64,000 nucleotides of DNA from Candidatus Woesearchaeota archaeon. Lineage in GTDB: Archaea > Nanobdellota > Nanobdellia > Woesearchaeales > UBA10216. The notes under the pieces are model-generated. The model was given only the letters and a program-made list of their open reading frames with translations. It was not told where the DNA came from and did no database searches. How positions within the stretch are numbered: the first letter of the stretch is position 1; the number at the start of each line of letters is the position of its first letter. The position numbers and the translations under genes are program-made. Below, in pieces: positions 1 to 64,000 of the stretch. The DNA is taken from NCBI GenBank assembly GCA_016211185.1, contig JACQST010000043.1, positions 1,489 to 65,488 on the forward strand, read 5' to 3'.

Positions 1-1211
1 AGGTGCTGCTGCGTGTATTTTATCTGCTCTGCCTGCTGCGTGTATGCTACTTCAGCGAATATCATTCTCTGCAGGTCTGCCTCTATCTGTTTTTTATGCT
101 CTGTAAGGACTTCTGATGGGAGCTGGCTTGGCGATGCAGGCAGTATGCCGCGCAGCTGGGGCTCGTGGTGGAACATTATCTTCCACTGTTCTTCGACCGG
201 CAGGTTTTTCTCGAGATTTTGATAGAATTGAAGGGCTTTTTTTACTCTGTCCAGGGTTTCTTTTTGCTGCTTTGCCCTTTCTATTCCTCCATAGAAGCTT
301 GACATGCCCGCGTATTGGAGCCTTTGCAGGTCCACCTGCTCTATCTGGTATTGCAGTTCAGGTGTCCTTTTTGTTTTGTCAGGGTTTTCGCTGTTCCATT
401 TTTCGGTTTCTCTGACAAAGTAGTCCCATTCCCTGAGTTCCATCTTGTATCTTTCGCGGCCAGTTGCTGGATCAACTTCTGTCTCTGGTATTTTTTCGCC
501 CTTCTCATCAAACAGGTATTTGCCGCTCTCATTTGTCTTCCACACCGGGAGAGGCACGGGCTGGTCGGTTCGTATCGGTATTATCTGTCCTGTCCTGTCG
601 TCAACTATGTGGAAGACTGCTTTTTTTCGCTCCCCTTCGAGAAGGTGTGCCTCTGCGGGGTTCAGCATGAATTCAGGGTAGTTGTCGTACAGGGGCCTCT
701 GGAATTCGCCTGTGTGCACGACTATTGCTCCTCCCTGCGTAACATCTGCTGCGAAATCAACTGCCCTTTTTATCTCGTTTAGCGCCTGCTCCCTTGCCAT
801 CTCGTTGAAGCCGCCTTCTGTTAGGCCTGAGAGGTTTCCGACTCCTATTGACGCGTGGGTTGTGAGTATCACCTTGTTCCACTCTGCGAGCTCCTTTATG
901 TCTCTTCTTTCCTCCATTCCGTACATCTCTGGTGTTGTTGAGCCCTGTCCCATTGAGCCTTTTCCTCTTCCTGTGAAGCCGAGCTCGACTCTTGACGCGC
1001 CCTGCCTTATCTTTGCCTGCAGCGCTTCGAGCTGGTTCTGCATTGGAGGGGTTGGTATTCCTATCTGGCTTGGCGTGAGGCCTGAAAGCTGCGGTTCGCC
1101 GTCCATTGGCTCTATTGGCGCCATCACGTTGGCGTCATCCGATAGCGGCTGGTATCCCCTGTCCATCGCGTGGAAGTATGCGCCTTTGTAGTAGTTGTTT
1201 CCGTAGAGCAT
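1..1211 (-). CDS. Xylose-isomerase-like TIM-barrel protein (sugar phosphate isomerase/epimerase family), partial; C-terminus lies beyond the window start
   Basis: Hand translation of the minus strand gives MLYGNNYYKGAYFHAMDRGYQPLSDDANV...GASRVELGFTGRGKG...ILTTHASIG...AIVVHTGEF. This follows the AP-endonuclease-2/xylose-isomerase TIM-barrel pattern. The ORF runs off the window edge, so the track does not list it. The start is ATG at 1211 or 1166. Confidence 0.45.
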   Translation of the reverse strand, partial: MLYGNNYYKGAYFHAMDRGYQPLSDDANVMAPIEPMDGEPQLSGLTPSQIGIPTPPMQNQLEALQAKIRQGASRVELGFTGRGKGSMGQGSTTPEMYGMEERRDIKELAEWNKVILTTHASIGVGNLSGLTEGGFNEMAREQALNEIKRAVDFAADVTQGGAIVVHTGEFQRPLYDNYPEFMLNPAEAHLLEGERKKAVFHIVDDRTGQIIPIRTDQPVPLPVWKTNESGKYLFDEKGEKIPETEVDPATGRERYKMELREWDYFVRETEKWNSENPDKTKRTPELQYQIEQVDLQRLQYAGMSSFYGGIERAKQQKETLDRVKKALQFYQNLEKNLPVEEQWKIMFHHEPQLRGILPASPSQLPSEVLTEHKKQIEADLQRMIFAEVAYTQQAEQIKYTQQH

Positions 1212-1221
1212 CGTTGCACCG

Positions 1222-1812
1222 TTAGTAGACTGTTTTTTTCTTTTTGGCCTGTGTGTAGAACTCCTCTATTTTTTCTGTTTCGTGGCCCGGGGTTGCCTTT
1301 CTGTGCTCGTATGTTGCTTCTGTGCTGAATTCTGGCTTTTGGTATGTTACGCTTGTTTTTTGGGGTTGTGTGACTGTGTCATAAGGGTTTTCTGCTTGCT
1401 GCGCGTATTGTGGTGGTGTGTGGCTTGCAGTTGCCTCTTCTATTCTGGTGCCGTACTGTGCCTGTGCTTCCTGCTGCTTTGCCTGTGCTTCTTCAACAGA
1501 CTCCTCAAGAGGTTTTGCAGTCGGGGTTTCCTGCTGTGGCTGGCTGGCTGCAGTCAGGGAAACGTTTCTTTTCGCAGCCCACAGGAGCTTTGCCTCTATT
1601 GTTTCGAGCGTATCCGGGCTGGCTGCCTTCATGTGGGGAATTGGGAGCTGCTGCTTTTCCTGGTCTGAGATGGCTTCCCTTTCTGCCTCCTTCAGGAGCT
1701 TGTCTGTTTCCTCAAGCTCCTTCTTGCTCGCCTCCTCAAGCTCCTTCAGCCTCTTTATCTTTTCTGCCGGAGAAAGCTTCCTGAGTTCTTTTATTTCGTC
1801 TTCAAGCGTCAT
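1222..1812 (-). CDS. Hypothetical low-complexity/coiled-coil protein (196 aa)
   Basis: Track ORF; charged Lys/Glu-rich N- and C-termini with a Q/T/P-rich middle. It sits between two co-oriented genes with gaps of 5 and 10 nt. Confidence 0.45.
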   Translation of the reverse strand: MTLEDEIKELRKLSPAEKIKRLKELEEASKKELEETDKLLKEAEREAISDQEKQQLPIPHMKAASPDTLETIEAKLLWAAKRNVSLTAASQPQQETPTAKPLEESVEEAQAKQQEAQAQYGTRIEEATASHTPPQYAQQAENPYDTVTQPQKTSVTYQKPEFSTEATYEHRKATPGHETEKIEEFYTQAKKKKTVY

Positions 1813-1816
1813 CTGC

Positions 1817-3223
1817 TCACCATGTCAGCATGCCGTGCATCTTCTTGTAGTTTTTGTAGGTCTCATAGATGTCCTTTTTAACTGTCCCGTTTGCTTTTTT
1901 TATTTCATCAGCAATGGCTACCTTGTCCTCATGCTCTTTTTTGCCTTCCTTCTTCGGCGCCATTGACTCGAATATTTCTCCGATTCCGTCGAATACCGCC
2001 TTGAACGGCTCTATCAGGGAGGGGGCTGGCTTTTTTTCCGCTTGCCTTGGAGGCTCAAAGGTTTCTCCTCCTTCCATAAGGTAGTGCTTGAGTTCGTCGC
2101 CAAGAGCTTCCATGGATTCCTTTATTGAGTCGTTTATCATGCTCATCAGCTGCAGGTCTTCCTCTTCCCTCATCTTGATGTAGTTTTCTTCGTGGTGCTG
2201 GCTCCAGACGTATGCCCTCATTGTGAGGTCGAATTTTCCTGTGTGCATGGGTCCTCTCTGGTATCCTTCGCCGACATACTGCATGGCCGGCCTTGTCCTG
2301 AACATGAAGTGTATCAGTATGTATGGCTTGAATTTCCTGTATCCCGGGTCTTCCTTTTTGGCAAGAACCTCGACTTCTATCATTGAGCCTTCAAAGGCTG
2401 CTATCATGTCTGCTGATTCGAGTTTTTTCTGGTCGAGCTGAAGCCTTCTTATGTTCCTCAGGTATGGTTTTATCCAGCCCATGTAGAGCTTTATGGTTTC
2501 GTAGTGCTGCCTTAGGTATTTTATTATGAATTTCCTTCTCGTGCTGAGCTCGTTGTAGGTCCTTTTTTTCCATTCATAGAACTGCCTGAGCTTCCTCTTC
2601 AGGACTTCCTTGACCTTGTCGTTGAACTCAAGCCTGTCAACTTCGCTGTCGAGTTGGTCTATGTTTTTTATCCTGACCCTGAAGAACAGGTCCGGGAGTA
2701 TTGTGAATCCCACGCTTTGCGACAGCCCGTATACTGAAGCGGCGTTTTTCACTCCGCCCTCTACCTGGTCCACCCAGACTCCTTTCAGGGTTATTTCTGA
2801 GCTTTGCGCGCTGGGCCTGTCCTCGTATGAGTCTATGTAGTATTGCAGCCTTTCGTCAATTATTCTCAGTTCCCTAACTATCTGGAAGAGGGCCTTTATC
2901 ATCTCGCTTATGCCTCTGAGGTATCCTGCTGCTTTTTCCTGCTGTGACGCGAGCCTCTGTTCTGACACGCCGAAGAATGCTGACTGCTCTGAGGCGGCAA
3001 ACACGTCTGTGATTTTCGTGAAGGTTGTGTATCCCCAGTCGTACCTGAGGTGGTCTATTATCCAAAAGTATGCTGATTCTATGGGCTGGCCTGTGGACTC
3101 AACGACTATTCTGTTCCTGAAGTCAGGCTTAGGGTATCCAGTTGGTCTTTGGACATGCAAGAGGTGTTCCTCAGCGCTCTCCTGGCCAAACCCGTACCGC
3201 TTGAGCAGTTTTTCGTCAGCCAT
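1817..3223 (-). CDS. Hypothetical protein, 468 aa, no recognised domain
   Basis: Long uninterrupted ORF with plausible codon usage; it is the first gene of a three-gene co-directional cluster. Confidence 0.55.
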   Translation of the reverse strand: MADEKLLKRYGFGQESAEEHLLHVQRPTGYPKPDFRNRIVVESTGQPIESAYFWIIDHLRYDWGYTTFTKITDVFAASEQSAFFGVSEQRLASQQEKAAGYLRGISEMIKALFQIVRELRIIDERLQYYIDSYEDRPSAQSSEITLKGVWVDQVEGGVKNAASVYGLSQSVGFTILPDLFFRVRIKNIDQLDSEVDRLEFNDKVKEVLKRKLRQFYEWKKRTYNELSTRRKFIIKYLRQHYETIKLYMGWIKPYLRNIRRLQLDQKKLESADMIAAFEGSMIEVEVLAKKEDPGYRKFKPYILIHFMFRTRPAMQYVGEGYQRGPMHTGKFDLTMRAYVWSQHHEENYIKMREEEDLQLMSMINDSIKESMEALGDELKHYLMEGGETFEPPRQAEKKPAPSLIEPFKAVFDGIGEIFESMAPKKEGKKEHEDKVAIADEIKKANGTVKKDIYETYKNYKKMHGMLTW

Positions 3224-3277
3224 ATTGGTTCTCTGGGCTGTGCAGCTATTAAATCTTTTCCTTATTGCTTTTGTGCC

Positions 3278-4105
3278 TTACTGCCATCGCTTCATAACTG
3301 TTGCTACCTTGTCCGCGAGGTCTGTGGCTGTGAAGCCGTAGCCGTATTCCCTGTAAAGAAGGTCGCCTGCCATGCCTGAGATGAATGCTGATGCGCATGC
3401 AGCCATTATGAGGCTGTTTTTCTGCGCTGCAAGGCCTGCGCACAGCCCTGCAAGGACGTCCCCTGTGCCTGAGACAGTCATGCCTGCATTCCCTGTTTTG
3501 CTAAGGCGTATGCCCTCCCTGGATATCATGGTGTCTGTCCTGCCTTTTAGCAGGATAATGTTGCTGCCCGAGGCTTTCCTCGCGAGAGTTATTGATTCTT
3601 TTCCGCTTGCTTTGATGCCTGTGTTGCGCAGCAGGGTTTGGAACTCTTTGAGGTGGGGTGTTATTATTGCGTTCTCAGTATCCTTCAGCCCGATGGCTTT
3701 TATCGCGTCAGCATCTATCACTTTTGGGCACAGCGTGTTCCTGACAACTTTCCTGACAAGAGCCTGCGTCTGTTTCCTGAGCCCTATGCCGTTTCCTATG
3801 AGCAGGGAATCAAAGCCTTCGCTGAGCCTGATTAGCTTGTTGGCGTGAGCCTCTTTTAAGTAGCTGGCGTTTATTCTGACCGTCATGAAGTCCGGCCAGG
3901 CTCTTACAACGCGGGCAACGTCTCTTGGCGAAGCAATTACAACTGCGTCTGCCCCAGACCTGTACGCAGCCATGCCTGCAAGCATCACTGCGCCAGTGTA
4001 TTCAGGGCTTCCCCCGATTATCAGCACTCTCCCGTTTTGGCCTTTGTGGGAATCAGGCTTTCTTTTCGTGAGCTTTATGCTGCGCCATGTTATTAGTTCA
4101 GGCAT
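3278..4105 (-). CDS. nnrD: ADP-dependent NAD(P)H-hydrate dehydratase (YjeF C-terminal, carbohydrate-kinase-like domain)
   Basis: HKGQNGRVLIIGGSPEYTGA and the C-terminal GTGDVLAG motifs are typical of YjeF-C/Nnr2. Confidence 0.8.
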   Translation of the reverse strand: MPELITWRSIKLTKRKPDSHKGQNGRVLIIGGSPEYTGAVMLAGMAAYRSGADAVVIASPRDVARVVRAWPDFMTVRINASYLKEAHANKLIRLSEGFDSLLIGNGIGLRKQTQALVRKVVRNTLCPKVIDADAIKAIGLKDTENAIITPHLKEFQTLLRNTGIKASGKESITLARKASGSNIILLKGRTDTMISREGIRLSKTGNAGMTVSGTGDVLAGLCAGLAAQKNSLIMAACASAFISGMAGDLLYREYGYGFTATDLADKVATVMKRWQ

Positions 4106-4189
4106 GAGTTTTCTACACGCAAAGGCTATTTATGGTTATTGGTGTTGCCAAGAGAAAGTTTTAAATACGCAGTCTGGTGAGGGCAAAGC

Positions 4190-4375
4190 GTGGTAAGCAA
4201 AAAGGGCTACATAATCAGCTATGGTGACTGGTTCAAGGGCTTTATTATCGGAGCCCTTGTCGGGGCTGTCCTCGCTTATCTTGTGATTAATGGCATATTG
4301 AAGGTTCCGGCGTACACTGCAAAGGACGCTGCTTCAAAGGCCATGCTTCTGCTGCCGCTTGCGAAACGGTTTTGA
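4190..4375 (+). CDS. Small hypothetical membrane protein (61 aa)
   Basis: Single predicted TM helix (GFIIGALVGAVLAYLVINGIL); it fills an intergenic gap. Confidence 0.3.
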   Translation: MVSKKGYIISYGDWFKGFIIGALVGAVLAYLVINGILKVPAYTAKDAASKAMLLLPLAKRF

Positions 4376-4378
4376 AGA

Positions 4379-4798
4379 TTAACCTATCCTGTAGTCAAGG
4401 AAGGGCATCATCTTTATCAGCGATTCCCCTGCGAAGTCCCAGAAGTATGGCGCGGCAAATATTATTGCCCCAATCATGAGGGTGTGGTGGAACTTCTCGC
4501 CTACCCTTCCAACTATGGCGGCTGCCGCACTTACTTTTAGCATTGCGATTATCGCTATGAATGCCCTGACGCCGAACTCAACATAGCCTGTCACAGCCAT
4601 CTGCTGCCCTATGAGTCCCAGTCCCCATGCAACATTCATGCTTACGAAGGTGAAGAACATGGTTGCCGGTATTGCGTGAAGGCCATGCCCAAGCCATCCC
4701 ATTCCTCTTTCATCCTGGTGGACAAAGAAAAGCTCGATTATGCCTATTGCCGCGCCCATGAAAAGCGCAGGGACTACGATTAGCTGCGTCTCAGCCAT
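4379..4798 (-). CDS. Hypothetical integral membrane protein (139 aa, about 4 TM helices)
   Basis: Hydrophobic segments throughout the track ORF. Confidence 0.5.
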   Translation of the reverse strand: MAETQLIVVPALFMGAAIGIIELFFVHQDERGMGWLGHGLHAIPATMFFTFVSMNVAWGLGLIGQQMAVTGYVEFGVRAFIAIIAMLKVSAAAAIVGRVGEKFHHTLMIGAIIFAAPYFWDFAGESLIKMMPFLDYRIG

Positions 4799-4888
4799 GC
4801 GCTGATTCTGAACCAGCTATTATTTAAACCTTTGCCAAGCTCTTCTTGAGCGTTTTTAGAAAAGTTTTTATAAAGGCCTTGTGAAGGG

Positions 4889-6163
4889 TTGAAGATGAAA
4901 GAGGCAGGCACTTCTGTCAGGGCTATAAGGGTGCTGCTTGTTCTCGCTGTTCTTCTGATTGTTGTTCCTTCTGTGCTGTCTGAGACAATCCTTGAGAGAA
5001 GCCTTAACAGGCTGGGCGTTGACAAGAACCAATTCGATGTCCAGAAGATTTATGACAATTACCAGCCTTTCCTTGACTTTGTTGCTTACGCCATACTCTT
5101 CATAGGCGTCTCCATGATGGGTCTGAAGAAGACCTTTGGGGAATCAACTGTTGTGCCTGTAGTCGTAGGCATGGTTCTTGCGGTTGCCGCTGCCTTTTAC
5201 GCTTCTACCATTAAGTTCAAGCTGGGTGATGAACTTGGTCCCACTGCCCTCCTTATAGGAGTTGGGCTCGTCGGGTTCATGGTGTTTAATGTGTTCAAGG
5301 GCATGAATGTTGACGGGTTTCATTCTGCTGCGTGGGGGATAGTTATTGCTGGGGCTTTGATAGTTCCTGTAGCCGAGAAGGCAATGGCTGGTGTCCCCCA
5401 GGATAGTCTGTTGCGCACGATTTTAGACTGGGCGTATGTTATCCTTACAATTGCAACCCTTGTCCTGATAGTGGGCTTGTTCCGCTCAGTGTTTGGAATG
5501 TGGAGGGGCTCAACGCAGGCAACACAATCCACAGCAGCAACTTCAGCAGCTTCAAATACGCCATGGCCAAGTCACACACCTATGAGTCCAATGGGCGCAA
5601 CAGGCGCTTCTGGGACTCCGCCAACAGGTACAGGGGGAGGTAGTGGTCCGACTGGCAAGCCGCCGAATTTTGATCCCTTCAAGAAGGCACATAAAAACGC
5701 TGATACGATGGCAAAGTCTATGGAGAAGCGGTTAGTTCATAACATAAACGACAAACACCTTAAAAATATAGTTACCGCTTTGTCTGCAGTTCCGGCCAGG
5801 AACACAGATGCAAGCAAAAGCGCAGAAAAAGCCATAAACGAGCTTAAAGAGATAAACAGGGATCTAGATTGGGTGAAAAAATACGTGAGTGTTATGGACG
5901 CTGCTCTCGGTTCTGCATTCAGAAGTTCAAGTTCAGGAAAAGCTTCAATAGTGGCAAAAGGCCTTCTGGAAATCAATCAACAGATAATATTCATGGATTT
6001 AGCTATATCAAAATTATCTGCTCAGTTAGGGGACATGAAAACGGCTCCCGCTGCAACAAAGGTTTCACCCACCGATACAACTATAAAAGCATGTATAGGC
6101 CATGTTAAAGTTATACTGGTTGAACTTAGCAGGATAGAAGTTCAGATCTCTGCTGGACCTTAG
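4889..6163 (+). CDS. Membrane protein with N-terminal multi-TM domain, Ser/Thr/Pro/Gly-rich linker and helical C-terminal domain (paralog 1)
   Basis: The N-terminal 200 aa align clearly with the 6930..8204 protein. Shared segments include VVPSV.S..I...SL.R.GV.K..F.V..IYD.YQPFLDFVAYAILFIG and ADSLL.V..DW.YVIL. The linker is TQSTAATSAASNTPWPSHTPMSPMGATGASGTPPTGTGGGSGPTGKPP. Confidence 0.6.
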   Translation: MKMKEAGTSVRAIRVLLVLAVLLIVVPSVLSETILERSLNRLGVDKNQFDVQKIYDNYQPFLDFVAYAILFIGVSMMGLKKTFGESTVVPVVVGMVLAVAAAFYASTIKFKLGDELGPTALLIGVGLVGFMVFNVFKGMNVDGFHSAAWGIVIAGALIVPVAEKAMAGVPQDSLLRTILDWAYVILTIATLVLIVGLFRSVFGMWRGSTQATQSTAATSAASNTPWPSHTPMSPMGATGASGTPPTGTGGGSGPTGKPPNFDPFKKAHKNADTMAKSMEKRLVHNINDKHLKNIVTALSAVPARNTDASKSAEKAINELKEINRDLDWVKKYVSVMDAALGSAFRSSSSGKASIVAKGLLEINQQIIFMDLAISKLSAQLGDMKTAPAATKVSPTDTTIKACIGHVKVILVELSRIEVQISAGP

Positions 6164-6196
6164 TTGGATGCTTTATGCCTTGGTTGGTTATGCTCT

Positions 6197-6841
6197 ATGG
6201 TCAGGATACCAAAAACACTCGATGAGATTAATGCTAACCTACTGCGGCCTTCAAATGAAAATGCGGCGAGAGATGCAAATTCGATAAAGTACAGGCTCGA
6301 GGGCATTGTAGATGAACTTAGGAATGCCAAGTCTGCTTATGAAGGTTTACCTTCTGCTGTGGATTCTCCACCTGTAAGGGATACTATCCAGTCCACAGGA
6401 AAGCTGAAACAGGTCAAAGTGGCTTTGAAGATAGCAAACTATACTGCGAAAGTTGGCTGGGTAAAATTGAGGGGCACAGAAAAAGAGAGGTTTAAAAGAG
6501 GTATAGATAAAGCCTTGCGGAATGTCAGATTCAGCCTTAACAAAGCTGCCACTAAAATGAGGGAACTGAAGGAGAAAGTTGAATCTATAAAGGGCGTATT
6601 AAATTCATTGCAAAATAGTGAAGCCAAAGTTTACATAAATTCACAAATACAAATCGTTGAACAAAAAAGTAATGCAGTTTTGTTGTTGATAACAGAATTG
6701 GCTGAAAAGGTTAACCTGTTGAATTTTGAAGACTTCGATATTACTGATTTTGATAAGGCCTTGACTGCTGCAGAAAATGCTATCTCGCCGGTAAAAGGAA
6801 TGATACATGCTTTTGCAAATATTGATAGTAAATTAAAATAA
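6197..6841 (+). CDS. Coiled-coil protein (about 215 aa); it may be the C-terminal continuation of 4889..6163, separated from it only by a single TAG
   Basis: The track ORF begins at TTG 6164, immediately after the TAG at 6161..6163 and in the same frame as the upstream gene. The first ATG is at 6197. Helical heptad-like content (KLKQVKVALKIANYTAKVGWVKL...). Confidence 0.45.
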   Translation: MVRIPKTLDEINANLLRPSNENAARDANSIKYRLEGIVDELRNAKSAYEGLPSAVDSPPVRDTIQSTGKLKQVKVALKIANYTAKVGWVKLRGTEKERFKRGIDKALRNVRFSLNKAATKMRELKEKVESIKGVLNSLQNSEAKVYINSQIQIVEQKSNAVLLLITELAEKVNLLNFEDFDITDFDKALTAAENAISPVKGMIHAFANIDSKLK

Positions 6842-6929
6842 GGTGTTAAGCATCAAGCGATATTCATATCAGATATCAGGCAAAGCTTTTTATCCTACAG
6901 GGTTTATGAGCGTTAAAAAAGGTGCTTTG

Positions 6930-8204
6930 ATGAACAAGAGGTTGCTTCAGTTAGTGCTACTTGCAACGATACTTGCGGTTATTGTTCCTTCTGTTGTTTC
7001 CCAGTCAATCATTGACAAGAGCCTTAGCCGCATAGGGGTTAGCAAGGACAAGTTTAACGTCGCAAATATTTATGACAAGTATCAGCCTTTCCTTGACTTT
7101 GTTGCATATGCTATCCTGTTCATTGGGATTGCGACGTTTGCGCTGGGGCAGCATTTCAGGGGCACTGCAACTGTGCCTGTGATGGTTGGCATTATCCTTG
7201 CGATTGCTACTGCTGTGTTTGCCAGCAAGATGAAGCCTCCGTTCATGCTTGCAGACTTGGGGCCTTTTGCCCTTATCATCGGCCTGGGCCTTATTGCCTT
7301 CATGATTTACAGTATGTTTAGGGGCATGGGCATGAATTGGCCGCACGCGGCTGCGTGGGGGCTTTTCCTTGCGGGCGCTGCCCTGCTTCCCATTGCCGAG
7401 AGGGCATTGGCAAGTGTTCCTGCGGACAGCCTTCTCCATGTGATGGCTGACTGGATGTATGTGATTCTTTTCGTTGCAGCTGTTGGCCTTATAATACAGC
7501 TTTTCCAGCTGGTTTTCGGGTTGTGGGGCGGTGGTGCTCAGCCTGCAGGTGCTGCTCCTGCCCCAGGCGCAGCTCCGCCTGCTGGACCGGCTGGGCCAAG
7601 AGCTGGTGCTGCTGCGGCTGCAGGAGGCGGTCCTCCTCCTCCGCCTGGTGGGCCTGGAGCTGGTGCAGCTGGAGCAGGTGGTGGTGCGCCGTATGCTGCT
7701 CCTAACCAGTTGCCACATGTGTTTGAGCCAGCAAGGCAGAGGCTGCAGAGTGCGCTGACTGCCATGAATGCTCATTATGAGCATGTTAGGAACTTACTTA
7801 ACACGTTGCCTGCACCGGCAATGGGTGCTGCCAGGGTTGCCGCTACTAACGGCGCCAGGGCTGTTCTGGGCGGCCCGATTAATGCTGCTGACACCGCAAT
7901 TACTACTGAGCTTAACGCCTTGACAAACCCTGCGCTGCTTAACGCTGCTTTCGTAGACCCGGGGAGGCGGGCGAGGGTTGCGACTGCTTTAGGAAACATA
8001 ATGGCGAGTTATGCTGCTGTGCAGGCCATGCGCACTCATGCTGTTACCACTTTGGGGCCGGCGGGCAGCCCGATAAATACTGCAAACGAGGCCTCGGCAA
8101 TGGGCTATGCTGCTTCTGCACGGGATAATGTTTGGAGTGCTACTGTGCAGACGGAGATGGGGACTATTGTTACACAGGTGCACGCGGCAATGGTTGGGCC
8201 TTAG
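6930..8204 (+). CDS. Membrane protein with N-terminal multi-TM domain, Ala/Gly/Pro-rich linker and Ala-rich C-terminal domain (paralog 2)
   Basis: Paralog of 4889..6163 in the TM domain. The linker is GAQPAGAAPAPGAAPPAGPAGPRAGAAAAAGGGPPPPPGGPGAGAAGAGGG. Start chosen at MNKRLLQLVLL; the track start at 6843 is also possible. Confidence 0.6.
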   Translation: MNKRLLQLVLLATILAVIVPSVVSQSIIDKSLSRIGVSKDKFNVANIYDKYQPFLDFVAYAILFIGIATFALGQHFRGTATVPVMVGIILAIATAVFASKMKPPFMLADLGPFALIIGLGLIAFMIYSMFRGMGMNWPHAAAWGLFLAGAALLPIAERALASVPADSLLHVMADWMYVILFVAAVGLIIQLFQLVFGLWGGGAQPAGAAPAPGAAPPAGPAGPRAGAAAAAGGGPPPPPGGPGAGAAGAGGGAPYAAPNQLPHVFEPARQRLQSALTAMNAHYEHVRNLLNTLPAPAMGAARVAATNGARAVLGGPINAADTAITTELNALTNPALLNAAFVDPGRRARVATALGNIMASYAAVQAMRTHAVTTLGPAGSPINTANEASAMGYAASARDNVWSATVQTEMGTIVTQVHAAMVGP

Positions 8205-8264
8205 GCACAGGACAAGTCTTAGCTTAATTTTTCGGAGAATTTTCAAGGTTCAGGAAATTTTAAA

Positions 8265-8327
8265 ATGAAGACTTTTGTGGATACAAACGCACTTATTGAC
8301 CTATATCAAGAGAATAATAACGAATGA
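8265..8327 (+). pseudogene. Truncated VapC/PIN N-terminal remnant (20 codons)
   Basis: ATG..TGA encodes MKTFVDTNALIDLYQENNNE; the MKxFVDTNALI opening is the canonical PIN/VapC N-terminus and it stops after 20 aa. Confidence 0.35.
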
Positions 8328-8369
8328 CAGTGACTTTAAAAGAGTGGCGGGCCTGGAGGTTATAGGGTA

Positions 8370-8684
8370 TTAGTCCTCTATCATCTCTATCTCTATGTTG
8401 AGGCCTTCAGGTATCGGGACTCTCATTACCAGACGTAATGCGCGCTCGTCCATTGCTAGGTCAATAAGCCTTTTGTGGATGCGCATTTCGTATCTGTCGA
8501 AAGAAGCCTTTCCGTCGCCGCATGGGCATTTCCTTGTTGTTACCCTGAGCCTTTTGGTTGGTAGGGGTATTGGGCCCTTCATCTCAACGCCTGTGCGCTC
8601 GACTATGTCCTTCATTGACTGGCATACCTGGTTTAGCTTGGCTATGTCTGTGCTTGCTATTTTTATTCTTGCTTTTTGAGCCAT
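8370..8684 (-). CDS. rps10: 30S ribosomal protein S10
   Basis: [52 protein letters not shown]... matches the S10/uS10 family; it lies directly downstream of tuf, as is typical in archaea. Confidence 0.9.
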
Positions 8685-8757
8685 TTTTGGTATGCCTTCC
8701 ACACAATAATGTTTCTTTATTGTGTTCCCCTGCGCGGGGAACTCAACAAATGGAGCC

Positions 8758-10053
8758 TTACTTGAGCTCCTTCTTAACGAGGTCTATGCACATCCCTGCT
8801 GCAACTGTTGCGCCTGAGTCACGAACCGCGAATCTTGACATCTGTGGTATGTCCATCTGCTTCTCTATTACGAGTGGCGTTGTGGGCTTGACTTTTACTA
8901 CTGCGATGTCTCCGTTCTTTATGAAGTCTGGTTTTTCCTGCAGGGTTTCTCCTGTTGCAGGGTTTACCTTTTTCTCTATGGACAGTATCTGGCACGCCAC
9001 TTGTGCTGTGTGCACGTGGAATACTGGTGTGTAGCCTGCTGTGACGACTGTCGGGTGGTTTATGATTGCTATCTGCGCTGTGAATTCTGTGGCGAGGGTT
9101 GGTGCCTTGTCAGGGTGGCCTATTACGTCTCCTCTTGTTATGTCTTGCTTTGCTATTCCCCTTATGTTGAATCCTATGTTGTCTCCGGGCTCTGCGATGT
9201 CTATTGTCTCGTGGTGCATCTCTATGGTCTTGACTTCGCCGTGGACTCCTTTGCCTTCCCTTCCTGGCACTGCTATGACTTTGTCGCCTACCTTCATCTG
9301 GCCTGTTTCAACCCTTCCGACAGGAACAACTCCTATGCCTGTGATGTTGTAGACGTCCTGTATTGGTAGCCGTAACGGGAGGTTGATTGGCTTGTCTGGC
9401 TGCTTTAGGTTGTTTATTGCCTCTATCAGTGTAGGCCCTTTGTACCATGGCATGTTTTCTGACCTGTTCTTTACGTTTTCTCCCAGGTATGATGCCATCG
9501 CGACGAATTGTATCTCATCTGGGTTGTATCTTACTGTTTTAAGTAAAGCGCTTACCTCTGCCTTTACCTCATCGAACCTTTTCTGGTCGTACTGTACCAT
9601 ATCCATCTTGTTTATTCCGACGATGAGTTGGCCGACTCCGAGTGTTCGGGAGAGGAATATATGTTCCTTTGTCTGCGCCATTACGCCTTCTCCTCGGTTT
9701 GCTGATACTACAAGGACTGCTGCGTCTGCCTGTGACGCTCCTGTTATCATGTTCTTGATGAAGTCCCTGTGTCCTGGCGCGTCTATTATTGTGAAGTAGT
9801 ATTTGTCTGTCTCAAACCTTTTATGGGCGAGGTCTATTGTGAGCCCTCTTTCCTGCTCCTCCTTGAGGTTGTCCATTACGAATGCGAATTCGAAGCCGCT
9901 TTTCCCAAGCTCCTTTGCCTTTTCCTTGAGCTTCCTCATGGTCTGCTCATCTACGGTGCCTGAGTCATAGAGGAGCCTTCCGACTGTTGTTGATTTGCCG
10001 TGGTCTACGTGACCTATGAACACTACGTTAAGGTGTGGTTTTTGCTTAGCCAT
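8758..10053 (-). CDS. tuf: Translation elongation factor 1-alpha (aEF-1A)
   Basis: [30 protein letters not shown] and NKMD GTPase motifs. The start was refined to ATG at 10053; the track ORF carries a spurious 54-aa N-terminal extension. Confidence 0.95.
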
Positions 10054-10160
10054 TTTGTTTTTTTCCTCCTGAAATGATGGTAAATTTGTTGTTTCTGGGA
10101 TTTGGGCAGGGTATTTAAATTTTGTGGTATAGAAAAGTTTATAAATCAGTAACCTGAAGG

Positions 10161-10664
10161 GTGTGCTGTAAAGAGGTGAACAGGTTGCAAAGGAAGGGTG
10201 CGCTTGATGTATCAATCAATTCTATTGTCGTTATTGTTTTCGCGATAACAATGCTCGGGCTGGGGCTTGCCTTCATAAAGGGCAAGTTTAGTGAGATAGG
10301 CAAGACTGTTACTTTTCCTCAGCCTGAGATACCTGCATCTGCCGAAGAGCCTATCGTTTTGCCGTCTGAAGTTATGAGCGTAAACAGAGGCACAAACGCT
10401 GAGGTGAGCATTAATTTTTACAATAATCAGAATAGTGATGTTACCTCTAGTGTTATCCCTGAAATCAAGAATTGCGTGGGAACAAGCGGCAGCTCTTTTG
10501 CTCTTGGTGTGACAGCAGGCGGCCAGAATGTTCCTGTTGGCCGTAGTGTTACATATAAGGCGTTGGTGGTTATTCCTCCTGATAAGCCCTCAGGGACTTA
10601 TACTTGCACGCTCCATATAAGTGATACCACAAAGCAGTTCTTCCTGAAGGTGAGTGGAAAATAA
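10161..10664 (+). CDS. Type IV pilin-like protein with class III (prepilin-peptidase) signal peptide
   Basis: N-terminus ...NRLQRKG|[26 protein letters not shown]: a basic n-region, KG followed by a hydrophobic stretch. The C-terminus ([14 protein letters not shown]) resembles that of 11011..11574. Confidence 0.55.
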
Positions 10665-10666
10665 AG

Positions 10667-10996
10667 GTGATTATTATGGCTAAGAAGAAGTCTGCAAAAG
10701 GCATTGATTATGCTGAGGACATGACAAGGAATCTGAACATTGCGCCCAGCAAGTTCAAGCCGAAGATTGTTTTCGGCAAGGTCAAGAGAAAGCTGTCTGT
10801 TGAGCAGGAGTTCGAAATCATGAAGCTGGTGCTTGACAAGTTCCTGTGGCTTGGGTTCGGCATAATGGCTTATGGGCTGTATAGGATATATACGAGCACT
10901 GAGCTCAGGGATTTTTATGTGATGCTTGTTGGAGCTTCTGTGCTGCTGCTCTTCATATGGATACTTGTGCGCGAGTATGAAGTGGCCAAGTTCTGA
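10667..10996 (+). CDS. Small hypothetical membrane protein (109 aa, basic N-terminus and two C-terminal TM helices)
   Basis: Track ORF lying between two pilin-like genes. Confidence 0.45.
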   Translation: MIIMAKKKSAKGIDYAEDMTRNLNIAPSKFKPKIVFGKVKRKLSVEQEFEIMKLVLDKFLWLGFGIMAYGLYRIYTSTELRDFYVMLVGASVLLLFIWILVREYEVAKF

Positions 10997-11010
10997 TTTT
11001 TCTTTTTGCC

Positions 11011-11574
11011 ATGGCCCGCAGGAGGAAGGACAGGAAGGGTGTTGAGCTTACTGTAAATTTCTTTGTCATTGTTGCGCTTTCTGTTGTCATCCTTGTTTTC
11101 GGCCTGAAGCTGCTTTATGACGTGCTGGGCAGGGCTTATGTGCAGATAGAGAACCTTGGCAACTGCGACTCCAAGCAGATAGATATTTTGCTGGCTGACA
11201 GCAGGGTTGCTGTTTGCCCGCAGAAGGCAACAATAGGCAGGGGGGCTTCTGGCAGGATGTGGCTCGGTATCCTTAATACAGATGACAACACTGCCTTCAA
11301 GGTTGAGCTGGAGGCCGGCTCAGGCGTTGATTCTGCTGGAGGAAGAATTGATGGTGTTGCTTTTGTTTTTAACTATGTCAGCAGCTACACAATCGGGCGG
11401 AACAAGGACCAGAAAGTGGCTGTGGTTGTGAGCGTGCCGAAGGAAATTCCAAGGGGGACTTACCCTGTCAGCGTTTTTGTCTGCTCAGGCAGCTCAACCC
11501 CTGGCAGCTGCAAGAATATGGCTCCAGCAGAGAGGTATGCGCCTGTGCAGAAGTTTTATGTTGCTGTGCCTTAA
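11011..11574 (+). CDS. Type IV pilin-like protein with class III signal peptide (paralog of 10161..10664)
   Basis: MARRRKDRKG|VELTVNFFVIVALSVVILVFGL; the C-terminal PKEIPRGTYPVSVFVCSGS motif is similar to the first pilin. Confidence 0.55.
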   Translation: MARRRKDRKGVELTVNFFVIVALSVVILVFGLKLLYDVLGRAYVQIENLGNCDSKQIDILLADSRVAVCPQKATIGRGASGRMWLGILNTDDNTAFKVELEAGSGVDSAGGRIDGVAFVFNYVSSYTIGRNKDQKVAVVVSVPKEIPRGTYPVSVFVCSGSSTPGSCKNMAPAERYAPVQKFYVAVP

Positions 11575-12248
11575 AGCCCTGAGACAAGTTCTTCAACTGC
11601 TTTTTTCCTGTCTTCAGCGCCCATGACGTAGTTGGCCACAAGGACTCCTTTTGTGCCAAGCTCTACGGCCTTTTTTACGTCTTCTTTCCCGTTTATCCCT
11701 GCCCCGCAGATGACTGGTATTGGCCTTATTTTTCTTACTGATTGTATCGTTTCGGTTATTATTTCAGGCCGCGCCTTTGACACTGATATGTTTCCGCCTA
11801 TGAGTTCAGGCGGCTCTATGGCAATGTAGTCAGGGCTGCAGGGCTTTGCTATGGCTTCTGCCTCTCTTGTTGTTGCGGCGCAGGCTATTGCCAGCAGCCC
11901 GTTTTTGTGTGCCTTTTCAACTGTTTGCTGTATGGATTGGATGCTGATTTTGTGCTCTGCGTGGTTGATTAGGGTGCCTATGGCTCCTGCCTCTTTGACT
12001 GACTCTGCGGTTATGAAGCCTGTGTTTTTTCCCTGGTCTACAGGGTCGATGTGTTGCGCAATTATTGGCGCGCTCAGTCTTGAAAGCCTGTATATGTCTG
12101 CTGCCTGCGCGGCTATTATCACCTGTTTTCCTGCTTGCTGCGCCTGCTGAATGCAGGCTTTTGCTGTGTCTTCTGCTTTCCGGCCTGTTCCAGAGGGGTA
12201 TGTCTTGTAGTTGATTATTATGAACGGCTCATTGAGGATTTTTGCCAT
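11571..12248 (-). CDS. tpiA: Triosephosphate isomerase, archaeal type
   Basis: FIIINYKTY, GTLINHAEH, AIEPPELIG and VICGAGI motifs. The start was refined to MAKILNEPF. Confidence 0.85.
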   Translation of the reverse strand: MAKILNEPFIIINYKTYPSGTGRKAEDTAKACIQQAQQAGKQVIIAAQAADIYRLSRLSAPIIAQHIDPVDQGKNTGFITAESVKEAGAIGTLINHAEHKISIQSIQQTVEKAHKNGLLAIACAATTREAEAIAKPCSPDYIAIEPPELIGGNISVSKARPEIITETIQSVRKIRPIPVICGAGINGKEDVKKAVELGTKGVLVANYVMGAEDRKKAVEELVSGL

Positions 12249-12356
12249 CTCATTCTTTGTCACCAAAATCTTTATATATTTGTTGGTTCCAGTTGAAACC
12301 AAGGTTTTCCCTAAAAAGAGGCGGTTATAGTAGTGAACAGAGGAGGGGCTGGAAAA

Positions 12357-12791
12357 ATGGCTGGGTTTTTGACGAATATTAAGGACAGGTTTTCTGACAT
12401 GTTCAGGTCAGAGGGTGACGAGTCTGAACTTATTGAGGCTGGCGACAAGGAGTATGTTGAGTTGGACACTTCTGGTAGCGGGGAGAGGAGCAAGGTTGTG
12501 GTGAGGCCTTTCACGATTGAGGACTTTGCAGACATCAAGCTTATCCTTGAGACTCTGAGAGAGGGTTCCACTATTGCGCTTGTCAACATCAAGCCTTTGA
12601 AGGACAAGGACATTATTGAGCTGAAGAGGGCTATAAACAAGCTGAAGAAGACCTCTGATGCTATTGGCGGCGACATTGCTGGCTTCGGTGATGAGTATGT
12701 TGTGATTACGCCGAGTTTTGCCCGGGTTTACAGGTCCAAGCCTGTCCAGCAGCAGGCGCAGGAGATCCAGCTTGAGGAAGGGGCTGCCTGA
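12357..12791 (+). CDS. sepF: Cell division protein SepF (DUF552)
   Basis: N-terminal amphipathic MAGFLTNIKDRFSDMF plus a C-terminal core VVVRPFTIEDFADIKLILETLREGSTIALVNI...GGDIAGFGDEYVVITP that matches the SepF fold. Confidence 0.7.
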   Translation: MAGFLTNIKDRFSDMFRSEGDESELIEAGDKEYVELDTSGSGERSKVVVRPFTIEDFADIKLILETLREGSTIALVNIKPLKDKDIIELKRAINKLKKTSDAIGGDIAGFGDEYVVITPSFARVYRSKPVQQQAQEIQLEEGAA

Positions 12792-12825
12792 TTTTTTGAT
12801 AATTTTCATAAAAAAGTAGGCGCGG

Positions 12826-13233
12826 TCACAGCCCAAGCTCTTGGTCTATTTTTTTTGCTATGAGCTTCATGTCTTCGAATGCCCGTTCAACATCCCGCTC
12901 TATTTCAGCTACCAGAACTTCAAGGTTGTCGACCCTGAGCCTGTATTTGTTTTTTTCCGACGCTATGATTCCTGAGTCAGAGAGCCTTTTTATGTGGTGT
13001 ATTACTGTGGCCCTGCTGAGCCCAAGGTTGTGGGCTATCTCATCGCTTGACACTGTGTTTTGGCTCTTCACGGATTTTATCAGCTCGACGAAAATCCTGT
13101 AGCATGAGCTGTCCTTGTCTCTTATGCCGAACAGCCCAAGAGAGTTAGCTATCCATTTTATTTCGTCGTTTACAGTGCTTTTCCTTATGGGCCGGTTAGC
13201 CCTTATTATGGTTATCCTGCGGCTTTCAAGCAT
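12826..13233 (-). CDS. Winged-helix transcriptional regulator (hypothetical)
   Basis: HTH-like segment SSDEIAHNLGLSRATVIHHIKRLSDSGII. Confidence 0.5.
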   Translation of the reverse strand: MLESRRITIIRANRPIRKSTVNDEIKWIANSLGLFGIRDKDSSCYRIFVELIKSVKSQNTVSSDEIAHNLGLSRATVIHHIKRLSDSGIIASEKNKYRLRVDNLEVLVAEIERDVERAFEDMKLIAKKIDQELGL

Positions 13234-13414
13234 GTTCGTCAGTTTGTTTTTCTTTGTTTATAAACTTTGTTAGAAAAATTTAAATAGTTGTTGTTCATTC
13301 CAAATAAACAGAGTTGATTTAAGCTCAACAGGAGGTGGTTCGGATGGATGACTTTTTGAAGAAATGCAAGGACGACGGGGTTGAGGAGACTCCGAATAGA
13401 GTGAGGCGGATTGC

Positions 13415-13927
13415 ATGAAAAATGAGCATGGAAGCGGAAAGTCTGAATGCTGCAGCAGGGAGCAGCACGAGGAAGTGTGTAACCCGTGCAACAGCAAATG
13501 CAGCGGCGAGTGCAGTGAACTGAAAGACATACTCCAGCGGCTTCAGGCTGACTTCGAGAACTATAAGAAAAGGTGTGCCCGCGAATCCGCTGAGGCTATG
13601 GAGCGAGGCAGCATGGATGTGCTCGCGGGCATACTGCCTGTGCTTGACAGCTTTGAGCTTGCGCTGAAAAGCCTTGAGGGCCAGGGGCGCATCTCAGACG
13701 GTGTGAGGATGATTTATGCGCAGCTCTGCTCTGCCCTTGAATCATTGGGGCTGAGAAAAATCGAGGCTTTGGGAATGAAGTTTGACCCGAATGTGCACGA
13801 GGCGTTGATGGTAGAGGACTCTGATAAGGGCGATGTTGTGCTTGAGGAATTCCAGAAGGGTTACGTGTTCAAAGACGCTGTTCTGAGGCACAGCAGGGTG
13901 AAGATTGGTAAAAACCCGATTATATAA
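13415..13927 (+). CDS. grpE: Nucleotide exchange factor GrpE
   Basis: Coiled-coil (LQRLQADFENYKKR) followed by a GrpE C-terminal domain (FDPNVHEALMVE...); located immediately upstream of dnaK. Confidence 0.85.
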   Translation: MKNEHGSGKSECCSREQHEEVCNPCNSKCSGECSELKDILQRLQADFENYKKRCARESAEAMERGSMDVLAGILPVLDSFELALKSLEGQGRISDGVRMIYAQLCSALESLGLRKIEALGMKFDPNVHEALMVEDSDKGDVVLEEFQKGYVFKDAVLRHSRVKIGKNPII

Positions 13928-13961
13928 TTATTAGACATAATGAAGTTGGAGGCAAAAATAC

Positions 13962-15812
13962 ATGGCAAAGATTATAGGTATCGATTTGGGCACGAGCAAT
14001 TCTGCAGCGGCTTTTCTGGAGGCTGGCAAGCCAAGGATAATCCCTTCTGCAGAGGGCGTTACGCAGTACGGGAAGGCTTTTCCGTCAGTGGTTGCCTTCA
14101 CCAAGGAAGGCGAGGTTCTTGTCGGAGAGCCTGCAAGGAGGCAGGCTGTGAGCAACCCTGAGGGCACATTGGTTGCGGCAAAGAGGAGGATGGGGACTGC
14201 ACACAAGTACAGGATAATGGGCAAGGATTATACGCCGCAGCAGATATCTGCGTTCATTCTGCAGAAGATAAAGCGGGACGCAGAGGAGTTTCTCGGGGAA
14301 AAGGTGGAAAAGGCAGTAATAACTGTTCCTGCTTATTTTGATGACAACCAGAGGCAGGCGACAAAGGACGCTGGCGCAATAGCCGGACTTGACGTGGTGA
14401 GGCTTGTGAATGAGCCTACTGCAGCCGCGTTTGCCTACGGGCTTGACAAGGCAGGCAAGGTCCAGACCATCATGGTTTTTGACCTTGGTGGAGGGACTCT
14501 TGATGTCACGATAATGGACATGGGCGAGGAGGGCGTCTTCGAGGTTAAGGCCACAAGCGGTGACACTCAGCTTGGCGGGACAGACATGGACAGGACTGTT
14601 GTGGATTTCCTTGTGAAGGAGTTCAAGTCCTCTGAAGGCATTGACCTGAGCAAAGACAAGGTTGCGATGCAGCGCCTGTTTGAAGCTACTGAGAAAGCCA
14701 AGATTGAGCTCTCAACAACGCTTGACACCGAGATAAACCTGCCGTTCATAACAGCGACAAAGGACGGCCCGAGGCATTTCAGCTACAGGCTTTCAAGGGC
14801 AAAGCTTGAGAGCCTTCTTTCACACATTGTTGAGAGGTGCAGGCATCCGATAGAGCAGGCGCTGTCAGATGCAAAGCTGAGCTCCAATGACATACACAAG
14901 GTTATTCTCGTCGGAGGCCCGACCAGGATGCCTTACGTTCAGCGCTTTGTTGAGCAGGTTGTGGGCAAAAAGGTTGAGAGGGGCATAGATCCCATGGAGT
15001 GCGTTGCGATGGGTGCTGCTGTGCAGGGAGGCATACTTGCAGGAGACATAAAGGACGTGCTGCTGCTTGATGTGACTCCGTTGTCGCTTGGTATTGAGAC
15101 TCTGGGTGGCGTGTTCACTAAGCTGATTGAGAGGAACACCACGATTCCCACAAGGAAGAGCCAGGTTTTCAGCACTGCTTCAGACAACCAGCCTGCAGTA
15201 AGCATTAAGGTGCTGCAGGGCGAGAGGTCCATGGCTGCTGACAACAAGCTCCTTGGCCAGTTCGACCTTGTAGGGATTCCACCTGCTCCAAGGGGTGTCC
15301 CGCAGATTGAGGTCAGCTTTGATATAGATGCAAACGGGATTGTGCACGTAACTGCAAAGGACCTCGGGACAGGCAAGGAGCAGTCCATAAGGATAACTGC
15401 AGGGCAGAAGCTCAGCGAGGCAGAGATTGAAAGGATGAGGAAGGACGCTGAGAATTTTGCAGATGCGGACAGGAAGAGAAGGGAGGAGGCAGAGCTTGTT
15501 AACGAGGCTGACAGCATGGTTTATTCCTCTGAAAAGCTTGTTTCAGACTTGAAGGGGAAGGTTGCTGATGAGCGCCTTGAGTCGATAAAAAAGGGCGCTG
15601 GGGAGTTGCGGGAGCTGCTGTCCATGAGCCCAAGGGACTCTGCCGAGATATCACGGAAGAAAGATGAGCTTTCGAAGCTTGTGCAGGAGGCAAGCACAGA
15701 GCTTTATCAGAAGGCAGCTACTGAAAGGCAAGGCAAGGGCCAGGGCAGTGAAAGCGAAACAGATAAAAACGAGCGCGTAGTTGATGCTGATTACAAGGTA
15801 AAGGACCAGTGA
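13962..15812 (+). CDS. dnaK: Hsp70 chaperone DnaK
   Basis: [23 protein letters not shown] and [11 protein letters not shown] Hsp70 signatures. Confidence 0.95.
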
Positions 15813-15830
15813 CTTAACACCGGGTTTTAA

Positions 15831-16244
15831 ATGGACATTAAACTAAAGATAGCTGTTTCAACGCTTTTGCTGCTGCTCGTGATAGGTACCACCTTTTATC
15901 ACTTTGTGGAGGAGTGGTCGCTGGTTGACTCATTTTATTTCACAAGCATAACTTTGACCACCATAGGGTACGGGGATGTGCACCCTGTGAAAGATGTGAG
16001 CAAGATTTTCACATCCTTCTTCGCGATATTGGGTGTTGCGGTGGCGCTTTATGCGCTCACCATTATTGGTTCCGACTACTTTGCCAGGAGGGAGCAGGAC
16101 TTTATGCGGAGGATGAGCCAGTCCTCTGATGACAAGTCGGCAAGACTTAACCTGAGCATATCGACTGCGAACCAGCACTTGATGAAGGCTGACCAGCACA
16201 TAGTCAGCCTGATGAGGAAGATAGACGAGCGCTTGAAGAAGTAG
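15831..16244 (+). CDS. Two-TM potassium channel (TVGYG-type selectivity filter)
   Basis: TLTTIGYGD selectivity filter flanked by two TM helices; 137 aa. Confidence 0.75.
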
Positions 16245-16261
16245 AGGTTGGGGCGGTTCTG

Positions 16262-17320
16262 ATGGCAAAGGATTACTACGGGATTCTCGGCGTGGCGAAA
16301 GGGGCTGGCAAGGAAGAGATAAAGAAGGCATACAGGATTCTGGCAAAGAAGTATCATCCTGACCTTAACAAGAGCCATGATGCTGCAGAGCGCTTCAAGG
16401 AAATCAGCGAGGCTTATTCTGTTCTTTCTGACGACAGGAAGCGGGAGTCTTATGACCGCTTCGGCACTACTGCAGAGGGGTTTGGGCCTGGGGCCTCTGG
16501 CTTTGACTTCAGTGACTCCGGTGTTTTTTCAGAGTTCGGATTTGACATGAACGACATATTTGAGCGGTTTTTCGGCGGAAGAAACATGAACAGGGGAGCT
16601 GACATAAGGGTTGAGGTTTCTGTCTCCCTTGAAGAGGTGGCTTCAGGCATGCTGAAGAGCATAACTGTGCCCAGGACTGAGCGCTGCGGGAAATGCAGGG
16701 GCTCAGGGGCTGAGTCCTCTTCTGATGTGTTGAAGTGCCCTGATTGCAACGGCTCAGGTTATGTGAGGAGGAGCCAGCGTATTGCGCTTGGAATGTTCAC
16801 TGCCACAACTTCCTGTTCTAAGTGCAGGGGTGCCGGAACAATTATCAGGAATCCTTGCAGGGCATGCAAGGGAAAGGGAAGCGTTATGGAGAGAAGAAGC
16901 ATCGAGGTCAGGATTCCTGCTGGTGTTGAGGACGGGACTATGCTCAGGATTCAGGGGGGTGGCAACAGCAGCGATGTTCCCGGGAACCTGTATGTGCTCA
17001 TCCGTGTGCTGCCGCACAAGATTTTCAGCAGGCAGGGAAGCGACCTGGTTCTTGTTGTGCCCATCAGCATGGTGCAGGCAGCGCTTGGCTCTGAAATCGA
17101 TGTTCCTGTGCTTGGCGGAGGGAAGGTGTCAGTGTCTGTTACTGCAGGCACCCAGCCAGGGACTGTTTTGAGAATCAGGGGCAAGGGCTTGCCTGACATG
17201 GAAACAGGGCATGTTGGGGACATAAAGGCTCGGCTCGATGTCAGGATACCTGCCCGGCTATCAAGGAGGCAGAAGGAGCTTCTTGAGCAGTTTGGGAAGG
17301 AGGATAAGCCGTCCTTGTAG
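16262..17320 (+). CDS. dnaJ: Hsp40 co-chaperone DnaJ
   Basis: J-domain (DYYGILGV...KKYHPDLN) plus four CxxCxGxG zinc-finger repeats. Confidence 0.9.
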
Positions 17321-17354
17321 AAATCTTTATATTGGGCTTTAGCTTTGCCCTCAT

Positions 17355-18266
17355 ATGGCGCTGTTTGAGCTTGCCCTGACTGTAGCTGGGCTTTCTCTGT
17401 TCGAGGTCATAAGCAGCATCGATAACGCCATCATCAATGCCGAGGTTCTTTCGACAATGCAGGAAAGGGCCAGGCGCTGGTTTCTTCTTTGGGGTTTGCT
17501 GTTCGCGGTGTTCGTAATCAGGGGCGTGCTACCTTGGCTTATTGTCTGGGCCACCGCACCTTCACTCGGCCCGGTAGGTGCATTGACAGCCACGTTCAGC
17601 AGCGACCCGCGCGTGATTGAGGCTGTGGAGATGTCTGCTCCCATTCTGCTGATTGGTGGAGGGACTTTTCTTGTGCTGCTGTTTTTCCACTGGCTGTTCA
17701 TGGAGCAGAAGCATTATGGCTTGGTGGGAGAGAGATTTTTCCATTCGCAGGGAGTGTGGTTCTACGCTGTTGCGTCCATCTTCCTTGCAGTGATTGTGTG
17801 GTTTGCGCTGCACAAGAATCCGCTGATGGCTTTCTCATCGGTTGTTGGCTCCACTGCTTTTTTCATCACGCACGGCTTCAAGCAGAACGCCGAGCACGAG
17901 GAGGAAAGGCTTCTTGAGAAGGGGAGGTCTGACCTGAGCAAGGTATTTTATCTTGAGGTGATAGACGCGACATTCTCAATAGACGGTGTGCTTGGGGCGT
18001 TCGCGTTCACGCTTTCAGTTCCGCTTATCCTGCTGGGGAACGGACTGGGTGCTGTTGTTCTCAGGCAGATGACCGTAACAAACATAGACCGAATAAAGAA
18101 ATACAAGTACCTGAAGAACGGGGCGATGTATTCGATACTTTTCCTGGGGATGATAATGGTTCTTGACAGCTTCGGATTTCACATACCGAGCTGGCTATCG
18201 CCTGTTACTACTTTTGGCGTTGTAGGTTACTTTTTCTGGAAGTCGAGCCGGGAGATGGGGAGATGA
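17355..18266 (+). CDS. TerC/DUF475-like integral membrane protein
   Basis: Repeated E-x-I-S-S-I-D-N-A/E-V-I-D-A-T-F-S-I-D-G motifs across 7-8 TM segments. Confidence 0.5.
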   Translation: MALFELALTVAGLSLFEVISSIDNAIINAEVLSTMQERARRWFLLWGLLFAVFVIRGVLPWLIVWATAPSLGPVGALTATFSSDPRVIEAVEMSAPILLIGGGTFLVLLFFHWLFMEQKHYGLVGERFFHSQGVWFYAVASIFLAVIVWFALHKNPLMAFSSVVGSTAFFITHGFKQNAEHEEERLLEKGRSDLSKVFYLEVIDATFSIDGVLGAFAFTLSVPLILLGNGLGAVVLRQMTVTNIDRIKKYKYLKNGAMYSILFLGMIMVLDSFGFHIPSWLSPVTTFGVVGYFFWKSSREMGR

Positions 18267-18294
18267 ATAAGGAGTAAAATTCAAGCAATAACTA

Positions 18295-18675
18295 TCAGTC
18301 ATTGCCTTCAGGTGATGTTTTCCTTGGCCTCAAGTATTCCACGTTGTTGGCAAGGTAGGCCAGAAACGCATCGGCTAACCATATGATCTCAGGTAGCTTG
18401 CTTTCATCACCACTATGTTCCTTGAGCTGTCCCGCCTTGTAGTCGTCAAGCATGACTTTTGCGCTCATAACGGCACAGCTATAAGTCAGTTTAGGTGCGA
18501 GCGTAAAGGCAGTTGCAACAGCCCGAACACCTGCGGCGATTTGCATGGAACTTTTTTCATCAGGCTGCGTGCCATTCATGGCAACATAGACGTTTGTAAT
18601 TATGGATTCCAGCTGGCCATCAGTGAATAGTTGGCGTGCTTCCTCAATCATATTGACATCCTGCATAAAAACCAC
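18295..18675 (-). CDS. Hypothetical protein (126 aa)
   Basis: Track ORF with no confident domain. Confidence 0.4.
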   Translation of the reverse strand: MVFMQDVNMIEEARQLFTDGQLESIITNVYVAMNGTQPDEKSSMQIAAGVRAVATAFTLAPKLTYSCAVMSAKVMLDDYKAGQLKEHSGDESKLPEIIWLADAFLAYLANNVEYLRPRKTSPEGND

Positions 18676-18884
18676 CTCGATTTATTAAACTAGCTATAAA
18701 CAGTCATACTACTGCTTTAAATTTGTATGCCATCTTGGGGAGGTGACGAATTTTGCATTACATGCGAGCTCTGCTTTTAAAATGCGCCGCGGCTGGGAGT
18801 TTCGCCCATAATGGTTTTGAGCCCAGAAAGCCCTTTCGGGCTAGACGGGTTTCAGCCATCCGCCATAACCAGATTAGGCGACCG

Positions 18885-19774
18885 CAGTAGGTATTGTTCA
18901 GAGATAGGGTGTTAAGTGACGGCTGATAATCAAAGGCTGATTAAAAACTCAATTTCCTATAACTATCGCATTATAACAATGCGGCTTATAGGCGAGGAAT
19001 GGGAAATGGAGAACAACGAATACCAAACGAGGAAGGCTAAAAGTCTTGAAATGTTAAGGTCAGGAGTAGAGCCAGTTAAGGACTGCTTCAACGAATACCT
19101 TATACCGAGCCAGTCCGAAAAGGGCAAACGATACAAAGTAGCCATCAAAAACGGCTGGTATAACTGTGAATGCCTTGATGACCATATTGGAAACCTCTGC
19201 AAGCACACTCTTCTTTTAAAGACTTATTTGGCTTTGGAATTCAAGGCGCAAGAGCTAAAGCGAAATATGAGCGTGGCTACTCCCTGCCCGAACTGCGAAG
19301 GCAGGAGATTGCAGAAGGACGGCACAAGAAAAACTACTATGGGCAAGAAGCAGAGATGGCTTTGCCTTGACTGTAAGCGAAGGTTTGTTTTAAGCCCTGT
19401 TCAGAAGATTAAAGGTAACGCCGAAGCAGTCATTACGGCTATTGACCTTTACATCAAAGGGGTTTCTTATAGAGGCGTTGCTGATAGTACGAAACAGCAC
19501 GACAGCAACAACAATGTCATAGAGAGATTTCACGAATCATTCAGGCAGAGGGATAAGGTTATGCGTGGCTTCAATGGCAACCAGAAGCAATACGCAGAAA
19601 ACTTTAGGACATACTACAACTTTATCCGCAAACACCAAGAACTCAAAACCACGCCAGCAAAACGGGCAGGAATACAAGAAGCAGACCTATGGCGAGAACT
19701 GCTTGAAAAAGCAACGAATCAGCCGAACCTTAACAGCCGAGATTCAACAGCCAAAGAATGAACAATACCTACTG
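18885..19774. mobile_element. IS-like element (about 890 bp) with perfect 16-bp terminal inverted repeats
   Basis: CAGTAGGTATTGTTCA at 18885..18900 is the reverse complement of TGAACAATACCTACTG at 19759..19774. The repeats bracket a single transposase-like ORF, and the right repeat overlaps that ORF's stop codon. Confidence 0.6.
18916..19761 (+). CDS. Transposase-like protein with SWIM-type zinc finger and Cys4 zinc ribbon; IS1/IS6-like C-terminal motif, catalytic core apparently incomplete
   Basis: YNCECLDDHIGNLCKHTLLL (CxCx(n)CxH SWIM) and CPNCEGRRL...CLDCKRRF. The C-terminal NNNVIERFHESFRQRDKVMRGF...YNFIRKHQEL resembles the segment after the catalytic E of IS1/IS6 DDE transposases. Confidence 0.55.
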   Translation: MTADNQRLIKNSISYNYRIITMRLIGEEWEMENNEYQTRKAKSLEMLRSGVEPVKDCFNEYLIPSQSEKGKRYKVAIKNGWYNCECLDDHIGNLCKHTLLLKTYLALEFKAQELKRNMSVATPCPNCEGRRLQKDGTRKTTMGKKQRWLCLDCKRRFVLSPVQKIKGNAEAVITAIDLYIKGVSYRGVADSTKQHDSNNNVIERFHESFRQRDKVMRGFNGNQKQYAENFRTYYNFIRKHQELKTTPAKRAGIQEADLWRELLEKATNQPNLNSRDSTAKE

Positions 19775-19807
19775 TCCGAAAAAATTATAAGCCCCTTTTG
19801 ATGGTTT

Positions 19808-20650
19808 TTGTGCATGCAGGGGATGCAGAGAATTGCTGTCAGTGATTTCAGCCTGAAGCACACGCTGGAGTGCGGCCAGGTGTTTCGTTTTGATAAGGCT
19901 GGGGAGCTTTATTATCTGGTGGCTGGCGATGATGTTCTTAAGCTGAGGCAGGCTGATGGCTTTCTTGAGTTCAGCAGCAGCAGTGGTGTGGGCGCAGGGT
20001 TTGTGAAGGGTCTTTTCAGGCTTGATGAGGATTATTCGTGTGTGCTGGGCTCTGTTTCCAGGGACAGCCTGATGCGGTCTGCTGTGCTTCATTCCATGGG
20101 GCTTCGTATTATGAGGCAGGAGCCAAGGGAGTGTCTTCTCACTTACCTGTGCTCTGCGAACATGTCCGTTCCCGGGGTTAAGAGAATGGCTGACGGGTTG
20201 GCAAGGAAGTTTGGAAGGCGAATTGCCTTTGATGGAATGGAGTTCTTCTCGTTCCCTGTGAGAATCGGCTCTGCCCGGGAAGTCCGGGGTTGTGGAACAG
20301 GGTTTCGCGCGGAGAGGATTGCAGAGGCAGGCTCTTTGGGAAAAGGCTTTTTCAGCAGGCTCAGGGGGCTGTGCTATGTGGATGCCAAAGAGAAGCTTAT
20401 GCTTTTAAATGGTGTGGGTGACAAGATTGCTGATTGCTGCCTGCTGTATTCCCTTGGCTTCCTTGAGGCCTTTCCTGTTGACAGGTGGATACGAAGGGTT
20501 GTCGCGGCTAATTATCTTGATGGCACGGCAAATGAGAGATCGGTGAGGGATTTTGCAGCCAGTTACTTTGGGGGCTACGCGGGCTATGCGCAGCAGTTTC
20601 TTTATCATTACGCTCGAACGTCAGGAAGGCTTAATCCTGTATCTCGATAA
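19808..20650 (+). CDS. ogg: 8-oxoguanine DNA glycosylase / AP lyase (Ogg-type HhH-GPD)
   Basis: N-terminal HTLECGQVFRF and an HhH-GPD segment LLNGVGDKIADCCLLYSLGFLEAFPVDRWIRRV. Confidence 0.75.
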   Translation: MCMQGMQRIAVSDFSLKHTLECGQVFRFDKAGELYYLVAGDDVLKLRQADGFLEFSSSSGVGAGFVKGLFRLDEDYSCVLGSVSRDSLMRSAVLHSMGLRIMRQEPRECLLTYLCSANMSVPGVKRMADGLARKFGRRIAFDGMEFFSFPVRIGSAREVRGCGTGFRAERIAEAGSLGKGFFSRLRGLCYVDAKEKLMLLNGVGDKIADCCLLYSLGFLEAFPVDRWIRRVVAANYLDGTANERSVRDFAASYFGGYAGYAQQFLYHYARTSGRLNPVSR

Positions 20651-20849
20651 CCTTGTTTTTTGAGTTGTGCCCGGTTAATAGCCTAGCACGACCTCCAAGT
20701 TCCCTGGATATCAGATTGAGGAGCTCAATGTTGGCTTTGTTGTTTTCCGGGGGCGACCTTAGTTTTGCAAAGTACTGTTTCTTTTCAGCGTTGTATGAAA
20801 GCGCCTGTTTCTTGGCTCTTGTTGTCACGCTGACTTCTATTCTTGCCAC
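20631..20849 (-). CDS. DUF167/UPF0235 (YggU-like) protein
   Basis: VSVTTRAKKQ...PENNKANIELLNLISRELG...LLTGHNSKNKVIEI fits the DUF167 pattern. Confidence 0.55.
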   Translation of the reverse strand: MARIEVSVTTRAKKQALSYNAEKKQYFAKLRSPPENNKANIELLNLISRELGGRARLLTGHNSKNKVIEIQD

Positions 20850-20934
20850 CTGAAGGTTTCTATTGATGATATTTTTAAGCTTTTTTACCGCAAGTTTTTT
20901 AAGCTGCTGGTCCGGTATTCTTGATGGTGCTTTA

Positions 20935-23622
20935 ATGGATTTTTATTCTGCTGAGATTAAGGACGTTTTCTTGAATGCCGGCAGCTCGAAGGATGGCCTT
21001 TCGGCAAGCGAAGCTAAAGCCAGGCTTAAGAGGCACGGGTTTAACGAACTGGTTAGGAAGAAGAGGAGGACTGCGCTCAAGATTTTTTTTGAGCAGTTCA
21101 GGAACTTCCTGATACTCCTGCTTTTGTGTGCGAGCGTGCTTGCGGTATTTCTGGGCGATTACGTTGAGGCTGTCGGCATGATTTGCATAGCGATTTTGTC
21201 TGCCATACTGGGGTTTGTTCAGGAGTATAAGGCTGAGCGGGCCATGGAAGCGCTAAAAAGGATTTCTGCCCCGACCGGGAAGGTCGTGAGGGATGGCTCT
21301 GAGAAAAAGATACCTGCCCGGGAGATTGTTCCAGGTGACGTGATAGTTATCGAGTCAGGCGACATAGTTGCCGCGGATGCACGGCTGTTCGAGGATTCAA
21401 GCCTGCAGGTTGATGAGGCGATACTGACAGGCGAGTCTGTTCCTTCTCCAAAGGATACCAAGAAGCTGAAGGAAGGCACTGAAATCACTGAGAGGACGAA
21501 TATGGTCTTCATGGGAACAATAGTCACTTATGGGAAGGGAAGGGGGGTTGTTACCGGCACCGGAATGGATACTGAATTCGGCAAGATTGCCCTCACAATT
21601 GAGGAGGCTGAGGAGCCAAAGACTCTTTTGCAGAACAAGTTTGAGTCCCTTGCGAGGCAGATAGGGCTGGTGGTCATAGTCCTTGTAGGTGTTGTGTTTG
21701 TCTTGGGCCTTTCTTTTCAGAAGGAGGTTTCAATTGCGCGCATGCTGATTTTCTCAATCAGCCTGGCGGTTGCTGCTGTTCCGACTGCGCTGCCTGCCAT
21801 AGTGACTATAGGCTTGGCGCTTGGCGCGAGCAGCATGGCCAAGAGGAACGTGATAATCAAGAAGCTGCCCGCAACTGAGAGCATGGGCTCTGTTACTGTT
21901 ATTTGCAGCGACAAGACAGGCACGTTGACAAAGAGCCAGCTTAGCGCGACAAGGCTGTTCTTTGACGGGAATGTTATTGATGTTTCAGGCATAGGGTATG
22001 AGCCTAAGGGGGAATTCAAGCACGGGACTGAGAAGATGGACAAGAAAAGCCTTGAGTTCATGCTGAGGATAGGGTATCTGTGCAACAATGCGAAGCTTGT
22101 TGAGAAGGGTGGCCGGTGGGATATCATTGGGGACCCGACTGAGGGTGCATTGGTGGTGCTTGCAAGGAAGGGCAGGCTTGATGAGAAGGCGTTGTCGCGG
22201 CGCCTTTCAGTTGTGAAGGAGCTTCCATTCAGTTCTGAGCGCAAGATGATGACTGTTATTGCTGGCAGGAAAAGGAAGCCTGAGCGTGTATGCGCCTATG
22301 TGAAGGGCGCTCCGGATGTTGTTCTCAAGAAGTGCGCAAGGATATATGATTCCGGCAGGATAAGGAGTCTTACGAAGAGGGACAGGGAGTCCATCCTTTC
22401 TGTTAATGAGTCATTTGCCGAGGATGCCCTCAGGGTGCTTGGGCTTGCGTGCAGGGATATGCCTGCGGGCGGCAAGTATGAGATTGAGGGTGTTGAGAGG
22501 GACCTTGTTTTTGTAGGGCTTGTCGGCATGATTGATGCTCCCCGTGAGGAGGTTGCTGCTGCTGTGAAGCAGTGTGAGGACGCGGGGATAAATGTCATAG
22601 CCATAACAGGCGACCACCCTGTAACAGCGAAGGCTGTTGCGGACAGGATTGGCCTACTGAAGAAGGATGACCTCGTGGTTACCGGGGAGTATATTGACCG
22701 GCTCAACGATTCTGAGCTTATGGAGAAGCTTGGCAGGATAAGAGTTGTGGCGAGGGCGCTTCCAGGCCACAAGCTCAGGATGGTGAAGCTGCTGAAGAAG
22801 CAGGGCCATGTCGTTGCAATGACTGGCGATGGTGTTAATGACGCGCCGGCATTGAAGACTGCTGACGTCGGCATCGCGATGGGTATCACTGGCAGCGACG
22901 TGGCCAAGGAGGTGTCAAAGACAGTTCTTGTTGACGATAACTTTGCAAGCATAGTTAACGCCATCAGCGAGGGGCGCAACATATATGACAAAATCATCAA
23001 GTCTTCCCGTTATCTTTTGTCGTGCAACCTCGGCGAGATAATAACTGTTTTCCTTGCGATAATGCTGAACCTGCCGCTGCCCCTTGTCCCTCTCCAGATA
23101 CTTATGATGAATCTCCTTACAGATGGCCTGCCTGCACTTGGCCTGGGCATGGAGGGCGCTGAGGAGGACGTGATGAAGAGGTCTCCAAGGAACCCTAAGG
23201 AAAGCCTGTTCACGAATGAGATGCTTATACTTACCCTGATATTCGGCATCGTGATGGGGATAGGCACGCTTTTCATATTCAACACTTATCTTGACAGGGG
23301 GGAGGAGGTTGCGAGGACTGCTGCGTTCACAACGCTTGTGCTGTTTGAGATGTTTGCAGTGGTGGGAAGCAGGTCCCTTTATCCGTTCAGGAAGCTCAAC
23401 ATATTCACCAACAAATGGCTCCTGCTTGGAATCCTTGCTTCGGTATCCATCCAAGTGGCTATTGTGAACTGGGGGCCTCTTCAGGCCATCTTCAGCACAG
23501 TTTCCCTGAGCAGCTCAGACTGGCTGAGGATAGTCACGATATCAAGCCTTGGCTTCTTCGTCATGGAGCTCGGCAAGGTGTTTGTGAGCGGGCTCAGGGC
23601 AGGCAGGAACGCCCCTTCATAG
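20935..23622 (+). CDS. P-type cation-transporting ATPase (type II, Ca2+/cation)
   Basis: CSDKTGTLT phosphorylation site, TGDGVNDAPALK hinge and 10 TM helices. The start was refined to MDFYSAEIKD. Confidence 0.9.
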   Translation: MDFYSAEIKDVFLNAGSSKDGLSASEAKARLKRHGFNELVRKKRRTALKIFFEQFRNFLILLLLCASVLAVFLGDYVEAVGMICIAILSAILGFVQEYKAERAMEALKRISAPTGKVVRDGSEKKIPAREIVPGDVIVIESGDIVAADARLFEDSSLQVDEAILTGESVPSPKDTKKLKEGTEITERTNMVFMGTIVTYGKGRGVVTGTGMDTEFGKIALTIEEAEEPKTLLQNKFESLARQIGLVVIVLVGVVFVLGLSFQKEVSIARMLIFSISLAVAAVPTALPAIVTIGLALGASSMAKRNVIIKKLPATESMGSVTVICSDKTGTLTKSQLSATRLFFDGNVIDVSGIGYEPKGEFKHGTEKMDKKSLEFMLRIGYLCNNAKLVEKGGRWDIIGDPTEGALVVLARKGRLDEKALSRRLSVVKELPFSSERKMMTVIAGRKRKPERVCAYVKGAPDVVLKKCARIYDSGRIRSLTKRDRESILSVNESFAEDALRVLGLACRDMPAGGKYEIEGVERDLVFVGLVGMIDAPREEVAAAVKQCEDAGINVIAITGDHPVTAKAVADRIGLLKKDDLVVTGEYIDRLNDSELMEKLGRIRVVARALPGHKLRMVKLLKKQGHVVAMTGDGVNDAPALKTADVGIAMGITGSDVAKEVSKTVLVDDNFASIVNAISEGRNIYDKIIKSSRYLLSCNLGEIITVFLAIMLNLPLPLVPLQILMMNLLTDGLPALGLGMEGAEEDVMKRSPRNPKESLFTNEMLILTLIFGIVMGIGTLFIFNTYLDRGEEVARTAAFTTLVLFEMFAVVGSRSLYPFRKLNIFTNKWLLLGILASVSIQVAIVNWGPLQAIFSTVSLSSSDWLRIVTISSLGFFVMELGKVFVSGLRAGRNAPS

Positions 23623-23686
23623 CCCTTCGTAGGTTGGGCTTTTTGTTGCAAAAACAATTTAAGCGGCTTCGTGTCAACCGGCTATT

Positions 23687-24712
23687 ATGGGAGGAAAGGA
23701 CGCTACCATACAGGGCTTAGGTTTATTTATTCCTGACACGTCATATCTCATAGACCTTTCGCAAAGGAATATCTGGACGCTTCATGCTCATGATGCTTAC
23801 GCCAGGGCTGGGAACCCTGAGATCCGTGTTCCTGACAGGGTAATAAATGAATACCTTGGAAAAGTGGGTATGCATGATGAATACGGCGTGCCTCTGACAA
23901 GCAATGAAGTAAAATCTGCGCTGGAAGAAATACTTGGTTCTTGGGATACTAACATTACATCATTCGCACAGGAAGACATGGACAGGATTCACGGGATGTG
24001 GACGCTGCGGTGTCGTAAGAGCAGGATACCTGGCCACAGATACAGCAAGACTGACATGGACATCATGAGCACTGCAGTGACAAAGGCAAAGGAAGGCTTC
24101 ACTGTCTATGTGGCCTCTTCAGACAGAGACATAACGGAAACTCTGATGGGTCATCAGGATAATGGCTTCCCTATAGTGGTGTTTATGCCTTCCACCCCGA
24201 GGAAAGACGTCCTTGATAAGGTGTGCATGCTCGTGACCGGGCAGGCACTTATGCAGGTACCTGAAGTTGTTGGTCGCGGCTACGAGTCCTACAACTATTT
24301 TCTGAAGGTGGTTAAAGGTGTGCCTTTCGGAGAGGGCTGCACAGCAAATGTCGCTGTGGCTGCAGAGAGATTCGACTCATTCAGGAAGCCGCCAAAACAG
24401 GAGGGTATATCATGGGTGAAGATCATAGTAGGAACTCTTGGAGACGACGCAAGGAATGCCAATCGATTTTGGCACAGAACCCGTGAGTTTGGGCTGAATG
24501 AGCTTGTTGGCTTTACCTGCTGTGCTTATCCTGGAGATTTCAGCCTCTACAAAATAGGTCTCGAAACCAATGGGGCACAGCCAACGGCATACGCGACCTC
24601 CCGCATATCAGTGGATGCTGAGGAAGTGGTCTGGGCAAGGGTTGACCTGCCTTTCATGAGGGCCCATTCTCCACGCGCGCTCGGTATGCTCAGCCCGTAT
24701 ATGAATCGGTAG
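23687..24712 (+). CDS. PIN-domain protein with an uncharacterised C-terminal extension of about 170 aa
   Basis: Acidic residues placed as in a PIN fold (FIPDTSYLID, VPDRVINEYLG, KTDMDIMSTA, VASSDRDITE); the C-terminal half has no recognisable domain. Confidence 0.5.
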   Translation: MGGKDATIQGLGLFIPDTSYLIDLSQRNIWTLHAHDAYARAGNPEIRVPDRVINEYLGKVGMHDEYGVPLTSNEVKSALEEILGSWDTNITSFAQEDMDRIHGMWTLRCRKSRIPGHRYSKTDMDIMSTAVTKAKEGFTVYVASSDRDITETLMGHQDNGFPIVVFMPSTPRKDVLDKVCMLVTGQALMQVPEVVGRGYESYNYFLKVVKGVPFGEGCTANVAVAAERFDSFRKPPKQEGISWVKIIVGTLGDDARNANRFWHRTREFGLNELVGFTCCAYPGDFSLYKIGLETNGAQPTAYATSRISVDAEEVVWARVDLPFMRAHSPRALGMLSPYMNR

Positions 24713-24729
24713 GAGAGCCTTCTCGTGGA

Positions 24730-26508
24730 ATGTCCATTGCTTTATCAATGGTGTTATCCAGAAAGCCTTTTAAAATGCATGGTTATCCTGCCGGCATGGA
24801 GAACTTCAAAACAGGCTTTTATTCTGAGCTTGTGTCTGCTCTGAGGAACAGCAGGTTCGATAAGGCTGAGTTCTCAAGGCTGAAATCGAGTCTTGCAAGT
24901 AAGTATTCCTTGAAAAGCATTCCGACAGATATTGAGGTAATGCTTAACCTGCCTGAAGAATCAAGGAAGCATATCAAGCTCGTGACCAAGCCTACACGGA
25001 CTGTTAGCGGCGTTGCAGTGGTTGCCCTTATGAGCGCTCCTCTGAGCTGCCCTCATGGGAGGTGTGTTTTTTGCCCTGGCGGCCCAGGCTCTGTTTTTGG
25101 TGACGTTCCGCAGAGCTATACAGGGAAGGAGCCTTCGACTATGAGGGCTATCAGGGCAGGTTACGATCCTTATGTCATTATGTTTAACAGGCTTGAGCAG
25201 TATGCTGTTTCGGGGCACAGCTTTGGCAAGGTGGAGGTTATTGTGCAGGGAGGCACATTCCCTTCTTATGACTGGTCGTATCAGGAGATGTTTGTGAGAG
25301 AAGCTTTTGCAGCGATGAACAGCTTTTCACGGCTTTTTTTCAGGAGGGAAGGGAAGTGGGAAGGGGAGCTGGATTTCGTGGGCTTCAAGGATTTCTTTGA
25401 TCTTCCTGGCGAGGTCGGGAGCTCTGAGCGCATGAGGAAGGTTCACTCAAGAATATTCGAGGCCAAGAACTCGTCACAGGCAAGGAGCCTTGAGGAGGAG
25501 CAGGAAGAGAACGAGTCTTCCAATGTGAGGTGTGTTGCGCTTTGCATCGAGACAAAGCCTGACTTCAGCAAGTCTGAGCACATCAATGACATGCTCAGGC
25601 TGGGGACAACGAGGGTTGAGCTTGGGGTGCAGACACTTTATGATGACGTCCTGTCAAGGGTTAACCGGGGCCACACCCTGCAGGACACTTTGGAGGCTGT
25701 GCAGCTTCTGAAGGATTCCTTCCTGAAAGTTGGCTTTCACATGATGCCAGGCCTTCCAGGCTCGGATTATCAGAGGGACATCGCTATGTTCAGGGAGCTT
25801 TTCGAAAACCCCGCATACATGCCCGATAATCTGAAGGTTTATCCCTGCATGGTTATGCCTGGAACAGAGCTTTACGATGACTGGAAGAGGGGGGATTTTG
25901 CTCCTTTGTCCACAAGGGAGGCTGCGGAAATAATAGCTGAGTCAAAGAGGTTTGTGCCTGAGTATTGCAGGGTCATGAGGGTGCAGAGGGATATTCCGAC
26001 TTATGTGACATCTGCAGGTGTTGACAGGACAAATCTCAGGCAGTATGTGGATATGATAAGGGCTGAGCAGGGGATTTTCTGTAGGTGCATAAGGTGCCGT
26101 GAGCCAATGTCAAGGAAGTTTGATTTGGGCAGGGCTGAAATCATAGTTCGGCGCTACGCTTCAAGTGGCGGAACAGAGGTATTTATTTCGGCAGAGGATG
26201 TTTCGTCTGATGTGATGCTTGGGTTCTGCAGGCTCAGGATTCCGTTCAGGCCGTTCAGGCCAGAGATAACCCCTGGCTCTGCAGGTGTGAGGGAGCTGCA
26301 TGTATTCGGCCCCGCAGCCTCTCTTAACAGAGTGGGGAGTGTTCAGCACAGGGGCTTTGGAAAGCTTCTTCTTTCAGAGGCTGAGCGTGCCGCGAGGGAT
26401 GAGCTTGGTGTGGAGAAGCTGCTCGTGATTTCAGGTGTCGGCGCAAGGAACTATTACCGGAAGCTTGGCTACGAGAGGGATGGGGCGTATATGGGTAAGA
26501 GGCTTTAG
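24730..26508 (+). CDS. elp3: Elongator complex protein 3 homolog (radical SAM plus GNAT; tRNA U34 carboxymethyl modification)
   Basis: CPHGRCVFCPGG radical-SAM cluster motif and a C-terminal GNAT (HRGFGKLLLSEAERAA). Confidence 0.85.
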   Translation: MSIALSMVLSRKPFKMHGYPAGMENFKTGFYSELVSALRNSRFDKAEFSRLKSSLASKYSLKSIPTDIEVMLNLPEESRKHIKLVTKPTRTVSGVAVVALMSAPLSCPHGRCVFCPGGPGSVFGDVPQSYTGKEPSTMRAIRAGYDPYVIMFNRLEQYAVSGHSFGKVEVIVQGGTFPSYDWSYQEMFVREAFAAMNSFSRLFFRREGKWEGELDFVGFKDFFDLPGEVGSSERMRKVHSRIFEAKNSSQARSLEEEQEENESSNVRCVALCIETKPDFSKSEHINDMLRLGTTRVELGVQTLYDDVLSRVNRGHTLQDTLEAVQLLKDSFLKVGFHMMPGLPGSDYQRDIAMFRELFENPAYMPDNLKVYPCMVMPGTELYDDWKRGDFAPLSTREAAEIIAESKRFVPEYCRVMRVQRDIPTYVTSAGVDRTNLRQYVDMIRAEQGIFCRCIRCREPMSRKFDLGRAEIIVRRYASSGGTEVFISAEDVSSDVMLGFCRLRIPFRPFRPEITPGSAGVRELHVFGPAASLNRVGSVQHRGFGKLLLSEAERAARDELGVEKLLVISGVGARNYYRKLGYERDGAYMGKRL

Positions 26509-26510
26509 TT

Positions 26511-26909
26511 TCAAGCATCGCCAAGTCTGAGACCGGGAATATTTTTAAAATCCTTGAGGTTCCGCGTCAGGAGAACATTATTGTTTTCCTTGCATATGCT
26601 TGCTATCATTAAGTCTATTTCCTGTGTGATGAGTCCTCTTGATTTGAGGAACGCATAATCCCGGCCAAATATAAGGCAGCTGTGCTTTGAATGTTGAAGC
26701 AAGTTGACACTTTCAAGAAACCTGTTGACAAAACTCAGTCCCTCTTCAGGTTTTACAGACATAAATGCGCCTTTATATAGCTCGCAGAGGGTTAAGGGAG
26801 TTATGCTTATATCGGCTTCCATGTTCTGCAGAAGGCTTAATCTTTTTACTGCCGAGCTTTCTCCTCTGATAAAATCAATGGCAAAATCTGTATCGAGGCA
26901 GTACATCAA
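26511..26909 (-). CDS. vapC: PIN-domain toxin VapC
   Basis: MMYCLDTDFAIDFIRG...; 132 aa; overlaps the upstream antitoxin by 4 nt. Confidence 0.75.
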   Translation of the reverse strand: MMYCLDTDFAIDFIRGESSAVKRLSLLQNMEADISITPLTLCELYKGAFMSVKPEEGLSFVNRFLESVNLLQHSKHSCLIFGRDYAFLKSRGLITQEIDLMIASICKENNNVLLTRNLKDFKNIPGLRLGDA

Positions 26910-27136
26910 AACCCTACCTTCCGTAATTTAAACTTTTTCCTATCCTCATAGATAGTCCTCTTGATGGTTTCAAGTTCTTGATTTCCTCCAGGCCATTTTC
27001 CCGCAAGCTCAAGAAGGGACTTCTTTTTTTCAGTTGACGCAATTCTGTTGACTACATCAGAGAACGATTCACCTTCCTTCTTCAAAGATTTTAGGCATGT
27101 GTAGGCTTCATCCGAAAGCGAGATTACCTTGGTCAT
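26906..27136 (-). CDS. vapB: VapB-type antitoxin (archaeal)
   Basis: MTKVISLSDEAYTCLKSLKKEGESFSDVVNRI matches the common archaeal VapB-like antitoxin; translationally coupled to vapC. The start was refined from the track. Confidence 0.6.
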   Translation of the reverse strand: MTKVISLSDEAYTCLKSLKKEGESFSDVVNRIASTEKKKSLLELAGKWPGGNQELETIKRTIYEDRKKFKLRKVGF

Positions 27137-27192
27137 TAAGTGCATGTATGCATGCATGTATATAAATTTACCGTTCCAGAAGTTTCCGAACA

Positions 27193-27438
27193 TCAAGACT
27201 TTTTGTATGTAACGTTGAGATATGCAGAGTCTATATCAGTTTTCCCGCCAGGTGTTACAAGGATTTGTGCAATGCCCTTGTTTATCATAGGGTTAAGTGT
27301 GGCTGTTTTTCTTTCCCTGACAAAGTCATCACAATGTACATAATAGTCAGGTATGGGTTTCCATTCGTCGAACTCTGTAAGTGTGTACATAGAAAAAACA
27401 TAAGTGCACAGAACATCAACAACCGCTTTTGTCTCCAC
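27193..27438 (-). CDS. Hypothetical protein (81 aa)
   Basis: Track ORF in an AT-rich islet with no recognisable domain. Confidence 0.35.
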   Translation of the reverse strand: METKAVVDVLCTYVFSMYTLTEFDEWKPIPDYYVHCDDFVRERKTATLNPMINKGIAQILVTPGGKTDIDSAYLNVTYKKS

Positions 27439-27495
27439 TACCTGTCCGAATTCGGAAACATTGAACTTGATTAATTGTTCCTCTTTCTGGGATCA

Positions 27496-27867
27496 TCATT
27501 TCTTCTTGCCTCCGAAGCTCCTTATTAGGTCTATTACGTATTTTCCCTCGTCAACCTTGTATATGAGTGGCTCGTTTTTCATCATCTGGACTAAGTCAAG
27601 TTCGTAGGTTCCTGGCTTCATTATCCTTATTGTTTCTAAGTCAAGCACAACAGGTTCGTGTTCCTCCTGCTCGCCTATTATCTCCATGACGTCCTGCTCT
27701 ATCTGGTCTTTTTCTGTTTCTGTGAGGTTGGCTGAGAGTTCCCTTATCCTGTCAAGCTTTTCCTTTTTTATGAAGAAGAACAGCTTGCCTCCACAGGGGC
27801 ATCCCTTGAGGACTTCCTCTGCCTTGTCTTCATAGAACGTGTTGCATCGCACGCATTGGTGGGGCAT
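27496..27867 (-). CDS. Zn-ribbon protein (DUF2072-like); third gene of a GTPase/DUF2073/Zn-ribbon triad
   Basis: MPHQCVRCNTFYEDKAEEVLKGCPCGGKLFFF is a CxxC...CxC ribbon; an acidic middle and a C-terminal beta-rich domain follow. Confidence 0.55.
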   Translation of the reverse strand: MPHQCVRCNTFYEDKAEEVLKGCPCGGKLFFFIKKEKLDRIRELSANLTETEKDQIEQDVMEIIGEQEEHEPVVLDLETIRIMKPGTYELDLVQMMKNEPLIYKVDEGKYVIDLIRSFGGKKK

Positions 27868-27869
27868 TT

Positions 27870-28268
27870 TCAGGCCTGCTTTGTTCTTTTTCTTCTGGTG
27901 CTTTTTTCAACAGTGAACAGCTGTATCTTGTCAGGGTCTTTTTTTATTTCCTTGACTATTGTTGCGGGCCCGACTATGGTTATGCCATTCCTCCCGCCTG
28001 ATATCATGTCTATTACTTTCTGCTGGAGCATCTTCAGTATTCCATGCTCCCTCATGTCTGGTGTTAAGGAGAGCAGTTCTATTCCCTTGAACTTTCCATT
28101 TATTGTTTCCATTGTGGCGCTTATGAGTTTTGATTTTTCCTGCTCTGTCAGCTTAGCCTCAATGAGGAGTATTCTTCCGTCCCTTATTATTTCGAGTATC
28201 CTCTTTATTTTTTTTTCAGGGCTTAAGTCGCCTATCTGTGAATACGGGAGGAACTGGATTGTTATCAT
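27870..28268 (-). CDS. DUF2073-like protein
   Basis: 132 aa lying between the GTPase and the Zn-ribbon gene with gaps of 12 and 2 nt. The family assignment is from memory of the conserved archaeal triad. Confidence 0.45.
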   Translation of the reverse strand: MITIQFLPYSQIGDLSPEKKIKRILEIIRDGRILLIEAKLTEQEKSKLISATMETINGKFKGIELLSLTPDMREHGILKMLQQKVIDMISGGRNGITIVGPATIVKEIKKDPDKIQLFTVEKSTRRKRTKQA

Positions 28269-28280
28269 TTTTTTCGGGCC

Positions 28281-28910
28281 TCAGGTTATCTTGAACAGGG
28301 CCTCGTACAGCTTCTCGATGTTTGTGCCGTACTTTGCCGCTACTGGTATTACCTCGTATTGCGGGAATGCTGCCTGTATTTTTTTTATGTTTGCCTTTCT
28401 GAGGTCTGTCTTGTTAGCGACGATGAGCATTGGCGTTCGTCGTGCCTCAAGGTTTCCTATTATGGTTATGTTGACCTGGGAGTATGGGTCTTTTGTTGAG
28501 TCCAGCACAACTATGACTGCATCCATGTCATCAAGCCATTTTATTGCGTCGATTACTCCCCTTGTGGCTTCCTTTGCGCGCTTCTTTGCTATTTTGGAAG
28601 GCATGCCTGCCTTCACGAAGTCCTCGTAGTCTATCTTTGTGGCTATTCCTGGGGTATCCACCAGCGTAAAGAGCAGCTCTTTCTTTCCCGACCTTATTAT
28701 GATTTGGTCCTTTAGCTGCACTTCCCTTGTTTCATGGGGTATGTGGCTGACTGTTCCCATCTCCTCGCCTATCCAGTCTATGCAGATTCTGTTTGCAAGG
28801 GTGGTTTTGCCGCCATTCGGAGGCCCGTAAAGTCCTATCTTGATGTTTCTTTTGCTCCTGAAAAGGTGTGTGAATACTCTGTGTATAAGGTTGCTGAAGA
28901 CTGTTATCAT
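28281..28910 (-). CDS. Small Ras/Arf-like GTPase
   Basis: G1 GPPNGGKTT, G3 DTPG and G4 NKTD motifs; 209 aa. Confidence 0.75.
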   Translation of the reverse strand: MITVFSNLIHRVFTHLFRSKRNIKIGLYGPPNGGKTTLANRICIDWIGEEMGTVSHIPHETREVQLKDQIIIRSGKKELLFTLVDTPGIATKIDYEDFVKAGMPSKIAKKRAKEATRGVIDAIKWLDDMDAVIVVLDSTKDPYSQVNITIIGNLEARRTPMLIVANKTDLRKANIKKIQAAFPQYEVIPVAAKYGTNIEKLYEALFKIT

Positions 28911-29004
28911 CCTTTGTGCCTCTTTTCTACCCCCTATCCCCTCGTTGCGATATATAAAAAGATTGCGGTAGCTTTATATATTTCTTTTCTCAGTTTTCTT
29001 TGCC

Positions 29005-29547
29005 ATGATTCCAGTGGTTAAGGAAGACATTCTTCTTGTCCTGAAGGATGTTGATTCGGCTATAGCCAGGAATGATGTTTCCGCTCTGAAGCTTATGAGT
29101 GACAGGACTATACACAATTCATCTATTTTTCAGGATGAGGATTCCATTACTATAGCAGTTGTTATTTACTCACTGTCAAAGATTGCTGAGCGAGGCATAG
29201 TTAAGCTGGAAAGGGCATCTGGGTTTGTGAAGCATGCGCTCAGGCATCTTAAGAGGGATGAGCTGCACAGGTATAAGGCAGTGATGAAGAGGCTTTCAAA
29301 GTTCATTTCAGACAATGATTTCAGGTTCAAGATTTATGTGCAGGACGTCATTGACAAGGCACAGGTTGCCAAGGGCTCCAGGATTTATTACCATGGGATT
29401 TCGCTGGCACAGGCCGCGAATATACTTGGGATTTCACAGTGGGACTTGATGGGGTATGTGGGCAAAACCAAGATAATCGACAGCTATGGCAGGATTGGGA
29501 ACGTCAAGGATAGGCTGAATCTCGCGAGGCGGCTTTTCATAAAATGA
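29005..29547 (+). CDS. UPF0175-like HTH protein (putative antitoxin) with an N-terminal extension of about 100 aa
   Basis: The C-terminal ISLAQAANILGISQWDLMGYVGKTKI matches the UPF0175 HTH; it overlaps the downstream PIN gene by 4 nt (ATGA). Confidence 0.5.
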   Translation: MIPVVKEDILLVLKDVDSAIARNDVSALKLMSDRTIHNSSIFQDEDSITIAVVIYSLSKIAERGIVKLERASGFVKHALRHLKRDELHRYKAVMKRLSKFISDNDFRFKIYVQDVIDKAQVAKGSRIYYHGISLAQAANILGISQWDLMGYVGKTKIIDSYGRIGNVKDRLNLARRLFIK

Positions 29548-30248
29548 GGTCAGTTGTGTTTGATGCGGGGCCGGTCATAAGCCTGAGCATGAACAACCTT
29601 CTCTGGCTACTTGAGCCTCTCAGGAAGAGCTTTGGCGGCGAGTTTCTTATCCCTGAGCCTGTGAAGGAGGAGCTTGTTGACAGGCCGCTTAAGATAAAGC
29701 GGTTTGAGTTCGAGGCGTTGCAGGTTCAGAGCGAGATAGACTGCGGGGTTTTCAGGGTTGTGAATGACACAAGGGTTGACGCGCTTGCAAAGGAGCTCTA
29801 TGAGCTTGCCAACAGCTGCTTCTCTGCAAAGGGCAGCAATATCAGCATGCTTCACTTTGGTGAGGTTTATACGCTTGCATCGGTTTCTGTTATGGGGTGT
29901 GAAGCTGCGGTGGTTGATGAGCGGACTACAAGGGAGCTTGTTGAGAGCCCTGAGGACATTGCGAAGCACATGCAGGCCAAGCTGCACACGAAGGTCAGCA
30001 TTGATTACGGAAGGCTGGACAAGCTGCGCAGCATGGTGGACGGCATGAGAATCTTGAGGTCTGTTGAGCTTGTCGCGGTTGCTTTTGAGATGGGGCTGCT
30101 GGACAGGTATATTGACAGGTGCAGGAACCCTACCGAGGAGATGAGGGCAAGGCTTCTTGACAGTGTTTTGTGGGGCGTGAAGCTTGAGGGCTGCGCAGTC
30201 AGCGAAAAGGAGATTGAGAGGATTATGAGCCTTGAGATGGCTAAATAA
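29544..30248 (+). CDS. PIN-domain protein of the DUF3368 type (putative toxin partner of UPF0175)
   Basis: VVFDAGPVISLSMNNLLWLLEPLRKSFGGEFLIPEPVKEEL matches the DUF3368 N-terminus. Confidence 0.5.
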   Translation: MRSVVFDAGPVISLSMNNLLWLLEPLRKSFGGEFLIPEPVKEELVDRPLKIKRFEFEALQVQSEIDCGVFRVVNDTRVDALAKELYELANSCFSAKGSNISMLHFGEVYTLASVSVMGCEAAVVDERTTRELVESPEDIAKHMQAKLHTKVSIDYGRLDKLRSMVDGMRILRSVELVAVAFEMGLLDRYIDRCRNPTEEMRARLLDSVLWGVKLEGCAVSEKEIERIMSLEMAK

Positions 30249-30259
30249 GTGGCGACATT

Positions 30260-31204
30260 TCAGGATTTCATTATCTTCGCTATGAAAAAGCCTTCTGTGT
30301 CGTTGTCCTGTGGCCATATCCTCAGGCATTTCCCGATATTCTTATCGTATTCATCCCCATCAAATTGTGCTATAGTTTCGGAGCTTTTCACCGCGAGGCT
30401 TATCTTTTGGAGCTTTGCACCTTCCTCATTCTTTAGCAGGTGGTCAACCGCCCCTTCGTTCTCCTCCGGCTCCATTGAGCAGGTCGAGTAGACGAGTGTT
30501 CCGCCTTGGTTTAGGAGGCTGTATGCCTTTTTTATGAGGCCTTTCTGCATGGCCGCAAGCCTTTTGACAAGGGCATAATTGTATTGCTGGAGAACGTGCA
30601 GGTTTCTTCTTATTGTTCCTGTGGCTGAACAGGGCGCATCCAGCAGTATTTTGTCAAATGTCTGTATTCTCATGTTCCTTCCCTCCATGTGCGTTATGAC
30701 TGTGTTTGCTACTCCTGCTCTGTTAAGGTTGAGTCCCAGCGCTTTGATTCTGTCAGCATTGATGTCGTTTGCTATTATGGCCCCTTTGTTTGCCATCATG
30801 GCTGCCATCTGGGTTGTCTTGCTGCCTGGCGCTGCGCACATGTCCAGCACGGTTTGGTGAGGACGGGGGGATAGTGCAAGGGGCGGTATCATGCTTGCTG
30901 ATTCCTGGACATATATGTAGCCCAGTATGTGCTCAGGCAGGTTGCCTATGTCCAGCCTGCTTCCGGTTATCCAGAACCCTTCCCTGCACCATGGTATCTG
31001 CTCAAGCTGCCAGTCTTGAGACAGCCTCCTCCTGAGTTCCTTGACAGTTATCTTTAGGGTGTTGACCCTTATGCTTCTCCTTATGAAAGAGGTTGAGTGC
31101 TCCATGAAGTCAGGATATTTTTCTTGCAAGAGTTCACTATACCTTTCCTTGAATTCTTTTTTTATAACAAGGCTTTCTCTTCCCGGTATTGGCTTGAGGG
31201 GCAT
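30260..31204 (-). CDS. NOL1/NOP2/Sun-family RNA cytosine-C5 methyltransferase
   Basis: MCAAPGSKTTQMAA SAM motif, DAPCSATG and TLVYSTCSMEPEENE catalytic cysteine motifs. Confidence 0.85.
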   Translation of the reverse strand: MPLKPIPGRESLVIKKEFKERYSELLQEKYPDFMEHSTSFIRRSIRVNTLKITVKELRRRLSQDWQLEQIPWCREGFWITGSRLDIGNLPEHILGYIYVQESASMIPPLALSPRPHQTVLDMCAAPGSKTTQMAAMMANKGAIIANDINADRIKALGLNLNRAGVANTVITHMEGRNMRIQTFDKILLDAPCSATGTIRRNLHVLQQYNYALVKRLAAMQKGLIKKAYSLLNQGGTLVYSTCSMEPEENEGAVDHLLKNEEGAKLQKISLAVKSSETIAQFDGDEYDKNIGKCLRIWPQDNDTEGFFIAKIMKS

Positions 31205-31205
31205 T

Positions 31206-31817
31206 TTAGGTCAGGCGCAGGTTTTCTGCTCCGAGCACAAATATGCTTATGCCGCCTGAGACTACTCCGGCAAGTATCATTATGAGCCCTGTCTTTATCA
31301 TGCTCTCCTTTGATATCCTTCCGAGGAAGGCTCCCAGGAGGAAAAGTGTGGAGAATGCTATTGCTGCAGAGTATATGTACATCTGCTTTACTGTCAGGAA
31401 TGGAGATAGCAGTAGGAAGGGCAGCAGTATTATCAATGCGGATAGGAAAGGCGCTAGTCCGTCAATTATTGCTATTATGAAAACTGCTGCTGTGGCTGCT
31501 CGGCCTATCTTTGTTTCCGACAGCTTTGACAGGGTTGCCCGCTCAAGCTCCCTTATTTCTCTTTGCCTTTCTGCCCTCTCAGTCAGGTATGCGCCCCATA
31601 TCCCTGACACGCCCATGGCTATGCCTGCTCCGATGCTTGTGCTTATGACAACCTTCGGGTGCGAGCCCACTATGTAGCTTCCTATCAGGATGCCCATTAT
31701 GGCAAGCACCCCGTCAAAGGCATTCATGACGAAGTAACGCCTGGCTATTCGGTCTATCTTGGCTATTCGGTTGTAGTCCTTGAGTACCTTCAGCTTGGCG
31801 TTTATTGTAGAAAGCAT
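31206..31817 (-). CDS. VIT1/CCC1-family membrane protein (putative Fe/Mn transporter)
   Basis: MNAFDGVLAIMGILIG...IGAGIAMGVSGIWGAYLTERAERQRE pattern. Confidence 0.45.
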   Translation of the reverse strand: MLSTINAKLKVLKDYNRIAKIDRIARRYFVMNAFDGVLAIMGILIGSYIVGSHPKVVISTSIGAGIAMGVSGIWGAYLTERAERQREIRELERATLSKLSETKIGRAATAAVFIIAIIDGLAPFLSALIILLPFLLLSPFLTVKQMYIYSAAIAFSTLFLLGAFLGRISKESMIKTGLIMILAGVVSGGISIFVLGAENLRLT

Positions 31818-31824
31818 GATGAGC

Positions 31825-32094
31825 TTAGCTGCCGACTACCTTCTTTCCTGTTGATACGCGGTCTATGCTCTTGACTGTTGCGCCGTAGTCATTTATTATC
31901 TTGAGCAGGCTGTCGTACATGAAGTCAGTCCCCTCTATGGTTATCTTGGCTGTCTCGACTTTCCTGTCGACAGACATGATTGTGACGTCAACGCCCTCCA
32001 CTCCCTTGACAGAGCCCAGTTTCCTGGCCATGTCCAGTATGGACGGCTCGTGCGGCTTCAGCACGTCCAGTACCATAAGCTTTACCACTCCCAT
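31825..32094 (-). CDS. DUF211-family protein
   Basis: 89 aa, VLDVLKPHEP...; lies next to a YchF-type GTPase. Confidence 0.4.
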   Translation of the reverse strand: MGVVKLMVLDVLKPHEPSILDMARKLGSVKGVEGVDVTIMSVDRKVETAKITIEGTDFMYDSLLKIINDYGATVKSIDRVSTGKKVVGS

Positions 32095-32174
32095 GCACTG
32101 AAGCTCGGCGGTTTTGTTTAAATAGTTATTGGTTTTTTTAGTTTCTACAGATTAGTTTGTACAGATATTTGCCT

Positions 32175-33371
32175 TTACTTATCACTCACTATCTCCACAA
32201 CATCGCCTGTCTGGAGAAGGTGCTCTTTGCCTACTGTTATTCTTTTCTTCACGTCTATTGCCCGGATGAAGCTGTTCCCTATGTCTGTGTGTATCCTGTA
32301 AGCGAAGTCCAGTGCAGTTGTGTTTTGGGGCATGAGGAAGCAGTCTGGCAGGACTCTTCCGTACTGGTCTGAGAGCTTGTTTAGGCCGCCTGGGAAAATC
32401 GCGATGTATTTCAGTACTTCAAACACTGCCTTGTTCAGTGTTTCCTGAACTCCTGTGATTCCGTATTCTTCAAGGACTTTCTGCCTGATGAATTCAAGCG
32501 CTTTTCTTTGCTGGGGGGTTAGCTCTATGTCGCTTTTTATCGTAAACCACGGGTCGCCTGCCCTGTATGCTATAAGCTCTTTCCTTGCAGCCTCTTTTAG
32601 CGCGAGTTCAGCTTCAGCGCTTGTAGGTATTATCGTGTAGTGCGGGAACTGCTGTTTTAGTGCTGGAAGGTTTTTTTTGCCTGATTCTGTGTCGACCTTG
32701 TTCGCTGCTATTATCATTGGCTTTGTCTCTTTCCTGAGCTCTGTTGCAAAGCTTGCGAGGTCCTGCTCAGTCCATTTTATGGGGTTTTCAGCAAGCTTCA
32801 GCTTTTCTATTATTGATGCAGCCATTTTTTCTGTTGCGTTTAGGCCTGAGAACTGTTTGGCTATGGCTATGCTTGCCTTTTTCTGCTCCATTAGTGCCTG
32901 CCTTGAGAACTTCTCCCATGGCTTTTTAAGGATTGACAGATACCATAAATCAAGCTCCTGCTCAAGGAAGGCTATGTCGTTTGCAGGGTTGTGGCTTCCT
33001 TCCGGAACAGGCTCGCCGTTTGCGTTGGTTGAGCCTGACGCGTCAATTATGTGTATGAGCACGTGGGCCTGCCTGAGGTCATCAAGGAACTGGTTGCCGA
33101 GCCCTTTTCCCTGGTGTGCTCCCGGAACGAGCCCTGCCACGTCAAGCAGTTCTACTGGGACAAACCTGTTTCCATCAGAGCAGTAGCCTTCACGGGGGTT
33201 GCACTGTACGCCGAAAGACCTGTCTGCGCAGGCTGTGCGCACATATCCAACCCCTCTGTTTGGCTTTATGGTTGTGAACGGGTAAGGGGCTATTGCGACT
33301 TCTGCAAGGGTGAGCGCCTTGAAGAAGGTGCTTTTTCCGCATGATGGCTTCCCGACTATCCCTATGAGCAT
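32175..33371 (-). CDS. ychF: Obg-like GTPase/ATPase of the YchF/Ola1 type with a C-terminal TGS domain
   Basis: GIVGKPSCGKSTFF P-loop, DVAGLV and NKVD motifs, and a C-terminal TGS-like region. Confidence 0.8.
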   Translation of the reverse strand: MLIGIVGKPSCGKSTFFKALTLAEVAIAPYPFTTIKPNRGVGYVRTACADRSFGVQCNPREGYCSDGNRFVPVELLDVAGLVPGAHQGKGLGNQFLDDLRQAHVLIHIIDASGSTNANGEPVPEGSHNPANDIAFLEQELDLWYLSILKKPWEKFSRQALMEQKKASIAIAKQFSGLNATEKMAASIIEKLKLAENPIKWTEQDLASFATELRKETKPMIIAANKVDTESGKKNLPALKQQFPHYTIIPTSAEAELALKEAARKELIAYRAGDPWFTIKSDIELTPQQRKALEFIRQKVLEEYGITGVQETLNKAVFEVLKYIAIFPGGLNKLSDQYGRVLPDCFLMPQNTTALDFAYRIHTDIGNSFIRAIDVKKRITVGKEHLLQTGDVVEIVSDK

Positions 33372-33374
33372 GTT

Positions 33375-34031
33375 TTGGGTGGTGCGCGAAAGGTTTATAA
33401 ATTATGCGCGGGATTTTGGTGCATGGCCGGAGACAAGATTGTTCTTCCTGATCTCGAGATAATTTACAAGGATGTGTGGGTGATGCTTTATCTCTACAGG
33501 GTTACCAGATACTGGTTTTACGAGAATGGCTGGAATGACTTGACGAACAACCCAGATCACCAGAACATTGAGCACCTTTACTTGGAGCGAAGGGGAACTT
33601 CTTTCTCTCCGACTCATAGGGAGCTGAGGATTTGGTGGAGGGTTCAGAAGGTTCCCTTGTTTGTAGGCAGGGCTTACTACAATTACAGGCTTGACTTTGA
33701 GTTTAATGGCATCCAGATGACTGATGTTGAGGTGGTGAAGGATGACAAGAAAATCAAGGCCCAGCACGGCGAGCTTAGAATAACTATAAAACCATTCATC
33801 CAGCTTGAGACCCACCCAGGCATCAAGTCTCCTTCGTGGAGCAAGCACTTTCTTCTGAGATATATTGAGAGCTATTTCAAGCAGAGGGTTCTGAAGAGGA
33901 CTCTTGAGGACCACAAGAAGGAGCTGTACAGGGAGGCTTACAGGCTGCAGGGCATGCTCAAGAAGTATCTCGAGCTCAAGACGTTCCTGCCAGAGATGGA
34001 GACCTTCCAGGAGAAGTTTGAGCACATATAG
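33375..34031 (+). CDS. Hypothetical protein
   Basis: Track ORF with no known domain; the start is uncertain (MAGDKIVLPD is likely). Confidence 0.4.
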   Translation: MGGARKVYKLCAGFWCMAGDKIVLPDLEIIYKDVWVMLYLYRVTRYWFYENGWNDLTNNPDHQNIEHLYLERRGTSFSPTHRELRIWWRVQKVPLFVGRAYYNYRLDFEFNGIQMTDVEVVKDDKKIKAQHGELRITIKPFIQLETHPGIKSPSWSKHFLLRYIESYFKQRVLKRTLEDHKKELYREAYRLQGMLKKYLELKTFLPEMETFQEKFEHI

Positions 34032-34076
34032 GGAAAAACCAGTCTTTTCAAAAGACTGGTTTTTCATTGTCTGTAT

Positions 34077-34502
34077 CTATACTGTGCGGTATGAGCCTCT
34101 GTCCCAGTTGCTGTTGCCCTCAAGACAGTCCTTGAGTGCTGTGCAGTTTTTGCTGATGCAGGTGGAAATCAATGCAATTGCCTGGGAGAGTTCCGGCTCT
34201 CTTTTCCAGCCTGAATTCAGGTCGTTAGAGACTCTCTGCCTTTCTTTTCCAAGAACAGATTGGCATAGAGACGCAGAAGCTTCTATTCTTTTTCTTGCCT
34301 CTTCCAAATGCTTTGCAGCATTTTCAATTCCTCTATCCCCATTAGCTGCCCTCTTTTCGATTTCGTTCTGGACCCTCTCAAGGTTCACAGCAGCCTTTCC
34401 AAGGTCATAAATCGCGCTCTCCAGCTCAGCCCTGTAGTCTTCTCGGGGAGCATGCTGCAAATTGTGGTCTGCTGTTTTTATGGAAGAAAGTGCATTGTCC
34501 AA
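34077..34502 (-). CDS. Hypothetical protein (141 aa, helical)
   Basis: Track ORF. Confidence 0.4.
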   Translation of the reverse strand: MDNALSSIKTADHNLQHAPREDYRAELESAIYDLGKAAVNLERVQNEIEKRAANGDRGIENAAKHLEEARKRIEASASLCQSVLGKERQRVSNDLNSGWKREPELSQAIALISTCISKNCTALKDCLEGNSNWDRGSYRTV

Positions 34503-34700
34503 GTCTTCGGCCAGCTTATTTAATGCGCCTGCATTCGAAGAAAAAAGGAAGTCAAATAAACAATGACGTGATGTGTTGCGCGGGCAATTTCCACGTATTC
34601 TTGACCATCGGCCACTTTTAGGAATGCGTGGTATTCTCTGTCCTTGTACCGCAGGAGTGAAAACGTTCGGTGGTTTAGCGCAAAGTCATACGGTTCCATT

Positions 34701-35795
34701 TTACTCTTTTTCTCCAATAAGTTCAAGAAATAGTGCTGCCCACAGCATGCCTGCGTCTGAGTGGTAGAACGCCGACCTAAATGGCCGTTCCGGCGTTGCG
34801 AAGACCTCCATGTAGTTTCCGTGCCTCTCGATTGTTTCCGCATATTTATTTGTTTGCTGCATTGCTTCTTCAGGGCTGATTTTTTTGAGTAGGCTGATGT
34901 ATATTGGTCCGAGCTGCGCCCATATGGCGTCTGTCTGCCAGCCCTTCACCAGTATCTCGTAGGATATCATTTTCTGCCTGACTTCCCTGCTGGTGTATTT
35001 GAGCGGAAGGGGCTTGTCAAGGCCTTCCTGCTTTATTGCGCTGACTGATTTCTTGAGCATTGCTCTTTCAGTGAACAGTCCTGTCCAGTATGGGATTGTG
35101 TTTGCGTCGCCTGCCACGTGTTCGCTGCCGCCAAGGTCGTCAAGGAAGTATGAGCCGTTCCAGAAGTTTTCCCTTATTATTCTCTTGTATTTGTAGTGTT
35201 TGAGCGGGTTTGGTATGCCGAGGCAGGCAAGTTCCTGTGAAAGCATGGCCAGCACGGTGTTGTCGTAGCAGGAGCTTGCCCTCTTTGCATAGTCCTTCAT
35301 TGAGGAAAGCGTTTTCTGTTTTTTCACTAGGCCTGTTTCATGGTCTATGCAGTGTGCGTATATTGTTTGGGCTTCCTTTCTGAGGAGCCTTCTGTGTGCC
35401 TGCGTGAGGCTTAGGCCTGTTGCCCTTGCGCTGCGGGCCATGAATGCTGCTGAGTCCACTCCGTAATACGGGAAGTCAAACGGCTTCCCATTCGGCGTTA
35501 TTGCGACAGCTATGTGGTTCTTTCTTGAGTATTTGTCAAGGGCGTATTTGACTGTTTTCCTGGCTTGTTCGGCATATCCCAGCTTTATGAGCGCGTCAGC
35601 GCATATGCCGAAGTCCCTTGCATAGAACTGTGAGAAGTGGCCTGAGCTGGTCTGGAAGTATTTCGTGTTCCAGCAGTCCTTAACGACTTGGAGGCAGATT
35701 TGCCTTGCTGTTCCCTTGTATCTTTTGTGCCCGTATATTTTCCTGTCGAGTGAGTGCCTGAATATCCTCATGCCTTCGAACAGGTGTGTTATCAT
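34701..35795 (-). CDS. Putative (alpha/alpha)6-barrel glycoside-hydrolase-like protein
   Basis: 364 aa with Trp/Tyr-rich repeated helical hairpins (ANTIPYWTGLF, GMLWAALFLE); the family was not resolved. Confidence 0.4.
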   Translation of the reverse strand: MITHLFEGMRIFRHSLDRKIYGHKRYKGTARQICLQVVKDCWNTKYFQTSSGHFSQFYARDFGICADALIKLGYAEQARKTVKYALDKYSRKNHIAVAITPNGKPFDFPYYGVDSAAFMARSARATGLSLTQAHRRLLRKEAQTIYAHCIDHETGLVKKQKTLSSMKDYAKRASSCYDNTVLAMLSQELACLGIPNPLKHYKYKRIIRENFWNGSYFLDDLGGSEHVAGDANTIPYWTGLFTERAMLKKSVSAIKQEGLDKPLPLKYTSREVRQKMISYEILVKGWQTDAIWAQLGPIYISLLKKISPEEAMQQTNKYAETIERHGNYMEVFATPERPFRSAFYHSDAGMLWAALFLELIGEKE

Positions 35796-35827
35796 TATTA
35801 CTGGATTATTGACTTTATTGGCTTATT

Positions 35828-35937
35828 GAACTTTATACGAGCCTGCGGGGACTTTCGTAGCTGCGCTGAATTCGAACCCCGAACCGACAGCTTAGGAGGC
35901 TGTCGCCCTTTCCGGGAAAGTTTCTATCCAGATTAGG
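35828..35937 (-). tRNA. Putative tRNA-Arg(CCU) with two non-canonical introns (about 16 nt in the D-arm, about 19 nt in the T-arm)
   Basis: Minus strand: acceptor GAGCCTG/CAGGCTC, D-loop AATCTGGATA, anticodon stem-loop ACAGC-CTCCTAA-GCTGT, T-arm CGGGG-TTCGAAT-[19-nt insert]-CCCCG. A palindromic 16-nt insert AAACTTTCCCGGAAAG sits in the D-arm. The mature length is about 75 nt. Confidence 0.45.
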
Positions 35938-36033
35938 CTACAGGCTCGCGGATTAATGTTTATTAATGATTATTTAAAAAGGTTCTTAATTTGCATTTGG
36001 CGAATGAGTTAGAAGGCTGGCGGTTGCTCGCTC

Positions 36034-36585
36034 CTACATCAGCTTTATGATTGCAGGGGCGAATCTGGTAAATAGTAGTATGTTGAAGAGCACGTTTGAG
36101 CCTACGTATATTGCCCCGTAAAGCAGTGTGCCGCCTGTTGCAAGCTGGATTGGCGCGGTTATTGCGTGATAGGCTATGACCATGGTTATCCCGAGGGCTG
36201 TTATGTTCCAGTTTGAGAATAGGTCGGCAAGCACTGCTATTACTGCTATTCCGAGTAGGGACGGCATTGCTGTGTGGTCAAGCTTTTCCGAGAGTATCTT
36301 GCTGGCGAGTGTCGATATGATGCCTGTTGCAAGCCCTATGACTGCTCCGTAGCTGGCTGCTGTGAGTATGGTTGAGAATTTTATGAGCTCGAAGTTGATT
36401 GGGCTCTTGAAGAAGTTGTGGTAAAAGGTGGAGACTGTTGCTATTATCAGAAGCGATGTCACGAAGAATATTATGTTAAGTTTCCTTCCGAAGATTAGGA
36501 TGACTGCAAGCACTGCTATTGTGGCTATGAAAAGCTTAAGGTAGTATGGCTTTAGGGTTCTGTTGAGTTTCGAAAGGTTTTTCAT
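36034..36585 (-). CDS. Hypothetical membrane protein (183 aa); paralog of 38133..38690
   Basis: Shares STFYHNFFKSPINFELIK...TIL.A.Y.AV.G...GI.STL.S...LDH with the paralog. Confidence 0.55.
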   Translation of the reverse strand: MKNLSKLNRTLKPYYLKLFIATIAVLAVILIFGRKLNIIFFVTSLLIIATVSTFYHNFFKSPINFELIKFSTILTAASYGAVIGLATGIISTLASKILSEKLDHTAMPSLLGIAVIAVLADLFSNWNITALGITMVIAYHAITAPIQLATGGTLLYGAIYVGSNVLFNILLFTRFAPAIIKLM

Positions 36586-36609
36586 TTATGCCCTGTTTTT
36601 GGCTTTATT

Positions 36610-37605
36610 TTGATAAATGTTGTGTTTGGGATGGAAATCAAATGCAGGGCTGAGGATTTTGTTGTTGATGAGGAATTCACTATGCCTGCTTTGGATGGCG
36701 GGCAGTTCTCATACTTTGTGTTGGGAAAGAGGGGGATGAACACGAGTGACGCTGTGAGGCTGGTTGCCAGGCTTTTCTGGGTTAACTCGGGGAGCATAGG
36801 CTATGCGGGACTCAAGGACAGAGTGTCGGTGAGTTCACAGCTTATCTCTGTGAAGGGATTGGGAAAAGGGTTTAGGCAGGATTTCGCCAGAGGCGGTGTT
36901 TCGCTCAGGTTTCTTGGCACAGGTTCGAGTCCTGTGACGCTTGGTTGCCTGAAGGGAAATCTTTTCTCGGTAGTTGCGAGGCGTGTTTCGAGGGAAGAGG
37001 CAAGCGCTTTTGTGCAGAAGGTCCATGCTTTTTCTGACAAGAACTACCGGATGCCTAACTTCTTCGGCGAGCAGAGGTTTGGAAACAGCAACCATCTTGT
37101 GGGCAAAGCCATAATCTCGGGCGATTTGAAGGCTGCAGCGCGCATGGTTTTCGGCAGCGTTAATGGGGACTGCGCGGCTGCTCTCAGGTCTTTGCCACGG
37201 AAGATGGCTTTGCTTTATGTGCACGCATACCAGTCTTTCCTCTTCAACAGGTGCCTTTCAGCGCTGGCTTCAGACACTGGAGAGTTTTCTCTGCCTCTGG
37301 TTGGCTTCGGGACTGAGCTTGAATCGCTGGAGGGGAGAAGGGGAATAGTTGCAGATATCCTTGAGGAGGAATGCGTGCGGCCAAGAAGCTTCGTCGTGAG
37401 GAGCCTGCCTGAGCTCAGCTGTGAGGGTGGTGAGCGGGCTGCGTTTGTAAGGGTGAGAGATTTCAGGCACAGGATGGCTGATGACGAGATGAACCCCGGC
37501 TTTTTGAAGTGTGAGCTGTCCTTTTGGCTTCCCAAGGGGAGCTACGCAACTGTGCTTGTGCGTTTTCTTTTTGGAGAGCTATCCGAGGTATGCAAGCCTG
37601 TCTGA
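36610..37605 (+). CDS. truD: tRNA pseudouridine synthase TruD/Pus7 family
   Basis: GYAGLKDRVSVSSQ and NFFGEQRFG motifs. Confidence 0.8.
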   Translation: MINVVFGMEIKCRAEDFVVDEEFTMPALDGGQFSYFVLGKRGMNTSDAVRLVARLFWVNSGSIGYAGLKDRVSVSSQLISVKGLGKGFRQDFARGGVSLRFLGTGSSPVTLGCLKGNLFSVVARRVSREEASAFVQKVHAFSDKNYRMPNFFGEQRFGNSNHLVGKAIISGDLKAAARMVFGSVNGDCAAALRSLPRKMALLYVHAYQSFLFNRCLSALASDTGEFSLPLVGFGTELESLEGRRGIVADILEEECVRPRSFVVRSLPELSCEGGERAAFVRVRDFRHRMADDEMNPGFLKCELSFWLPKGSYATVLVRFLFGELSEVCKPV

Positions 37606-38049
37606 TGGCTCTATGTCCTTGCTCCATGAGTCCCTGAGCTGGCTTATTACTGTGGCAACGTTTTTTTTCTCAGATATCCAGAATGCGAGTGCCTGTGCAA
37701 TGAATTCTGCATCTGCCTTCTCATCGTTGAGCATGTAGAGGAAGTCTGCCTGCCTCTTTGTGGACATCAGGCGCTTGTATGACTCGAACATTTCCTTTTT
37801 TTGTTCCTCCTCAAACACCCTGCTCTCGTAAAGCGAGTTTATGTCTGTGTCAGGGTGCAGAACCATCGACAGTATGTCGCAGGCTGCCTGTATCTTTTCA
37901 GCTATTTTCTCCCTGATTTCCCTGATTATGTTGCCGTTCTCATCTATTTTTGCTATGTCGAATTCGGTGTCTATTTCATTGAGTGATGGAAGCCTGTATG
38001 CTTTTTTCATGTCTTCGTATTTTTTTATCAAGGCTGGGTTCATATGCAA
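37579..38049 (-). CDS. Hypothetical protein (156 aa)
   Basis: Track ORF. Confidence 0.4.
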   Translation of the reverse strand: MHMNPALIKKYEDMKKAYRLPSLNEIDTEFDIAKIDENGNIIREIREKIAEKIQAACDILSMVLHPDTDINSLYESRVFEEEQKKEMFESYKRLMSTKRQADFLYMLNDEKADAEFIAQALAFWISEKKNVATVISQLRDSWSKDIEPSDRLAYLG

Positions 38050-38132
38050 AGTATTTTGGGTCTGTTTATATAGTTTTCCGCTGCTCGATAATATAATTCA
38101 GCGGGAAAAAACTGAACTGGTTTTTCCCAGCT

Positions 38133-38690
38133 TCATTGCATGGCTTTCAATGCCTGGCTGAGGATTGGCTCAAAGGCTAAGAGGATTGCGGCATTGAATA
38201 TGATGTTTGTTGCCGCATACACTGCAACGAAAGAAGGCCTGTCACCTGTCCATATGCTCACAGGTGCTGTGAGCGCGTGATATGCCGTTACAAGGACTAT
38301 GCCTTTTACAGCCAGGCTTGTGATGGGGATGCTTTGTGCAATTGCTGCAACAGCTGATATTCCGATGAGTGATATTAATGTCCGGTGGTCAAGTCTGCCT
38401 GTCCACAGCCTGCTCAGGAGCGTGGACGTAATTCCTACAATGATTCCCACGACTGCGTCGTATGCCAGTGCTGACAGTATGGTTGCGGGCTTTATCAGCT
38501 CGATGCTTATGGGGCCGTGGAAGTAGTTGTAGTAGAATGTTGACATGGAGGCAATGGCTATAAGTGCTGCGACCGCAAGAATTATCTTGAGTTTGTATCC
38601 TGCAATTAAGTACAGCAGGGCAAGGGCCGCTGCCAGGATAAGTGCGGTGCGGGAGAGGAATGGCTTGCGCATTCTTTCAGGGCTTTTCAT
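38133..38690 (-). CDS. Hypothetical membrane protein (185 aa); paralog of 36034..36585
   Basis: See the paralog entry. Confidence 0.55.
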   Translation of the reverse strand: MKSPERMRKPFLSRTALILAAALALLYLIAGYKLKIILAVAALIAIASMSTFYYNYFHGPISIELIKPATILSALAYDAVVGIIVGITSTLLSRLWTGRLDHRTLISLIGISAVAAIAQSIPITSLAVKGIVLVTAYHALTAPVSIWTGDRPSFVAVYAATNIIFNAAILLAFEPILSQALKAMQ

Positions 38691-38693
38691 AGC

Positions 38694-39371
38694 TTACTGC
38701 AACTCGTCAAGTATCACTGCTTTTCCCTTGACGCCTGCAATGAATCTTTTTTCTGCCTCTTGCGAGCTGTCGCCAAGCAGCCTGCGGTAGTGTATCGGGA
38801 TTGAGACTTCGGCTCGGATTGCGTTCGCGGCTGATATTGCCTCCTGTATGTCCATTGTGTATGTTCCGCCTATCGGCAGCATTGCCGCATCAAGCTTTCC
38901 AAGGTTGTTCATTTCCTGTATGTGGTCTGTGTCGCCTGCATGGTATATTGTTTTCCTGTTTGCATGGATTATGTAGCCCACCCAGTTGTTTGTCTTTGGG
39001 TGGAAGGATAGCCTTGATGGATGGATGTTGTATGCAGGGACTGTCCTGAACATGAACCCGTTATGCGAGTAGCTTTTGTTCGGTTCTACTGTTTCTGTAT
39101 TCATGCCGAGTTCCTGGCTGCATCCTTTGGGTGCGAATATCTTTGTTTCAGGTGTTGCTATTTTTGCGAGGTCCTGCCTGCTGCAGTGGTCGAAGTGTGC
39201 ATGAGTTATCAGGACGATGTCTGCTTTCTTTGCTGGCCTTCCCCTGAAGTCAAACGGGTCCACGTAGTAAACCCTTTGGCCTGTTGAGTCATCCTCCAGC
39301 ATTACTGTTGCGTGACCGAACCATGTCAGTTCGGATTTCAGTTGCCCTGCTATTTCAGTTGGGTTTCCCAT
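38694..39371 (-). CDS. Metallo-beta-lactamase-fold hydrolase
   Basis: ITHAHFDH motif and HAGDTD. Confidence 0.7.
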   Translation of the reverse strand: MGNPTEIAGQLKSELTWFGHATVMLEDDSTGQRVYYVDPFDFRGRPAKKADIVLITHAHFDHCSRQDLAKIATPETKIFAPKGCSQELGMNTETVEPNKSYSHNGFMFRTVPAYNIHPSRLSFHPKTNNWVGYIIHANRKTIYHAGDTDHIQEMNNLGKLDAAMLPIGGTYTMDIQEAISAANAIRAEVSIPIHYRRLLGDSSQEAEKRFIAGVKGKAVILDELQ

Positions 39372-39429
39372 ATATTAGAAAAAGTCTGGCTGGTTTATAA
39401 ATTTTTGGCGCCGATTCCAGAATCCATGA

Positions 39430-40077
39430 TCACATGCTTGCTATCATGACAGTGCCGTAGGCTATGCTCGTAAGGCCTATTATGCAGTTCATGACCTCCA
39501 TCACAACTGTTCTGTGGGCTTTTATTATGGGGTATGCAAGTGCTGTGCTGAACGCTATCATTCCGGCCGCTACACCAATGCTGAACATGGCTATCCCGAC
39601 TGCGGCACCGGCAAAGGTTGTTATGCCGAGCATAGCTGTTATCAGTATCAGCAATTCATCGTTGCTCGCCAGGCCGTGTATGATTCCTATGCCAAACATG
39701 TGCCTGTGGGTGTGGTCTTCCCTGTTTTTTTTCAGGTGGATATGAGTATGGCTGTGGACTGATTCTCTGTGGGTGTGGCTGTGTGCGTGGAATATTCTCA
39801 TCCTGTATAGGCTAAGCGCACCCAGTATTATCAGCATTACTGCAACTGCGAGCTCGAACCTTTCAAGGAAAACACTGAGGAATGCGTCCTTGAAAATAAA
39901 AAGTGCCGCTGTAATTATTGTAGCTGTGAGCATGTGCCCTACTGCCCAGCTTAGCGCTATCTTTGCGGCGTGCACTGTGCTCCTTGCCTTCACGAGGAAG
40001 TTGGATACTGCAAGCAGGTGGTCTGCATCAAAGCTGTGCTTCAGGCCAAGCAGCAGTGCCATTAGTGGTATGAACAT
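39430..40077 (-). CDS. Ni2+/Co2+ transporter of the NicO/RcnA type with a His-rich loop
   Basis: HSFDADHLLAVSN signature and a His-rich HAHSHTHRESVHSHTHIHL loop. The start was refined to MFIPLMALL; the upstream part of the track ORF is rejected as an extension. Confidence 0.65.
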   Translation of the reverse strand: MFIPLMALLLGLKHSFDADHLLAVSNFLVKARSTVHAAKIALSWAVGHMLTATIITAALFIFKDAFLSVFLERFELAVAVMLIILGALSLYRMRIFHAHSHTHRESVHSHTHIHLKKNREDHTHRHMFGIGIIHGLASNDELLILITAMLGITTFAGAAVGIAMFSIGVAAGMIAFSTALAYPIIKAHRTVVMEVMNCIIGLTSIAYGTVMIASM

Positions 40078-40422
40078 GCTGTTAGTTGAACTGATTGCGT
40101 ATTTAATCTTTTCCACTTTTTCACTTCGGCCGGGTCGCTGCAAAAGTTTTTTATAATGCGGCTTGTTCAGGACGGGTATGGGGTTTTTTGATGCTTTTTT
40201 GGGCTTGGTATTCAGGAGGGGAACCGGTCTTTTTAAGCTGGTTTTTGCGCTTGATGACCTTATCAGGCTTTTCACTATGTCGCTGGTGTTTTTTCTTGGA
40301 CTGAGCCTTCTGGGTGTGGGCAATCCCCTGCTGATGGCCGGCGTCATTTTTGGCTTAATTATAGATATCCACGACATCTTTGATGACATCCAGAGCGGGA
40401 AGCCTCTTGACCTCGGTTTTAA

Positions 40423-41100
40423 TTGAATCGAATTCTTGTAGGCTCTTCTTGTAGAAAGCATTATATATCCTGTCTCCGAAAAAAAGGCGTGGACTTCCGC
40501 GTGCCTGACATTGAAGCGCTGAGGGAGCGTTATGCAGAGATTGGTTCTCCTCTTGGATACAGCCCTTCTTATTTTACGTATTGCATGTTGTGGCAGATAC
40601 AGCTTGAGATGCAGCTTGGCGAGCCGCAAAAGCTGAGTGAACATCTTTCATATGGCCACATTGGTGATGCACTCAGGAAAGCGGGTTATGCCGGATATGA
40701 TGGTGACTCTTCAAGGACCCCTGCGATGGTTAAAAATGCCATAAGCGCTGCTTTCGCATACGGGCATCCGAACCCTGAGAAGTATATTTCTGACCGGTGG
40801 GGCTTATACTATCTGTTGGGTTTTGATTCTTCATATGGTGCGCTTGAAAAGTTCGTTACCGACGAAACACATTACATGATTGAAAGGGAAGGGCACTCAT
40901 GGAATGAATTACAGAGAAGGTTTGAAGGGCTTGGTGATTCTGACTACAGGAACGTGAGAGCCCGTGTCATAGATGCTGTTGTCCGGCTGGGGATAGACTA
41001 TTTCCATCCCGAGACGGGGCATAATGCTTTTAACAGGCTTGATGAGAACTTCAGGCGCCCTCTGGATAGCTGGATTTCTTCTGAGAAGGTTGCACTGTAG
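40423..41100 (+). CDS. Hypothetical protein
   Basis: Track ORF with no known domain; the start is uncertain. Confidence 0.4.
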   Translation: MNRILVGSSCRKHYISCLRKKGVDFRVPDIEALRERYAEIGSPLGYSPSYFTYCMLWQIQLEMQLGEPQKLSEHLSYGHIGDALRKAGYAGYDGDSSRTPAMVKNAISAAFAYGHPNPEKYISDRWGLYYLLGFDSSYGALEKFVTDETHYMIEREGHSWNELQRRFEGLGDSDYRNVRARVIDAVVRLGIDYFHPETGHNAFNRLDENFRRPLDSWISSEKVAL

Positions 41101-41169
41101 TTAGGCAGAAAGCTTTCTCAAAATAGAACTATGGAAGCGAGAAGGGGTTTTCCCTCCTTCTTATATGGA

Positions 41170-41253
41170 AGCCTCCGAGGGGAGTTGCACCCCCGACCTG
41201 CAGATTTCCTAATGGATACAAGTCTGCCGCAATAGCTACTATGCTACGGAGGC
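41170..41253 (-). tRNA. Putative tRNA-Thr(UGU) with an 11-nt intron at the canonical 37/38 position
   Basis: Minus strand GCCTCCG-TA-GCA..TGC-G-GCAGA-CTTGTA[TCCATTAGGAA]A-TCTGC-AGGTC-GGGGG-TGCAACT-CCCCT-CGGAGGC-T. The acceptor stem pairs perfectly; the anticodon is TGT. Confidence 0.5.
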
Positions 41254-41379
41254 GTTTCGTGGGATTTCGTGGAGCTTGCGAAGCAATGCTCCACTTAAAT
41301 AGTTTTGGTCCAGCTTTACTAAAAGATGGAGCTGGTATGCTACGGAGGCGTTTCGTGGGATTTCGTGGAGCTTGCGAAG
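41230..41379. repeat. Direct repeat of about 50 bp (2 mismatches) duplicating the 5' 24 nt of tRNA-Thr plus 30 nt of its leader
   Basis: AGCTacTATGCTACGGAGGCGTTTCGTGGGATTTCGTGGAGCTTGCGAAG at 41230..41283 and again, with gg in place of ac, at 41326..41379. Inside it TTTCGTGG is tandemly repeated, and a TTATATATAA TATA-like box lies just beyond the second copy. Confidence 0.55.
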
Positions 41380-41397
41380 AAATTCTGTTATATATAA

Positions 41398-43257
41398 TTA
41401 TTGTTGGGTGCTGCGCTTTACCAGCTCTGCTATTTTCTGGCCCGGGGCTTTTCCCCTGAGTTTCTCCATGGCCTTGCCTATTAGTGCGTTTGTAGGCATG
41501 CCCTTGTTCTGGCTGATTATCTCTTTTATTGCATTGTTCAGTTCATGCTCTGTGAGCTTTGCGTATTTCTTTGTGGCTTCCACTAATGGTTTCCCTTTTG
41601 CTTTTTCGAGGAGGATTTCGAACACTGCTTCCCGTGATATTGTGTCGTTGTTGAGGCTGTTGAGGACTTGTTCGTAGTCGTGGCTTGTGATGTCTGGCGT
41701 GATGCTGTATCTTCTTCTTATCTCTTTTTCTGTTGTTAGGAGTGTTGTGGCTATGAAGTATGGGTCGACTCTTGTATATTTCGCTGTGTATTGCTCGAAC
41801 TGTGCGAAGCTTGTTCTTGATATTTGTTGGGCTATGTCCTTGCTTAGCCCCATTTTTTCGTATTTGGCCTGCTTCTCAGTCATGAGTTCTGGTGCTTCTA
41901 TTCCTTCTGTTTCAGGGATTATCGGAGTTGTGTCTGTTTCCGGATACATGCGGGCAGAGCCGGGCATTGGTCTCAGGTATGTGGTTGTTCCATCTGGGTT
42001 TGCTTTTCTTACTTCGCTGGGCACGCCTTGGATGGCTTGGTGTGCCCGCCGGGTGATTGCCTTGATAGCTTTTTCGGCTTGTTCTTTGTTTGCAATTACT
42101 ATTATGAACGCGTCTTTTTGGGAGCACGAGAGCTTCCTTTTTATTTCGTCCACTTGTGGCTGTGTTATTCCGTGGGCTGGGAGCTCATCTGAGTGTATTG
42201 CTCCTCCTGCGCCTGTTGTGCGGGCATGCTCTGAGAATTCCTTGCCTAGTCTGCGGCCGGGCTGTATTTCTGTGCCTATTATTTCGGCGAATCCCTCTAG
42301 TTTTGTCGCCACGGCTTCTGAGCCTTTCTCGATTTGGCTTTTTACAAAGCCTGGCTCTGAGTTTTTTATTATTCCTGTTATGTCTGTTGCTTTGCCTGTT
42401 GCCTCTGCGCCTCTTTTTTTCAGTTCGGCTGATATTGAGAGCAGTTTTTTTTGTCTTTGAGCTTCTGTTTGAGCAAGTTTTGGCAGGAGCTTGAGTTCCT
42501 GTGCCCCTTTTATCTCGACTCGTGTTCCTCCTGCTATTGATACGTTTATGTCCTGCCTTATTGTTCCTATTCCTCGCTTGGCTTTTCCTGTGCTTCTCAG
42601 GACCATTCCTATGTGCTCAGCTACTTCCCTGGCCTGTTCCGGGCTCGTTATGTCTGGCCCTGTGGCTACCTCTATGAGTGGTATCCCGAGCCTGGATAGG
42701 CTGTATATTACTGAGTCCTGTGCTGTTTCTATTATCTTTGCGGATTCTTCTTCTATGCAGATTGTTGGTATTGTTATGTGCGTTTTTTTAGTGGTTATTT
42801 CTCCGTTTCTTGCTATCAGTGCGGTTCTCTGGAAGCCTGAGGTGTTGCTTCCGTCGACTACTGTTTTTCTCATGACGTAGGCCTTATCGACTGGTGTGGC
42901 TTTCAGGGCTTTTGCTGCCTGGAGTGCTGCCTGCAGCGATTCATGGCTTAGGTTGTGTATTGGTTCCTCGTCAAGCTCTACTGCGCATGTCGAGTTTCTG
43001 TAGGCATGGTATATGAATAGCCTGTCTCTCTGCATTTCATGCATTGCTGCGATGTCTATCTCGCCTTCTTCGCCTGCGGCAGCCCTCAGCCTTCTCGTGA
43101 CTATGAGGTCAGGCTGGGCATCTTCTGCTGTCTCCGGGTTGCAGCTGCAGAAGAGCTTCCCTATGTTTAGCTGCTGGTGGATTTCAAGGCCTATCCTGAT
43201 GCCTAGGCTCTCATTTTCTTGTGTATGCTGCATGCTCCATCCTTCTGTATCAGTCAA
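41398..43257 (-). CDS. gatE: Glu-tRNA(Gln) amidotransferase subunit E
   Basis: N-terminal GLEIHQQLN..KLFCSC and the archaeal GatE architecture (619 aa). Confidence 0.9.
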   Translation of the reverse strand: MTDTEGWSMQHTQENESLGIRIGLEIHQQLNIGKLFCSCNPETAEDAQPDLIVTRRLRAAAGEEGEIDIAAMHEMQRDRLFIYHAYRNSTCAVELDEEPIHNLSHESLQAALQAAKALKATPVDKAYVMRKTVVDGSNTSGFQRTALIARNGEITTKKTHITIPTICIEEESAKIIETAQDSVIYSLSRLGIPLIEVATGPDITSPEQAREVAEHIGMVLRSTGKAKRGIGTIRQDINVSIAGGTRVEIKGAQELKLLPKLAQTEAQRQKKLLSISAELKKRGAEATGKATDITGIIKNSEPGFVKSQIEKGSEAVATKLEGFAEIIGTEIQPGRRLGKEFSEHARTTGAGGAIHSDELPAHGITQPQVDEIKRKLSCSQKDAFIIVIANKEQAEKAIKAITRRAHQAIQGVPSEVRKANPDGTTTYLRPMPGSARMYPETDTTPIIPETEGIEAPELMTEKQAKYEKMGLSKDIAQQISRTSFAQFEQYTAKYTRVDPYFIATTLLTTEKEIRRRYSITPDITSHDYEQVLNSLNNDTISREAVFEILLEKAKGKPLVEATKKYAKLTEHELNNAIKEIISQNKGMPTNALIGKAMEKLRGKAPGQKIAELVKRSTQQ

Positions 43258-43371
43258 TCATTATTTTTGATATGTATAGATTGAACCTGTTTTGGGCCAA
43301 AAGGTGCTGGAAGAGGTCTCTTATCATTTGAGCAAATGTGCGGTCTTTGTTTTTGAAGTTTTTTGATTCAG

Positions 43372-44025
43372 CTATGCTGCTTGTCTGAGTTTATTGGACT
43401 TCAACTGTGATTCGAGTTGGTCGATATACCCCCTTATTGTTTCTTCACTGATTTTTAATTTTCTTATTGTGTTAGATTCCCTTACCATAAGGTCCACCAG
43501 TGCACTCCGGGCTGCAGATAGATTAGCAGGGTCTTTTTCTGCCAGCTTTTCGCTGCCAAGAATTTCTTTCAGTCTTATCAATAAGTTCCCTTGGACTTGT
43601 AGCGTTGTTAACAGGGCGTTTATCGCGTCAATCTCCTCGGTAAGTGTGGCAACCATGGAAGGTTCGTCAATAGCTGTTCCTGCGAGGCGTTGCTTGCTTT
43701 TGCTTCTTATCAGAGTCTGAAAGTCTGTATTTTGTCTTCCGAGTGTCTCAATTATCACTGTTACGACTTTAGCTGCTGCGCTCTTTGTTTTTCTTATTTC
43801 CTGTTCTTTTATTCTATTTACTGCGAAGTCACAGATATTTTTTAGGAGAGGCACGAGGCTGTCAGATATAACTGCGAATTTTCTTTCTTCAAGGAGAAAT
43901 TCTCTTGCAGTAATTATTACTGCTTCGCGCTCTAAGTTTACGATTTGCTTGACAAGTGTTGCCCAGTCCTCAATATTCTTTGGATGATGCTCTGACTCAA
44001 GCCTGTGAAGTATAGGGTCTGTCAT
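43372..44025 (-). CDS. Hypothetical protein (217 aa) located between gatD and gatE
   Basis: Track ORF; abuts the upstream gene with no gap. Confidence 0.45.
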   Translation of the reverse strand: MTDPILHRLESEHHPKNIEDWATLVKQIVNLEREAVIITAREFLLEERKFAVISDSLVPLLKNICDFAVNRIKEQEIRKTKSAAAKVVTVIIETLGRQNTDFQTLIRSKSKQRLAGTAIDEPSMVATLTEEIDAINALLTTLQVQGNLLIRLKEILGSEKLAEKDPANLSAARSALVDLMVRESNTIRKLKISEETIRGYIDQLESQLKSNKLRQAA

Positions 44026-44658
44026 TCAGTCTCTCACCAGTGTGTCTGCTGTGCATGCGCCTATGACTGCTGTGAGGGATACTGTGGCAACCTGCTTGTA
44101 GACTTCCGGGAATGATTCGCCGAATCCCGGGAAGAAAAGCAGGAGGACTGCTACTGATACCGTCATTGAGACTGCGTATAGGACCACCATTCTTATTGGC
44201 AGGTAGAACAGTGCGTTGCCTCCTTCCATTCTCCTGAACCCTGTTATGTAGAGGAATATTGTGCCCATTATGAATGACAGCACGTATATTATTGTTGCCC
44301 TCGTCATTGTTATTTGTTCTGCGACTTTGAGGCCGTAGAGGAATGTGTAGTGCAGCGTGGTTCCCACGAATGCGCCAAGGCTTCCCCTGAATATGTCCTT
44401 GACTGTTATTTTTGTGAGAGGGTGCTGCTTTACCTGTTCCCTGACTTCCTGCTCTATCTGCTCGAGTTTCTCGAGTTCTGTGAGCTGCTGCTTTTCAAGT
44501 GCCGCGACTTCGTCTTCCTTGCGTTCGGTTTCCTTTTCTTCAAGCTCTATTGTTTGCTCTTCATTCAGGAGTTCCTGCTGGCCTTCAAGGAGCTTGTCGA
44601 GTTTTTTGCTTATTGCAGAGTCTGGCTTGGTTTTTCCTGCCTTTTTTTGCTTTTTCAT
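44026..44658 (-). CDS. Hypothetical membrane protein with an N-terminal charged coiled-coil (210 aa)
   Basis: KKLDKLLEGQQELLNEEQTIELEEKE coiled-coil followed by 4 TM helices. Confidence 0.45.
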   Translation of the reverse strand: MKKQKKAGKTKPDSAISKKLDKLLEGQQELLNEEQTIELEEKETERKEDEVAALEKQQLTELEKLEQIEQEVREQVKQHPLTKITVKDIFRGSLGAFVGTTLHYTFLYGLKVAEQITMTRATIIYVLSFIMGTIFLYITGFRRMEGGNALFYLPIRMVVLYAVSMTVSVAVLLLFFPGFGESFPEVYKQVATVSLTAVIGACTADTLVRD

Positions 44659-44668
44659 GTCTATTGGT

Positions 44669-45988
44669 TTAGTTTAGGAACGAGTCTATCTCTGTCCTTT
44701 CGGCTATTTCGCCTCTTAAATCTTTCGTTATTAGCTGCCTTGTCTCTTCCTTGGTGTGGTTGCTGAGGAGCCATGCGAGCTTTATGAGTGCTGTTTCTGG
44801 CGTCATGTCGCTGAGGTGGCCAAGGACGCCTGCGTCAAGTAGCTTTCTTTGCGGGGAGTAGACCTTCATGTTTATTCTTCCGTAAACTGTCTGGGGTGCC
44901 ATCACGATTGTTGTTCCTTCCTTGATTAGCGTCTTTACGGCTCCATGTATCTTTGTGTGTTCTGTTGTGTGGTTGTCTGTTTGCTGGTTGGGTATGTGGC
45001 CGAGCCCTGTCCCTTCAATTATCAGCCCGTCATATCCCCTGTATGCAAGGAACTGGTCTGCGTGCATGTTGGGGTGTGTCTTGATTATTGCAACCTTTAT
45101 GTTTTCCCTGAGGAGAGTGACGCGGGGTTTTGACTGTTTTCTTTTTTTGTATGGCTGTGTCATGTAGGTTATTTTTTTCTGCTCGTAGTTTACCTCTGCT
45201 ATGGGTGTTGTGTTTATTGGCCTGAATGCGTCCCTTCTGCTGGTGTGCATTTTTCTTGTTTTTGTTGCAGGCAGTATCAGGCAGCTTGTGTCGTTCATTG
45301 TTTCGTGCATGCATATTGCGACTTCTGCAAGGTCTGTGTTTGCTATGAAGTAGGCTGCTGATATCAGGTTGAGGGCTGCGTCTGTGCTTCCCCTGTCCGA
45401 GCTTCTTTGCGCGCCTACCATTATGACTGGTATTGGGAGGTCCTGGAGCATGAATGCGAGTGCGGCAGATGTGTAGTGCATGGTGTCTGTTCCGTGCGTT
45501 AGTATTATCCCCTGTATGCCTCTCTGGGCCTCTTTTTCTATCTCGCGTGCCATTATGTTGTAGTGGGCAAACCTCATCATTTCTGACTGTGCCTGCATTA
45601 TCTGGCGGGAGGTTATTCTTGCTATGCTGTTCAGCTCGGGGAACATGTTGAGCATTTCTTGTGGTGTGAAGCCTGCTGTGACTCCTCCTGTTCTGTAATC
45701 AACTTTGGATGCGATTGTTCCTCCTGTGTGGAGTATGGATATTTCCGGCAGGTCTTTTTGCTGGGCGTGCTCATGGGCCTGTGCATGCTTGTGGGCTGCT
45801 TTTTCTAGAATTGTGAGCTGTTTTATGCTTTCTTTTTTTATGCCTATGTTGTAGCCGCTTTGGAGCTTGATTATGACTGTGTCCTGCTCGGTTTCCGGGC
45901 TCGGCACAAAGAAGCCCTTGATTTTTTCAGTCGGCGTTTCTGCCTCAACGATGTCGCCCGGCTGCGGGTTTGTGTCTTGCTTTGCCAT
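44669..45988 (-). CDS. gatD: Glu-tRNA(Gln) amidotransferase subunit D (asparaginase-like)
   Basis: ISILHTGGTIASKVDYRTGG asparaginase motif; 439 aa. Confidence 0.85.
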   Translation of the reverse strand: MAKQDTNPQPGDIVEAETPTEKIKGFFVPSPETEQDTVIIKLQSGYNIGIKKESIKQLTILEKAAHKHAQAHEHAQQKDLPEISILHTGGTIASKVDYRTGGVTAGFTPQEMLNMFPELNSIARITSRQIMQAQSEMMRFAHYNIMAREIEKEAQRGIQGIILTHGTDTMHYTSAALAFMLQDLPIPVIMVGAQRSSDRGSTDAALNLISAAYFIANTDLAEVAICMHETMNDTSCLILPATKTRKMHTSRRDAFRPINTTPIAEVNYEQKKITYMTQPYKKRKQSKPRVTLLRENIKVAIIKTHPNMHADQFLAYRGYDGLIIEGTGLGHIPNQQTDNHTTEHTKIHGAVKTLIKEGTTIVMAPQTVYGRINMKVYSPQRKLLDAGVLGHLSDMTPETALIKLAWLLSNHTKEETRQLITKDLRGEIAERTEIDSFLN

Positions 45989-45995
45989 TGTTTTG

Positions 45996-46346
45996 TTACT
46001 TCAGGGGGTCTGCTGCGAGCCTTAGCTTTTTCCCCGAGTGGATTATTCTTTCTGCGTTGTGCTTCAGGTCTGTTGCAAGCCTTTTCTGGACTGAAAGCAT
46101 GCCTTTTTCAGACTGGACAAGCTGCTGGAGTAGGTTCATCCTGTTTGTCTTATTCTGTATGGATTGCGCTTGGCGTATGCCGCTGTTTATTGAGTCGATT
46201 CTTGAGTGTATGTGTGTTATCTGGCTTGAGAGCGCCCTGTGGCGCTCGATAAGCGCCTTGAGCTTGTGGTATTCGGAGAGCAGCTCTGCGAGCTTCTGGT
46301 GAAGCCTCTCCTCTGTTTGCGGGGAGAAGAAGCTGAGTATTCCCAT
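45996..46346 (-). CDS. Hypothetical coiled-coil protein (116 aa)
   Basis: Track ORF between cdc48 and gatD. Confidence 0.4.
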   Translation of the reverse strand: MGILSFFSPQTEERLHQKLAELLSEYHKLKALIERHRALSSQITHIHSRIDSINSGIRQAQSIQNKTNRMNLLQQLVQSEKGMLSVQKRLATDLKHNAERIIHSGKKLRLAADPLK

Positions 46347-46368
46347 TTTTTCACCTCTTTTTTCAGTT

Positions 46369-49300
46369 TCAGCCCATGTAGGATGGCTTTTCGTCCTTTA
46401 TCTGTCTTGCCCTTGCCTGCCTTACCTGGTCTCTTATGCTTTCATATACCTCTTCTGTTTCTTTTGACACTGATGGCTTTATTTTCTTGAGGGATTCCTC
46501 GAAGTTTTTTGCAGTTACGGACTTCGCGTTCATGTCTTTCCTTAGTGCAAGTATCGCGGCTTCCCTGCAGACTGCCTCTATGTCTGCTCCTACGTATCCC
46601 TGGGTTTCTTCTGACAGCTGGTTTATGTTGACTTCCTTGAGGGGCATGTTCTTTGCGTGCACCCTGAAGATTTCTGTGCGGGCTTCCTGGTCAGGGACTG
46701 GTGTCAGTATTATCCTGTCGAATCTTCCCGGCCTGAGTAGTGCGGGGTCTATCATGTCTGGCCTGTTTGTGGCAGCTATCACGACGACGTCATACAGGTC
46801 CTCGAGTCCGTCTATTTCTGTTAGGAGCTGGTTTACTACTCTTTCTGTTGAGTGGCTGTCTGATGACATTCCGCGCCTTGGCGCTAGGCTGTCTACTTCG
46901 TCAAAGAAAACTATTGTGGGGGATGTCTGCCTGGCTTTCTTGAATATCTCCCTTACTGCCTTTTCGCTTTCGCCAAGCCATTTTGAGAGCAGTTCCGGGC
47001 CTTTTACCTGTATGAAGTTGGCTTCGCTTTCTGTTGCTACGGCCTTTGCAAGCAGGGTTTTTCCTGTTCCGGGCTCTCCGTAGAGGAGTATTCCCTTTGG
47101 CGGCTTGACTCCGAGCCTCTTGAATGCGTCGCCGTGCTTTATTGGCCACTCCACAGCTTCTATTAGTTCCTGCTTTACGTCTTCGAGGCCTCCTATGTCT
47201 GTCCATTTTATGGTTGGGACTTCGACAAGGACTTCCCTCATTGCTGAAGGCCTTACGACTTTGAGGGCTTCCTTGAAGTCCTTTCTTGTTATCATGAGCT
47301 TTTCAAGCAGTTCTTTTGGTATCGGCTCGTCTTCCTGGAGCTTGAGTTCTGGAAGTACTCTTCTTAGGACTATCATGGCCGCTTCCTTGCAGAGGGCTGC
47401 AAGGTCTGCTCCCACAAATCCGTGCGTTATGGCTGCTATTTCTTTCAGGTTGACGTTTTTTGACAGCGGCATGTTTCTTGTGTGTATCTTGAGTATGTCG
47501 ACTCTTCCCTCTTTTGAGGGAACGCCTATCTCTATTTCCCGGTCAAACCTTCCCGGTCTTCTGAGCGCAGGGTCGAGCAGGTTCGGTACGTTTGACGCTG
47601 CTATGACTATTACCTTTCCCCTGCTCTTTAGGCCGTCCATTAGCGCAAGCAGCTGGGCCACAACCCTTCTTTCGACTTCTCCGTGGACTTCTTCCCTTTT
47701 TGAGGCTATTGCGTCTGTCTCATCTATGAATATTATGCTCGGTGCGTTCTTTTCTGCTTCTTCGAATTTCTTGCGGAGGTTTTGCTCTGACTGGCCATAA
47801 TATTTGCTATTATGAAGTAGTAACAATCCCGATGTCATAAAGCTGTCATCTTCAACTGTAAAATCATATAGCTCCTGTTCGCCTGCATAGCTTATTGATT
47901 CTATCCACTCCCATGCAATATCCTTCCTTGTCAGCAGCTCATATTCCCTTTTTATGGCAGGGGTCAAGGCGTTGTTTCTGGAAGCTATTTTGTACAGCTT
48001 GCCGAGAGCATGCTCAGTGAATTTAGCCTTCCTGCAAACATAAATGTCATTATTCCTGCATTCTGAATAAGGAAGCCTTTTCCTTACAGACTCTATCAGC
48101 AACCGGGGTTCAGGTATATGCTCAGAATGCCTGTTTGTGGATCTGAGTTTTGAAAGCCTCGCCCTTTTCTTCAGGCTGGCCGGAACAATAAGTTTTCTGA
48201 ACTCTTCCCGTCCCTTATTTCCCTTTGTCGCCAGTTCGTACATCATTCCGAGACGGGTTTTATGCTTGTTGAGCTTTGTTGGGATGGAAAGCTTTAGCTG
48301 CATCAGAGTCTGCATTTCCTGAAGAAACCCATATGAGGAACTGTTGAGTTTCGGAGTAGGGTAATTCCCATTCATTGATACCGTTCCATCACCATCAAAA
48401 TATCCCTTGACAAATGCCGCCACTTCCTCTTTTGGCAATGAATAAAAGAGCGGGGGTATTGCGGGATTTCTTTTTCCATGAAGCATGCCGGATTCCTTGA
48501 TTAAGGCCGCAAGGGTCTTTGAGTAGACTATTACTCTTCCGTCAGGATACTCTCTTGGGTTGGTGATTGCAAACAGGCTGCGCAACAAATCCTTATATCG
48601 TTCCCTGAGCATCTCATCGTTGTTGGTAAAGGTGATTCCATCCTCAGAAACATATCCTTCAGACATGACCAGTCCAAGGTATTCAAGAAAATCAGGGGAT
48701 GTTTGTTCCGGTATCGTTATCCAGTTACTGCGGGATAGGTTCCTTCCCTTTGGCGCCTTTTTCCCGTTTTTCTTTTCAAGTCCTTCGAGAGAAAGTTTCT
48801 GGCTGGATTCCTCAAGATCTATCTTGTTTACTCTTGCAACGAACTGGCCTTCAGCTAAGTCTTCAAGTTTTTTCCAGACAAGGCCGCCGTTCTCATATAC
48901 CAAGAAAGGCTGGTTCTTTGAGCACATCATCCGAGTTCCGTTGCTAAAAGAAAGCCTGTATGCTGGAGCGATAAGTTTTGCCATATGTGTGATTTTTGAT
49001 TTCGATATTCGGCCCTTGGAATAGGCAAATGTCTTTATCGGCTGTGCAAGCTCAATGACTTTTATTTTATCATCCCTGATTTTTTTCCCCCTTGCATTGT
49101 CAAACATGTCCCTGGCCTTTATGTGTCCTTTGGGATTAGTGAATATTCTTGTATCCCCATCAACGCACATTATCTCCGGGCCATTGATGAGGATGAAGTG
49201 CGCGTTTGTCTCGTTTGCAACTGCCTTTGCGAGGAGCGTCTTTCCAGTTCCGGGTGGCCCATGCAGCAGGACTCCTTTAGGCGCCTCGATTCCGAGCCTC

Positions 49301-50019
49301 TCGAAGATCTCCGGGTGCTTCAGGGGAAGCTCGACCATCTCCCTGATTTTCTTTATCTCTTCCCTGAGGCCGCCTATGTCCTCGTAGGTTACTTCAAGGG
49401 CTGCCTCCTCTGACACCTCGACTGCCTCTGGGTTGAAGACTACCTCTGTTAAGTCGCTCACAATCACAGCCTGCTTCGGCATTGTGTCTACAACGAGGAA
49501 CTTTATGTCCCCAAACCCGAACCCGTAGACGTCCTCGTCAAGCATCCTGAATATGTCTTCGAACGGGCTGTGCGCGAGGGTCGCTCTTCTCCTTGTGCCC
49601 CCACCCAGCGCGACTATGTCTCCCTTCATTAGAACCCTCCCGAGAAGTCCCTGCTTGAACAGGTCTGATGATGCCCTGATTATGATGCCTTTTCTTGCAG
49701 GCGCTATGACAACTTTCTTGGCTTCCTTCACGTCTGCCTTCTGTATCGCTACTGTCTCGCCTATGCTTGTCTTTGTGTTCCTCCTTATTATGCCGTCCAT
49801 CCTTATTATGTTGAGGCCGATGTCTCCAGGGTATGCGCGGTCAGCTATCGCGACTGTTTTCCTTCCGCCTTCTATCTCTATTATGTCCCCTGGCCTGACG
49901 CCTATGTGCTGCATGAAGCTTGTGTCTATCCTCACTATTCCCTTGTTTACGTCGTCCTGCACCGCCTCTGCAACCTTGAGTTTCAGTTCTCGATCAGGCA
50001 TGGGTTCGAGTATTGGCAT
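46369..50019 (-). CDS. cdc48: Cdc48/VCP-like AAA+ ATPase (two AAA domains) interrupted by an intein
   Basis: N-domain [20 protein letters not shown] and two Walker A motifs ([30 protein letters not shown]). The D1 sequence GPEIM | CVDGD...LLLLHN | [30 protein letters not shown] shows a 453-aa insert. Confidence 0.9.
47809..49167 (-). mobile_element. Intein (453 aa) with a LAGLIDADG homing-endonuclease domain, inserted in the Cdc48 D1 domain
   Basis: It begins with Cys (CVDGDTRIF) and ends with HN followed by the extein Ser. LAGLIDADG-like blocks [17 protein letters not shown] and [12 protein letters not shown]. Removing it restores the conserved [30 protein letters not shown] sequence. Confidence 0.8.
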
Positions 50020-50218
50020 GTTATAGATAAATGTTTCGGATGGTGTGAGACGGGTTTCTGACGACTTGTGACGAGAAAAAAGGACTGTTTATGCGGCAGG
50101 AATGTTTTCAGTAGCGCTGTGCTTTGTGAGCAGTGAAGACGCTATGAATACTGCGGAAGAATTAACGAATGCAGGGACAAATGCCTGTTTTTGGTTATAA
50201 CGAAGCTGCCAATATCAG

Positions 50219-50623
50219 TCAGTCTCTCTTTACCTTGGGAAGCGGCAGTGGCGGGGGGAGGTTGACATCCCTGCTGAGTATTATTGCCTCGACGTTGCAC
50301 CTGGTCAGCACTGTGTCCATCATCTCTGCCATTATTGGCTTGGGAACGTTCCTGCTCTTCTTCCAGCTCTTTATTACCTCGTCGTGCGTCTTCTGGTCGC
50401 CGAGGTAAAGTATCTCGCCTTCAAGCATGAGTTCCCCTATGTCCGGCTCGTATTTAGATGTGAATTCAAACTTGAATGTTAGCCCCTTCTGCTTCTGCTT
50501 TCCCAGCGGGAAGTCGGATTCCTGAACATCCCTAATGAGAGCGTTGTTGTTTATGTCAACCTGCCCTGTAATTGGGTTTTTCTTGAGCGCAGTTATCTTG
50601 TTGAAGCTGAAGCCGATTATCAT
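50219..50623 (-). CDS. Hypothetical protein (134 aa)
   Basis: Track ORF. Confidence 0.4.
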   Translation of the reverse strand: MIIGFSFNKITALKKNPITGQVDINNNALIRDVQESDFPLGKQKQKGLTFKFEFTSKYEPDIGELMLEGEILYLGDQKTHDEVIKSWKKSRNVPKPIMAEMMDTVLTRCNVEAIILSRDVNLPPPLPLPKVKRD

Positions 50624-50694
50624 GTTTTTTGTTGTATGCCTTTTGTTTTTAAAGTTATTGCTTGCGAACTTTTTCCTTATAATTCTGCTTGCAA

Positions 50695-51471
50695 TTATAC
50701 TGGCTGCTTGTAGCTGGCTATCAGTTTCCTTGCAGGAGTTGAGATGTGTATGCCAAACCCAACGGCGCTGGCTGAGAGAAGTGCAAGGTTTATTCCGAAG
50801 TATTGAGTGTTTGTGAAAGTTATTGCTGCTGCCAAGATGGTTGCCGCTGCAGACACTGCCTTAAGCGGCTGCATTGAGTAATGCTTGAGTATGGGCTTGG
50901 AGTAAGGCAGGAATTGCAGTTCAGTTGCCCTGACCGCCGTGCCTATGCTTACTATTGCGAGCCAGTGTGAAATCATGACAGGGTAAGGCACGGTTCCTCC
51001 GGCAAGCATTGCGCCGAGCAGGAATCTGAGGCTGTGTGTTGATGTTGCCGTGAGCATGTCAAGGTATGGTGTTTTTTTGGCGAGGTATGTGTAGAAAAGA
51101 TTAAGCGCGATGAACGCGAGAAATACAGCTGCCATTTTAGGGCCAAAGAATGCATAAGCTATCATGATTGATGTTGCAATCAGTATTGCTGCAAATGTTG
51201 TGGCTTGCTTTTTTGTTACTTCACCGGAAGGTATCGGCCTTTTTTTCTTGGCTGTGTCTGATGAGTCTGTATCTGCGTCTGCTATCGCGTTTATTGTGTA
51301 TAGTCCTCCGTAAAGTAAGATGTTGAATACGGGATAAAGGACGATTATTGACTTCAGCAGCTCAATGGTCACATTCTGTGAGGTGACTATGGCAGCAAAG
51401 ATAACTGTTGCATATGTTATGCTGAACCTTAGCCTTATTAGCTTCAGGTAGCTTTTTGGGTTCATATCCAT
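50695..51471 (-). CDS. UbiA-family prenyltransferase (DGGGP-synthase-like)
   Basis: YTINAIADADTD Asp-rich motif and 8-9 TM helices. Confidence 0.7.
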   Translation of the reverse strand: MDMNPKSYLKLIRLRFSITYATVIFAAIVTSQNVTIELLKSIIVLYPVFNILLYGGLYTINAIADADTDSSDTAKKKRPIPSGEVTKKQATTFAAILIATSIMIAYAFFGPKMAAVFLAFIALNLFYTYLAKKTPYLDMLTATSTHSLRFLLGAMLAGGTVPYPVMISHWLAIVSIGTAVRATELQFLPYSKPILKHYSMQPLKAVSAAATILAAAITFTNTQYFGINLALLSASAVGFGIHISTPARKLIASYKQPV

Positions 51472-51911
51472 TACACCTTGGCTGCGATTATTCCTATGAT
51501 TATTCCTATTGCTGCTCCTGCCATGACATCAGGGATAAAGTGTTTCTTGAGCCTTATCCTTGACCATGCCACAAGGGATGCAAGCACTATGCTTATGGCG
51601 ACTGCTTCAAGCGAGGGGTGTATGGCTGTAAGTGCTGAAGTTACTGCTGATATCCTTGCTGTGTGCGTACTGGGAAAGCTTCCTGCATCTATGTGCTCGA
51701 TTATGTTCCTCCTTGACTGCGGGGTTGGCCTTTCTTTTCTGTAGACGAGTTTTATTGATGCGCAGGCTGCTTCTGCAAGGATTGCTGCTGCAATGAGCCT
51801 GTATGCAAGAGGCCTGCTTGAGATGAACGCGATCGCTATTATTGGCAGGTAGAAAGCCGGGGTGCCCAATAACGATACCGCGCTGATGATTCTGCTTGTG
51901 CTTGCCCTCAT
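51471..51911 (-). CDS. PAP2-family lipid phosphatase
   Basis: KERPT, SFPSTHTA and SRIRLKKHFIPDV motifs (the PAP2 tripartite signature). Confidence 0.7.
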   Translation of the reverse strand: MRASTSRIISAVSLLGTPAFYLPIIAIAFISSRPLAYRLIAAAILAEAACASIKLVYRKERPTPQSRRNIIEHIDAGSFPSTHTARISAVTSALTAIHPSLEAVAISIVLASLVAWSRIRLKKHFIPDVMAGAAIGIIIGIIAAKV

Positions 51912-51976
51912 GGCTTGTCGGCTTGCTCTTGAGTAGATAAAATTTTGCGTTCATGGTTAAATTTATTAATTAGGCT

Positions 51977-52378
51977 GTGCTTCTTGCAGGCATGCATGTT
52001 AAGTCTTGGACTCTGCCGAGGGTTTTTCTCGGGATTGTTTTTCTTGGCGCAGGCATATACAGGGTTTTTTTCTTCGATGATGCCAAAAATGAGATGGCTG
52101 CGCTGGGGCTGCCCTGGTTTCTTGCTGTTGTTGTCATTTTTCTGGAGATTGTAGGAGGCACAATGCTTGTTGCGGACAGAAAGCCCAATGTGGCAGCCGG
52201 CTTTCTCGGCTTCATGATATTGCTTGGGATTGCAGCTGGGCTTTTGTCAAGGTGGGATTCGATTTTTGGAGGTCTCAGGGAACTGTTCACGTTCAATGCC
52301 ACGCCTGTGAGCATGCTGCTGCACGTGGCTTTCATTGTGATGCTGGCCGGAATCGCGTTGAGAAAGCCAGGAGAATGA
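51977..52378 (+). CDS. DoxX-family membrane protein
   Basis: 133 aa, 4 TM helices, DoxX-like pattern. Confidence 0.55.
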   Translation: MLLAGMHVKSWTLPRVFLGIVFLGAGIYRVFFFDDAKNEMAALGLPWFLAVVVIFLEIVGGTMLVADRKPNVAAGFLGFMILLGIAAGLLSRWDSIFGGLRELFTFNATPVSMLLHVAFIVMLAGIALRKPGE

Positions 52379-52437
52379 TTATCCTCTTATTATATTCAGC
52401 GATGGATTTATAAGCCACCTTTGTTAAGCATCTTTTT

Positions 52438-53637
52438 ATGAGGATTGCTGTTTTCACGGATTGTTTTCTGCCGCAGCGCAACGGGGTTGTAACCTCAGTT
52501 ACTAATGCTGCCAGGTGGCTTGCCGCAAGGAACCATCTTTTGCTCATAGTTACTTCCAGCCGGGTAAGGAGGGCTTCTCATAAGGAGGGTAGGAACATAT
52601 CTGTTTTTTTCTGCAGGAAGTTTAATTTCCTCAAGCTCATGAAGTTCAGGGACTTTGATCCTGCATTGCCGAGCCACTCTGTAGTCAGGCAGGTCAGGAG
52701 TTTCCGGCCTGATGTGGTCCACGCGCATTTCCCTTCTTTTCTTGGATGGGCTGCTGTCATCTGCTCACGGATGTTGAGGGTTCCTCTTGTGGGAACGTAT
52801 CACACGCTGTTTCATGATTTCCTTATGCATACGAGGCTTCCAAGGAGGGTTTCAGAAAGCAGTCTTGCGCGGTGGGTTGTTTGCAGCTACACGAAAAGGT
52901 TCTACAACATTTGTGACGTTGTTATTGCGCCTTCGCAGGCTGCAAGGAGGGAGCTTTTGAGGTTCGGGGTTGTGAAGCCTGTGGTCGTGATTTCAAACGG
53001 TGTCGATACGGGTGTTTTTCGTGCCGGGAAATGGAGGGCTACTCCAGGAACAATACTCCACGTCGGCAGGCTGGGTTACGAGAAAAGGGTTGACATGGTC
53101 ATACGGGCTTTCAGGCTTTTCGCGAGGAGAAACCCATCTTGCCGCCTTGTAATAGTTGGTGAGGGCCCTGAGGAGAACGCGCTTAAGAAGCTGTGTGGAC
53201 CTCTGCTTGGTAAGAGGATTTTCTTTTTAGGCGGGGTTGAGCACAGCAGGATTGCAGAGGTTTATTCAGGTGCTGACCTGTTCATGACTGCTTCCACTAT
53301 AGAAACTGAGGGACTAGTCATTCTGGAGGCGATGGCTTCCGGGTTGCCTGTTGTAGGGGTTGACGTGATGGCCATTCCTGAGATTGTTAGGGATGGGGTG
53401 AATGGTTTTGTTGTTGGGAGGAACAATGTCGTTGGAATGGCTGACCGCATTGAGATGGTCCTTACTGACTGCAAACTCAGGAGGAAGATGTCTTTGAATT
53501 CTGTACGGCTGGCTGAGAGGCATTCTGTTGACAGGTCGGTGAAGCGGCTGGAAATGGTTTATCACTTGCTGGCAGCTCGCAGGGCTGGTGTGCAGAGGAA
53601 TCGTATTGATTTCAGGAAGTTTTCTATTTCCAATTGA
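52438..53637 (+). CDS. Glycosyltransferase family 4
   Basis: MRIAVFTDCFLPQRNGV N-terminal motif and EGLVILEAMASGLPVV in the C-terminal domain. Confidence 0.8.
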   Translation: MRIAVFTDCFLPQRNGVVTSVTNAARWLAARNHLLLIVTSSRVRRASHKEGRNISVFFCRKFNFLKLMKFRDFDPALPSHSVVRQVRSFRPDVVHAHFPSFLGWAAVICSRMLRVPLVGTYHTLFHDFLMHTRLPRRVSESSLARWVVCSYTKRFYNICDVVIAPSQAARRELLRFGVVKPVVVISNGVDTGVFRAGKWRATPGTILHVGRLGYEKRVDMVIRAFRLFARRNPSCRLVIVGEGPEENALKKLCGPLLGKRIFFLGGVEHSRIAEVYSGADLFMTASTIETEGLVILEAMASGLPVVGVDVMAIPEIVRDGVNGFVVGRNNVVGMADRIEMVLTDCKLRRKMSLNSVRLAERHSVDRSVKRLEMVYHLLAARRAGVQRNRIDFRKFSISN

Positions 53638-54413
53638 ACAGTGCCTGGCTCGCTTATGACTATTATGTGGTTTGAGTTGCTTATCTCCTTGTATGTTGAG
53701 GCTTTTATCATTTTGTGCAGCTTTCTTGAGTTTTTTGGGCTCACTATAGTGTCCTGTTTCCCCACAAGTATGAGGCACGGGAGATTCATTGTCGCCAAAG
53801 ATTCTGTTCCGTCAAATGATGAAAAGGCGCGCAGTGATGAAAGCCATGAAGCAAGTGACGTTGTCGTGATGTCTGCCAGGATTCTATTTAAGTTCCAGTC
53901 AGATGTACCTCTGTACCGGTCAAAGTCCCTGTGCATGAACGTTTGTGAAGCCGGCTTTCGTATGAATGGCGTTAGTGCTGTGTGCATGAGCGAGATGCCT
54001 ATCCTGTTTAGGGTTGCTGGTATCCTGTAGGCTGTGCTTATCAGCACGTATGCAGCTGCTTTGTTCGGGAACAGCCTGTGGAACGTTATGACGACTGCCC
54101 CGCCGAAGCAGTGACCTATCAGCACGAAGTTTTTTGCCTTTTCTTTTTTTAGGACTGCGTGGATGTCCCTTGCAAAGCAAGTCAGCTTGTAGTGGCTTGG
54201 TGTGGGTGGCCTTTCTGAGAGCCCATGGCCTCTGAGGTCGATTGAGATTGTTGAAAAGCCTGACTTGTTGAATGGCTTGCTTATTCTTTTCCAGACATTC
54301 AGGTCTCCGCCCATTCCGTGCACGAATACCATGAACCTGTCAGACCTTTTTTCAACTGAGTAGCTTATCGCTGTTCCGTCATGGCTCTTTACTGTCTTAT
54401 GCATGGTGCGCAA
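53562..54413 (-). CDS. Alpha/beta hydrolase
   Basis: HGMGGDLNVW and the nucleophile elbow GHCFGG. Confidence 0.7.
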   Translation of the reverse strand: MRTMHKTVKSHDGTAISYSVEKRSDRFMVFVHGMGGDLNVWKRISKPFNKSGFSTISIDLRGHGLSERPPTPSHYKLTCFARDIHAVLKKEKAKNFVLIGHCFGGAVVITFHRLFPNKAAAYVLISTAYRIPATLNRIGISLMHTALTPFIRKPASQTFMHRDFDRYRGTSDWNLNRILADITTTSLASWLSSLRAFSSFDGTESLATMNLPCLILVGKQDTIVSPKNSRKLHKMIKASTYKEISNSNHIIVISEPGTVQLEIENFLKSIRFLCTPALRAASK

Positions 54414-55430
54414 ATGACTCGGAAAGATTTATATGGTTTTTGGGTGGCTATGGCAAGGGTTTGGGCAAACTTTAATAACTGCTTCTCATTGCAGTGGCGT
54501 ATGGGGAAGCACAACCTGAGGAAAATCAGGCCCGTAACCGTAAGGAAGGGAATGACAGTGAACGAGCTTGTTCTTGAGATGTCCCGTTCAGGCGTCATGG
54601 GCGCCGGGAGCCTTGCGAGGTCTGTTGACGTGCTTGAAGCGATGATAAGGGATAATGACTGCAGGGTTTTCTTTGGCCAGGCTGGCGCAATGGTTCCGGG
54701 AGGGATGCGAAACATTATTATCGATATGCTTGAGCTTGGCTGGGTTGATGCCTTCGTAACTACAGGGGCAACACTGACGCATGACCTTGTTGAGGCTTTG
54801 GGCTTCAGCCATTTTCAGGGCTCTGCTTCTGTTGACGACGCTAAGCTGCACAGGGAGGGCTGGGACAGGATGTATGACAGCTACATGCCGAATGACGTGT
54901 ATGGGAAGATGGAGGATTTCCTTCATCCAATCATGAAGGCAATGGCAGGGAAGGAATGGACTATAAAGGGTTTTCTATGGGAGATCGGGAGCAGCGTGAA
55001 GGAAAGGTCAATTCTGAAGGTTTGCGCTAATAAGCAGATTCCCCTATTCTGCCCTGCAATATCTGACTCAGGCCTTGGGCTCCAGGTCTGGAGTTTCATC
55101 CAGAAGCGCAAGCTCAATGTTTCTGCTTTTGATGACCTCAAGGAGGTTCTTGACATTGCCTGGACTTCAAAGAGGGCAGGCACGTTTTACGTTGGTGGAG
55201 GAGTTCCCAAGAACTACATCCAGCAGGCTATGCAGTTCAGCCGCGAGGCAAGCTATGCTGTTCAGATTACGACTGACAGGCCTGAGCCAGGGGGCAGTTC
55301 TGGCGCTCCTCTGAAGGAAGGCATATCATGGGGGAAGCTTGACCCGAAGGCGAGCTACGTTGACCTGTTTTGCGACGCAACGATCGCGTTGCCCATAATT
55401 CACGCTTCCCTGAAGGAGAGGCTTTTGTGA
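54414..55430 (+). CDS. dys: Deoxyhypusine synthase
   Basis: GGMRNIIIDMLELGWVDAFVTTGATLTHD and ITTDRPEPGGSSGAPLKEGISWGK motifs. The start was refined to MTRKDLYGF to avoid overlap with the upstream gene; the track start 54381 is an alternative. Confidence 0.75.
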   Translation: MTRKDLYGFWVAMARVWANFNNCFSLQWRMGKHNLRKIRPVTVRKGMTVNELVLEMSRSGVMGAGSLARSVDVLEAMIRDNDCRVFFGQAGAMVPGGMRNIIIDMLELGWVDAFVTTGATLTHDLVEALGFSHFQGSASVDDAKLHREGWDRMYDSYMPNDVYGKMEDFLHPIMKAMAGKEWTIKGFLWEIGSSVKERSILKVCANKQIPLFCPAISDSGLGLQVWSFIQKRKLNVSAFDDLKEVLDIAWTSKRAGTFYVGGGVPKNYIQQAMQFSREASYAVQITTDRPEPGGSSGAPLKEGISWGKLDPKASYVDLFCDATIALPIIHASLKERLL

Positions 55431-55846
55431 TGGATCGCGCTTTGAAAAAAGCCATTGCGGCCACAAGGATTATCGTTTCTGGCCAGGAGCTTTCAGTTAT
55501 TGAGGTTCCTACATCTGACATTGATTACGGCTTGGTTGCCAATGCAAATCCTTTTGCCTTGCTTTTTGAAGGAGAAAAAACTACTGTTGTTATCCCAACT
55601 AACCGCCGGAAGCTGTTTGGAGCTAAGGCAAAAGCCTGTGATGGTTACAATGTCATACTCTTTGATGCCGAGCTTCCCATGGATTTGGTAGGATACTTTG
55701 CTGAGATTACTAGGGTTTTGGCGTCTGTGAATGTGACAGTGCTTGCGTTCTCAAGCTATTCTCACGATTATGTTTTGGTGAGGAAAAAGGACGCTAAAAA
55801 GGCAGTTAAGGCTCTGAATCAGCTCGTCAAGTCCTGCAGTGATTAA
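55430..55846 (+). CDS. ACT-domain-like small protein
   Basis: MDRALKKAIAATRIIVSGQELSVIEVP...; its start overlaps the dys stop (TGATG). The family is uncertain. Confidence 0.45.
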   Translation: MDRALKKAIAATRIIVSGQELSVIEVPTSDIDYGLVANANPFALLFEGEKTTVVIPTNRRKLFGAKAKACDGYNVILFDAELPMDLVGYFAEITRVLASVNVTVLAFSSYSHDYVLVRKKDAKKAVKALNQLVKSCSD

Positions 55847-56594
55847 CATGCTCCTTGCTGATGTCCATGCCCATATTGGCCTTTTCAGGCCTGATGAGGT
55901 TTCTGGCGTTGTTGACCGGGCTGCTTCTGCCGGAGTAAAGGCAATAATCAACAACGGCATTGACGTGAAGAGCAACAGGGTTTGCCTTGAGCTTGCTTCG
56001 CGCTACAATTTAGTCAAGGCTGCGCTTGGCCTTTACCCTGTTGATGCTTTGCAGCTCACTGATGAGGAGATAGATGCCGAGCTTGCCTTCATCAAGAAGA
56101 ACAGGTCAAGGGTTGCCGGTATTGGCGAGATAGGGATGGATTTCCTCAAGGCAGGCGAGCAAGTGAGGCAGAGAGATATTTTCCTGAGGCAGGTTGAGCT
56201 TGCCACGAGCATGCGCAAGCCTGTTATTGTGCATTCAAGGAAGGCTGAGGCAGAGGTTGTGGATGCCCTTGTCTCTTCTGGGGCAAGGAAGGTGGTCATG
56301 CATTGCTGCATGGGCAGCATGAAAGTTATAAGGAAAGCCGATGATGCAGGGTTCTGTTTCTCAATCCCTGCCCTTATAGTGAGGAACTCGCATTTCAGGA
56401 AGGTTGTGGAGGTTGTTCAGGGAACGCAGATATTGACTGAGACAGACGCTCCTTTCCTCAGCCCTCGTGAAGGAGAAAGGAGCGAGCCTGCGATGGTTGC
56501 AGAGTCTGTAAAGGTGATTGCCGAAATCAAGGGAATAACCTCTGAGGAGTGTGCTAACGCGGTTTTTTCTAATTATCAGAGATTGTTTTCATAG
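55839..56594 (+). CDS. tatD: TatD-family metal-dependent hydrolase
   Basis: LLADVHAHIGLF, GEIGMDF and the TIM-barrel metal ligands of TatD. Confidence 0.8.
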   Translation: MINMLLADVHAHIGLFRPDEVSGVVDRAASAGVKAIINNGIDVKSNRVCLELASRYNLVKAALGLYPVDALQLTDEEIDAELAFIKKNRSRVAGIGEIGMDFLKAGEQVRQRDIFLRQVELATSMRKPVIVHSRKAEAEVVDALVSSGARKVVMHCCMGSMKVIRKADDAGFCFSIPALIVRNSHFRKVVEVVQGTQILTETDAPFLSPREGERSEPAMVAESVKVIAEIKGITSEECANAVFSNYQRLFS

Positions 56595-56606
56595 AGATTA
56601 GAATAT

Positions 56607-56930
56607 TCACGCAGCTGCCTTCTGCCTTGCCTGCATCTTGCTTGTCTCTTCCCTGATTATCTCCCAGTGCATGCGCACAAGCCTTTTTATTGTGGGGTCG
56701 TCTGTGTTCAGCTTGAACAGTTTTGCTTTCCCAATCTTTCTGGTGTGGATTACTGCGTTTTTATCGAGCAGCTTTTTCCATGCGCGTGTAAATGAAGTCC
56801 ACCCGACATTTGCGCCTTCTGCTATTTCAGTCATCGGGTAGTCAAAATCCTTGCCCAGTACGAGAAAGTTGATTATCCTAACGAGTGGTGAATCTCCGAA
56901 ATATTCCACAAAGATGCTTTCTTCTTTCAT
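56607..56930 (-). CDS. Winged-helix transcriptional regulator (hypothetical)
   Basis: 107 aa with an HTH-like SFTRAWKKLLDKNAVIHTRKIGKAKLFKL. Confidence 0.45.
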   Translation of the reverse strand: MKEESIFVEYFGDSPLVRIINFLVLGKDFDYPMTEIAEGANVGWTSFTRAWKKLLDKNAVIHTRKIGKAKLFKLNTDDPTIKRLVRMHWEIIREETSKMQARQKAAA

Positions 56931-57089
56931 TGTATTCCTCAGTATTTGTAAGCATGTATGTTAATGTATGTAATTAATGTATGTAATTATTCTGTTTCTG
57001 ATGCATCTCATACTATTTAAACATTCCCATTTAGGCGATTAAGTTATCAAAAGAAAACCTATAAATAGTAGTTTTTGTTTTATTGCTTT

Positions 57090-57365
57090 ATGCCTGAGCG
57101 CTTTTACGAAAAAATAAAGCTGCACATCCTGAAAAAGCTTTTTGATATGCGCTGCTGGATGGGGAAACACGCTAGCATTCATACCATGCAAAAGGGATTG
57201 CCTTCACACGCAAGGGATTCCAAAACAATAAGCAAGGTCATCAGTGAGCTGGCACAAAAGGAATGGATTTTAACAAAGCCAACACATTACGGGCTGGAAT
57301 TATCGCTTAATATCCAAAAGAAAAGAGATATTGAGGAGTTCATAGAGGCGAACTTGGATTTTTAA
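57090..57365 (+). CDS. Winged-helix-like small regulator (hypothetical)
   Basis: Divergent from 56607..56930 across an AT-rich repeat-containing spacer. Start chosen at MPERFYEK. Confidence 0.4.
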   Translation: MPERFYEKIKLHILKKLFDMRCWMGKHASIHTMQKGLPSHARDSKTISKVISELAQKEWILTKPTHYGLELSLNIQKKRDIEEFIEANLDF

Positions 57366-57546
57366 GATTCAATTGGACGAAAAACGAAAGTTTTTTAAGT
57401 AACCTTTACACTGCTTGTAAAAGTATGGGTTCATTAAAAGAAAAGTTACTGGAGTTTCGGGCAGCATTTCCGGATTTACGAGCTTTCTTGGCTCATACAA
57501 CGTCTGCCATAGCCTTTGCGCAGGGCTTATCGGTCTTCTAAGCATA

Positions 57547-57825
57547 TTGGGAATTGTTGTAGCAGGCATGCCGCTATTGTTTCTTACAAAAGTGGCTGTT
57601 TATTTCTGGATTACCTCTGTAGGGCTGCTGTTGCTGATGGCTGTTTTAAAGGCAACAGCCTTAAAGGGGCTTTCCTCCAGAATGCTTGTGCTTAATTCAG
57701 GGTTTATTTTCTTAGGAATTCCTTTCAATCTTGACTATAATGTCCTGTTCAGGATAATAGGTGGGATGCTTATCTCGATCGCGTTAGCTCTAATAATTAA
57801 AGCTAAATGGAGGGATAAAAAATGA
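57547..57825 (+). CDS. Small hypothetical membrane protein (92 aa)
   Basis: Three TM helices; overlaps the next gene by 4 nt. Confidence 0.4.
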   Translation: MGIVVAGMPLLFLTKVAVYFWITSVGLLLLMAVLKATALKGLSSRMLVLNSGFIFLGIPFNLDYNVLFRIIGGMLISIALALIIKAKWRDKK

Positions 57826-58472
57826 AGATTGAAAATGCGCTTCTTTACGGTTGCCTTGCAGTAGCTATCACGGCACTGGTTTTTACGGCATATACTTTTA
57901 CAGCAACAATGCATATGCTCGAAAATAAAGACACGCCCGCGAGTCCAGTAGCTCGCTCTGGAAAAATTCTTTTCGCGGAATTCGACCAAAAAAAAGTGGT
58001 TGGGTTTATGGACTCTAATCACGATGGCCTGTGCGATTTGTGTGGGATGAGGATAGAGGACTGTATTGCTGCCGGAATGCTGGAATGCACAATGGATCCT
58101 AACGCCAGAATAGGGCTTTTGGGAAGCCAGCATGCCCATGCTGACATCAAGGTTTATGTAGGAGGAGAGGAGGTAAACCTTGCTGATCCTAAATATTTTG
58201 TAAAAAGCAGATTTGTGCACGTTGAAAATGACGGTCCGGGAAAGTCAGGGAACATCGTGCATGTCCATTCAAGCGGCATTAGAGTGGGATTTCTCCTTGA
58301 AAGCCTCGGGATAAGCAGCAAGGACCTGAAGGTTTATGTGAATAATGAACCCCAGAAAGCAGGGCTCGAATATGTCATCAGGGACCATGACAGAATCCTT
58401 GTGACAGACAGCTCTGACGAAAGCAGGATAAACAGTCAGATTGGCTCACTGACATCCTTTACCTCACTTTAA
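57822..58472 (+). CDS. Membrane-anchored secreted protein (hypothetical)
   Basis: N-terminal TM anchor, then a His/Cys-containing domain (DSNHDGLCDLCG, HAHADIKVYVGGEEV, NIVHVHSSG). Confidence 0.45.
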   Translation: MKIENALLYGCLAVAITALVFTAYTFTATMHMLENKDTPASPVARSGKILFAEFDQKKVVGFMDSNHDGLCDLCGMRIEDCIAAGMLECTMDPNARIGLLGSQHAHADIKVYVGGEEVNLADPKYFVKSRFVHVENDGPGKSGNIVHVHSSGIRVGFLLESLGISSKDLKVYVNNEPQKAGLEYVIRDHDRILVTDSSDESRINSQIGSLTSFTSL

Positions 58473-58520
58473 CAGGGTAGGCGAAACATTTAAATAATTA
58501 GTTTTCCGGATTTTATGTAA

Positions 58521-59087
58521 ATGCCTCACTCCAACTTTGCTGGTGTCCTGTCTTTTTTCGATAGGATTGGCGTATTTGAGGTTTTGCTTCCTTTTCTTCT
58601 TGTTTTCACGCTTGTGTTTGCGCTGCTTGAGAAGACAAGGATTTTCGGGGTTGAGAAGCTTCCCACTGGTGAGGAGTACACGAGGAAGAATCTTAACGCT
58701 ATGACTGCGTTCTCCATAGCTTTTTTCGTGGTGGCTTCTTCAAGGATTGTTGAGATAATCACTAAGGTTTCTGCCAACATGATTGTGTTGCTGCTGGCTT
58801 CTGTGTTTTTCCTTCTGCTTGTGGGCTCTTTCCATCAGGAGAAGAAGGAGGGATTCTTCCTTGAGAAGGGGTGGAGGACTGTGTTCATGCTTATCATGTT
58901 TGTGGGGCTTGCGGTTATTTTCCTTGATGCGATGAAGATTGGCAGCAGGTCGTGGCTTCAGCAGATTATTGGCTGGCTGCAGGGTTTCGGGACTAATGAC
59001 GTTGTTCCTTCTATTGTTCTTTTGCTTGTGATGATAGGGATAATTGCCTACATTACGCACACGCCCAAGCCTGAGGCTTCCAAATAG
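58521..59087 (+). CDS. Hypothetical polytopic membrane protein, tandem paralog A
   Basis: Shares LLPFLLVFTLVFALLEKTRIFG with B and C. Confidence 0.55.
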   Translation: MPHSNFAGVLSFFDRIGVFEVLLPFLLVFTLVFALLEKTRIFGVEKLPTGEEYTRKNLNAMTAFSIAFFVVASSRIVEIITKVSANMIVLLLASVFFLLLVGSFHQEKKEGFFLEKGWRTVFMLIMFVGLAVIFLDAMKIGSRSWLQQIIGWLQGFGTNDVVPSIVLLLVMIGIIAYITHTPKPEASK

Positions 59088-59140
59088 GTTAAATATTTAA
59101 AGGAGCTATAACCATGTTGTGTCTAAAAGTGGTGATGTGA

Positions 59141-59728
59141 TTGGTTGCTGACGGCTTTAACCGGATTTTCATTGTTCTTGACGAGTTGAACGTTCTTGAC
59201 TCGCTGCTGCCTTTCCTCCTGATATTCACGTTGGTTTATGCTATTATGGAGAAAACCAAGATTATTGGAGAGGGCCGGAAGAATTTCAACGTGATTGTGG
59301 CCCTTATTCTGTCCTTGATGGTGGTTATCCCTCACATTATGGGTAGGTTTCCTCCTGGTCAGGACCCTGTGGTGATTATTAACACGGCTCTTCCGAGCGT
59401 TTCCATAGTGATTGTGGCCATTCTTGCGGTTCTGCTATTAATCGGCATTTTCGGGAAGAACCTCGACATTGCAGGCAGTTCACTTGCAGGCTGGGTCGCG
59501 ATTGGTGCTTTTGCCATTGTTTTCTGGATTTTTGGCTCTGCTGCAGGATGGTTTGGCGAGTTTCCGGCTGTATTCGGCTTCCTGAATGACCCTGATACGC
59601 AGGCTCTCTTGATAATGATACTGGTGTTCGGCCTAATAATAATGTTCATAACGTCTGATAGTGGTGAACGCAGGATTACCGGGCCGTTTGGAAAAATCCT
59701 TGATGCGTTCAGGGGAGCTATCAAGTAG
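59141..59728 (+). CDS. Hypothetical polytopic membrane protein, tandem paralog B
   Basis: LLPFLLIFTLVYAIMEKTKIIG. Confidence 0.55.
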   Translation: MVADGFNRIFIVLDELNVLDSLLPFLLIFTLVYAIMEKTKIIGEGRKNFNVIVALILSLMVVIPHIMGRFPPGQDPVVIINTALPSVSIVIVAILAVLLLIGIFGKNLDIAGSSLAGWVAIGAFAIVFWIFGSAAGWFGEFPAVFGFLNDPDTQALLIMILVFGLIIMFITSDSGERRITGPFGKILDAFRGAIK

Positions 59729-59743
59729 CCCTTTGGTGAAGGG

Positions 59744-60310
59744 TTGAAAATGGCAACTGTTCTTGACCTGTCTGTCCTGAAGACATTTATGCCGGTTTTT
59801 AGCTGGATTTTCGCTTTTCTGCTTGTTTACGGCTTTCTGGAGATGACCCAGATTTTCAGGAACAGGGGCATTCACGCGATGCTTGCCTTTGTTTTTTCTG
59901 TGATGGTGGCTGTTTCAGGAACTGCTACTGCCACGATTGCGGCTATGGCTCCGTGGTTCCTTGTAGTGATTTTTTTTATCTTCATCATTTACCTGATAGG
60001 CAACTTTATGGGGCTGAGCAGCGGTGACATTCTTGGCGCTGTTGGCGGCAAGGGTGCTGTGTGGTGGTTTATTATCATCGGGTTTATCATTCTTGCTGCA
60101 GGGCTTAGCCAGACCTTTGGGCAGAGGCTTCTTGAGGCCCGGCAGGGTGGTGGGGGGAATGAGACCTTTGTTCCTGTTCAGGGCGAGGGCCAGCCGACTC
60201 ACGGCCAGGCTGTCCTTCTTATTCTGACTAACCCGAAGGTTCTTGGAATGCTACTGCTGTTCTTTATCGCAGCCCTGACTGTTTCCCTGATGACAGGGCC
60301 TGTCAAGTAG
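59744..60310 (+). CDS. Hypothetical polytopic membrane protein, tandem paralog C
   Basis: FMPVFSWIFAFLLVYGFLEMTQIF; similar length and topology, with a Gly-rich loop. Confidence 0.5.
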   Translation: MKMATVLDLSVLKTFMPVFSWIFAFLLVYGFLEMTQIFRNRGIHAMLAFVFSVMVAVSGTATATIAAMAPWFLVVIFFIFIIYLIGNFMGLSSGDILGAVGGKGAVWWFIIIGFIILAAGLSQTFGQRLLEARQGGGGNETFVPVQGEGQPTHGQAVLLILTNPKVLGMLLLFFIAALTVSLMTGPVK

Positions 60311-60350
60311 TTGTTTGGCTGCTCAGTATAGAATCTCGGTATAGAATAAG

Positions 60351-61019
60351 TCACTTCTTTTTCAGGTCCTTTACAGCCCTTGACAGCTCGTTGACGTTTT
60401 CTGTGAATGTCGGGAGGAGCTTCTGGAAGACTTTTTCAAGGGCTTTCAGCTCGGAGTTTACGTTTGTGACGTTCTGGTCGTAGTCGTTTATCTTTGACAG
60501 CACTGCTTTCTGGAGCGTGTCGAAGCTCTGCTTTAGGTCCTGCTGTCTCTGCTCAAGAGCCTTTATGTTTGCTTCCATGGTGTTTTTCCAGTCAACTATC
60601 TTGTTTATGTCCTTGAGAAGGTCGTTCCACTTTTCCTCTATTATTGCTTCAGCCACTTCCTCGATTTTTTCCTCGTATGACTGGGTTTGCTGAGGCTGGG
60701 CTGGCTCGTATTCCTGGTATGCCTGCTGAGGCTGCTGTGGCTGGATTTCCTGCGGGGTTTGCTGGTCAAAATATGGTGCGCCGGGTATCTGGTCTCCTGT
60801 GCGGCCTATCTCTGCCTGGTTCAGAGCATCAAATACCTGGTGGGTTTTGTAGCCGTTCCTTTGCAGTGTCTCTATTATTTGCGAGTTTGAAAGTCCTTGC
60901 TGCCTGAGCCTCGTGACTTCGTCGACAGGAGTTATGGGCTGCGGCATGGGCGGTGGCGGAACTTGCTGTGGCTGCTGTTCTGGCGCCTTTTCTTTCTTTC
61001 TTATCTGGAATAGACCCAT
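60351..61019 (-). CDS. Hypothetical protein with a Pro/Gln-rich N-terminus, an HTH-like segment and a C-terminal coiled-coil
   Basis: Track ORF of 222 aa. Confidence 0.4.
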   Translation of the reverse strand: MGLFQIRKKEKAPEQQPQQVPPPPMPQPITPVDEVTRLRQQGLSNSQIIETLQRNGYKTHQVFDALNQAEIGRTGDQIPGAPYFDQQTPQEIQPQQPQQAYQEYEPAQPQQTQSYEEKIEEVAEAIIEEKWNDLLKDINKIVDWKNTMEANIKALEQRQQDLKQSFDTLQKAVLSKINDYDQNVTNVNSELKALEKVFQKLLPTFTENVNELSRAVKDLKKK

Positions 61020-61066
61020 GTTGCGTTATCTGCTCGCGGGAGCGCTGTTTTTAAAATTTGCGTTAT

Positions 61067-61453
61067 TCATTTCGTTATTTCTTCTGCTGCTCGCTTGGCT
61101 ATCTTCTCGGCTTCGCTTCTGGTTATGAAGTTTACTGGCTCCCACAGGTTCAGGTATTTTTTTAGAACGTCAACATCCTCTCTTTTTGCAAGCGTGTGCA
61201 GCTCTTTTATTATGAATTCTATCTTCTCGTTGAGGTCTTCTGCCTGCTTCTTCAGGTCTGTTATTTCTGAGTTGAGTGTCTTGAACTCTGAGTGGGCTTT
61301 CTTGTTGGCTGTTATGACGTTTTCCTCAAGCACCTGTACTCTCCTTATGAGGTTGTTGTAGCGCTCTTCAAGGTTTCTGACTGCCCTGCCGGAATCTGGC
61401 GCGGCTGTGTCTTGTAAGGCTGGTTGCATTTTTAGGAACATATTTATATACAT
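61067..61453 (-). CDS. Hypothetical coiled-coil protein (128 aa)
   Basis: Track ORF. Confidence 0.4.
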   Translation of the reverse strand: MYINMFLKMQPALQDTAAPDSGRAVRNLEERYNNLIRRVQVLEENVITANKKAHSEFKTLNSEITDLKKQAEDLNEKIEFIIKELHTLAKREDVDVLKKYLNLWEPVNFITRSEAEKIAKRAAEEITK

Positions 61454-61476
61454 TTGTTGGCTAATTAAATGTTTCG

Positions 61477-63762
61477 GTGGGCTTGATGGATATCGATAAA
61501 GAGGGCTGTTTCGGCTGGGACTTGCTGAGGGAGGGCGAGGAGAATGTGCTCAGGGTTAACTGTGAGCAGTGCTCGTTTTTCCCATCGATTGAGGACAATC
61601 CTCTGGTGATGTCAAAGCTTATGGATATCCTGATTTCTAACCAGGGTGTTAGCAGGATAATCTTTTACCAGAAGCGTGACTATGAGTATGATTATGAGCA
61701 GACCAGGCTGCTTACAGAGGTAGCCCGGATTCAGAACCGGCTGGTTAAGGGCGGCTTTGCTGCCCACAGGGTGTTTGGGGTTAACGCGAAGGCTGACCAG
61801 AGGTATGTGGAACTGCAGAACATGGTTCATAACGTCCTCAAGAGCGACCCTGTAAGTGCGTTTGTTGAGATTAAGAGGATTCATAGGCGCGAGGTTTTAA
61901 GGCTTGAGTCGCTTCCGCAGGAGTATGTTGAGAGGCAGAAGGCCTATGTTGCGCTTCTTGAGGGCGTCGCGAGGGTTATTGAAGATTCTCGCCTGGTAAG
62001 GCTCGCCGGGCCTTTCCTTGCAGGCCACAAGCCCGGTGACAGAGCTGTCTACAGGGAGCTGTTCAGGCCCATTACAAAGCCTGACTTCATGTTTACCAAG
62101 CTGATGGCTGCGTTTCCTGCTGAGGCTGAGGAGATTGACAGCTACACTGTGAAGGACAGCGAGGTTGCGATTTTCAGGGTCCCTGACACAATCAAGCTTC
62201 TTTATCATTTGACCCCTCCTGAGTTCAGGCTTTCTGAGGAGAAGTATGAGATTCTTGATGCTGCCCGCTCCATCATCTCCGAGCACAAGCCGCAGAAGTC
62301 TGAGTTTGTCGACCCTGAGCGGCTGAGGCAGGTGTTTTCGAATGTTGGCTCAGACCTTATTGAGGAGCTTTCTTCTTCCAGAGGCGTCAAGCTGAGGAAC
62401 TCCGAAGTAGGGGAATTGACCCGCATCCTTGTCCGCCACACGATTGGTTTCGGGCTGATTGACGTGCTTCTTCAGGACGAGAAGGTTCAGGACATCACAG
62501 TAAACAGTCCCATGGGCATGAATCCTGTCTTTCTTGTGCATGAGTCTTATGAGGACTGCTTTACCAACATCATCCCTTCGCAGAGCGAGGGTGAGTCATG
62601 GGGGTCTAAGCTGAGGCTGCTTTCCGGCCGGCCGCTTGATGAAGCCAATCCCATACTCGACACTGAGCTGGTCATTCCGAATGCGAGGGCGAGGGTTGCA
62701 GTTATAGGCCCTCCTCTTGACCCTTCTGGGCTTGCGTACGCGTTCAGGCGCCACAGGGACAAGCCGTGGACTTTGCCCCTGTTTGTGAAGCAGAGGATGC
62801 TGTCGCCTCTGGCTGCTGGGCTGCTGAGCTTTGTGATTGATGGCTCCAGGACACTGCTGATTGCAGGGACGAGGAGTGCTGGAAAGACTTCTTTACTCGG
62901 AGCTTTGATGACTGAAATCATGAGGAAGCACAGGCTGATTACTATTGAGGACACGCTTGAGTTGCCTGTTTCTGCTTTGAAGGAGCTTGGCTACAACATC
63001 CAGTCTATGAAGGTTGCGAGTGCCATGACCCGGGGCACTACTGAGGTTCCGGCTGATGAGGGTATCAGGACAACCCTTAGGCTGGGCGACTCAGGGCTTA
63101 TCGTGGGGGAAGTGAGGTCTGTTGAGGCCAAGGCCCTGTATGAGGCCATGAGGGTTGGAGCGCTCGCCAATGTTGTTGCTGGAACCATTCATGGCGATTC
63201 GCCCTTCGGTATCTTTGACAGGGTTGTCAATGACCTTGGTGTTCCGAGGACTTCGTTCAAGGCCACAGATATAATAGTGGTGGCAAATCCAATAAGGAGC
63301 GCTGACGGGCTTCACAGGTGGAGGAGGGTTACCCAGATAACAGAGGTTGGAAAGTTTTGGGTGGATGACCCGCTCATAGAGAAGGGCTTCAGGGACCTGA
63401 TGAAGTATAACTCTGAAACAGACACTGTTGAGCCGACAGCAGACCTCCTTAACGGTGATAGCGACATATTGAAGGCGATTGCCGGAAACGTGAAGGAGTG
63501 GTCTGGGAGCTGGGATGCTGTTTGGGATAATGTGCTTTTGAGGGCGAAGATGAAGGAGGCGCTGATAGGCTATTCCGACAGGCTTGGAATGCCTGACATG
63601 CTTGAGGCAGGGTTCGTAATTCAGGCAAATGATGAGTTTCACAGGGTTGCTGAGTCTGTGAGGGAGGAGCTGGGCTTTCTGGACAGCAAGAGGATTTTCT
63701 TTGATTGGAATGAGTGGCTCAAGAGGAAGGTCAAGAAGGCGAGCATTGCCAGCGAGGTATGA
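61477..63762 (+). CDS. Type IV filament assembly ATPase (GspE/VirB11/FlaI superfamily) with a long N-terminal extension
   Basis: AGTRSAGKTSLLGALM Walker A, DSGLIVGEVR Walker B/Asp box, and conserved His/Glu boxes; 761 aa. Confidence 0.8.
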   Translation: MGLMDIDKEGCFGWDLLREGEENVLRVNCEQCSFFPSIEDNPLVMSKLMDILISNQGVSRIIFYQKRDYEYDYEQTRLLTEVARIQNRLVKGGFAAHRVFGVNAKADQRYVELQNMVHNVLKSDPVSAFVEIKRIHRREVLRLESLPQEYVERQKAYVALLEGVARVIEDSRLVRLAGPFLAGHKPGDRAVYRELFRPITKPDFMFTKLMAAFPAEAEEIDSYTVKDSEVAIFRVPDTIKLLYHLTPPEFRLSEEKYEILDAARSIISEHKPQKSEFVDPERLRQVFSNVGSDLIEELSSSRGVKLRNSEVGELTRILVRHTIGFGLIDVLLQDEKVQDITVNSPMGMNPVFLVHESYEDCFTNIIPSQSEGESWGSKLRLLSGRPLDEANPILDTELVIPNARARVAVIGPPLDPSGLAYAFRRHRDKPWTLPLFVKQRMLSPLAAGLLSFVIDGSRTLLIAGTRSAGKTSLLGALMTEIMRKHRLITIEDTLELPVSALKELGYNIQSMKVASAMTRGTTEVPADEGIRTTLRLGDSGLIVGEVRSVEAKALYEAMRVGALANVVAGTIHGDSPFGIFDRVVNDLGVPRTSFKATDIIVVANPIRSADGLHRWRRVTQITEVGKFWVDDPLIEKGFRDLMKYNSETDTVEPTADLLNGDSDILKAIAGNVKEWSGSWDAVWDNVLLRAKMKEALIGYSDRLGMPDMLEAGFVIQANDEFHRVAESVREELGFLDSKRIFFDWNEWLKRKVKKASIASEV

Positions 63763-64000
63763 ACATGGAGCAGGGCAAGGAAGACCTCATCGCAAAGTAC
63801 AAGGCGCGGCTTGAAGGGCAATTCGCGGCAAAGGGGGAAGCTGCAGCCAGGAAGGTTGCGAAGGAATCTGCTCTCTCAACTAATTATCTCGAGTTCAAGA
63901 AGGAGCTGCTGCCCAAGCACCTTAGCACTTATGAGCGGCTTTGCAATGTGAGCGGGAGGCTTCTCAGGATAAAGCCTGACAAGAAGCAGTCAGAATCTTT
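63758..64000 (+). CDS. Probable TadC/FlaJ-like platform membrane protein, N-terminal part only (runs off the window)
   Basis: ATG overlaps the ATPase stop (ATGA). The open frame MNMEQGKEDLIAKYKARLEGQF... continues to the window end; the assignment rests mainly on its position. Confidence 0.35.

What the first reader, a model, noticed from the sequence alone, without database searches (positions are those of the whole stretch)
1..3223. Three tightly linked unknown genes ending in a TIM-barrel isomerase-like protein
On the minus strand, a 468-aa protein with no recognisable domain, a 196-aa Lys/Glu-rich low-complexity protein and a xylose-isomerase-like TIM-barrel protein (continuing past the window start) are separated by only 5 and 10 nt. 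This implies one transcript. None could be assigned a function beyond the fold of the last one.
Basis: partly seen in the sequence, partly recalled or inferred. Interest (0 to 1): 0.5.

Follow-up and report, generated by a model that had tools for sequence, protein, structure and literature searches.

The report
Conserved orphan three-gene operon of Woesearchaeota
Three back-to-back genes in a tiny symbiotic archaeon (Woesearchaeota) form an operon kept throughout that lineage: a very conserved stalk-shaped protein unlike anything known, a floppy adaptor protein, and a metal enzyme whose active site looks like that of a DNA-repair nuclease; its function is unknown but can now be tested.

Summary
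On the minus strand lie A (3223-1817, 468 aa), B (1812-1222, 196 aa) and the first 403 of 651 codons of C (1211-1). The gaps are 4 nt (not 5) and 10 nt. The organism is a Woesearchaeota (DPANN) archaeon.

- **Co-conservation:** among 57 species-representative loci with enough downstream DNA, 53 keep C and 47 keep B next to A. Two gene orders occur, A-B-C and A-C-B. A and C distances co-vary beyond a neighbour-gene control.
- **A:** it has no match in Pfam, NCBIfam, PHROGs, PADLOC, PDB sequences or PDB folds. It has about 2,200 homologues at roughly 50% identity. The model shows an alpha/beta base and a long, highly conserved coiled-coil stalk with one strongly basic helix.
- **B:** a conserved N-terminal helix followed by a disordered tail with isolated conserved tyrosines.
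- **C:** a genuine xylose-isomerase-like TIM barrel split by a ~270-aa insertion. MJ1311 is the closest structure. All nine endonuclease-IV metal-ligand positions are invariant, so "sugar isomerase" is probably too narrow a label.

Best reading, at low-to-moderate confidence: one lineage-specific complex built around a multinuclear metallo-phosphoesterase. Function is unproven. Interest is moderate.

The parts
3246..3263 (-). Putative archaeal promoter of the operon. It has a purine-rich BRE-like stretch (3263-3254, AAGGAAAAGA) and a TATA-like box (3253-3246, TTTAATAG), about 27 nt upstream of the A start codon. That spacing implies a leaderless or near-leaderless mRNA.
   Evidence: Read directly. 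The same AGAAAAA..TTTAATA / CTTATATA arrangement lies 25-45 nt upstream of A in relatives L002, L004, L007-L009, L014, L016, L018 and L029. The promoter function is inferred, not shown.
1817..3223 (-). Gene A: a 468-aa orphan protein. The model shows an alpha/beta base, a long antiparallel coiled-coil stalk (helices ~84-134 and ~202-267, the second with 21 K/R against 6 D/E), a conserved helical tip (135-201), a disordered linker (385-432) and a C-terminal basic/aromatic helix ending ...HGMLTW.
   Evidence: - ORF.
- Homologues: 2,177, the top 120 at 48% identity or more, none with a Pfam domain. There are 532 clusters at 50% identity in 1.84 billion proteins.
- Conservation: 80+ invariant columns. 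The stalk and tip are the most conserved parts.
- Model: AF2 pLDDT 73.6, pTM 0.50.
- Searches with no hit: Pfam, NCBIfam, PHROGs, PADLOC, PDB sequence and PDB fold.
- Charge distribution.
1817..1821 (-). GGTGA Shine-Dalgarno-like motif for B. It overlaps the TGA stop of A and lies 4 nt before the B ATG.
   Evidence: Read. Its function is inferred.
1222..1812 (-). Gene B: a 196-aa protein. It has a conserved K/E-rich N-terminal helix (~10-46, motif L-x-P-x-E-R-I-x-x-L-K-E-L-E), a second short conserved patch (57-73), and a fast-evolving Q/T/P/A-rich disordered tail carrying isolated near-invariant tyrosines (Y120, Y144, Y168, Y186).
   Evidence: - ORF.
- A single-sequence search finds only 12 close relatives.
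- An HMM built here finds a B homologue on the same strand in 64 ORFs of the related loci, either between A and C or just after C.
- Conservation profile.
1217..1220 (-). GGTG Shine-Dalgarno-like motif for C, 5 nt before the C ATG.
   Evidence: Read. Its function is inferred.
1..1211 (-). Gene C, first 403 of 651 codons. It is a xylose-isomerase-like TIM barrel split by a ~270-aa insertion. The window holds the N-terminal tail, strands beta1-beta4 (ligands H119, H166, E169) and most of the insertion. Strands beta5-beta8 and the conserved C-terminal tail lie beyond the window start.
   Evidence: - Translation.
- Full length P0121.
- Pfam: 57.4 bits against a cut-off of 31.1, in two stretches 72-173 and 484-588.
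- AF2 model: pLDDT 80, pTM 0.76. Barrel plus beta-hairpins (199-260) plus helical bundle (262-433).
- Invariant residues H119 H166 E444 D496 H499 H543 D552 H554 E583 align with the Endo IV ligands.

Best explanation
A, B and C form one vertically inherited, chromosomal operon specific to Woesearchaeota and related Nanoarchaeota. I propose that it encodes a single heteromeric module.

**C is the catalytic subunit.** It is a TIM-barrel metalloenzyme of the MJ1311 / endonuclease-IV type. It keeps all nine residues that hold the trinuclear metal centre of endonuclease IV. A ~270-aa beta-hairpin and helical-bundle insertion sits in the beta4-alpha4 loop, on the catalytic face of the barrel.

**A is a non-enzymatic partner.** It has a globular base and a long, unusually conserved coiled-coil stalk. 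One stalk helix is strongly basic.

**B is a disordered adaptor.** It has a conserved N-terminal helix and tyrosine-centred short motifs.

**Proposed mechanism.** C hydrolyses a phosphoester bond in a polyanionic substrate, with nucleic acid the leading candidate. A and B recruit, position or gate that substrate.

**What is shown.** The gene structure; co-conservation in two gene orders; co-variation of A and C; the fold of C and the invariance of its ligands; and the absence of any known relative for A.

**What is inferred.** Co-transcription, physical complex formation, a trinuclear metal site, phosphoesterase chemistry and the substrate class.
For: **Linkage**
- C lies downstream of A in 53 of 57 loci, B is present in 47 of 57, and both are present in 44 of 57. 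The orders are A-B-C (32 loci) and A-C-B (12 loci).
- The trio is also seen in a complete 1.02-Mb genome and in a 250-kb contig.
- Linkage to a 638-aa AP_endonuc_2 protein persists for an A homologue of only 34% identity.

**Co-evolution**
- Pairwise distance matrices give r(A,C)=0.90, against r(A,NNR)=0.67 and r(C,NNR)=0.61.
- Partial r(A,C|NNR)=0.83, with a partial Mantel p of 0.001.

**Operon signals**
- Spacers of 4 and 10 nt, a conserved BRE/TATA element before A, and GGTG(A) before B and C.

**C as an active multinuclear enzyme**
- H119, H166, E444, D496, H499, H543, D552, H554 and E583 are invariant in 40 diverse sequences.
- Each lies at the C-terminal end of a successive barrel strand in the model.
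- Eight of the nine are paired with E. coli Nfo H69, H109, D179, H182, H216, D229, H231 and E261 by hhalign. E444 is matched to E145 only by the shared [IP]EN motif.
- Those nine Nfo residues are the catalytic metal ligands (PMC2770678; equivalent residues in PMC13113976).
- MJ1311, the best sequence and fold match, was listed as the predicted Endo IV homologue of M. jannaschii (PMC2770678).

**Signs of partner binding**
- Segments that are strongly conserved yet modelled with low confidence occur in A (76-88, 318-324) and in C (tail 586-651).
- The stalk of A has 35 invariant residues out of 112, far more than a free coiled coil needs.
- Stalk helix 2 has a pI of 10.5.
Against: - No direct evidence of a complex exists. 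No multimer model could be run.
- C does not match curated Nfo models, and the hhalign probabilities against Nfo are very low.
- From my recollection of the MJ1311 structure paper (not held in the library), MJ1311 keeps the nine ligands but lacks a DNA-binding groove. Its activity is unknown.
- C is acidic overall, with a pI of 5.8.
- A few genomes have A and B without C within 6 kb (L033, L078, L079). One divergent A (31% identity) has no C within 8 kb.
- The co-evolution control rests on a single neighbouring gene.
- The model of A is only of moderate confidence (pTM 0.50).
Confidence: 0.4

Rival explanations
1. C is what its database label says: a sugar or sugar-phosphate epimerase/isomerase with one or two metals. 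A and B would be structural or regulatory partners in carbohydrate or cell-envelope precursor metabolism.
For: - NCBI and IMG name C 'sugar phosphate isomerase/epimerase'.
- The only NCBIfam hit is fructoselysine 3-epimerase.
- The E-D-H-E ligand quartet of those enzymes is a subset of C's invariant residues.
- Phosphoglucomutase and a sugar-nucleotidyltransferase lie a few kb downstream in L002 and L004.
Against: - The NCBIfam hit scores 21 bits against a cut-off of 305.
- Four further invariant residues (H119, H166, D552, H554) match the extra Endo IV metal sites. A mononuclear epimerase does not need them.
- This reading gives no reason for an enzyme of central sugar metabolism to co-evolve with an orphan coiled-coil protein.
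Confidence: 0.2
2. A is the main player. It would be a self-assembling structural, cytoskeletal or membrane-associated scaffold of Woesearchaeota, with B as its assembly adaptor and C as an enzyme docked onto it.
For: - A is the most conserved of the three. Its mean distance is 0.72, against 0.81 for the housekeeping NNR and 1.05 for C.
- It has the extreme conservation along the coiled coil that is typical of filament or lattice formers.
- The only fold matches are coiled-coil assemblies: syntaxin, BAR domains, SMC/MukB arms, dynein stalk and ESCRT-III.
- A and B persist without C in three loci.
Against: - A has no transmembrane segment or signal peptide. The maximum 19-residue hydropathy is 1.0.
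- The C-terminal helix is not amphipathic, with a hydrophobic moment below 0.5.
- No nucleotide-binding motif is present.
Confidence: 0.15
3. The three genes are only neighbours in a slowly rearranging small genome and have no shared function.
For: Other neighbours are also syntenic. NNR lies upstream in about 50 of 85 loci, and LysRS lies downstream in L002 and L004.
Against: - Linkage survives a change of gene order (A-B-C against A-C-B) and insertions of unrelated genes.
- The A-C distance correlation far exceeds the A-NNR and C-NNR correlations.
- The 4- and 10-nt spacers with Shine-Dalgarno-like motifs indicate translational coupling.
Confidence: 0.07
4. The cluster is a mobile-element, viral or anti-viral defence module.
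For: An orphan protein next to a nuclease-like enzyme is a common theme in defence islands.
Against: - PADLOC and PHROGs give no hit for A or C. B has only a chance-level Cas8g match at E=0.025.
- There are no relatives in 50,697 phage records or in IMG/VR.
- The cluster sits in a fixed chromosomal position among housekeeping genes, is seen once per locus held, and occurs in 368 species-representative genomes.
- A is conserved to a degree comparable with lineage marker genes (47.4% median identity in bioRxiv 10.64898/2026.05.13.725050).
Confidence: 0.02

Closest known systems
MJ1311 of Methanocaldococcus jannaschii (PDB 3wqo, 'D-tagatose 3-epimerase-like protein', function unknown)
   Different: - Identity is only 19%.
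- MJ1311 is a compact 293-aa barrel. C carries a ~270-aa insertion between beta4 and beta5, plus conserved N- and C-terminal tails.
- No evidence was gathered here on whether MJ1311 has A- or B-like partner genes.
- MJ1311's own activity is unknown.
Endonuclease IV (Nfo; PDB 1qtw, 3aam), a trinuclear-metal AP endonuclease
   Different: - C does not hit curated Nfo models.
- Overall sequence similarity is not significant.
- The DNA-recognition loops could not be assessed.
- The insertion and the A and B partners have no Nfo counterpart.
Ketose 3-epimerases (D-tagatose / D-allulose 3-epimerase; PDB 7dz2, 8xiv, 5zfs)
   Different: - From general knowledge, these enzymes are mononuclear and lack the additional His/His and Asp/His sites that are invariant in C.
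- The only curated epimerase model hit is far below threshold.
DUF692 enzymes with obligate partners (MbnB-MbnC, TglH-TglI)
   Different: - The structural similarity is lower than for MJ1311 or Endo IV.
- There is no Pfam DUF692 hit.
- B is not a Cys-containing peptide substrate.
- A is unrelated to C. Its relation to MbnC or TglI was not tested.

Membership tests
Xylose isomerase-like TIM barrel (Pfam PF01261, AP_endonuc_2) - protein C | Pfam score above the gathering threshold | tested here: met
   The full-length P0121 scores 57.4 bits against a cut-off of 31.1. The window fragment alone scores 25.4, below threshold.
Xylose isomerase-like TIM barrel (Pfam PF01261, AP_endonuc_2) - protein C | (beta/alpha)8 fold superposable on solved members | tested here: met
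Xylose isomerase-like TIM barrel (Pfam PF01261, AP_endonuc_2) - protein C | Single contiguous barrel domain of ~250-300 aa | tested here: not met
   The Pfam match is split into residues 72-173 and 484-588. About 270 inserted residues (176-435) form beta-hairpins and a helical bundle, and this is present in all 40 aligned homologues. C is therefore a variant architecture.
Endonuclease IV (Nfo) | Nine conserved metal-ligand residues (E. coli H69, H109, E145, D179, H182, H216, D229, H231, E261) | tested here: met
   The counterparts in C are H119, H166, E444, D496, H499, H543, D552, H554 and E583, all invariant. Eight are aligned by hhalign, and E444/E145 is matched by the xEN motif only. The ligand list comes from PMC2770678 and PMC13113976. 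This is a sequence-level test only; metal content is not known.
Endonuclease IV (Nfo) | Match to curated Nfo family models / significant overall sequence similarity | tested here: not met
   NCBIfam gives no Nfo hit for the window fragment or for full-length C. The hhalign probability against E. coli Nfo is below 1%. phmmer of C against the PDB finds MJ1311 and no Endo IV.
Endonuclease IV (Nfo) | DNA-recognition loops and AP-endonuclease activity | not testable with these tools
   This needs a structure-based comparison of the loops with coordinates, and enzyme assays.
Ketose/sugar-phosphate 3-epimerases | Match to a curated epimerase model | tested here: not met
   The best NCBIfam hit is fructoselysine 3-epimerase at 21.3 bits, against a cut-off of 305.
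Ketose/sugar-phosphate 3-epimerases | E-D-H-E metal quartet on the barrel | tested here: inconclusive
   The residues are present (E444, D496, H543, E583), but they are a subset of the Endo IV set, so the feature does not discriminate.
Any described protein family - protein A | Significant sequence or fold match to a curated family or a solved structure | tested here: not met
   - Pfam: none for A, for 40 homologues or for 10 distant homologues.
- NCBIfam: none.
- PHROGs and PADLOC: none below E=0.07.
- PDB sequences: none at E up to 10, for the single sequence and for the profile.
- Foldseek against the PDB: no hit at E of 1e-3 or below.
- AFDB could not be searched.
Operon (co-transcribed functional unit) | Same strand, minimal spacers, and linkage conserved across divergent genomes | tested here: met
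   The spacers are 4 and 10 nt. Linkage is kept in 44-53 of 57 loci and in two gene orders. The transcript itself was not observed.
Anti-phage defence system / mobile element | Match to known defence or viral protein families, with a patchy mobile distribution | tested here: not met
   PADLOC and PHROGs are negative. There are no relatives in phage records or IMG/VR. The cluster is core-like, with a fixed chromosomal context.

The most novel reading that the evidence does not exclude
A, B and C constitute a previously unrecognised, lineage-defining molecular machine of Woesearchaeales. A would represent a new protein fold family, as conserved as universal marker genes. It would work with an Endo-IV-like trinuclear metallo-nuclease that has acquired a 270-aa lid and stalk. 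One possible role is a DPANN-specific nucleic-acid processing, repair or salvage complex that stands in for pathways these reduced genomes lack.
Probability: 0.3. Interest if true: 0.75.

Novelty: new variant of a known kind. Interest (0 to 1): 0.55.

Why it matters
Woesearchaeota are abundant, uncultured archaea with ~1-Mb genomes, and they are thought to live as symbionts. Genes they all keep are likely to be essential to that lifestyle.

Protein A is as conserved as core housekeeping markers, yet it has no detectable relative in any family or structure library. It is always tied to an enzyme whose active site resembles a DNA-repair nuclease rather than the "sugar isomerase" label it carries.

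This work turns three "hypothetical proteins" into a defined, testable three-component module. It corrects a probable mis-annotation that is propagated across hundreds of genomes. It also singles out a strong candidate for structural and biochemical study of DPANN-specific biology.

Tried and rejected
- **Extending the window.** The exact-protein look-up gave only a 4.2-kb Logan contig that also truncates C. The full C sequence was recovered instead as protein P0121.
- **Known-family searches for A and B.** Pfam, NCBIfam, PHROGs and PADLOC gave nothing. The only marginal items (Cas8g for B at E=0.025; Med11 in 4 of 40 A homologues) are chance-level coiled-coil or low-complexity matches.
- **AFDB Foldseek search.** It was unavailable.
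- **A and C sharing a domain.** Rejected; hhalign probability is 0.4%.
- **Membrane binding by the C-terminal helix of A.** Not supported, because the hydrophobic moment is low.
- **Viral or mobile origin.** Rejected.
- **Global hhalign of the C barrel against Nfo.** It failed. Local mode was needed.
- **Canonical nfo.** None was found in the window or the held loci. This says nothing about whole genomes.
- **Literature.** No paper was found describing this cluster or family. The MJ1311 structure paper is not held, so what I say about it rests on my recollection.
- **IMG label.** The annotation of one distant A homologue as a "MerR regulator" is not supported by Pfam.
Full report
**1. What is in the sequence**

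Positions 1-3223 carry three minus-strand genes.
- A: 3223-1817, 468 aa.
- B: 1812-1222, 196 aa.
- C: starts at 1211 and runs past the window start, with 403 codons present.

Reading the junctions directly gives TGA-GCAG-ATG (4 nt) between A and B. Between B and C it gives TAA-CGGTGCAACG-ATG (10 nt).

The gene upstream (4105-3278) is an NAD(P)H-hydrate dehydratase (Pfam Carb_kinase 1.5e-46, TIGR00196 1.9e-68). It is separated from A by 54 nt.

The window comes from a Candidatus Woesearchaeota MAG (NCBI locus tags HY640_02635 and HY640_02630, contig 65,765 bp). Archaeal EF-1alpha and ribosomal protein S10 lie 5-7 kb away. No tRNA or Rfam RNA is present in the window.

**2. Operon signals**

In the 54-nt spacer before A lies AAGGAAAAGA-TTTAATAG (3263-3246). 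This is a purine-rich BRE-like stretch followed by a TATA-like box, centred about 27 nt before the ATG. The same arrangement (ATAGAAAAA..TTTAATA or ..CTTATATA) lies 25-45 nt upstream of A in many relatives. This suggests that A starts a leaderless or short-leader transcript separate from the dehydratase gene.

B and C are each preceded by GGTGA or GGTG, 4-5 nt from their ATG. That is what internal cistrons of archaeal operons usually carry. No terminator-like hairpin lies on the minus strand. Co-transcription is thus well supported, but it remains inferred.

**3. Are the three genes co-conserved?**

Yes.
- A has 2,177 homologues at E of 1e-3 or below. The best 120 are all 466-585 aa, at least 48% identical, without Pfam domains, and labelled Woesearchaeota where a name exists.
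- An exhaustive HMMER scan of 1.84 billion cluster representatives finds 532 clusters, 209 of them below 1e-30 and reaching down to about 30% identity. The family is therefore large but restricted to one lineage.
- In GTDB species representatives, 368 genomes encode A. The best 80 loci are nearly all Woesearchaeota, Nanoarchaeota or Nanoarchaeia. Some titles are evidently wrong ("uncultured Methanosarcinales", one "Aminicenantes" bin).

I searched those loci with tblastn for C and with an HMM I built for the N-terminal domain of B. Among the 57 non-redundant loci with at least 3.5 kb downstream of A:
- 53 have C downstream.
- 47 have B on the same strand.
- 44 have both.
- 32 are in the order A-B-C and 12 in the order A-C-B.
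- 3 have A and B without C.
- Only 1 has neither.

The same trio is called as genes in a complete 1.02-Mb circular genome and in a 250-kb contig. An A homologue of only 34% identity still has a 638-aa AP_endonuc_2 protein 1.7 kb downstream. One homologue at 31% identity does not.

Linkage that survives a change of gene order and the insertion of unrelated genes is not mere synteny.

As a further test I compared pairwise evolutionary distances in 32 loci that carry full-length A, C and the neighbouring dehydratase (NNR).
- r(A,C)=0.90, r(A,NNR)=0.67 and r(C,NNR)=0.61.
- Partial r(A,C|NNR)=0.83, with a partial Mantel p of 0.001.
- One control gene is a thin proxy for the species tree, so this is supportive rather than decisive.

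**4. Protein A**

No library recognises it.
- Pfam finds nothing for A itself, for 40 homologues, or for the 10 most distant homologues.
- NCBIfam, PHROGs and PADLOC find nothing.
- PDB sequences give nothing, by single sequence or by profile, even at E=10.

The 40-sequence alignment has over 80 invariant columns.

The AlphaFold2 model (pLDDT 73.6, pTM 0.50) shows:
- An N-terminal beta-beta-beta-alpha-beta unit that, together with strands 281-341 and helices 342-384, probably forms an alpha/beta base.
- Two very long helices (84-134 and 202-267) that form an antiparallel stalk.
- A small helical tip (135-201).
- A disordered linker (385-432).
- A C-terminal helix ending in the conserved ...YKNYKKxHGMLTW.

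Three features stand out.
- The stalk and tip are the most conserved parts, with 35 invariant residues among the 112 of the two stalk helices. This is unlike ordinary coiled coils.
- Stalk helix 2 has 21 K/R against 6 D/E, giving a pI of 10.5.
- Several near-invariant segments (76-88 FAASEQSAFFGVS; 318-324 EGYQRGP) are modelled with pLDDT below 50. This is typical of surfaces that become ordered only in a complex.

A has no transmembrane segment. Its C-terminal helix is not amphipathic. It has no viral relatives.

**5. Protein B**

B evolves fast. A single-sequence search of 5.8 billion proteins finds only 12 relatives, all from the closest genomes. The HMM nevertheless recovers it in 64 ORFs.

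The conserved elements are:
- A K/E-rich helix, with L13, P15, R18, I19 and L22 at or above 82%, and E32, L39 and E46 at 87-90%.
- A short patch containing P59 and L69.
- An LEE motif at 102-104.
- Single tyrosines in an otherwise variable Q/T/P/A-rich tail: Y120 at 98%, Y144 at 93%, Y168 at 84% and Y186 at 75%.

That pattern fits a disordered adaptor with short linear motifs.

**6. Protein C**

The full protein (P0121, 651 aa) passes the Pfam threshold for the xylose-isomerase-like TIM barrel in two stretches, 72-173 and 484-588.

The AF2 model (pLDDT 80, pTM 0.76) is a barrel. Its beta4-alpha4 loop carries beta-hairpins (199-260) and a helical bundle (262-433). All 40 aligned homologues (563-706 aa) have this insertion.

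The fold alone therefore does not decide the chemistry, but the residues say more. H119, H166, E444, D496, H499, H543, D552, H554 and E583 are invariant. Each lies at the C-terminal end of a successive strand. hhalign pairs eight of them with E. coli Nfo H69, H109, D179, H182, H216, D229, H231 and E261. E444 (APEN) corresponds to E145 (IEN) by motif only (the Nfo sequence was verified against 1qtw).

These nine residues are exactly the catalytic metal ligands of endonuclease IV (PMC2770678). The equivalent set H75, H115, E153, D187, H190, H224, D237, H239 and E269 is described for the Chlamydophila enzyme in PMC13113976. PMC2770678 also lists MJ1311 as the predicted Endo IV homologue of M. jannaschii.

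From my own recollection of the MJ1311 structure paper (not held), its authors noted the same nine-residue conservation but found no DNA-binding groove.

C is not a canonical Nfo, because no curated Nfo model matches it. I therefore file C as a new architectural variant of the MJ1311-like branch of this superfamily. It probably has a multinuclear metal site. The database name "sugar phosphate isomerase/epimerase" is best treated as unproven.

The N-terminal ~45 residues of C are poorly conserved and modelled at low confidence. The last ~65 residues are conserved yet also modelled at low confidence, which again suggests a partner-binding segment.

**7. Interpretation**

The simplest model consistent with all of this is one heteromeric module.
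- C supplies the catalysis. The most probable chemistry is phosphoester hydrolysis at a trinuclear centre.
- A supplies a conserved stalk with a polyanion-binding face.
- B links or regulates the other two.

I put the operon or functional-module claim at about 0.8. I put "C is an active multinuclear metalloenzyme" at about 0.65. A nucleic-acid substrate is only about 0.3. The combined statement stands at 0.4.

The rivals are a sugar-metabolic enzyme with accessory proteins, an A-centred structural scaffold, neighbours with no shared function, and a mobile or defence element. The last two are disfavoured.

**8. Novelty and verdict**

No paper describing this cluster was found. C is a new variant of a known superfamily. 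A and B have no detectable relatives outside their own lineage.

It is moderately interesting: it is a well-defined, highly conserved piece of DPANN "dark matter" that can now be tested, but its function is still not established.

Noticed in passing
window 4889-6163 (+) and 6843-8204 (+), with 6164-6841 (+) between them: Two paralogous membrane proteins (424 and 453 aa) are 50% identical over their first ~204 residues, which hold a signal-like segment and several hydrophobic helices. Their C-terminal halves are unrelated. The first has a weak TrbC/VirB2-pilin hit (18.4 bits, below threshold). A 225-aa coiled-coil-like ORF lies between them. The second carries an Ala/Gly/Pro-rich low-complexity stretch, where GC rises to 0.61 (7501-8000).
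   Followed up: partly
window 4379-4798 (-): A 139-aa hydrophobic protein without a Pfam hit lies next to the NAD(P)HX dehydratase gene. Genes of 142 and 140 aa, also without Pfam hits, occupy a similar position upstream of that gene in L002 and L004, so it may be a conserved neighbour.
   Followed up: no
window 3278-4105 (-); related loci L002-L085: The NAD(P)H-hydrate dehydratase gene lies upstream of A on the same strand in about 50 of 85 loci. It is either directly adjacent (35-154 nt) or separated by a Na+/H+ exchanger-TrkA_N gene or by 3-5 kb. Its distances correlate with those of A and C much less than A and C correlate with each other.
   Followed up: partly
loci L034, L037, L041, L044-L046, L051, L055-L057, L063, L065, L070, L081: In these loci the gene order is A-C-B instead of A-B-C. 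The B homologues there are shorter (143-185 aa), and many end in ...LYKLKKETGL.
   Followed up: partly
loci L024, L025, L027, L030, L035: Here C starts 5-17 nt after A, and no B homologue is detectable in the held DNA. Where the sequence was examined (P0076, on the same contig as L025), A carries an extra ~40-residue N-terminal segment (e.g. ...FAGKTLKEMEKLVAKMSDAEVDKY...). Whether that segment replaces B was not tested.
   Followed up: no
proteins P0075 and P0087 (A homologues): Some A homologues have long His/Gly-rich N-terminal extensions (e.g. GDGHGGDDHGGGGHGGGWGH...). These may bind metal.
   Followed up: no
loci L009, L011, L014, L019 and others; L049: Many public MAG records that carry this Woesearchaeota-type cluster are titled "uncultured Methanosarcinales archaeon", and one is titled "Candidatus Aminicenantes bacterium". 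These are probably placeholder or mis-binned labels.
   Followed up: no
window 8758-10215 (-): The mechanical ORF for archaeal EF-1alpha begins at a TTG about 54 codons upstream of the likely true start (MAKQKPHLN...). The N-terminal extension is probably not translated.
   Followed up: no

What the first reader, a model, noticed from the sequence alone, without database searches (positions are those of the whole stretch)
18885..19774. Compact IS-like element with perfect 16-bp TIRs and a SWIM-zinc-finger transposase-like gene inserted just upstream of ogg
CAGTAGGTATTGTTCA at 18885..18900 is exactly inverted at 19759..19774, enclosing one 281-aa ORF. The protein has an N-terminal SWIM CxCx(n)CxH finger and a Cys4 ribbon. 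Its C-terminus matches the region after the catalytic Glu of IS1/IS6 DDE transposases (NNNVIERFHESFRQRDKVMRGF...YNFIRKHQEL). The space between is too short for a complete DDE core, so this is either a very compact transposase, a non-autonomous derivative or a domesticated gene. It sits between a hypothetical gene and ogg.
Basis: seen in the sequence. Interest (0 to 1): 0.5.

Follow-up and report, generated by a model that had tools for sequence, protein, structure and literature searches.

The report
Gutted relic of archaeal IS6-like transposon
This is a dead, stripped-down copy of a mobile DNA element from a tiny groundwater archaeon: it keeps both ends but has lost the catalytic heart of its transposase, so the copy is ordinary, although its intact relatives form an apparently undescribed branch of IS6-like transposons that carry restriction-modification genes.

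Summary
The inverted repeat and the ORF are real. The element is not a compact transposase. Its ORF is collinear with 366-380-aa IS6-type DDE transposases of DPANN archaea (SWIM finger, Cys4 ribbon, H-HTH, RNase-H-like core). It carries a clean 387-bp in-frame deletion between two AAN-CAG microhomologies. The deletion removes HTH helix 3 and both catalytic Asp; only the Glu motif (NNNVIERF) remains.

Intact relatives are 2.1-4.9 kb. Their repeats start at GGTATTG, have three subterminal GGCTGKTAA repeats per end, and are flanked by perfect 9-bp target duplications. They carry 1.0-3.5 kb of variable cargo (often restriction-modification genes) between the left end and the transposase gene. The window copy has no cargo (116 bp there) and no target duplication (1/9).

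Only 11 bp of the "16-bp TIR" belong to the family repeat. The outer CAGTA/TACTG is flanking DNA, inverted for reasons I could not explain.

No second copy exists in the window, and no other protein within 90% identity exists among about 15 billion sequences.

Verdict: a non-autonomous, probably inert relic. The copy is ordinary; the family (SWIM-IS6-like, 9-bp duplication, internal cargo) is a variant of IS6 that I did not find described.

The parts
18890..18943 (+). Left inverted repeat (IRL). It has an 11-bp terminal GGTATTGTTCA and three subterminal repeats, GGGTGTTAA (18907), GGCTGATAA (18921) and GGCTGATTA (18935), spaced 14 bp apart.
   Evidence: It aligns with the IRLs of L001, L031, L089-L093.
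18885..18889 (.). CAGTA, flanking DNA that extends the inverted repeat to 16 bp. It is not part of the family repeat.
   Evidence: Relatives' repeats start at GG and have unrelated preceding bases.
18944..19005 (+). Short leader that replaces the 1.0-3.5 kb cargo region of intact relatives. Only the last ~20-25 nt (TTATAGGCGAGGAATGGGAA) are homologous to the conserved tnp leader.
   Evidence: The IRL-to-tnp distance is 116 bp here, against 989 bp in the decayed L031 and 1029-3751 bp in the other 14 delimited relatives.
19006..19761 (+). Internally deleted transposase ORF of 251 aa from the homologous ATG. The mechanical ORF starts at GTG 18916 (281 aa). The stop codon TGA at 19759-19761 lies inside the right terminal repeat.
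19165..19206 (+). SWIM-type zinc-finger motif, CECLDDHIGNLCKH (CxCxnCxH).
   Evidence: Invariant Cys/His columns. Pfam SWIM PF04434 passes its cut-off in relative P0006 (22.2 against 19.6). The window copy has N->D and I->T at two family-invariant positions.
19285..19374 (+). Cys4 zinc ribbon (CPNC...CLDC).
   Evidence: NF050000, 31.9 bits against 28. Invariant columns.
19420..19497 (+). First two helices of the H-HTH DNA-binding domain. The third helix is deleted.
   Evidence: AlphaFold model of P0002 has helices at 139-150, 155-166 and 172-190. The deletion starts after residue 164.
19495..19500 (+). Deletion junction CAG|CAC. 387 bp (129 codons, P0002 residues 165-293) are missing. The breakpoints lie in AAN-CAG microhomology.
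   Evidence: Codon-level comparison with L001 and L007. tblastn gives two collinear segments, 1-164 and 286-365.
19507..19530 (+). Remnant catalytic-Glu motif NNNVIERF (Glu codon at 19522-19524). This is the only surviving member of the DDE triad.
   Evidence: N298, N299 and E302 are invariant in the family.
19716..19769 (-). Right inverted repeat (IRR). It has the terminal GGTATTGTTCA and three subterminal repeats, GGCTGTTGA, GGCTGTTAA and GGCTGATTC, spaced 14 bp apart. It overlaps the 3' end of the ORF.
19770..19774 (.). TACTG, flanking DNA that is the inverted complement of 18885-18889.

Best explanation
The 880-bp segment 18890-19769 is a degenerate, non-autonomous copy of an IS6-like transposon family found in DPANN archaea. 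The host contig is from a Candidatus Woesearchaeota genome.

Shown:
- Intact family members encode a 366-380-aa transposase with a SWIM finger, a Cys4 ribbon, an H-HTH domain and an RNase-H-fold DDE core.
- They are bounded by ~50-bp imperfect inverted repeats that start GGTATTG and hold three GGCTGKTAA repeats.
- They make 9-bp target duplications.
- They carry variable cargo genes between the left end and the transposase gene.
- The window copy kept both ends. It lacks 387 bp of the transposase gene, removed between short AAN-CAG repeats, so HTH helix 3 and both catalytic aspartates are gone. It has no cargo segment and no target duplication.

Inferred:
- The deletion arose by replication slippage or microhomology-mediated repair.
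- The encoded protein cannot cleave or join DNA.
- The element cannot move unless a full-length transposase from elsewhere in the genome binds its intact ends.
- It is most likely an inert relic sitting in the divergent promoter region upstream of ogg.
For: - The window ORF matches 366-380-aa PF13610/IS6-type proteins in two collinear blocks, at 79% and 88% identity to P0002.
- The missing block holds WNADEQFIK and VVTDGAF, the two Asp motifs, which are invariant or nearly invariant in the family.
- The nucleotide junction lies in AAN-CAG microhomology and removes exactly 387 bp.
- The window protein scores 18.5 bits on the curated IS6 model. Full-length relatives score 117-128 bits against a cut-off of 125.
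- The AlphaFold model of P0002 (pLDDT 76.8) shows that the deleted span covers HTH helix 3 and strands b1-b5 of an RNase-H-like fold. Its best PDB matches are the ISCth4 transposase, retroviral integrases, MuA, IstA and TnsB.
- Eleven independent relatives have exact 9-bp flanking duplications and IR ends homologous to the window's.
- The window scores 1/9 for a flanking duplication.
- No second copy, full-length transposase gene or further end-like sequence occurs in the 64-kb window.
- The deleted ORF is a singleton cluster on one contig in the ~15-billion-protein collection.
- Independent decay is common in the family. L031 has a different internal deletion plus a frameshift. P0045, P0057 and P0060 are truncated at different points.
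- The window protein deviates at 2 of 56 family-invariant positions, while its close relatives deviate at 0.
Against: - The deletion is in frame and the ORF remains open for 251 codons with no further stop or frameshift. An inert pseudogene would do this only by chance (about 1 in 3 for the frame) or if the deletion is recent.
- Both ends keep all three subterminal repeats, so mobilisation in trans is not excluded.
- The rest of the genome could not be examined.
- Whether the cargo was lost, or this lineage never had cargo, cannot be decided. No left-arm junction homology was found.
- The 5-bp inverted flank CAGTA/TACTG is unexplained.
Confidence: 0.85

Rival explanations
1. It is an active non-autonomous element of the MITE type. 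The intact ends are recognised by a full-length transposase encoded elsewhere in the same genome, and the element still transposes.
For: Both inverted repeats and all six subterminal GGCTGKTAA repeats are intact. The family is abundant in Woesearchaeota, and some genomes hold several copies. OZ242164.1 has three loci and DATDZA01 has two.
Against: There is only one copy in 64 kb. No other member of its 90% protein cluster exists anywhere. There is no target duplication. No full-length partner lies on the contig. A scan of JGI metagenomes for related ends found only three contigs, and none was this deleted form.
Confidence: 0.12
2. It is a domesticated or regulatory protein. The truncated product (SWIM, zinc ribbon, part of the HTH, C-terminal helices) binds element ends or the transposase and represses transposition. 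Internally deleted KP P-elements and IS1 InsA work this way (from general knowledge).
For: The deletion is in frame and the ORF is intact. The zinc-binding residues are all retained. N-terminal-only ORFs recur in the family, and NCBI annotates P0057 as a 'SWIM zinc finger family protein'.
Against: The protein is a singleton with no orthologues carrying the same deletion. The third helix of the H-HTH domain, presumably its DNA-recognition helix, is deleted. Two family-invariant residues next to the SWIM ligands are changed. The gene still sits inside its own inverted repeats, and the truncations in relatives all differ, as expected for decay.
Confidence: 0.05
3. It is a very compact but functional DDE transposase.
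For: The ORF is open, the Glu motif is retained and the ends are intact.
Against: Both catalytic Asp motifs and the entire beta-sheet of the RNase-H fold are absent relative to every full-length homologue. The IS6 model score is 18.5 bits against a cut-off of 125.
Confidence: 0.01
4. The inverted repeat is a chance match or an assembly artefact, and no mobile element is present.
For: None beyond the lack of a target duplication.
Against: The ends are homologous over ~50 bp to the ends of more than 10 independently delimited transposons. Those transposons encode the homologous transposase. The exact 16-mer occurs only at these two sites in the window.
Confidence: 0.01

Closest known systems
IS6/IS26 family, 'long' zinc-finger clades (clade h/VII such as ISCpe7 and ISCbo1; clade i/VIII) and the solitary ISDsp3 of Dehalococcoides (PMC7986276, PMC6807381)
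   Same: The DDE core matches the IS6 profiles PF13610 and NF033587 over their full length. An H-HTH domain precedes the core. The N-terminal extension contains a Cys4 zinc finger. The terminal repeats start GG and have G at position 7. ISDsp3 also carries a passenger gene, and Dehalococcoidia relatives that have a zinc ribbon but no SWIM finger were recovered here.
   Different: The duplication is 9 bp rather than 8 bp. A SWIM finger lies N-terminal to the ribbon. The ends are ~50 bp with three subterminal repeats rather than a 14-bp repeat. The elements carry 1.0-3.5 kb of internal cargo inside a single pair of repeats, instead of forming pseudo-compound transposons. The hosts are archaea (DPANN, Thermoplasmata). 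NF033587 scores straddle the cut-off. The window copy itself lacks the catalytic core.
Classical archaeal IS6-family elements (ISfinder clades Ai-Aiv / a-d; about 700-750 bp)
   Same: They share archaeal hosts, an IS6-type DDE motif with E--F---K-R after the Glu (here IERFHESFRQR) and terminal repeats longer than 14 bp (PMC6807381).
   Different: Those elements are short, single-gene and without zinc-finger extensions or cargo. The family here has a 366-380-aa transposase and is 2.1-4.9 kb long. The window copy's length of 880 bp resembles them only because of deletions.
Internally deleted non-autonomous DNA transposons (MITEs of the IS6 family, 227 and 336 bp, PMC7986276; KP-type deleted P elements, from general knowledge)
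   Same: Both ends are retained and the catalytic region is lost through internal deletion. The remaining ORF could encode a DNA-binding fragment.
   Different: This is a single copy with no target duplication, no evidence of amplification and no evidence of repressor function.
SWIM zinc-finger proteins and Mutator/MULE-type transposases (Pfam PF04434, PF00872)
   Same: The CxCxnCxH motif is present. There is weak profile similarity to Mutator-family (IS256) transposases over the ribbon/HTH region, and the best structural match is ISCth4.
   Different: In MULEs the SWIM finger is C-terminal to the catalytic domain. Here it is N-terminal, and the core is closest to IS6, not IS256 (121.9-128.5 bits against 40.9-44.8 bits for P0002 and P0006).

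Membership tests
IS6 family (as defined in ISfinder, PMC7986276 and PMC6807381) | Transposase matches the curated IS6 profile (NCBIfam NF033587, cut-off 125 bits; Pfam PF13610) | tested here: not met
   The window protein scores 18.5 bits on NF033587, tail only, and has no PF13610 hit. Full-length relatives score 117.3-128.5 bits over the whole model, which is borderline. On PF13610 they score 59-64 bits against a cut-off of 27.
IS6 family | Complete DDE catalytic triad followed by K/R | tested here: not met
   Both Asp motifs lie in the deleted 129 codons. Only NNNVIERFHESFRQR remains. The triad is present and conserved in the relatives.
IS6 family | Terminal inverted repeats starting GG with G at position 7 | tested here: met
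   GGTATTGTTCA is present at both ends. The same start is found in relatives.
IS6 family | 8-bp target-site duplication | tested here: not met
   The window shows no duplication at either boundary choice (1/9). Relatives have exact 9-bp duplications in 11 independent elements.
IS6 family | Small (~0.8 kb; long clades 1.2-1.8 kb) single-gene element | tested here: not met
   Intact relatives are 2147-4928 bp and carry 1-4 passenger ORFs. The window's 880 bp results from deletion.
IS6 family | [quoted passage not shown] | tested here: inconclusive
   The model of P0002 shows three helices at 139-190 directly before b1. The window copy retains only the first two. DNA binding was not tested.
IS6 family | Transposition through cointegrates (replicative or targeted conservative) | not testable with these tools
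   This needs genetic or biochemical assays.
MITE / active non-autonomous element | Multiple near-identical copies flanked by target duplications | tested here: not met
   There is one copy in the window, the protein cluster is a singleton and there is no duplication. The rest of the genome was not available.
SWIM zinc-finger domain (PF04434) | CxCxnCxH signature and profile match above the gathering score | tested here: met
   The signature is present in the window protein on invariant columns. The profile passes in P0006 (22.2 against 19.6) and falls just below in P0002 (19.1). The window protein itself gave no reported SWIM hit.

The most novel reading that the evidence does not exclude
The window copy is a relic, but it points to an apparently undescribed archaeal branch of IS6-like transposons. 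The transposase has an N-terminal SWIM finger plus a Cys4 ribbon. The ends are long and hold three subterminal repeats. The target duplication is 9 bp. A single pair of repeats encloses variable restriction-modification or other defence-type cargo. The branch is widespread in DPANN archaea and Thermoplasmata. If this holds, it would be a vehicle for restriction-modification and defence genes in very small archaeal genomes, and a natural system for asking what a SWIM finger does in a prokaryotic transposase.
Probability: 0.55. Interest if true: 0.45.

Novelty: new variant of a known kind. Interest (0 to 1): 0.28.

Why it matters
The copy in the window matters little. It is a dead insertion just upstream of ogg and its only conceivable effect is on ogg transcription.

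The family it belongs to is more useful. It stretches the IS6 definition in four ways: a 9-bp duplication, multi-repeat ends, a SWIM module and internal cargo. This bears on the open debate over whether long and archaeal 'IS6' elements belong in that family at all (PMC6807381).

The family also shows single-unit transposons moving restriction-modification genes among DPANN archaea, whose mobile elements are poorly catalogued. For annotation, it explains the 'SWIM zinc finger family protein' and 'hypothetical protein' calls in these genomes as transposase fragments.

Tried and rejected
- Second copy or autonomous partner in the window: none found by tblastn with full-length P0002 and P0006, by blastn with the element, or by motif and fuzzy IR scans.
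- tRNA or structured-RNA insertion target next to the element: no tRNA in the window and no Rfam hit in 17500-21000.
- Empty-site reconstruction through ogg homologues: the nearest non-self ogg is only 52% identical, so no sister genome is available.
- Metagenome scan for closely related ends: three contigs were found, all with cargo-type left arms. None had CAGTA before GG.
- Mechanisms for the inverted 5-bp flanks: I considered a palindromic target, conversion of one duplication copy, inversion by intramolecular transposition, and recombination between copies. None reproduces ACCGCAGTA/TACTGTCCG, so this stays unexplained.
- Whether the neighbouring 126-aa gene in the same low-GC patch is displaced cargo: it has no similarity to any cargo protein, no Pfam hit, and no end-like sequence beyond it.
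- A conserved accessory gene in the cargo, such as a resolvase or ATPase: rejected, because the cargo is heterogeneous.
- Sigma-70 promoter and terminator scan: uninformative, and not appropriate for an archaeon.
- Literature search for SWIM plus IS6: no paper found.
- IS1 membership: only the zinc ribbon and weak partial similarity match. NF033558 gives 30-63 bits against a cut-off of 100.

Full report
**Observation**

The 16-nt sequence CAGTAGGTATTGTTCA at 18885-18900 is exactly inverted at 19759-19774. Allowing three mismatches, these are the only two occurrences in the window. The repeat continues imperfectly to 58 nt at 72%.

One long ORF fills the interval (18916-19761, GTG start, 281 aa). 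Homologues begin at its Met31 (ATG at 19006), so the likely product is 251 aa. The region is lower in G+C (0.43-0.46) than the flanking genes (0.50-0.57). The element lies between a 126-aa ORF on the minus strand (18295-18675) and ogg (annotated 'DNA lyase').

**What the protein is**

Profile searches of the window protein gave only fragments:
- a Cys4 ribbon of the IS1/IS1595/IS256 type (NF050000, 31.9 bits against a cut-off of 28);
- the last ~45 residues of IS6/rve-type cores (NF033587, 18.5 bits against 125).

A search of 5.8 billion protein clusters found one identical entry. It is a hypothetical protein of a Candidatus Woesearchaeota genome on a 65,765-bp contig, and the cluster has one member. 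The search also found about 90 relatives, most of them 366-380 aa with the IS6-type domain PF13610. NCBI names some of them 'IS6 family transposase'.

In alignment the window protein is collinear with these relatives but lacks one internal block. tblastn of P0002 against the window gives residues 1-164 at 79% identity and 286-365 at 88%.

At codon level the window reads ...AAA CAG|CAC GAC.... The full-length genes read AAG/AAA CAG|CTT... on the left side and AAC/AAT CAG|CAC GAT... on the right. This is a 387-bp, 129-codon, in-frame deletion between AAN-CAG microhomologies.

The lost block contains WNADEQFIK and VVTDGAF, the two catalytic Asp motifs. The Glu motif NNNVIERFHESFRQR survives.

An AlphaFold model of full-length P0002 built from the family alignment has mean pLDDT 76.8. 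It places three helices (139-150, 155-166, 172-190; the H-HTH domain) before a b1-b2-b3-a-b4-a-b5 RNase-H-like core (200-287). The deletion removes HTH helix 3 and the whole sheet. Foldseek matches the model to the ISCth4 transposase, retroviral integrases, MuA, IstA and TnsB. The window protein therefore cannot be catalytically active.

**What the intact element looks like**

I fetched loci for P0002, P0003, P0006 and P0012 and 79 loci from reference genomes.

In L001 and L007, sequences homologous to the window's ends lie 3.3 and 2.7 kb apart. They do not lie directly around the transposase gene.

Boundaries were defined by hand and by an unbiased scan. The scan required an exact flanking repeat and at least 11/14 terminal identity. 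The results were consistent.

| Locus | Flanking 9-bp duplication |
|---|---|
| L001 | CGGAGGCAT |
| L007/L010 | CTATTTTTC |
| L012 | TTGAAATAA |
| L013 | CTTTGATGG |
| L014 | TGTCCATAG |
| L015 | AGTAGAATC |
| L018 | CATTGGTGG |
| L027 | CGATGACCA |
| L030 | CTAAGAAAG |
| L045 | CGCCGTCAT |
| L092 | TTGTGCGGT |

- The repeats start GGTATTG, GGTGTTGG, GGCATTNG or GGTTCTG.
- They extend ~50 bp and hold three GGCTGKTAA repeats at 14-bp spacing.
- L029 scores 8/9, L031 7/9 and L093 has no duplication.
- Element lengths are 2147-4928 bp.
- The left end lies 1029-3751 bp from the transposase start in these elements, and 989 bp in the decayed L031.

The intervening ORFs are not conserved between elements. 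By Pfam they include:
- a PLD/NgoFVII-like nuclease with an Eco57I-type methylase;
- an HNH nuclease with a D12 methylase;
- a C5 methylase;
- N6_Mtase/HSDR_N with Methylase_S;
- a RelA/SpoT-domain protein;
- an AAA-ATPase with a wHTH;
- a NYN-domain protein;
- DUF1828 and DUF6978-like proteins.

**How the window copy compares**

Its ends are homologous to the family's ends, including all six subterminal repeats. The left end is only 116 bp from the transposase ATG. Only the last ~20-25 nt of that stretch match the conserved leader. The cargo region is therefore absent. Whether it was deleted or never present cannot be decided.

With the family's boundary (GG at 18890, CC at 19769) the 9-bp flanks are ACCGCAGTA and TACTGTCCG, a 1/9 match.

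The outer CAGTA/TACTG is not part of the repeat in any relative. It is flanking DNA in inverted orientation. The chance of this is about 1 in 1000, and none of the simple rearrangement models I tried reproduces it. I leave it unexplained.

No other copy, full-length gene or end-like sequence occurs in the window. No tRNA or Rfam RNA lies next to the element. An empty site could not be found because the nearest ogg homologue outside this contig is only 52% identical.

**Decay in the family**

L031, whose left end is the closest to the window's, carries a different internal deletion (NGWYSCDC|LDNETRF). It removes the ribbon, the HTH and the first Asp, and there is a frameshift as well. P0045, P0057 and P0060 are truncated at three other points.

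The window protein differs at 2 of 56 positions that are invariant in 29 full-length proteins (N->D and I->T, both beside SWIM ligands). Its close relatives differ at none, and four more divergent proteins also differ at two. This is a weak sign of relaxed constraint.

**Mechanism**

Shown:
- homology to the full-length transposases;
- the deletion and its junction;
- loss of both Asp and of HTH helix 3;
- intact ends;
- absence of cargo, of a target duplication and of other copies.

Inferred:
- the deletion arose by slippage or microhomology-mediated repair;
- the product is catalytically dead;
- the element is immobile unless a full-length transposase acts in trans;
- it is most likely an inert relic (confidence 0.85).

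Rivals are an element still mobilised in trans (0.12), a KP/InsA-like repressor or domesticated protein (0.05), a compact active transposase (0.01) and a chance match (0.01).

**Comparison with known families**

IS6/IS26 is defined by ~0.8-kb elements, 14-bp repeats with G at positions 1, 2 and 7, 8-bp duplications, a 213-254-aa H-HTH-DDE transposase and cointegrate formation. Clostridial clades have zinc-finger extensions (340-450 aa). Only ISDsp3 carries a passenger gene (PMC7986276, PMC6807381).

The family here shares:
- the core, with NF033587 scores of 117-128 bits against a cut-off of 125 over the whole model, and a PF13610 match;
- the H-HTH domain;
- the zinc ribbon;
- the GG...G7 ends.

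It differs in:
- the 9-bp duplication;
- the long multi-repeat ends;
- the N-terminal SWIM finger, which is present in DPANN and Thermoplasmata members and absent in Dehalococcoidia/Chloroflexi relatives;
- the internal cargo.

No solved IS6 structure exists. No paper combining a SWIM zinc finger with IS6 was found. I therefore call the family a new variant of a known kind, and the window copy a defective member of it.

**Verdict**

It is a gutted, single-copy relic, not a compact transposase. Interest for the copy itself is low. The family context is moderately interesting.

Noticed in passing
L013, L014, L029, L030, L015, L027, L092, L001 (between the left repeat and the transposase gene): Intact relatives carry variable cargo inside a single pair of repeats. 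Several cargoes are complete-looking restriction-modification pairs: PLD nuclease with Eco57I-type methylase, HNH with D12 methylase, a C5 methylase, and N6 methylase with an S subunit. Others are a RelA/SpoT-domain protein, an AAA-ATPase with a wHTH, and a NYN nuclease.
   Followed up: partly
L001 2714-2857(-), L007 2731-2871(-), L031 1074-1223(-), L092 5852-5992(-), L029, L013, L030: A small ORF of 46-76 aa sits directly upstream of the transposase gene on the opposite strand in many members. It looks zinc-ribbon-like in L001/L013/L029 and ribbon-helix-helix-like in L007/L031. It may be a regulator. It is absent from the window copy.
   Followed up: partly
L031 338-2896: This is a second, independent internal-deletion derivative. 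Its transposase ORF jumps from the SWIM motif (CDC) to LDNETRF at a shared Asp-Asn (DN) codon pair, which may be a microhomology, and it also has a frameshift after HESFR. Its flanking repeat is decayed to 7/9.
   Followed up: yes
window 18885-18889 and 19770-19774: The 5 bp flanking each end are inverted complements (CAGTA/TACTG) instead of a direct duplication. Removing the element would leave the palindrome CAGTATACTG. No mechanism was found.
   Followed up: partly
window 18100-19800: The low-GC patch (0.43-0.48) extends left of the element over the 126-aa ORF at 18295-18675(-). That ORF has no Pfam hit and no similarity to any cargo protein. It is unclear whether it arrived with the element.
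   Followed up: partly
window 19775-19823: Only ~38-44 bp separate the right end from the ogg start (NCBI start ATG 19814). A TATA-like TTATAA at 19785-19790 lies between them. The ogg promoter may therefore be intact, and the truncated ORF reads towards ogg. Any effect on ogg expression was not assessed.
   Followed up: no
L046, L050, L051, L060 (Thermoplasmata); L070, L074, L079, L085 (Dehalococcoidia/Chloroflexi): In Thermoplasmata relatives the open frame can be extended mechanically ~150 aa upstream of the SWIM motif, giving about 540 aa, and the true start was not determined. Bacterial relatives have the zinc ribbon but no SWIM motif, like the ISDsp3-type long IS6 elements.
   Followed up: partly
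P0045, P0057, P0060 (proteins): N-terminal-only fragments (SWIM plus ribbon, with or without part of the core) recur on long contigs. One is annotated by NCBI as a 'SWIM zinc finger family protein'. These are probably transposase remnants rather than a separate protein family.
   Followed up: partly
L093 1980-4502: This full-length member (P0012, 366 aa) has recognisable ends but no flanking duplication. Copies without a duplication therefore occur elsewhere in the family too.
   Followed up: no

Follow-up and report, generated by a model that had tools for sequence, protein, structure and literature searches.

We describe an archaeal protein of 341 residues that is predicted to couple an N-terminal PIN-like nuclease domain to a C-terminal domain with the probable fold of a zinc-less MPN/JAB domain. 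Its gene occupies positions 23687..24712 of the forward strand in a 64,000-nt stretch of DNA (hereafter, the window), starts with ATG, and is annotated in GenBank as hypothetical protein HY640_02765 of Candidatus Woesearchaeota archaeon. The function that we propose, and to which we give an even chance, is that of a metal-dependent PIN endoribonuclease carrying a non-catalytic MPN-like domain for docking, dimerisation or regulation, which serves in cellular RNA processing or turnover and not as the toxin of a toxin-antitoxin (TA) system. The PIN domain would bind Mg2+ or Mn2+ and cut single-stranded RNA endonucleolytically, while the zinc-less MPN-like domain would dock, dimerise or regulate, directing or gating the nuclease in the manner of Rpn8, CSN6, eIF3f/h and Prp8. 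The protein would be a lineage-specific (Woesearchaeota/DPANN) nuclease for cellular RNA processing or turnover. Four parts of this proposal are inferred: that the protein binds metal, that it acts on RNA, what its C-terminal domain does, and that its function is a housekeeping one. A preliminary description of the DNA had reported the same open reading frame, with an exact match in coordinates, strand and start codon, as a stand-alone PIN-domain protein with a novel C-terminal half. Our analysis bears out the PIN assignment and the stand-alone status, whereas the C-terminal half is novel in sequence only, its fold probably being a known, MPN-like one.

The protein belongs to a family that is very rare and has no name. 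Pfam returned no family for it at E <= 1, scans against NCBIfam, PHROGs and PADLOC gave noise only, and the PDB sequences, queried with the protein alone as well as with the profile of the family, yielded only de novo designs and chance matches. An exhaustive phmmer search of 1.84 billion cluster representatives produced 11 matches at E <= 1e-3, namely the protein itself, one spurious match and nine genuine relatives. These relatives are 327-382 aa long, match with E values from 3e-41 to 5e-4, align from about residue 10 deep into the C-terminal half and are 21-35% identical to the window protein. At 50% identity the family comprises ten clusters in a collection of about 15 billion proteins; its 90% clusters hold one or two sequences each. 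A word-indexed homolog search, run with the single sequence and then twice with a profile, recovered only the protein itself and P0004; a genome scan with the family alignment found only the already known contig of P0003; two metagenome scans with the family gave no match; and tblastn searches of plasmids and phages yielded nothing beyond noise. A source is named for two of the nine relatives, both Candidatus Woesearchaeota, and one homolog locus (L001) holds the archaeal marker genes CDP-archaeol synthase and PTH2; the family is seemingly confined to Woesearchaeota-like archaea. In the window and the fetched loci the two halves are found only as a fusion, at one copy per contig, with no stand-alone copies of either.

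The spurious match, the 1186-aa protein P0006, was rejected as a relative. It is built from a 53-residue unit repeated perfectly about 22 times, and residues 243-282 were matched in 22 stretches whose summed E value of 5e-6 is spurious. The same protein also yields a false Pfam CEP76_C match (5e-16, with 0 significant stretches), and it illustrates the inflation of summed HMMER scores by tandem repeats.

The domain assignments rest on structure prediction. AlphaFold reached a pLDDT of only 31 from the single sequence; with the ten-sequence alignment it produced a two-domain model with a pLDDT of 81.5 and a pTM of 0.81, in which confidence is low only at residues 1-9 and 293-308. The domain ranges given here were drawn from motifs together with the order of secondary-structure elements. 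In this model the PIN-like nuclease domain spans residues ~11-178 (23717..24220, forward strand) and, like the PIN domains of known structure, is predicted to form three alpha/beta/alpha layers with a parallel sheet in the centre. Its predicted elements are strand b1 (12-16), helices 18-25 and 29-40, strand b2 (45-46), helix 50-57, an insert with a T-D64-x-F-G-x-P loop, helices 73-82 and 95-113, helix 121-135, strand b4 (139-143), helix 147-158 and strand b5 (163-166).

Four motifs had been cited in the preliminary description as carrying the acidic residues of a PIN nuclease, and all of them are present in the translation: FIPDTSYLID (D17), VPDRVINEYLG (E55), KTDMDIMSTA (D123/D125) and VASSDRDITE (D146/D148). 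Relative to the secondary-structure elements of the model, D17, E55, D123 and D146 fall at the canonical PIN places; D125, however, is not the conserved residue of KTDMDIM. The predicted metal-binding D17 (codon GAC, 23735..23737, forward strand, as are the codons that follow) lies at the C-terminal end of b1 within an invariant D-T-S and is present in 10/10 members. The second acidic position, E55 (GAA, 23849..23851), is in the helix after b2 and is E in 7/10 members and Q in 3/10. D123 (GAC, 24053..24055), the third, is at the N-terminus of helix 121-135 ahead of b4, and D146 (GAC, 24122..24124), the fourth, follows a few residues past b4 in an S-S-D motif; both are invariant (10/10). Within SSDRDI, D146 is the conserved residue, and D148 is D in seven of the ten members. 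An additional invariant aspartate, D64 (GAT, 23876..23878; 10/10), marks the T-D-x-F-G-(I/V)-P loop and is family-specific. Over the ten sequences the invariant alignment columns are D17-T18-S19, W30, P49, V52, D64, D123, D146 and P168. In PIN nucleases the metal ion is chelated by three to four conserved acidic residues; in Shigella VapC these canonical positions are D7, E42, D98 and E119, to which D17, E55, D123 and D146 would correspond.

Sequence comparison detects this likeness faintly. No curated PIN HMM reached threshold for the window protein or for any relative, and the sub-threshold Pfam matches among relatives (PIN_12 in three, PIN_4 in one) lie mostly in the first 50 residues. When the family was compared by hhalign with a five-sequence VapC reference, only motif 1 was aligned, D17 pairing with the first catalytic Asp, and the match is weak (probability 0.9%). 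Compared with the VapC PIN RNases (M. tuberculosis VapC11/15/26, Shigella VapC, A. fulgidus AF1683), the window protein lacks a Pfam PIN match, and its PIN half, of ~170 residues, has an extra insert with the invariant T-D-x-F-G-x-P loop. The N-terminal half is nonetheless predicted by the model to be a VapC-type PIN fold with an intact D17/E55/D123/D146 acidic site.

The C-terminal domain, residues ~179-341 (24221..24709, forward strand), is the part of the model that we consider MPN/JAB-like and without a zinc site. Structure prediction of this domain, which had been proposed as a check, gave an MPN/JAB-like fold from the ten sequences. The predicted elements are strand 181-183, helix 185-195, strands 202-214, 218-230 and 241-249, helix 254-265, strands 273-278 and 285-290, the low-confidence loop 293-308, strand 311-318 and the C-terminal helices. 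From residue 181 to 318 they follow the order b-a-b-b-b-a-b-b-b-b, which we take to be the topology of AfJAMM. Foldseek E-values for the MPN assignment are weak (~3e-3). The comparison by hhalign of the family profile with AfJAMM and with Rpn11 gave nothing significant (probability 0.2%), and neither the JAB and Prok-JAB Pfam models nor a PDB profile search gave a match for the family. Considering that its basis is only a model from 10 sequences, we regard an MPN-like fold for residues 179-341 as reasonably likely.

What is well conserved in the C-terminal half is confined to L-V-T184-G, D221 (N in the window protein), P282 and W316-A-R318-x-D. The reference residues of AfJAMM (E22, H67, H69, S77 and D80) were confirmed in 1OI0, and the Rpn11 MPN domain was confirmed in PDB entries. 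Across the ten C-terminal halves there is no HxH, no JAMM motif E...HxHx7Sx2D and no conserved set of His or Asp. Judged from these sequences, the C-terminal domain cannot be a JAMM isopeptidase because the JAMM zinc ligands are all absent. The C-terminal half has a mildly basic pI in every one of the ten members (7.8-10.1) and the PIN half an acidic one in nine of them, a pattern that would fit nucleic-acid binding or docking, though only weakly.

In its predicted fold, its strand-helix order and its lack of JAMM zinc ligands, the domain resembles the MPN-minus domains of Rpn8, CSN6, eIF3f/h, Prp8 (Jab1/MPN) and Abraxas. MPN-minus domains act as protein-protein scaffolds, and in Prp8 such a domain stands beside an RNase H-like domain. 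There is, however, no sequence similarity between them and the family described here, and they are subunits of eukaryotic complexes, not PIN fusions. We found no PIN-JAB/MPN fusion in the literature that could be searched or in curated family libraries. If the predicted architecture is true, a degenerate MPN/JAB domain would be added to the types of accessory domain in the PIN superfamily, and the "novel" half would receive a structural assignment, as possibly would the unassigned C-terminal region of the larger family DUF4935/PIN_12. The reach of the finding is limited by the tiny size of the family and by the lack of a conserved gene context pointing to a pathway.

The family could instead be classified as a distant archaeal member of DUF4935 (now Pfam PIN_12, PF16289), its C-terminal domain being the DUF4935 C-terminal region, a classification that would be compatible with the mechanism proposed above and that we regard as possible but doubtful. 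According to Matelska et al. 2017 (PMC5499597), DUF4935 proteins are ~350 aa long, mostly bacterial and usually monocistronic. Their PIN-like domain takes up residues 1-200 and contains a long insert of helices behind strand 2, and the 180 C-terminal residues form an alpha/beta region for which no homologous structure is known. The family studied here is laid out likewise, with about 350 aa, a PIN-like domain at the N-terminus that carries a helical insert behind strand 2, a C-terminal alpha/beta region and a monocistronic gene, the likeness of the C-terminal part being by description only. PIN_12 is moreover the only Pfam family that several relatives matched (P0003 at 5.8e-5, P0008 at 0.0055 and P0007 at 0.18). 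All of these scores are, however, under the curated gathering cutoff of 32 bits, the best being 24 bits (P0003, profile positions 2-51); the matches span only positions 2-54 of the 172 in the profile, and the window protein has no match at all. Furthermore, the family here is archaeal (Woesearchaeota), whereas DUF4935 is almost wholly bacterial, having been recorded in 310 bacteria versus 2 archaea (PMC5499597).

Three other described families, named in the preliminary description as possible affiliations (NOB1-, Fcf1- and NYN-type proteins), do not accommodate the protein, as the models of all three fail. The Fcf1 model (PF04900) matches none of the ten members at E <= 1, which rules out Fcf1/Utp24. 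NOB1 consists of a PIN domain followed by a four-cysteine zinc ribbon; there is neither a PIN_6/NOB1 match nor a zinc ribbon here, and the C-terminal halves hold 0-3 Cys, none of them conserved. The spread of the family is also far too sparse for a universal ribosome-biogenesis factor such as NOB1 or Fcf1/Utp24. An NYN/LabA-like protein was likewise ruled out, there being neither a match to the NYN model nor an NYN-type structure as the closest fold.

The gene appears to be transcribed independently of the one upstream. It lies, as had been reported, between genes for a P-type ATPase (20863..23622, forward strand; Pfam E1-E2_ATPase, 1.4e-52) and ELP3 (24730..26508, forward strand; Radical_SAM_C, ELP3_N and GNAT). 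An oligo-T run, tttttgtt (23640..23647, forward strand), can be read in the sequence 18 nt past the ATPase stop codon. Oligo-T acts as a terminator in archaea, and this run is a candidate terminator separating the ATPase gene from the PIN gene. It is followed by a TATA-like box, ATTTAAG (23657..23663, forward strand), 30 to 24 nt 5' of the ATG of the PIN gene. Six other genes in the window (TerC and the 468-aa, 399-aa, 398-aa, 180-aa and 188-aa ORFs) are preceded by TTTATA/TTTAAA boxes whose first base lies at -29 to -33 relative to the start codon, so that TATA-like boxes (TTTATA/TTTAAA/ATTTAA) were found in 7 of the 21 window genes inspected, with gene starts at 17355, 3223 (reverse strand), 52438, 33371 (reverse strand), 29005, 58521 and 23687. 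The boxes at -29 to -33 suggest that leaderless transcription is common in this genome, and that the PIN gene is transcribed from a promoter of its own into an mRNA with little or no leader. A scan of the sequence for sigma-70 promoters gave no match, the sigma-70 model not being applicable to an archaeon.

On the downstream side, the ELP3 open reading frame begins 17 nt past the stop codon of the PIN gene, and the interval where the boxes usually start (-29 to -33) holds no TATA-like box for it. Further in-frame Met codons follow after the first 15-22 residues of ELP3 (MSIALSMVLSRKPFKMHGYPAGM...). ELP3 may be either co-transcribed with the PIN gene or may have its true start later. A conserved operon with ELP3 was ruled out, as ELP3 adjoins the gene in none of the homolog loci.

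Overall, the surroundings of the gene are those of a housekeeping gene. The window neighbourhood comprises archaeal housekeeping genes (DnaK, DnaJ, TerC, OGG, the ATPase, ELP3, VapBC, an OapC/OapB/GTPase triad and RsmB), and in every genome examined the gene sits among housekeeping genes. No synteny is shared across the homolog loci L001-L009: CarS and a CDP-alcohol transferase lie upstream and PTH2 and TruD downstream in L001/L002, sugar-nucleotide and glycosyltransferase genes surround the gene in L003-L005, PMSR, an M50-like peptidase and GCV_T in L008, and genes for unknown and CARDB proteins in L009. A search for partners of the homologs, which had been suggested together with the claim that no small antitoxin-like ORF adjoins the gene, revealed no small partner gene at L001-L009 and no conserved neighbours. 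The claim itself was confirmed in the window, where the nearby small ORFs are out-of-frame overlaps of the ATPase gene or of the PIN gene itself.

L007 (5044-10550) and the contig of P0011 (ENA ERZ27297570) encode two distant members of the family that are 36% identical. Near both of them, though differently arranged, lie genes for an AAA+ protein (RuvB_N/RFC-lid type), a protein with a rhodanese domain and a transporter of the SNF family. These common genes are probably the residual synteny of related genomes and not a functional link.

We suggest that the protein is a cellular RNA nuclease and not a TA toxin because it appears to have its own promoter, has no antitoxin partner and stands in housekeeping surroundings. 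An ordinary VapBC toxin is ruled out, as the protein has 341 aa in two domains, a length kept across the family (327-382 aa), versus ~130-150 aa in a single domain, and the small antitoxin gene, which in VapBC systems adjoins the toxin gene and mostly overlaps it from upstream, is absent in the window and at L001-L009. It differs from VapC, too, in its fusion to a 160-residue C-terminal domain, its single copy and its housekeeping context. A subtler version, which we consider unlikely, is a TA-type or defence PIN toxin whose C-terminal domain is an in-cis inhibitor or sensor, released under stress or infection. The nearest structural matches are indeed VapC toxins, the pTM of the model suggests tight packing of the two domains, as for an occluding domain, and a genuine VapBC pair lies 1.8 kb downstream. 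This pair (26511..27196, reverse strand), which lies directly 3' of ELP3 in convergent orientation, forms a complete system by itself, with a VapB (PF02697, 2e-17) and a VapC (PIN, 2.6e-8) that overlap by 4 nt; its VapC shares 27-37% identity with VapC toxins of solved structure that are specific for tRNA(fMet). Against a toxin, however, stand the lack of an antitoxin gene, of a defence-island context, of a PADLOC or PHROG match and of plasmid or phage relatives, as well as the single copy per contig among housekeeping genes. Where TA toxins are, as a rule, mobile and present in several copies, the family described here is extremely rare, at one or two sequences per 90% cluster. Finally, MPN-like domains are not known to act as antitoxins.

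The PIN domain might also be a non-catalytic scaffold, as in Utp23, Nmd4 and SMG5, which would make the protein purely an adaptor. The glutamine at the second acidic position of three members does weaken the case for an active nuclease. Degenerate PIN domains, however, typically lose several acidic residues, whereas here three acidic residues are invariant among relatives only 21-35% identical to the window protein, which itself has all four. We consider a purely adaptor protein quite unlikely, and an active PIN nuclease highly probable.

A more speculative elaboration, to which we give little credence, is that a ubiquitin-like/SAMP-type beta-grasp protein, or a protein to which such a modifier is attached, is received by the zinc-less MPN-like domain, which would thereby recruit the PIN nuclease or switch it on at a translation-related target such as tRNA. 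In concept, the closest precedent comes from Iyer, Burroughs and Aravind (2006, PMC1779556), who list Ubl-Mut7-C fusions, proteins in which a ubiquitin-like beta-grasp domain is joined to a PIN-like nuclease; there, too, a nuclease of this kind is coupled to a ubiquitin-system-type domain without conserved gene context. Those proteins, however, use the Mut7-C subgroup of PIN domains, have a Ubl and not an MPN partner, and are bacterial. If this elaboration were true, it would represent the first PIN-MPN coupling and would tie Ubl signalling to RNA cleavage in DPANN archaea; the adjacency of the gene to ELP3 (possibly co-transcribed) and, in L001, to PTH2/TruD would then gain meaning.

The 341-aa open reading frame is a real gene and more than a chance reading frame because its codon bias is specific to one frame and it has full-length homologs. 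Codon log-odds, scored with a model trained on 14 confident window genes (whose own range is 0.18-0.53), are +0.215 in the annotated frame, inside the span of these reference genes, and negative in all five other frames; the two halves score 0.238 and 0.195, both positive. That the frame arose by chance or is a decaying pseudogene, as its hypothetical-protein annotation and the lack of matches to curated families might suggest, has a negligible probability given this frame-specific codon bias, the promoter-like box at a distance typical of the genome, the tight packing between neighbours, the invariant motifs of the full-length homologs and the confident predicted fold.

The gene had also been described as GC-rich relative to a nearby accessory islet. 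At 49.9% GC it is slightly above the low-GC stretch at 27-29 kb (42-44%), but it is ordinary for the window (48.3%). The stretch in question (27000-29000) is probably not accessory, as it holds the OapC/OapB/GTPase triad. In the 64-kb window we found neither tRNA genes (ARAGORN) nor Rfam families at the gathering threshold. The triad consists of three successive genes on the reverse strand (27496-28910), OapC (PF09845, 8e-23), OapB (PF09846, 1.5e-17) and a small GTPase (MMR_HSR1), the set known as the 'origin-associated protein' triad. Given this triad, a replication origin may lie near the lower-GC region of the window.

Follow-up and report, generated by a model that had tools for sequence, protein, structure and literature searches.

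The window examined here, 64,000 nucleotides of a Candidatus Woesearchaeota contig, carries between ELP3 and NOP2 a 3.7-kb segment (26511-30248) that a sequence-only reading had taken for a small defence or addiction island packed with modules of toxin-antitoxin (TA) type. All eight ORFs on which that proposal was built are present with the gene content given for them and at the same coordinates (Pfam and NCBIfam profile matches; Table 1). We consider it very probable that three parts make up the segment and that its variable portion is one small slot within a conserved Woesearchaeota gene neighbourhood. The accessory share is about 1 kb of the 3.7 kb, namely a vapBC pair and the remnant of a broken gene.

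Table 1. Features of the segment between ELP3 and NOP2, with the flanking genes
Feature	Coordinates	Strand	Evidence
ELP3 (left flank, core)	24730..26508	+	TIGR01211, E 4e-195
vapC, PIN-domain toxin, 131 aa from ATG at 26906	26511..26906	-	PF01850, 34.9 bits
vapB antitoxin, PF02697 family, 76 aa (likely start)	26906..27136	-	PF02697, 64 bits
Candidate archaeal TATA box TTTATATA	27159..27166	-	read by eye; archaeal promoter consensus
orf81 remnant, C-terminal 92-97 aa	27196..27471	-	phmmer, tblastn
arvC/oapC, Zn-ribbon protein (CxxC...CxC)	27496..27867	-	PF09845, 81.6 bits
arvB/oapB (formerly DUF2073)	27870..28268	-	PF09846, 63.9 bits
arvA/oapA, small Arf/Era-like GTPase, 209 aa	28281..28910	-	MMR_HSR1, E 6e-15; Arf, E 3e-6
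Divergent intergenic region, two back-to-back TATA-like boxes	28911..29004	.	sequence
HTH180, 180 aa	29005..29547	+	358 homologues; remote UPF0175-like HTH
PIN234, 234 aa, PIN-fold nuclease domain	29544..30248	+	PIN fold, conserved acidic residues
NOP2/RsmB-F family m5C methyltransferase (right flank, core)	30260..31204	-	PF01189, E 2e-57

The vapC gene ends 2 nt from the ELP3 stop codon and can also be read as a longer ORF with a TTG start (26511-26909, minus strand). Its product is above the PF01850 cut-off (23.6 bits) in a profile search, has three acidic residues (D5, E42 and D98) that are invariant in an alignment of 18 homologues, and ends in GDA in place of the terminal W, a feature nearly invariant in the closest homologues; NCBI lists the identical protein as a VapC family toxin. 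The vapB long ORF (26906-27196, minus strand) encodes 96 aa, and the PF02697 match (cut-off 27.9 bits) begins at its residue 23; judged from this match, M21 is the likely start, and the homologues in two other genomes (L175 and L176) have 79 and 76 aa, respectively. The translational coupling of the two genes was described correctly: the vapB stop shares one base with the vapC ATG (TGATG), or four bases with the TTG start. The candidate TATA box precedes the vapB ATG by about 22 nt, which would imply a leaderless transcript. By comparison with their families, VapC would act as a Mg2+-dependent PIN RNase and VapB would neutralise it through direct binding, probably also autoregulating the leaderless transcript. 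Homologues of the pair number only 29 and are patchily distributed; vapB and vapC are also paired in L175 and L176, at about 60% identity.

Beside this pair lies the 81-aa ORF (27193-27438, minus strand, GTG start; GC3 0.37), which had been called an orphan and is better described as a gene fragment. In tblastn searches its homology (E 2e-23 to 7e-15, over 27196-27471/27519) passes upstream of the GTG start and breaks off some 25 nt short of the arvC stop, and its phmmer matches (P0271, P0273 and P0275) align with it by their C-terminal ends only. Because the homology runs past the start codon and covers just the C-terminal third of the full-length proteins, orf81 is, to judge from these alignments, the 5'-truncated 3' remnant of a gene for a secreted or membrane-anchored protein of 221-286 aa. 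No homologue occurs in any related locus, and the fragment probably records an earlier deletion or recombination event where the slot borders arvC.

The triad of Ras-like GTPase, DUF2073 protein and Zn-ribbon protein (27496-28910), previously counted among the TA-type modules, is by its profile matches the archaeal extracellular-vesicle operon arvABC (oapABC) and is neither a TA nor a defence module. The scores of arvC against PF09845 (formerly DUF2072, now OapC) and of arvB against PF09846 (now OapB) are far above the cut-offs of 23 and 27 bits, and the MMR_HSR1 and Arf matches of arvA identify an ArvA-type single-domain small GTPase. Identities in relatives are 67-77% for arvC and 70-75% for arvA, and arvA is followed by arvB in 74 of 81 loci and by arvC in 69. 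The operon is vertically inherited and encodes, besides its Arf-like GTPase, two further proteins, a putative exchange factor and a putative GTPase-activating protein of Zn-ribbon type; its vesicle function, demonstrated in Haloferax only, would apply to the window by homology. In the divergent region upstream of arvA, the two TATA-like boxes are putative promoters: one faces arvA (about 28951-28960, minus strand), with a motif, ATATAAAAAnATT, that recurs in L161, L166, L172, L175, L088 and L081, and the other (28973-28980, plus strand) lies about 24 nt before the HTH180 ATG.

HTH180 and PIN234 had been assigned to UPF0175-HTH and DUF3368-PIN, respectively, and this assignment holds only as remote homology, the Pfam thresholds not being reached. 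HTH180 consists of an N-terminal helical domain of unknown fold and a C-terminal HTH remotely similar to UPF0175 (PF03683; 13.4 bits, E 0.064, cut-off 27.9); among its family, 29 of 53 members match UPF0175 at E <= 0.01 (best E 2e-4), likewise below threshold, which points to remote homology only. Its AF2 model has a pLDDT of 78, with a low-confidence C-terminal region (taken alone, the HTH region is predicted as disordered), and the predicted structure gave no fold match. PIN234 was confirmed to have a PIN fold, which most resembles that of VapC toxins, and its acidic residues D7, E43, D125 and E175 are conserved; none of 57 family members matched DUF3368 in hmmscan, although precomputed PF11848 matches, weak or faint, do exist. 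The ATGA overlap (4 nt) of the HTH180 stop and the PIN234 start is exactly as reported, and PIN234 and NOP2 converge across an 11-nt gap.

The composition of these parts differs. GC content over the whole segment is 0.449, within the lowest 3.7% of same-size windows, because it is driven by 26509-27495, which is the sole clearly AT-rich part (GC 0.402 versus 0.48; 2nd percentile) and the part that deviates from the host in codon fit as well (vapB z = -2.3 and vapC z = -1.2, below the window norm; vapC GC 0.414). The visible drop in GC that had been reported is thus real but confined. The arvCBA genes (GC 0.449, 10th percentile) are normal in GC3 (z -0.8 to +0.5) and codon fit (z +0.6 to +1.1); arvB reaches z = +1.1 although its GC is 0.416, and in L161 and L166, too, it ranks with the block's genes of lowest GC. 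The mildly low GC of the operon probably reflects amino-acid composition and not foreign origin. The HTH-PIN pair (29005-30248) shows no deviation, being normal in GC3 and codon fit, with a GC of 0.491 (64th percentile) and a value of 0.523, above average, for PIN234.

Gene order in relatives separates the same parts. L166 and L172 have the order of the window (ATPase-ELP3-arvC-arvB-arvA-HTH-PIN-NOP2-VIT1-DUF211-YchF) without vapBC or orf81, and large parts of it are kept in L161, L001, L174 and L175; arvABC and the HTH-PIN pair are therefore ancestral core. ELP3 adjoins arvC in five relatives (L001, L161, L166, L172 and L174). NOP2 lies directly beside PIN234 in L163, L166, L172 and L175; the distance is one gene in L161 and L174 and 373 nt in L170. 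ELP3 and NOP2, whose possible adjacency in relatives the sequence-only reading had named as a check, have arvABC and the HTH-PIN pair between them there too, and in no long contig examined were they joined by loss of the segment. About 2.7 of the 3.7 kb thus has the same content at the same place in relatives, and about 1 kb does not.

That remaining 1 kb behaves as a slot. In L166 and L172 the site is empty, with an ELP3-arvC spacing of only 80 or 132 nt, and no homologue of vapB, vapC or orf81 was found in 80 arvA loci. The space between ELP3 and arvC holds other cargo in two relatives, an unrelated pair of 103 and 150 aa in L161 and an unrelated 300-aa ORF in L001. Because they are absent from the closer relatives, AT-rich, poorer in codon fit and sited in a slot of variable content, vapBC and the orf81 remnant alone constitute an accessory islet. 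Accessory DNA, gained or retained patchily, occupies the stretch where the ELP3 and arvC genes end; it would act at most as a selfish addiction module, with no apparent link to its neighbours.

Against this background, we weighed the proposal that the whole of 26511-30248 was acquired horizontally as a single defence or addiction island. Its low overall GC and its small genes, grouped in three pairs or triads of which two include PIN domains, speak for such an origin, but the empty-site relatives refute it in practice, and we regard it as highly improbable: arvCBA and the HTH-PIN pair occupy the same place in the same order in L166, L172 and L161, their identities track those of core genes, their composition is normal or, for PIN234, GC-richer than average, and arvABC is already known as an operon of vertical inheritance (PMC10927574). 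Nor did we find mobility or defence functions: PADLOC identified no known defence family (marginal hits only, E >= 5e-4), the 64-kb window has no tRNA gene, the eight ORFs contain no integrase, transposase or other mobility Pfam domain, and there are no convincing repeats flanking the segment. The island proposal survives for vapBC and the orf81 remnant; the other 2.7 kb or so is core, and "packed" overstates a content of one bona fide TA pair and one pair that is TA-like in architecture only. Whether vapBC was gained at this site is a narrower question. It could be an old resident that closer relatives have lost, its AT-richness being intrinsic to small genes and a spacer; an ancestral pair with several losses is possible because L175, a distant relative, carries in its own ATPase-ELP3...NOP2-arvABC neighbourhood a copy of 60/64% identity (slightly higher than is typical of core genes between these two genomes, about 45-70%), and neither insertion scars (repeats, tRNA) nor an integrase or other mobility genes were found at vapBC. 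The L175 pair, however, occupies another slot, flanked by VIT1 and by a 255-aa gene beside NOP2; vapBC is absent within 10 kb on either side in L001, L161, L166, L172 and L174; an equally similar copy stands in an unrelated context in L176; and the sub-norm codon fit and the adjoining truncated gene, a sign that the slot has been remodelled, also argue against long residence, which we therefore rate as rather unlikely.

The HTH-PIN pair is the sole element that merits further attention, the remainder being mostly ordinary. We found 358 homologues of HTH180 (177-189 aa) and 1,234 of PIN234, of uniform length, all from Woesearchaeota wherever the source is named; identities of the pair track those of core genes across seven genomes, and every related long contig has the genes next to NOP2 or arvA, as do 10 of 47 arvA loci that are more distant. 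The patchy distribution of mobile TA-type loci was not seen in the related long contigs, where the pair is syntenic throughout. Judging from fold and conservation, PIN234 would be an active RNA nuclease under the control of HTH180, exerted by the C-terminal HTH region of the latter. In this lineage the two translationally coupled genes form a core module, fixed and syntenic, that probably descends from or is related to the predicted UPF0175-COG2405(PIN) TA type. An alternative, which denies that the pair is a housekeeping nuclease with its regulator, is a working TA module for addiction or stress that has become fixed in the lineage, with PIN234 arresting growth once HTH180 is degraded. The classic architecture (an upstream partner of DNA-binding type and a 4-nt ATGA overlap), the VapC-like fold with its catalytic acidic residues retained, a UPF0175-like C-terminus that is predicted to be disordered alone, as in many antitoxins, and the status of UPF0175-COG2405 pairs as predicted TA systems (PMC2701414, PMC5499597) all lend this alternative some weight. 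Lineage-wide occurrence, uniform length, stable NOP2/arvA synteny and core-like divergence are nevertheless unlike mobile TA loci; the proteins (180 and 234 aa) are far longer than canonical members (roughly 80 and 120-150 aa); the same literature gives no experimentally shown TA among such pairs; and in L170 the two genes are 8.8 kb apart, so tight coupling is not obligatory, which also weakens the view that HTH180 controls PIN234. We accordingly hold a working TA module to be less likely than not.

Compared with known systems, the vapBC pair resembles type II VapBC modules (PF01850 with PF02697) in its PIN domain with D5/E42/D98, its small PF02697 antitoxin gene upstream with overlapping stop and start codons, and its patchy spread, AT-richness and location in a variable slot; it differs in the replaced terminal W. 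It falls short of an equivalog-level assignment to tRNA(fMet)-specific VapC, scoring 73 bits against the NCBIfam equivalog cut-off of 140 (NF047863) and 46.8 against 143 (NF010285). The arvABC operon of Haloferax volcanii (HVO_3014 and downstream genes; Mills et al. 2024, PMC10927574) is described as needed for extracellular vesicle production, and arvB and arvC are placed downstream in 93% and 78% of ArvA-encoding archaea, DPANN included; the window matches it in having a GTPase gene followed directly by a PF09846 gene and then by a PF09845 Zn-ribbon gene. Unlike the Haloferax operon, that of the window belongs to a DPANN lineage (Woesearchaeota) and has no evident "origin-associated" context (a check of candidate ORFs in the window revealed no Orc1/Cdc6 or origin); the Woesearchaeota operon is also often divergently paired with the HTH-PIN module, which the passages on downstream genes in that account do not mention. 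Pairs of UPF0175 (COG2886) and COG2405/DUF3368 PIN proteins, predicted to be TA systems (Makarova 2009, PMC2701414; Matelska 2017, PMC5499597), are the nearest counterpart of HTH180-PIN234, which shares with them an HTH-type partner upstream of, and overlapping, a VapC-like PIN gene, as well as sub-threshold UPF0175 matches across the HTH180 family. It departs from them in its extra 120-aa N-terminal helical domain (HTH180), its C-terminal extension of about 100 aa after the PIN domain (PIN234), its scores below the Pfam thresholds, the separability of its two genes (L170), and a distribution that is lineage-wide and syntenic and not patchy.

We established gene identities, fold, conservation, synteny and composition for the segment between ELP3 and NOP2 (positions 26511-30248), which is a conserved core neighborhood, made up of the arvABC operon and an HTH-PIN gene pair, with one variable slot of about 1 kb. 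All eight ORFs named in the sequence-only reading are present where it placed them (see table), and the ATGA overlap that it claimed for the 180-aa and 234-aa ORFs (HTH180 and PIN234) is exact. The vapB stop and the vapC ATG have one base in common (TGATG), and 2 nt separate the VapC stop from that of ELP3. The PF02697 match in the VapB ORF begins only at residue 23, and the true start is therefore probably M21, at 27136. The window belongs to a metagenome-assembled genome of Candidatus Woesearchaeota (DPANN), and its own sequence also turned up in dataset SRR12113385. PIN234 and HTH180 are identical to NCBI entries HY640_02810 and HY640_02805, respectively, both on a contig of 65.8 kb, and VapC exactly matches a 'VapC family toxin' from the same organism; an exact look-up of ArvA returned no record.

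Genes of the segment, in window positions
Feature	Positions	Strand	Family
VapC	26511-26909	-	PIN PF01850, 34.9 bits (Pfam)
VapB	26906-27196	-	PF02697, 64 bits
orf81, 81-aa ORF	27193-27438	-	none in Pfam or NCBIfam
arvC	27496-27867	-	PF09845
arvB	27870-28268	-	PF09846
arvA	28281-28910	-	small GTPase
HTH180, 180-aa ORF	29005-29547	+	none significant (Pfam, NCBIfam)
PIN234, 234-aa ORF	29544-30248	+	none significant (Pfam, NCBIfam)

Composition was compared with that of 67 background ORFs (mean GC 0.484, standard deviation 0.033; mean GC3 0.546, standard deviation 0.069); the window as a whole has a mean GC of 0.483. The segment has a GC of 0.449 (lowest 3.7% among same-size windows), with the dip concentrated in 26509-27495 (0.402, lowest 2%), that is, in vapC (0.414), vapB (0.407) and orf81 (0.394), for which GC3 z scores range from -1.5 to -2.6; codon fit is also low for vapC (z -1.2) and vapB (z -2.3). 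The arv genes have reduced GC as well (arvC 0.454, arvB 0.416, arvA 0.467), but their GC3 is normal (z -0.8 to +0.5) and their codon fit above average (z +0.6 to +1.1), indicating that amino-acid composition (GC2) is responsible; in two relatives (L161 and L166) arvB likewise ranks with the lowest-GC genes of the block. The HTH180-PIN234 pair has a GC of 0.491 (64th percentile; 0.523 for PIN234 by itself). The AT-rich islet described from sequence therefore amounts to only about 1 kb, and takes in neither the HTH-PIN pair nor, by GC3 and codon fit, the arv genes. Elsewhere in the window, ORFs without a Pfam family at 6164-6841, 43372-44025, 57075-57365 and 57547-57825 have a GC of 0.38-0.42 (z -2.1 to -3.1) and may mark additional accessory spots; the two of about 95 aa at 57.1-57.8 kb might form one more small module.

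A scan of GTDB species representatives with ELP3 gave a single syntenic relative (L001) among 80 loci, and closer genomes were found by way of PIN234 homologs. In L166 and L172 (PIN234 63% identical) the order is that of the window, ATPase-ELP3-arvC-arvB-arvA-HTH-PIN-NOP2-VIT1-DUF211-(small ORF)-YchF, with an empty site (80 or 132 nt) in place of vapBC and orf81. L161 (PIN234 70% identical) reads ELP3-[103-aa and 150-aa ORFs, without family]-arvCBA-HTH-PIN-[cupredoxin]-NOP2, and L001 (ELP3 67% identical) reads ATPase-[methyltransferase]-ELP3-[300-aa ORF]-arvC-arvB-arvA. L174 keeps two separated blocks, ELP3-arvCBA and HTH-PIN-(151 aa)-NOP2, and L163 and L170 retain (HTH-)PIN-NOP2-...-VIT1-DUF211. 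Homologs of vapB, vapC and orf81 were found neither in these relatives nor in 80 metagenomic arvA loci, so that relatives carry arvABC and the HTH-PIN pair in the same place and lack vapBC and orf81 there. None of the long contigs joins ELP3 to NOP2, an adjacency that the sequence-only reading had proposed to look for in relatives. In one 1977-bp Logan contig (L168) the 3' end of ELP3 lies directly upstream of NOP2, with PIN234 on the opposite side of NOP2; this DNA matches L166 at 96.7% identity for 1.5 kb, up to a point within the NOP2 N-terminus where the two diverge, a pattern compatible with an assembly chimera or with inversion, in a close strain, of the arvCBA-HTH-PIN-NOP2 block.

The content of the variable slot is an ordinary vapBC module and a gene remnant. 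VapC keeps D5, E42 and D98, which are invariant in 18 homologs, and ends in residues other than the terminal W that its homologs almost always have; judging from family knowledge, it would be an Mg2+-dependent RNase that VapB neutralizes. Only 29 VapC homologs were retrieved (compared with 1,234 for PIN234), from Woesearchaeota and Diapherotrites, the best 63% identical. In the distant relative L175 (core proteins 45-70% identical) a vapBC pair (60/64% identical) lies in the same neighborhood but occupies another slot, flanked by VIT1 and a 255-aa gene that adjoins NOP2, and an equally similar pair in L176 has an unrelated context; the distribution of vapBC is therefore patchy. The 81-aa ORF, formerly taken for an orphan, proved on exhaustive phmmer search to match the C-terminal 80 or so residues of 221-286-aa proteins bearing N-terminal membrane anchors (43-48% identity). 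By tblastn this homology continues beyond the GTG start, upstream as far as about 27471, ending some 25 nt from the arvC stop; there is no earlier start codon, and the remainder of the parent gene is nowhere in the window. The orf81 sequence is thus a remnant lacking its 5' part, the trace of a deletion or recombination where it borders arvC. On two short contigs (L177 2-1162 and L178 2-1033) a VapC-like gene (30% identity to VapC of the window) is immediately followed by a full-length 221-aa homolog of orf81; the gene order differs and the association recurs, a hint that genes of these two types are carried together in variable regions. The slot is flanked by neither repeats nor a tRNA or integrase gene, and PADLOC gave marginal matches only and no defense family. 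We also considered a noncoding RNA in the 360-nt vapB-arvC spacer and rejected it, the spacer being gene remnant; the 64-kb window contains no tRNA gene (ARAGORN) and no Rfam family (gathering-threshold scan).

The ELP3|arvC junction is one of several small recombination slots in these DPANN genomes, the others being ATPase|ELP3 and PIN|NOP2, with cargo that differs between relatives. Between the P-type ATPase gene and ELP3 the window carries a 341-aa ORF (23687-24712, + strand) of normal GC with no family in Pfam, NCBIfam or PADLOC, the N-terminus of which (FIPDTSYLIDL ... ASSDRD) looks PIN-like by eye; this slot is empty in L166 and L172 (genes adjacent), and holds MFS and ADH genes in L161 and an 834-aa DNA methyltransferase gene in L001. 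The PIN234|NOP2 slot is 11 nt long in the window (30249-30259), and contains the cupredoxin gene in L161 (10699-11172) and the 151-aa ORF, without family, in L174 (10710-11165). Cargo shared between slots was sought and not found: the two L161 ORFs (103 and 150 aa) and those of L001 (300 aa) and L175 (255 aa) resemble neither the window slot nor each other, and none has a Pfam family. ParE-toxin/DUF7557 pairs lie near the conserved neighborhood in L170 (9-496) and L174 (4843-5340), and different TA families therefore fill nearby slots in different genomes.

The GTPase/DUF2073/Zn-ribbon triad, which had been counted among the TA-type modules, is the arvABC core operon and is neither a TA nor a defense module. 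PF09845 and PF09846 are now named OapC and OapB ('origin-associated proteins') in Pfam. Passages of Mills et al. 2024 (PMC10927574) report that extracellular-vesicle formation in Haloferax volcanii needs the GTPase OapA, renamed ArvA, and is also affected by the two downstream genes, arvB and arvC; that ArvA homologs occur in 14 archaeal phyla (seven DPANN among them), with a phylogeny that follows taxonomy; and that arvB is directly downstream of arvA in 93% of genomes and arvC at most two genes away in 78%. Among our 81 related loci, arvB comes after arvA in 74 and arvC does so in 69. ArvA would cycle between GTP and GDP, aided by ArvB as its putative GEF and ArvC as its putative GAP, and so drive vesicle budding, as family knowledge suggests. 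A replication origin with ORB repeats was considered near these genes and rejected (26000-30600 holds no convincing repeats, direct or inverted), and seven large or low-GC ORFs of the window checked as Orc1/Cdc6 candidates yielded none.

Visual inspection places archaeal TATA-like boxes some 22-24 nt before the ATGs of vapB and HTH180, so that both mRNAs may be leaderless, and shows a conserved motif, ATATAAAAA, in the arvA-proximal part of the divergent intergenic region; a sigma-70 promoter/terminator scan is uninformative here because the host is an archaeon. This intergenic region spans 94 nt in the window and 265-350 nt in L161 (9129-9464), L166 (9106-9455) and L172 (9197-9461), where it is AT-rich with long perfect hairpin palindromes that could represent MITE-like insertions separating the two promoters.

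The UPF0175 and DUF3368 families proposed for the HTH180-PIN234 pair hold up only as remote homology: UPF0175 matches the HTH180 C-terminal region below threshold in 29 of 53 family members, and DUF3368 gave no hmmscan match in any PIN234 family member, with weak or faint PF11848 matches among precomputed database entries. The HTH180 model is confident for an N-terminal helical domain, for which no fold match emerged (best Foldseek E 0.96), and of low confidence in the C-terminal region, and its PDB profile search gave a marginal CAP-repeat match only; PIN234 was placed by fold because the corresponding search found no sequence match. UPF0175-COG2405 pairs are themselves predicted, not proven, TA systems (PMC2701414; PMC5499597), and we file the present pair as TA-like in architecture and remote ancestry, not as a demonstrated member of that family. 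The pair adjoins or nearly adjoins NOP2 in every related long contig; in L170 the HTH180 (513-1139) and PIN233 (9971-10699) homologs lie 8.8 kb apart, separated by three reverse-strand genes (for a 1790-aa CARDB protein, an S8 peptidase and SpoIIM).

PIN234 would be a nuclease under HTH180 control, by analogy with related families. It is conceivable, if improbable, that the pair is a domesticated TA-derived nuclease-regulator module of the Woesearchaeota core with a function tied to arvABC and the NOP2 RNA methyltransferase, in which case it might process RNA for vesicles or rRNA, or regulate arv expression. The tie to arvABC comes from the shared divergent promoter region, the pair being head-to-head with arvA in the window, L161, L166, L172 and L175 and adjoining it in about one-fifth of more distant arvA loci (10 of the 47 with enough upstream sequence); the passages of PMC10927574, which cover downstream genes only, make no mention of an HTH-PIN module near arvA. 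Were the linkage functional, archaeal vesicle or RNA biology would, speculatively, gain a nuclease component.

The sequence-only reading is thus partly confirmed in its observations and partly supported in its interpretation. As for a TA-packed defense or addiction island, vapBC and the gene remnant (about 1 kb) are accessory, and arvABC and the HTH-PIN pair stay in place in relatives. The main value of our analysis lies in correcting an over-interpretation, in which small PIN-domain genes and a GC dip resembled such an island and comparative synteny limits the accessory DNA to the 1-kb vapBC insert plus remnant. The sole element of some potential is the lineage-wide HTH-PIN pair with its recurrent arvABC/NOP2 linkage, a TA-like pair that is now a conserved syntenic core module across Woesearchaeota, often head-to-head with the vesiculation operon. 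The arvA-arvB-arvC arrangement of the window is exactly that described in the passages of PMC10927574 on these genes. Unlike mobile TA loci, HTH180 and PIN234 have homologs of uniform length (358 and 1,234, almost all labeled Woesearchaeota where the source is named), an identity to the window that follows that of core genes across seven genomes, and linkage to NOP2 and arvA, and the pair behaves as a core module in this lineage.
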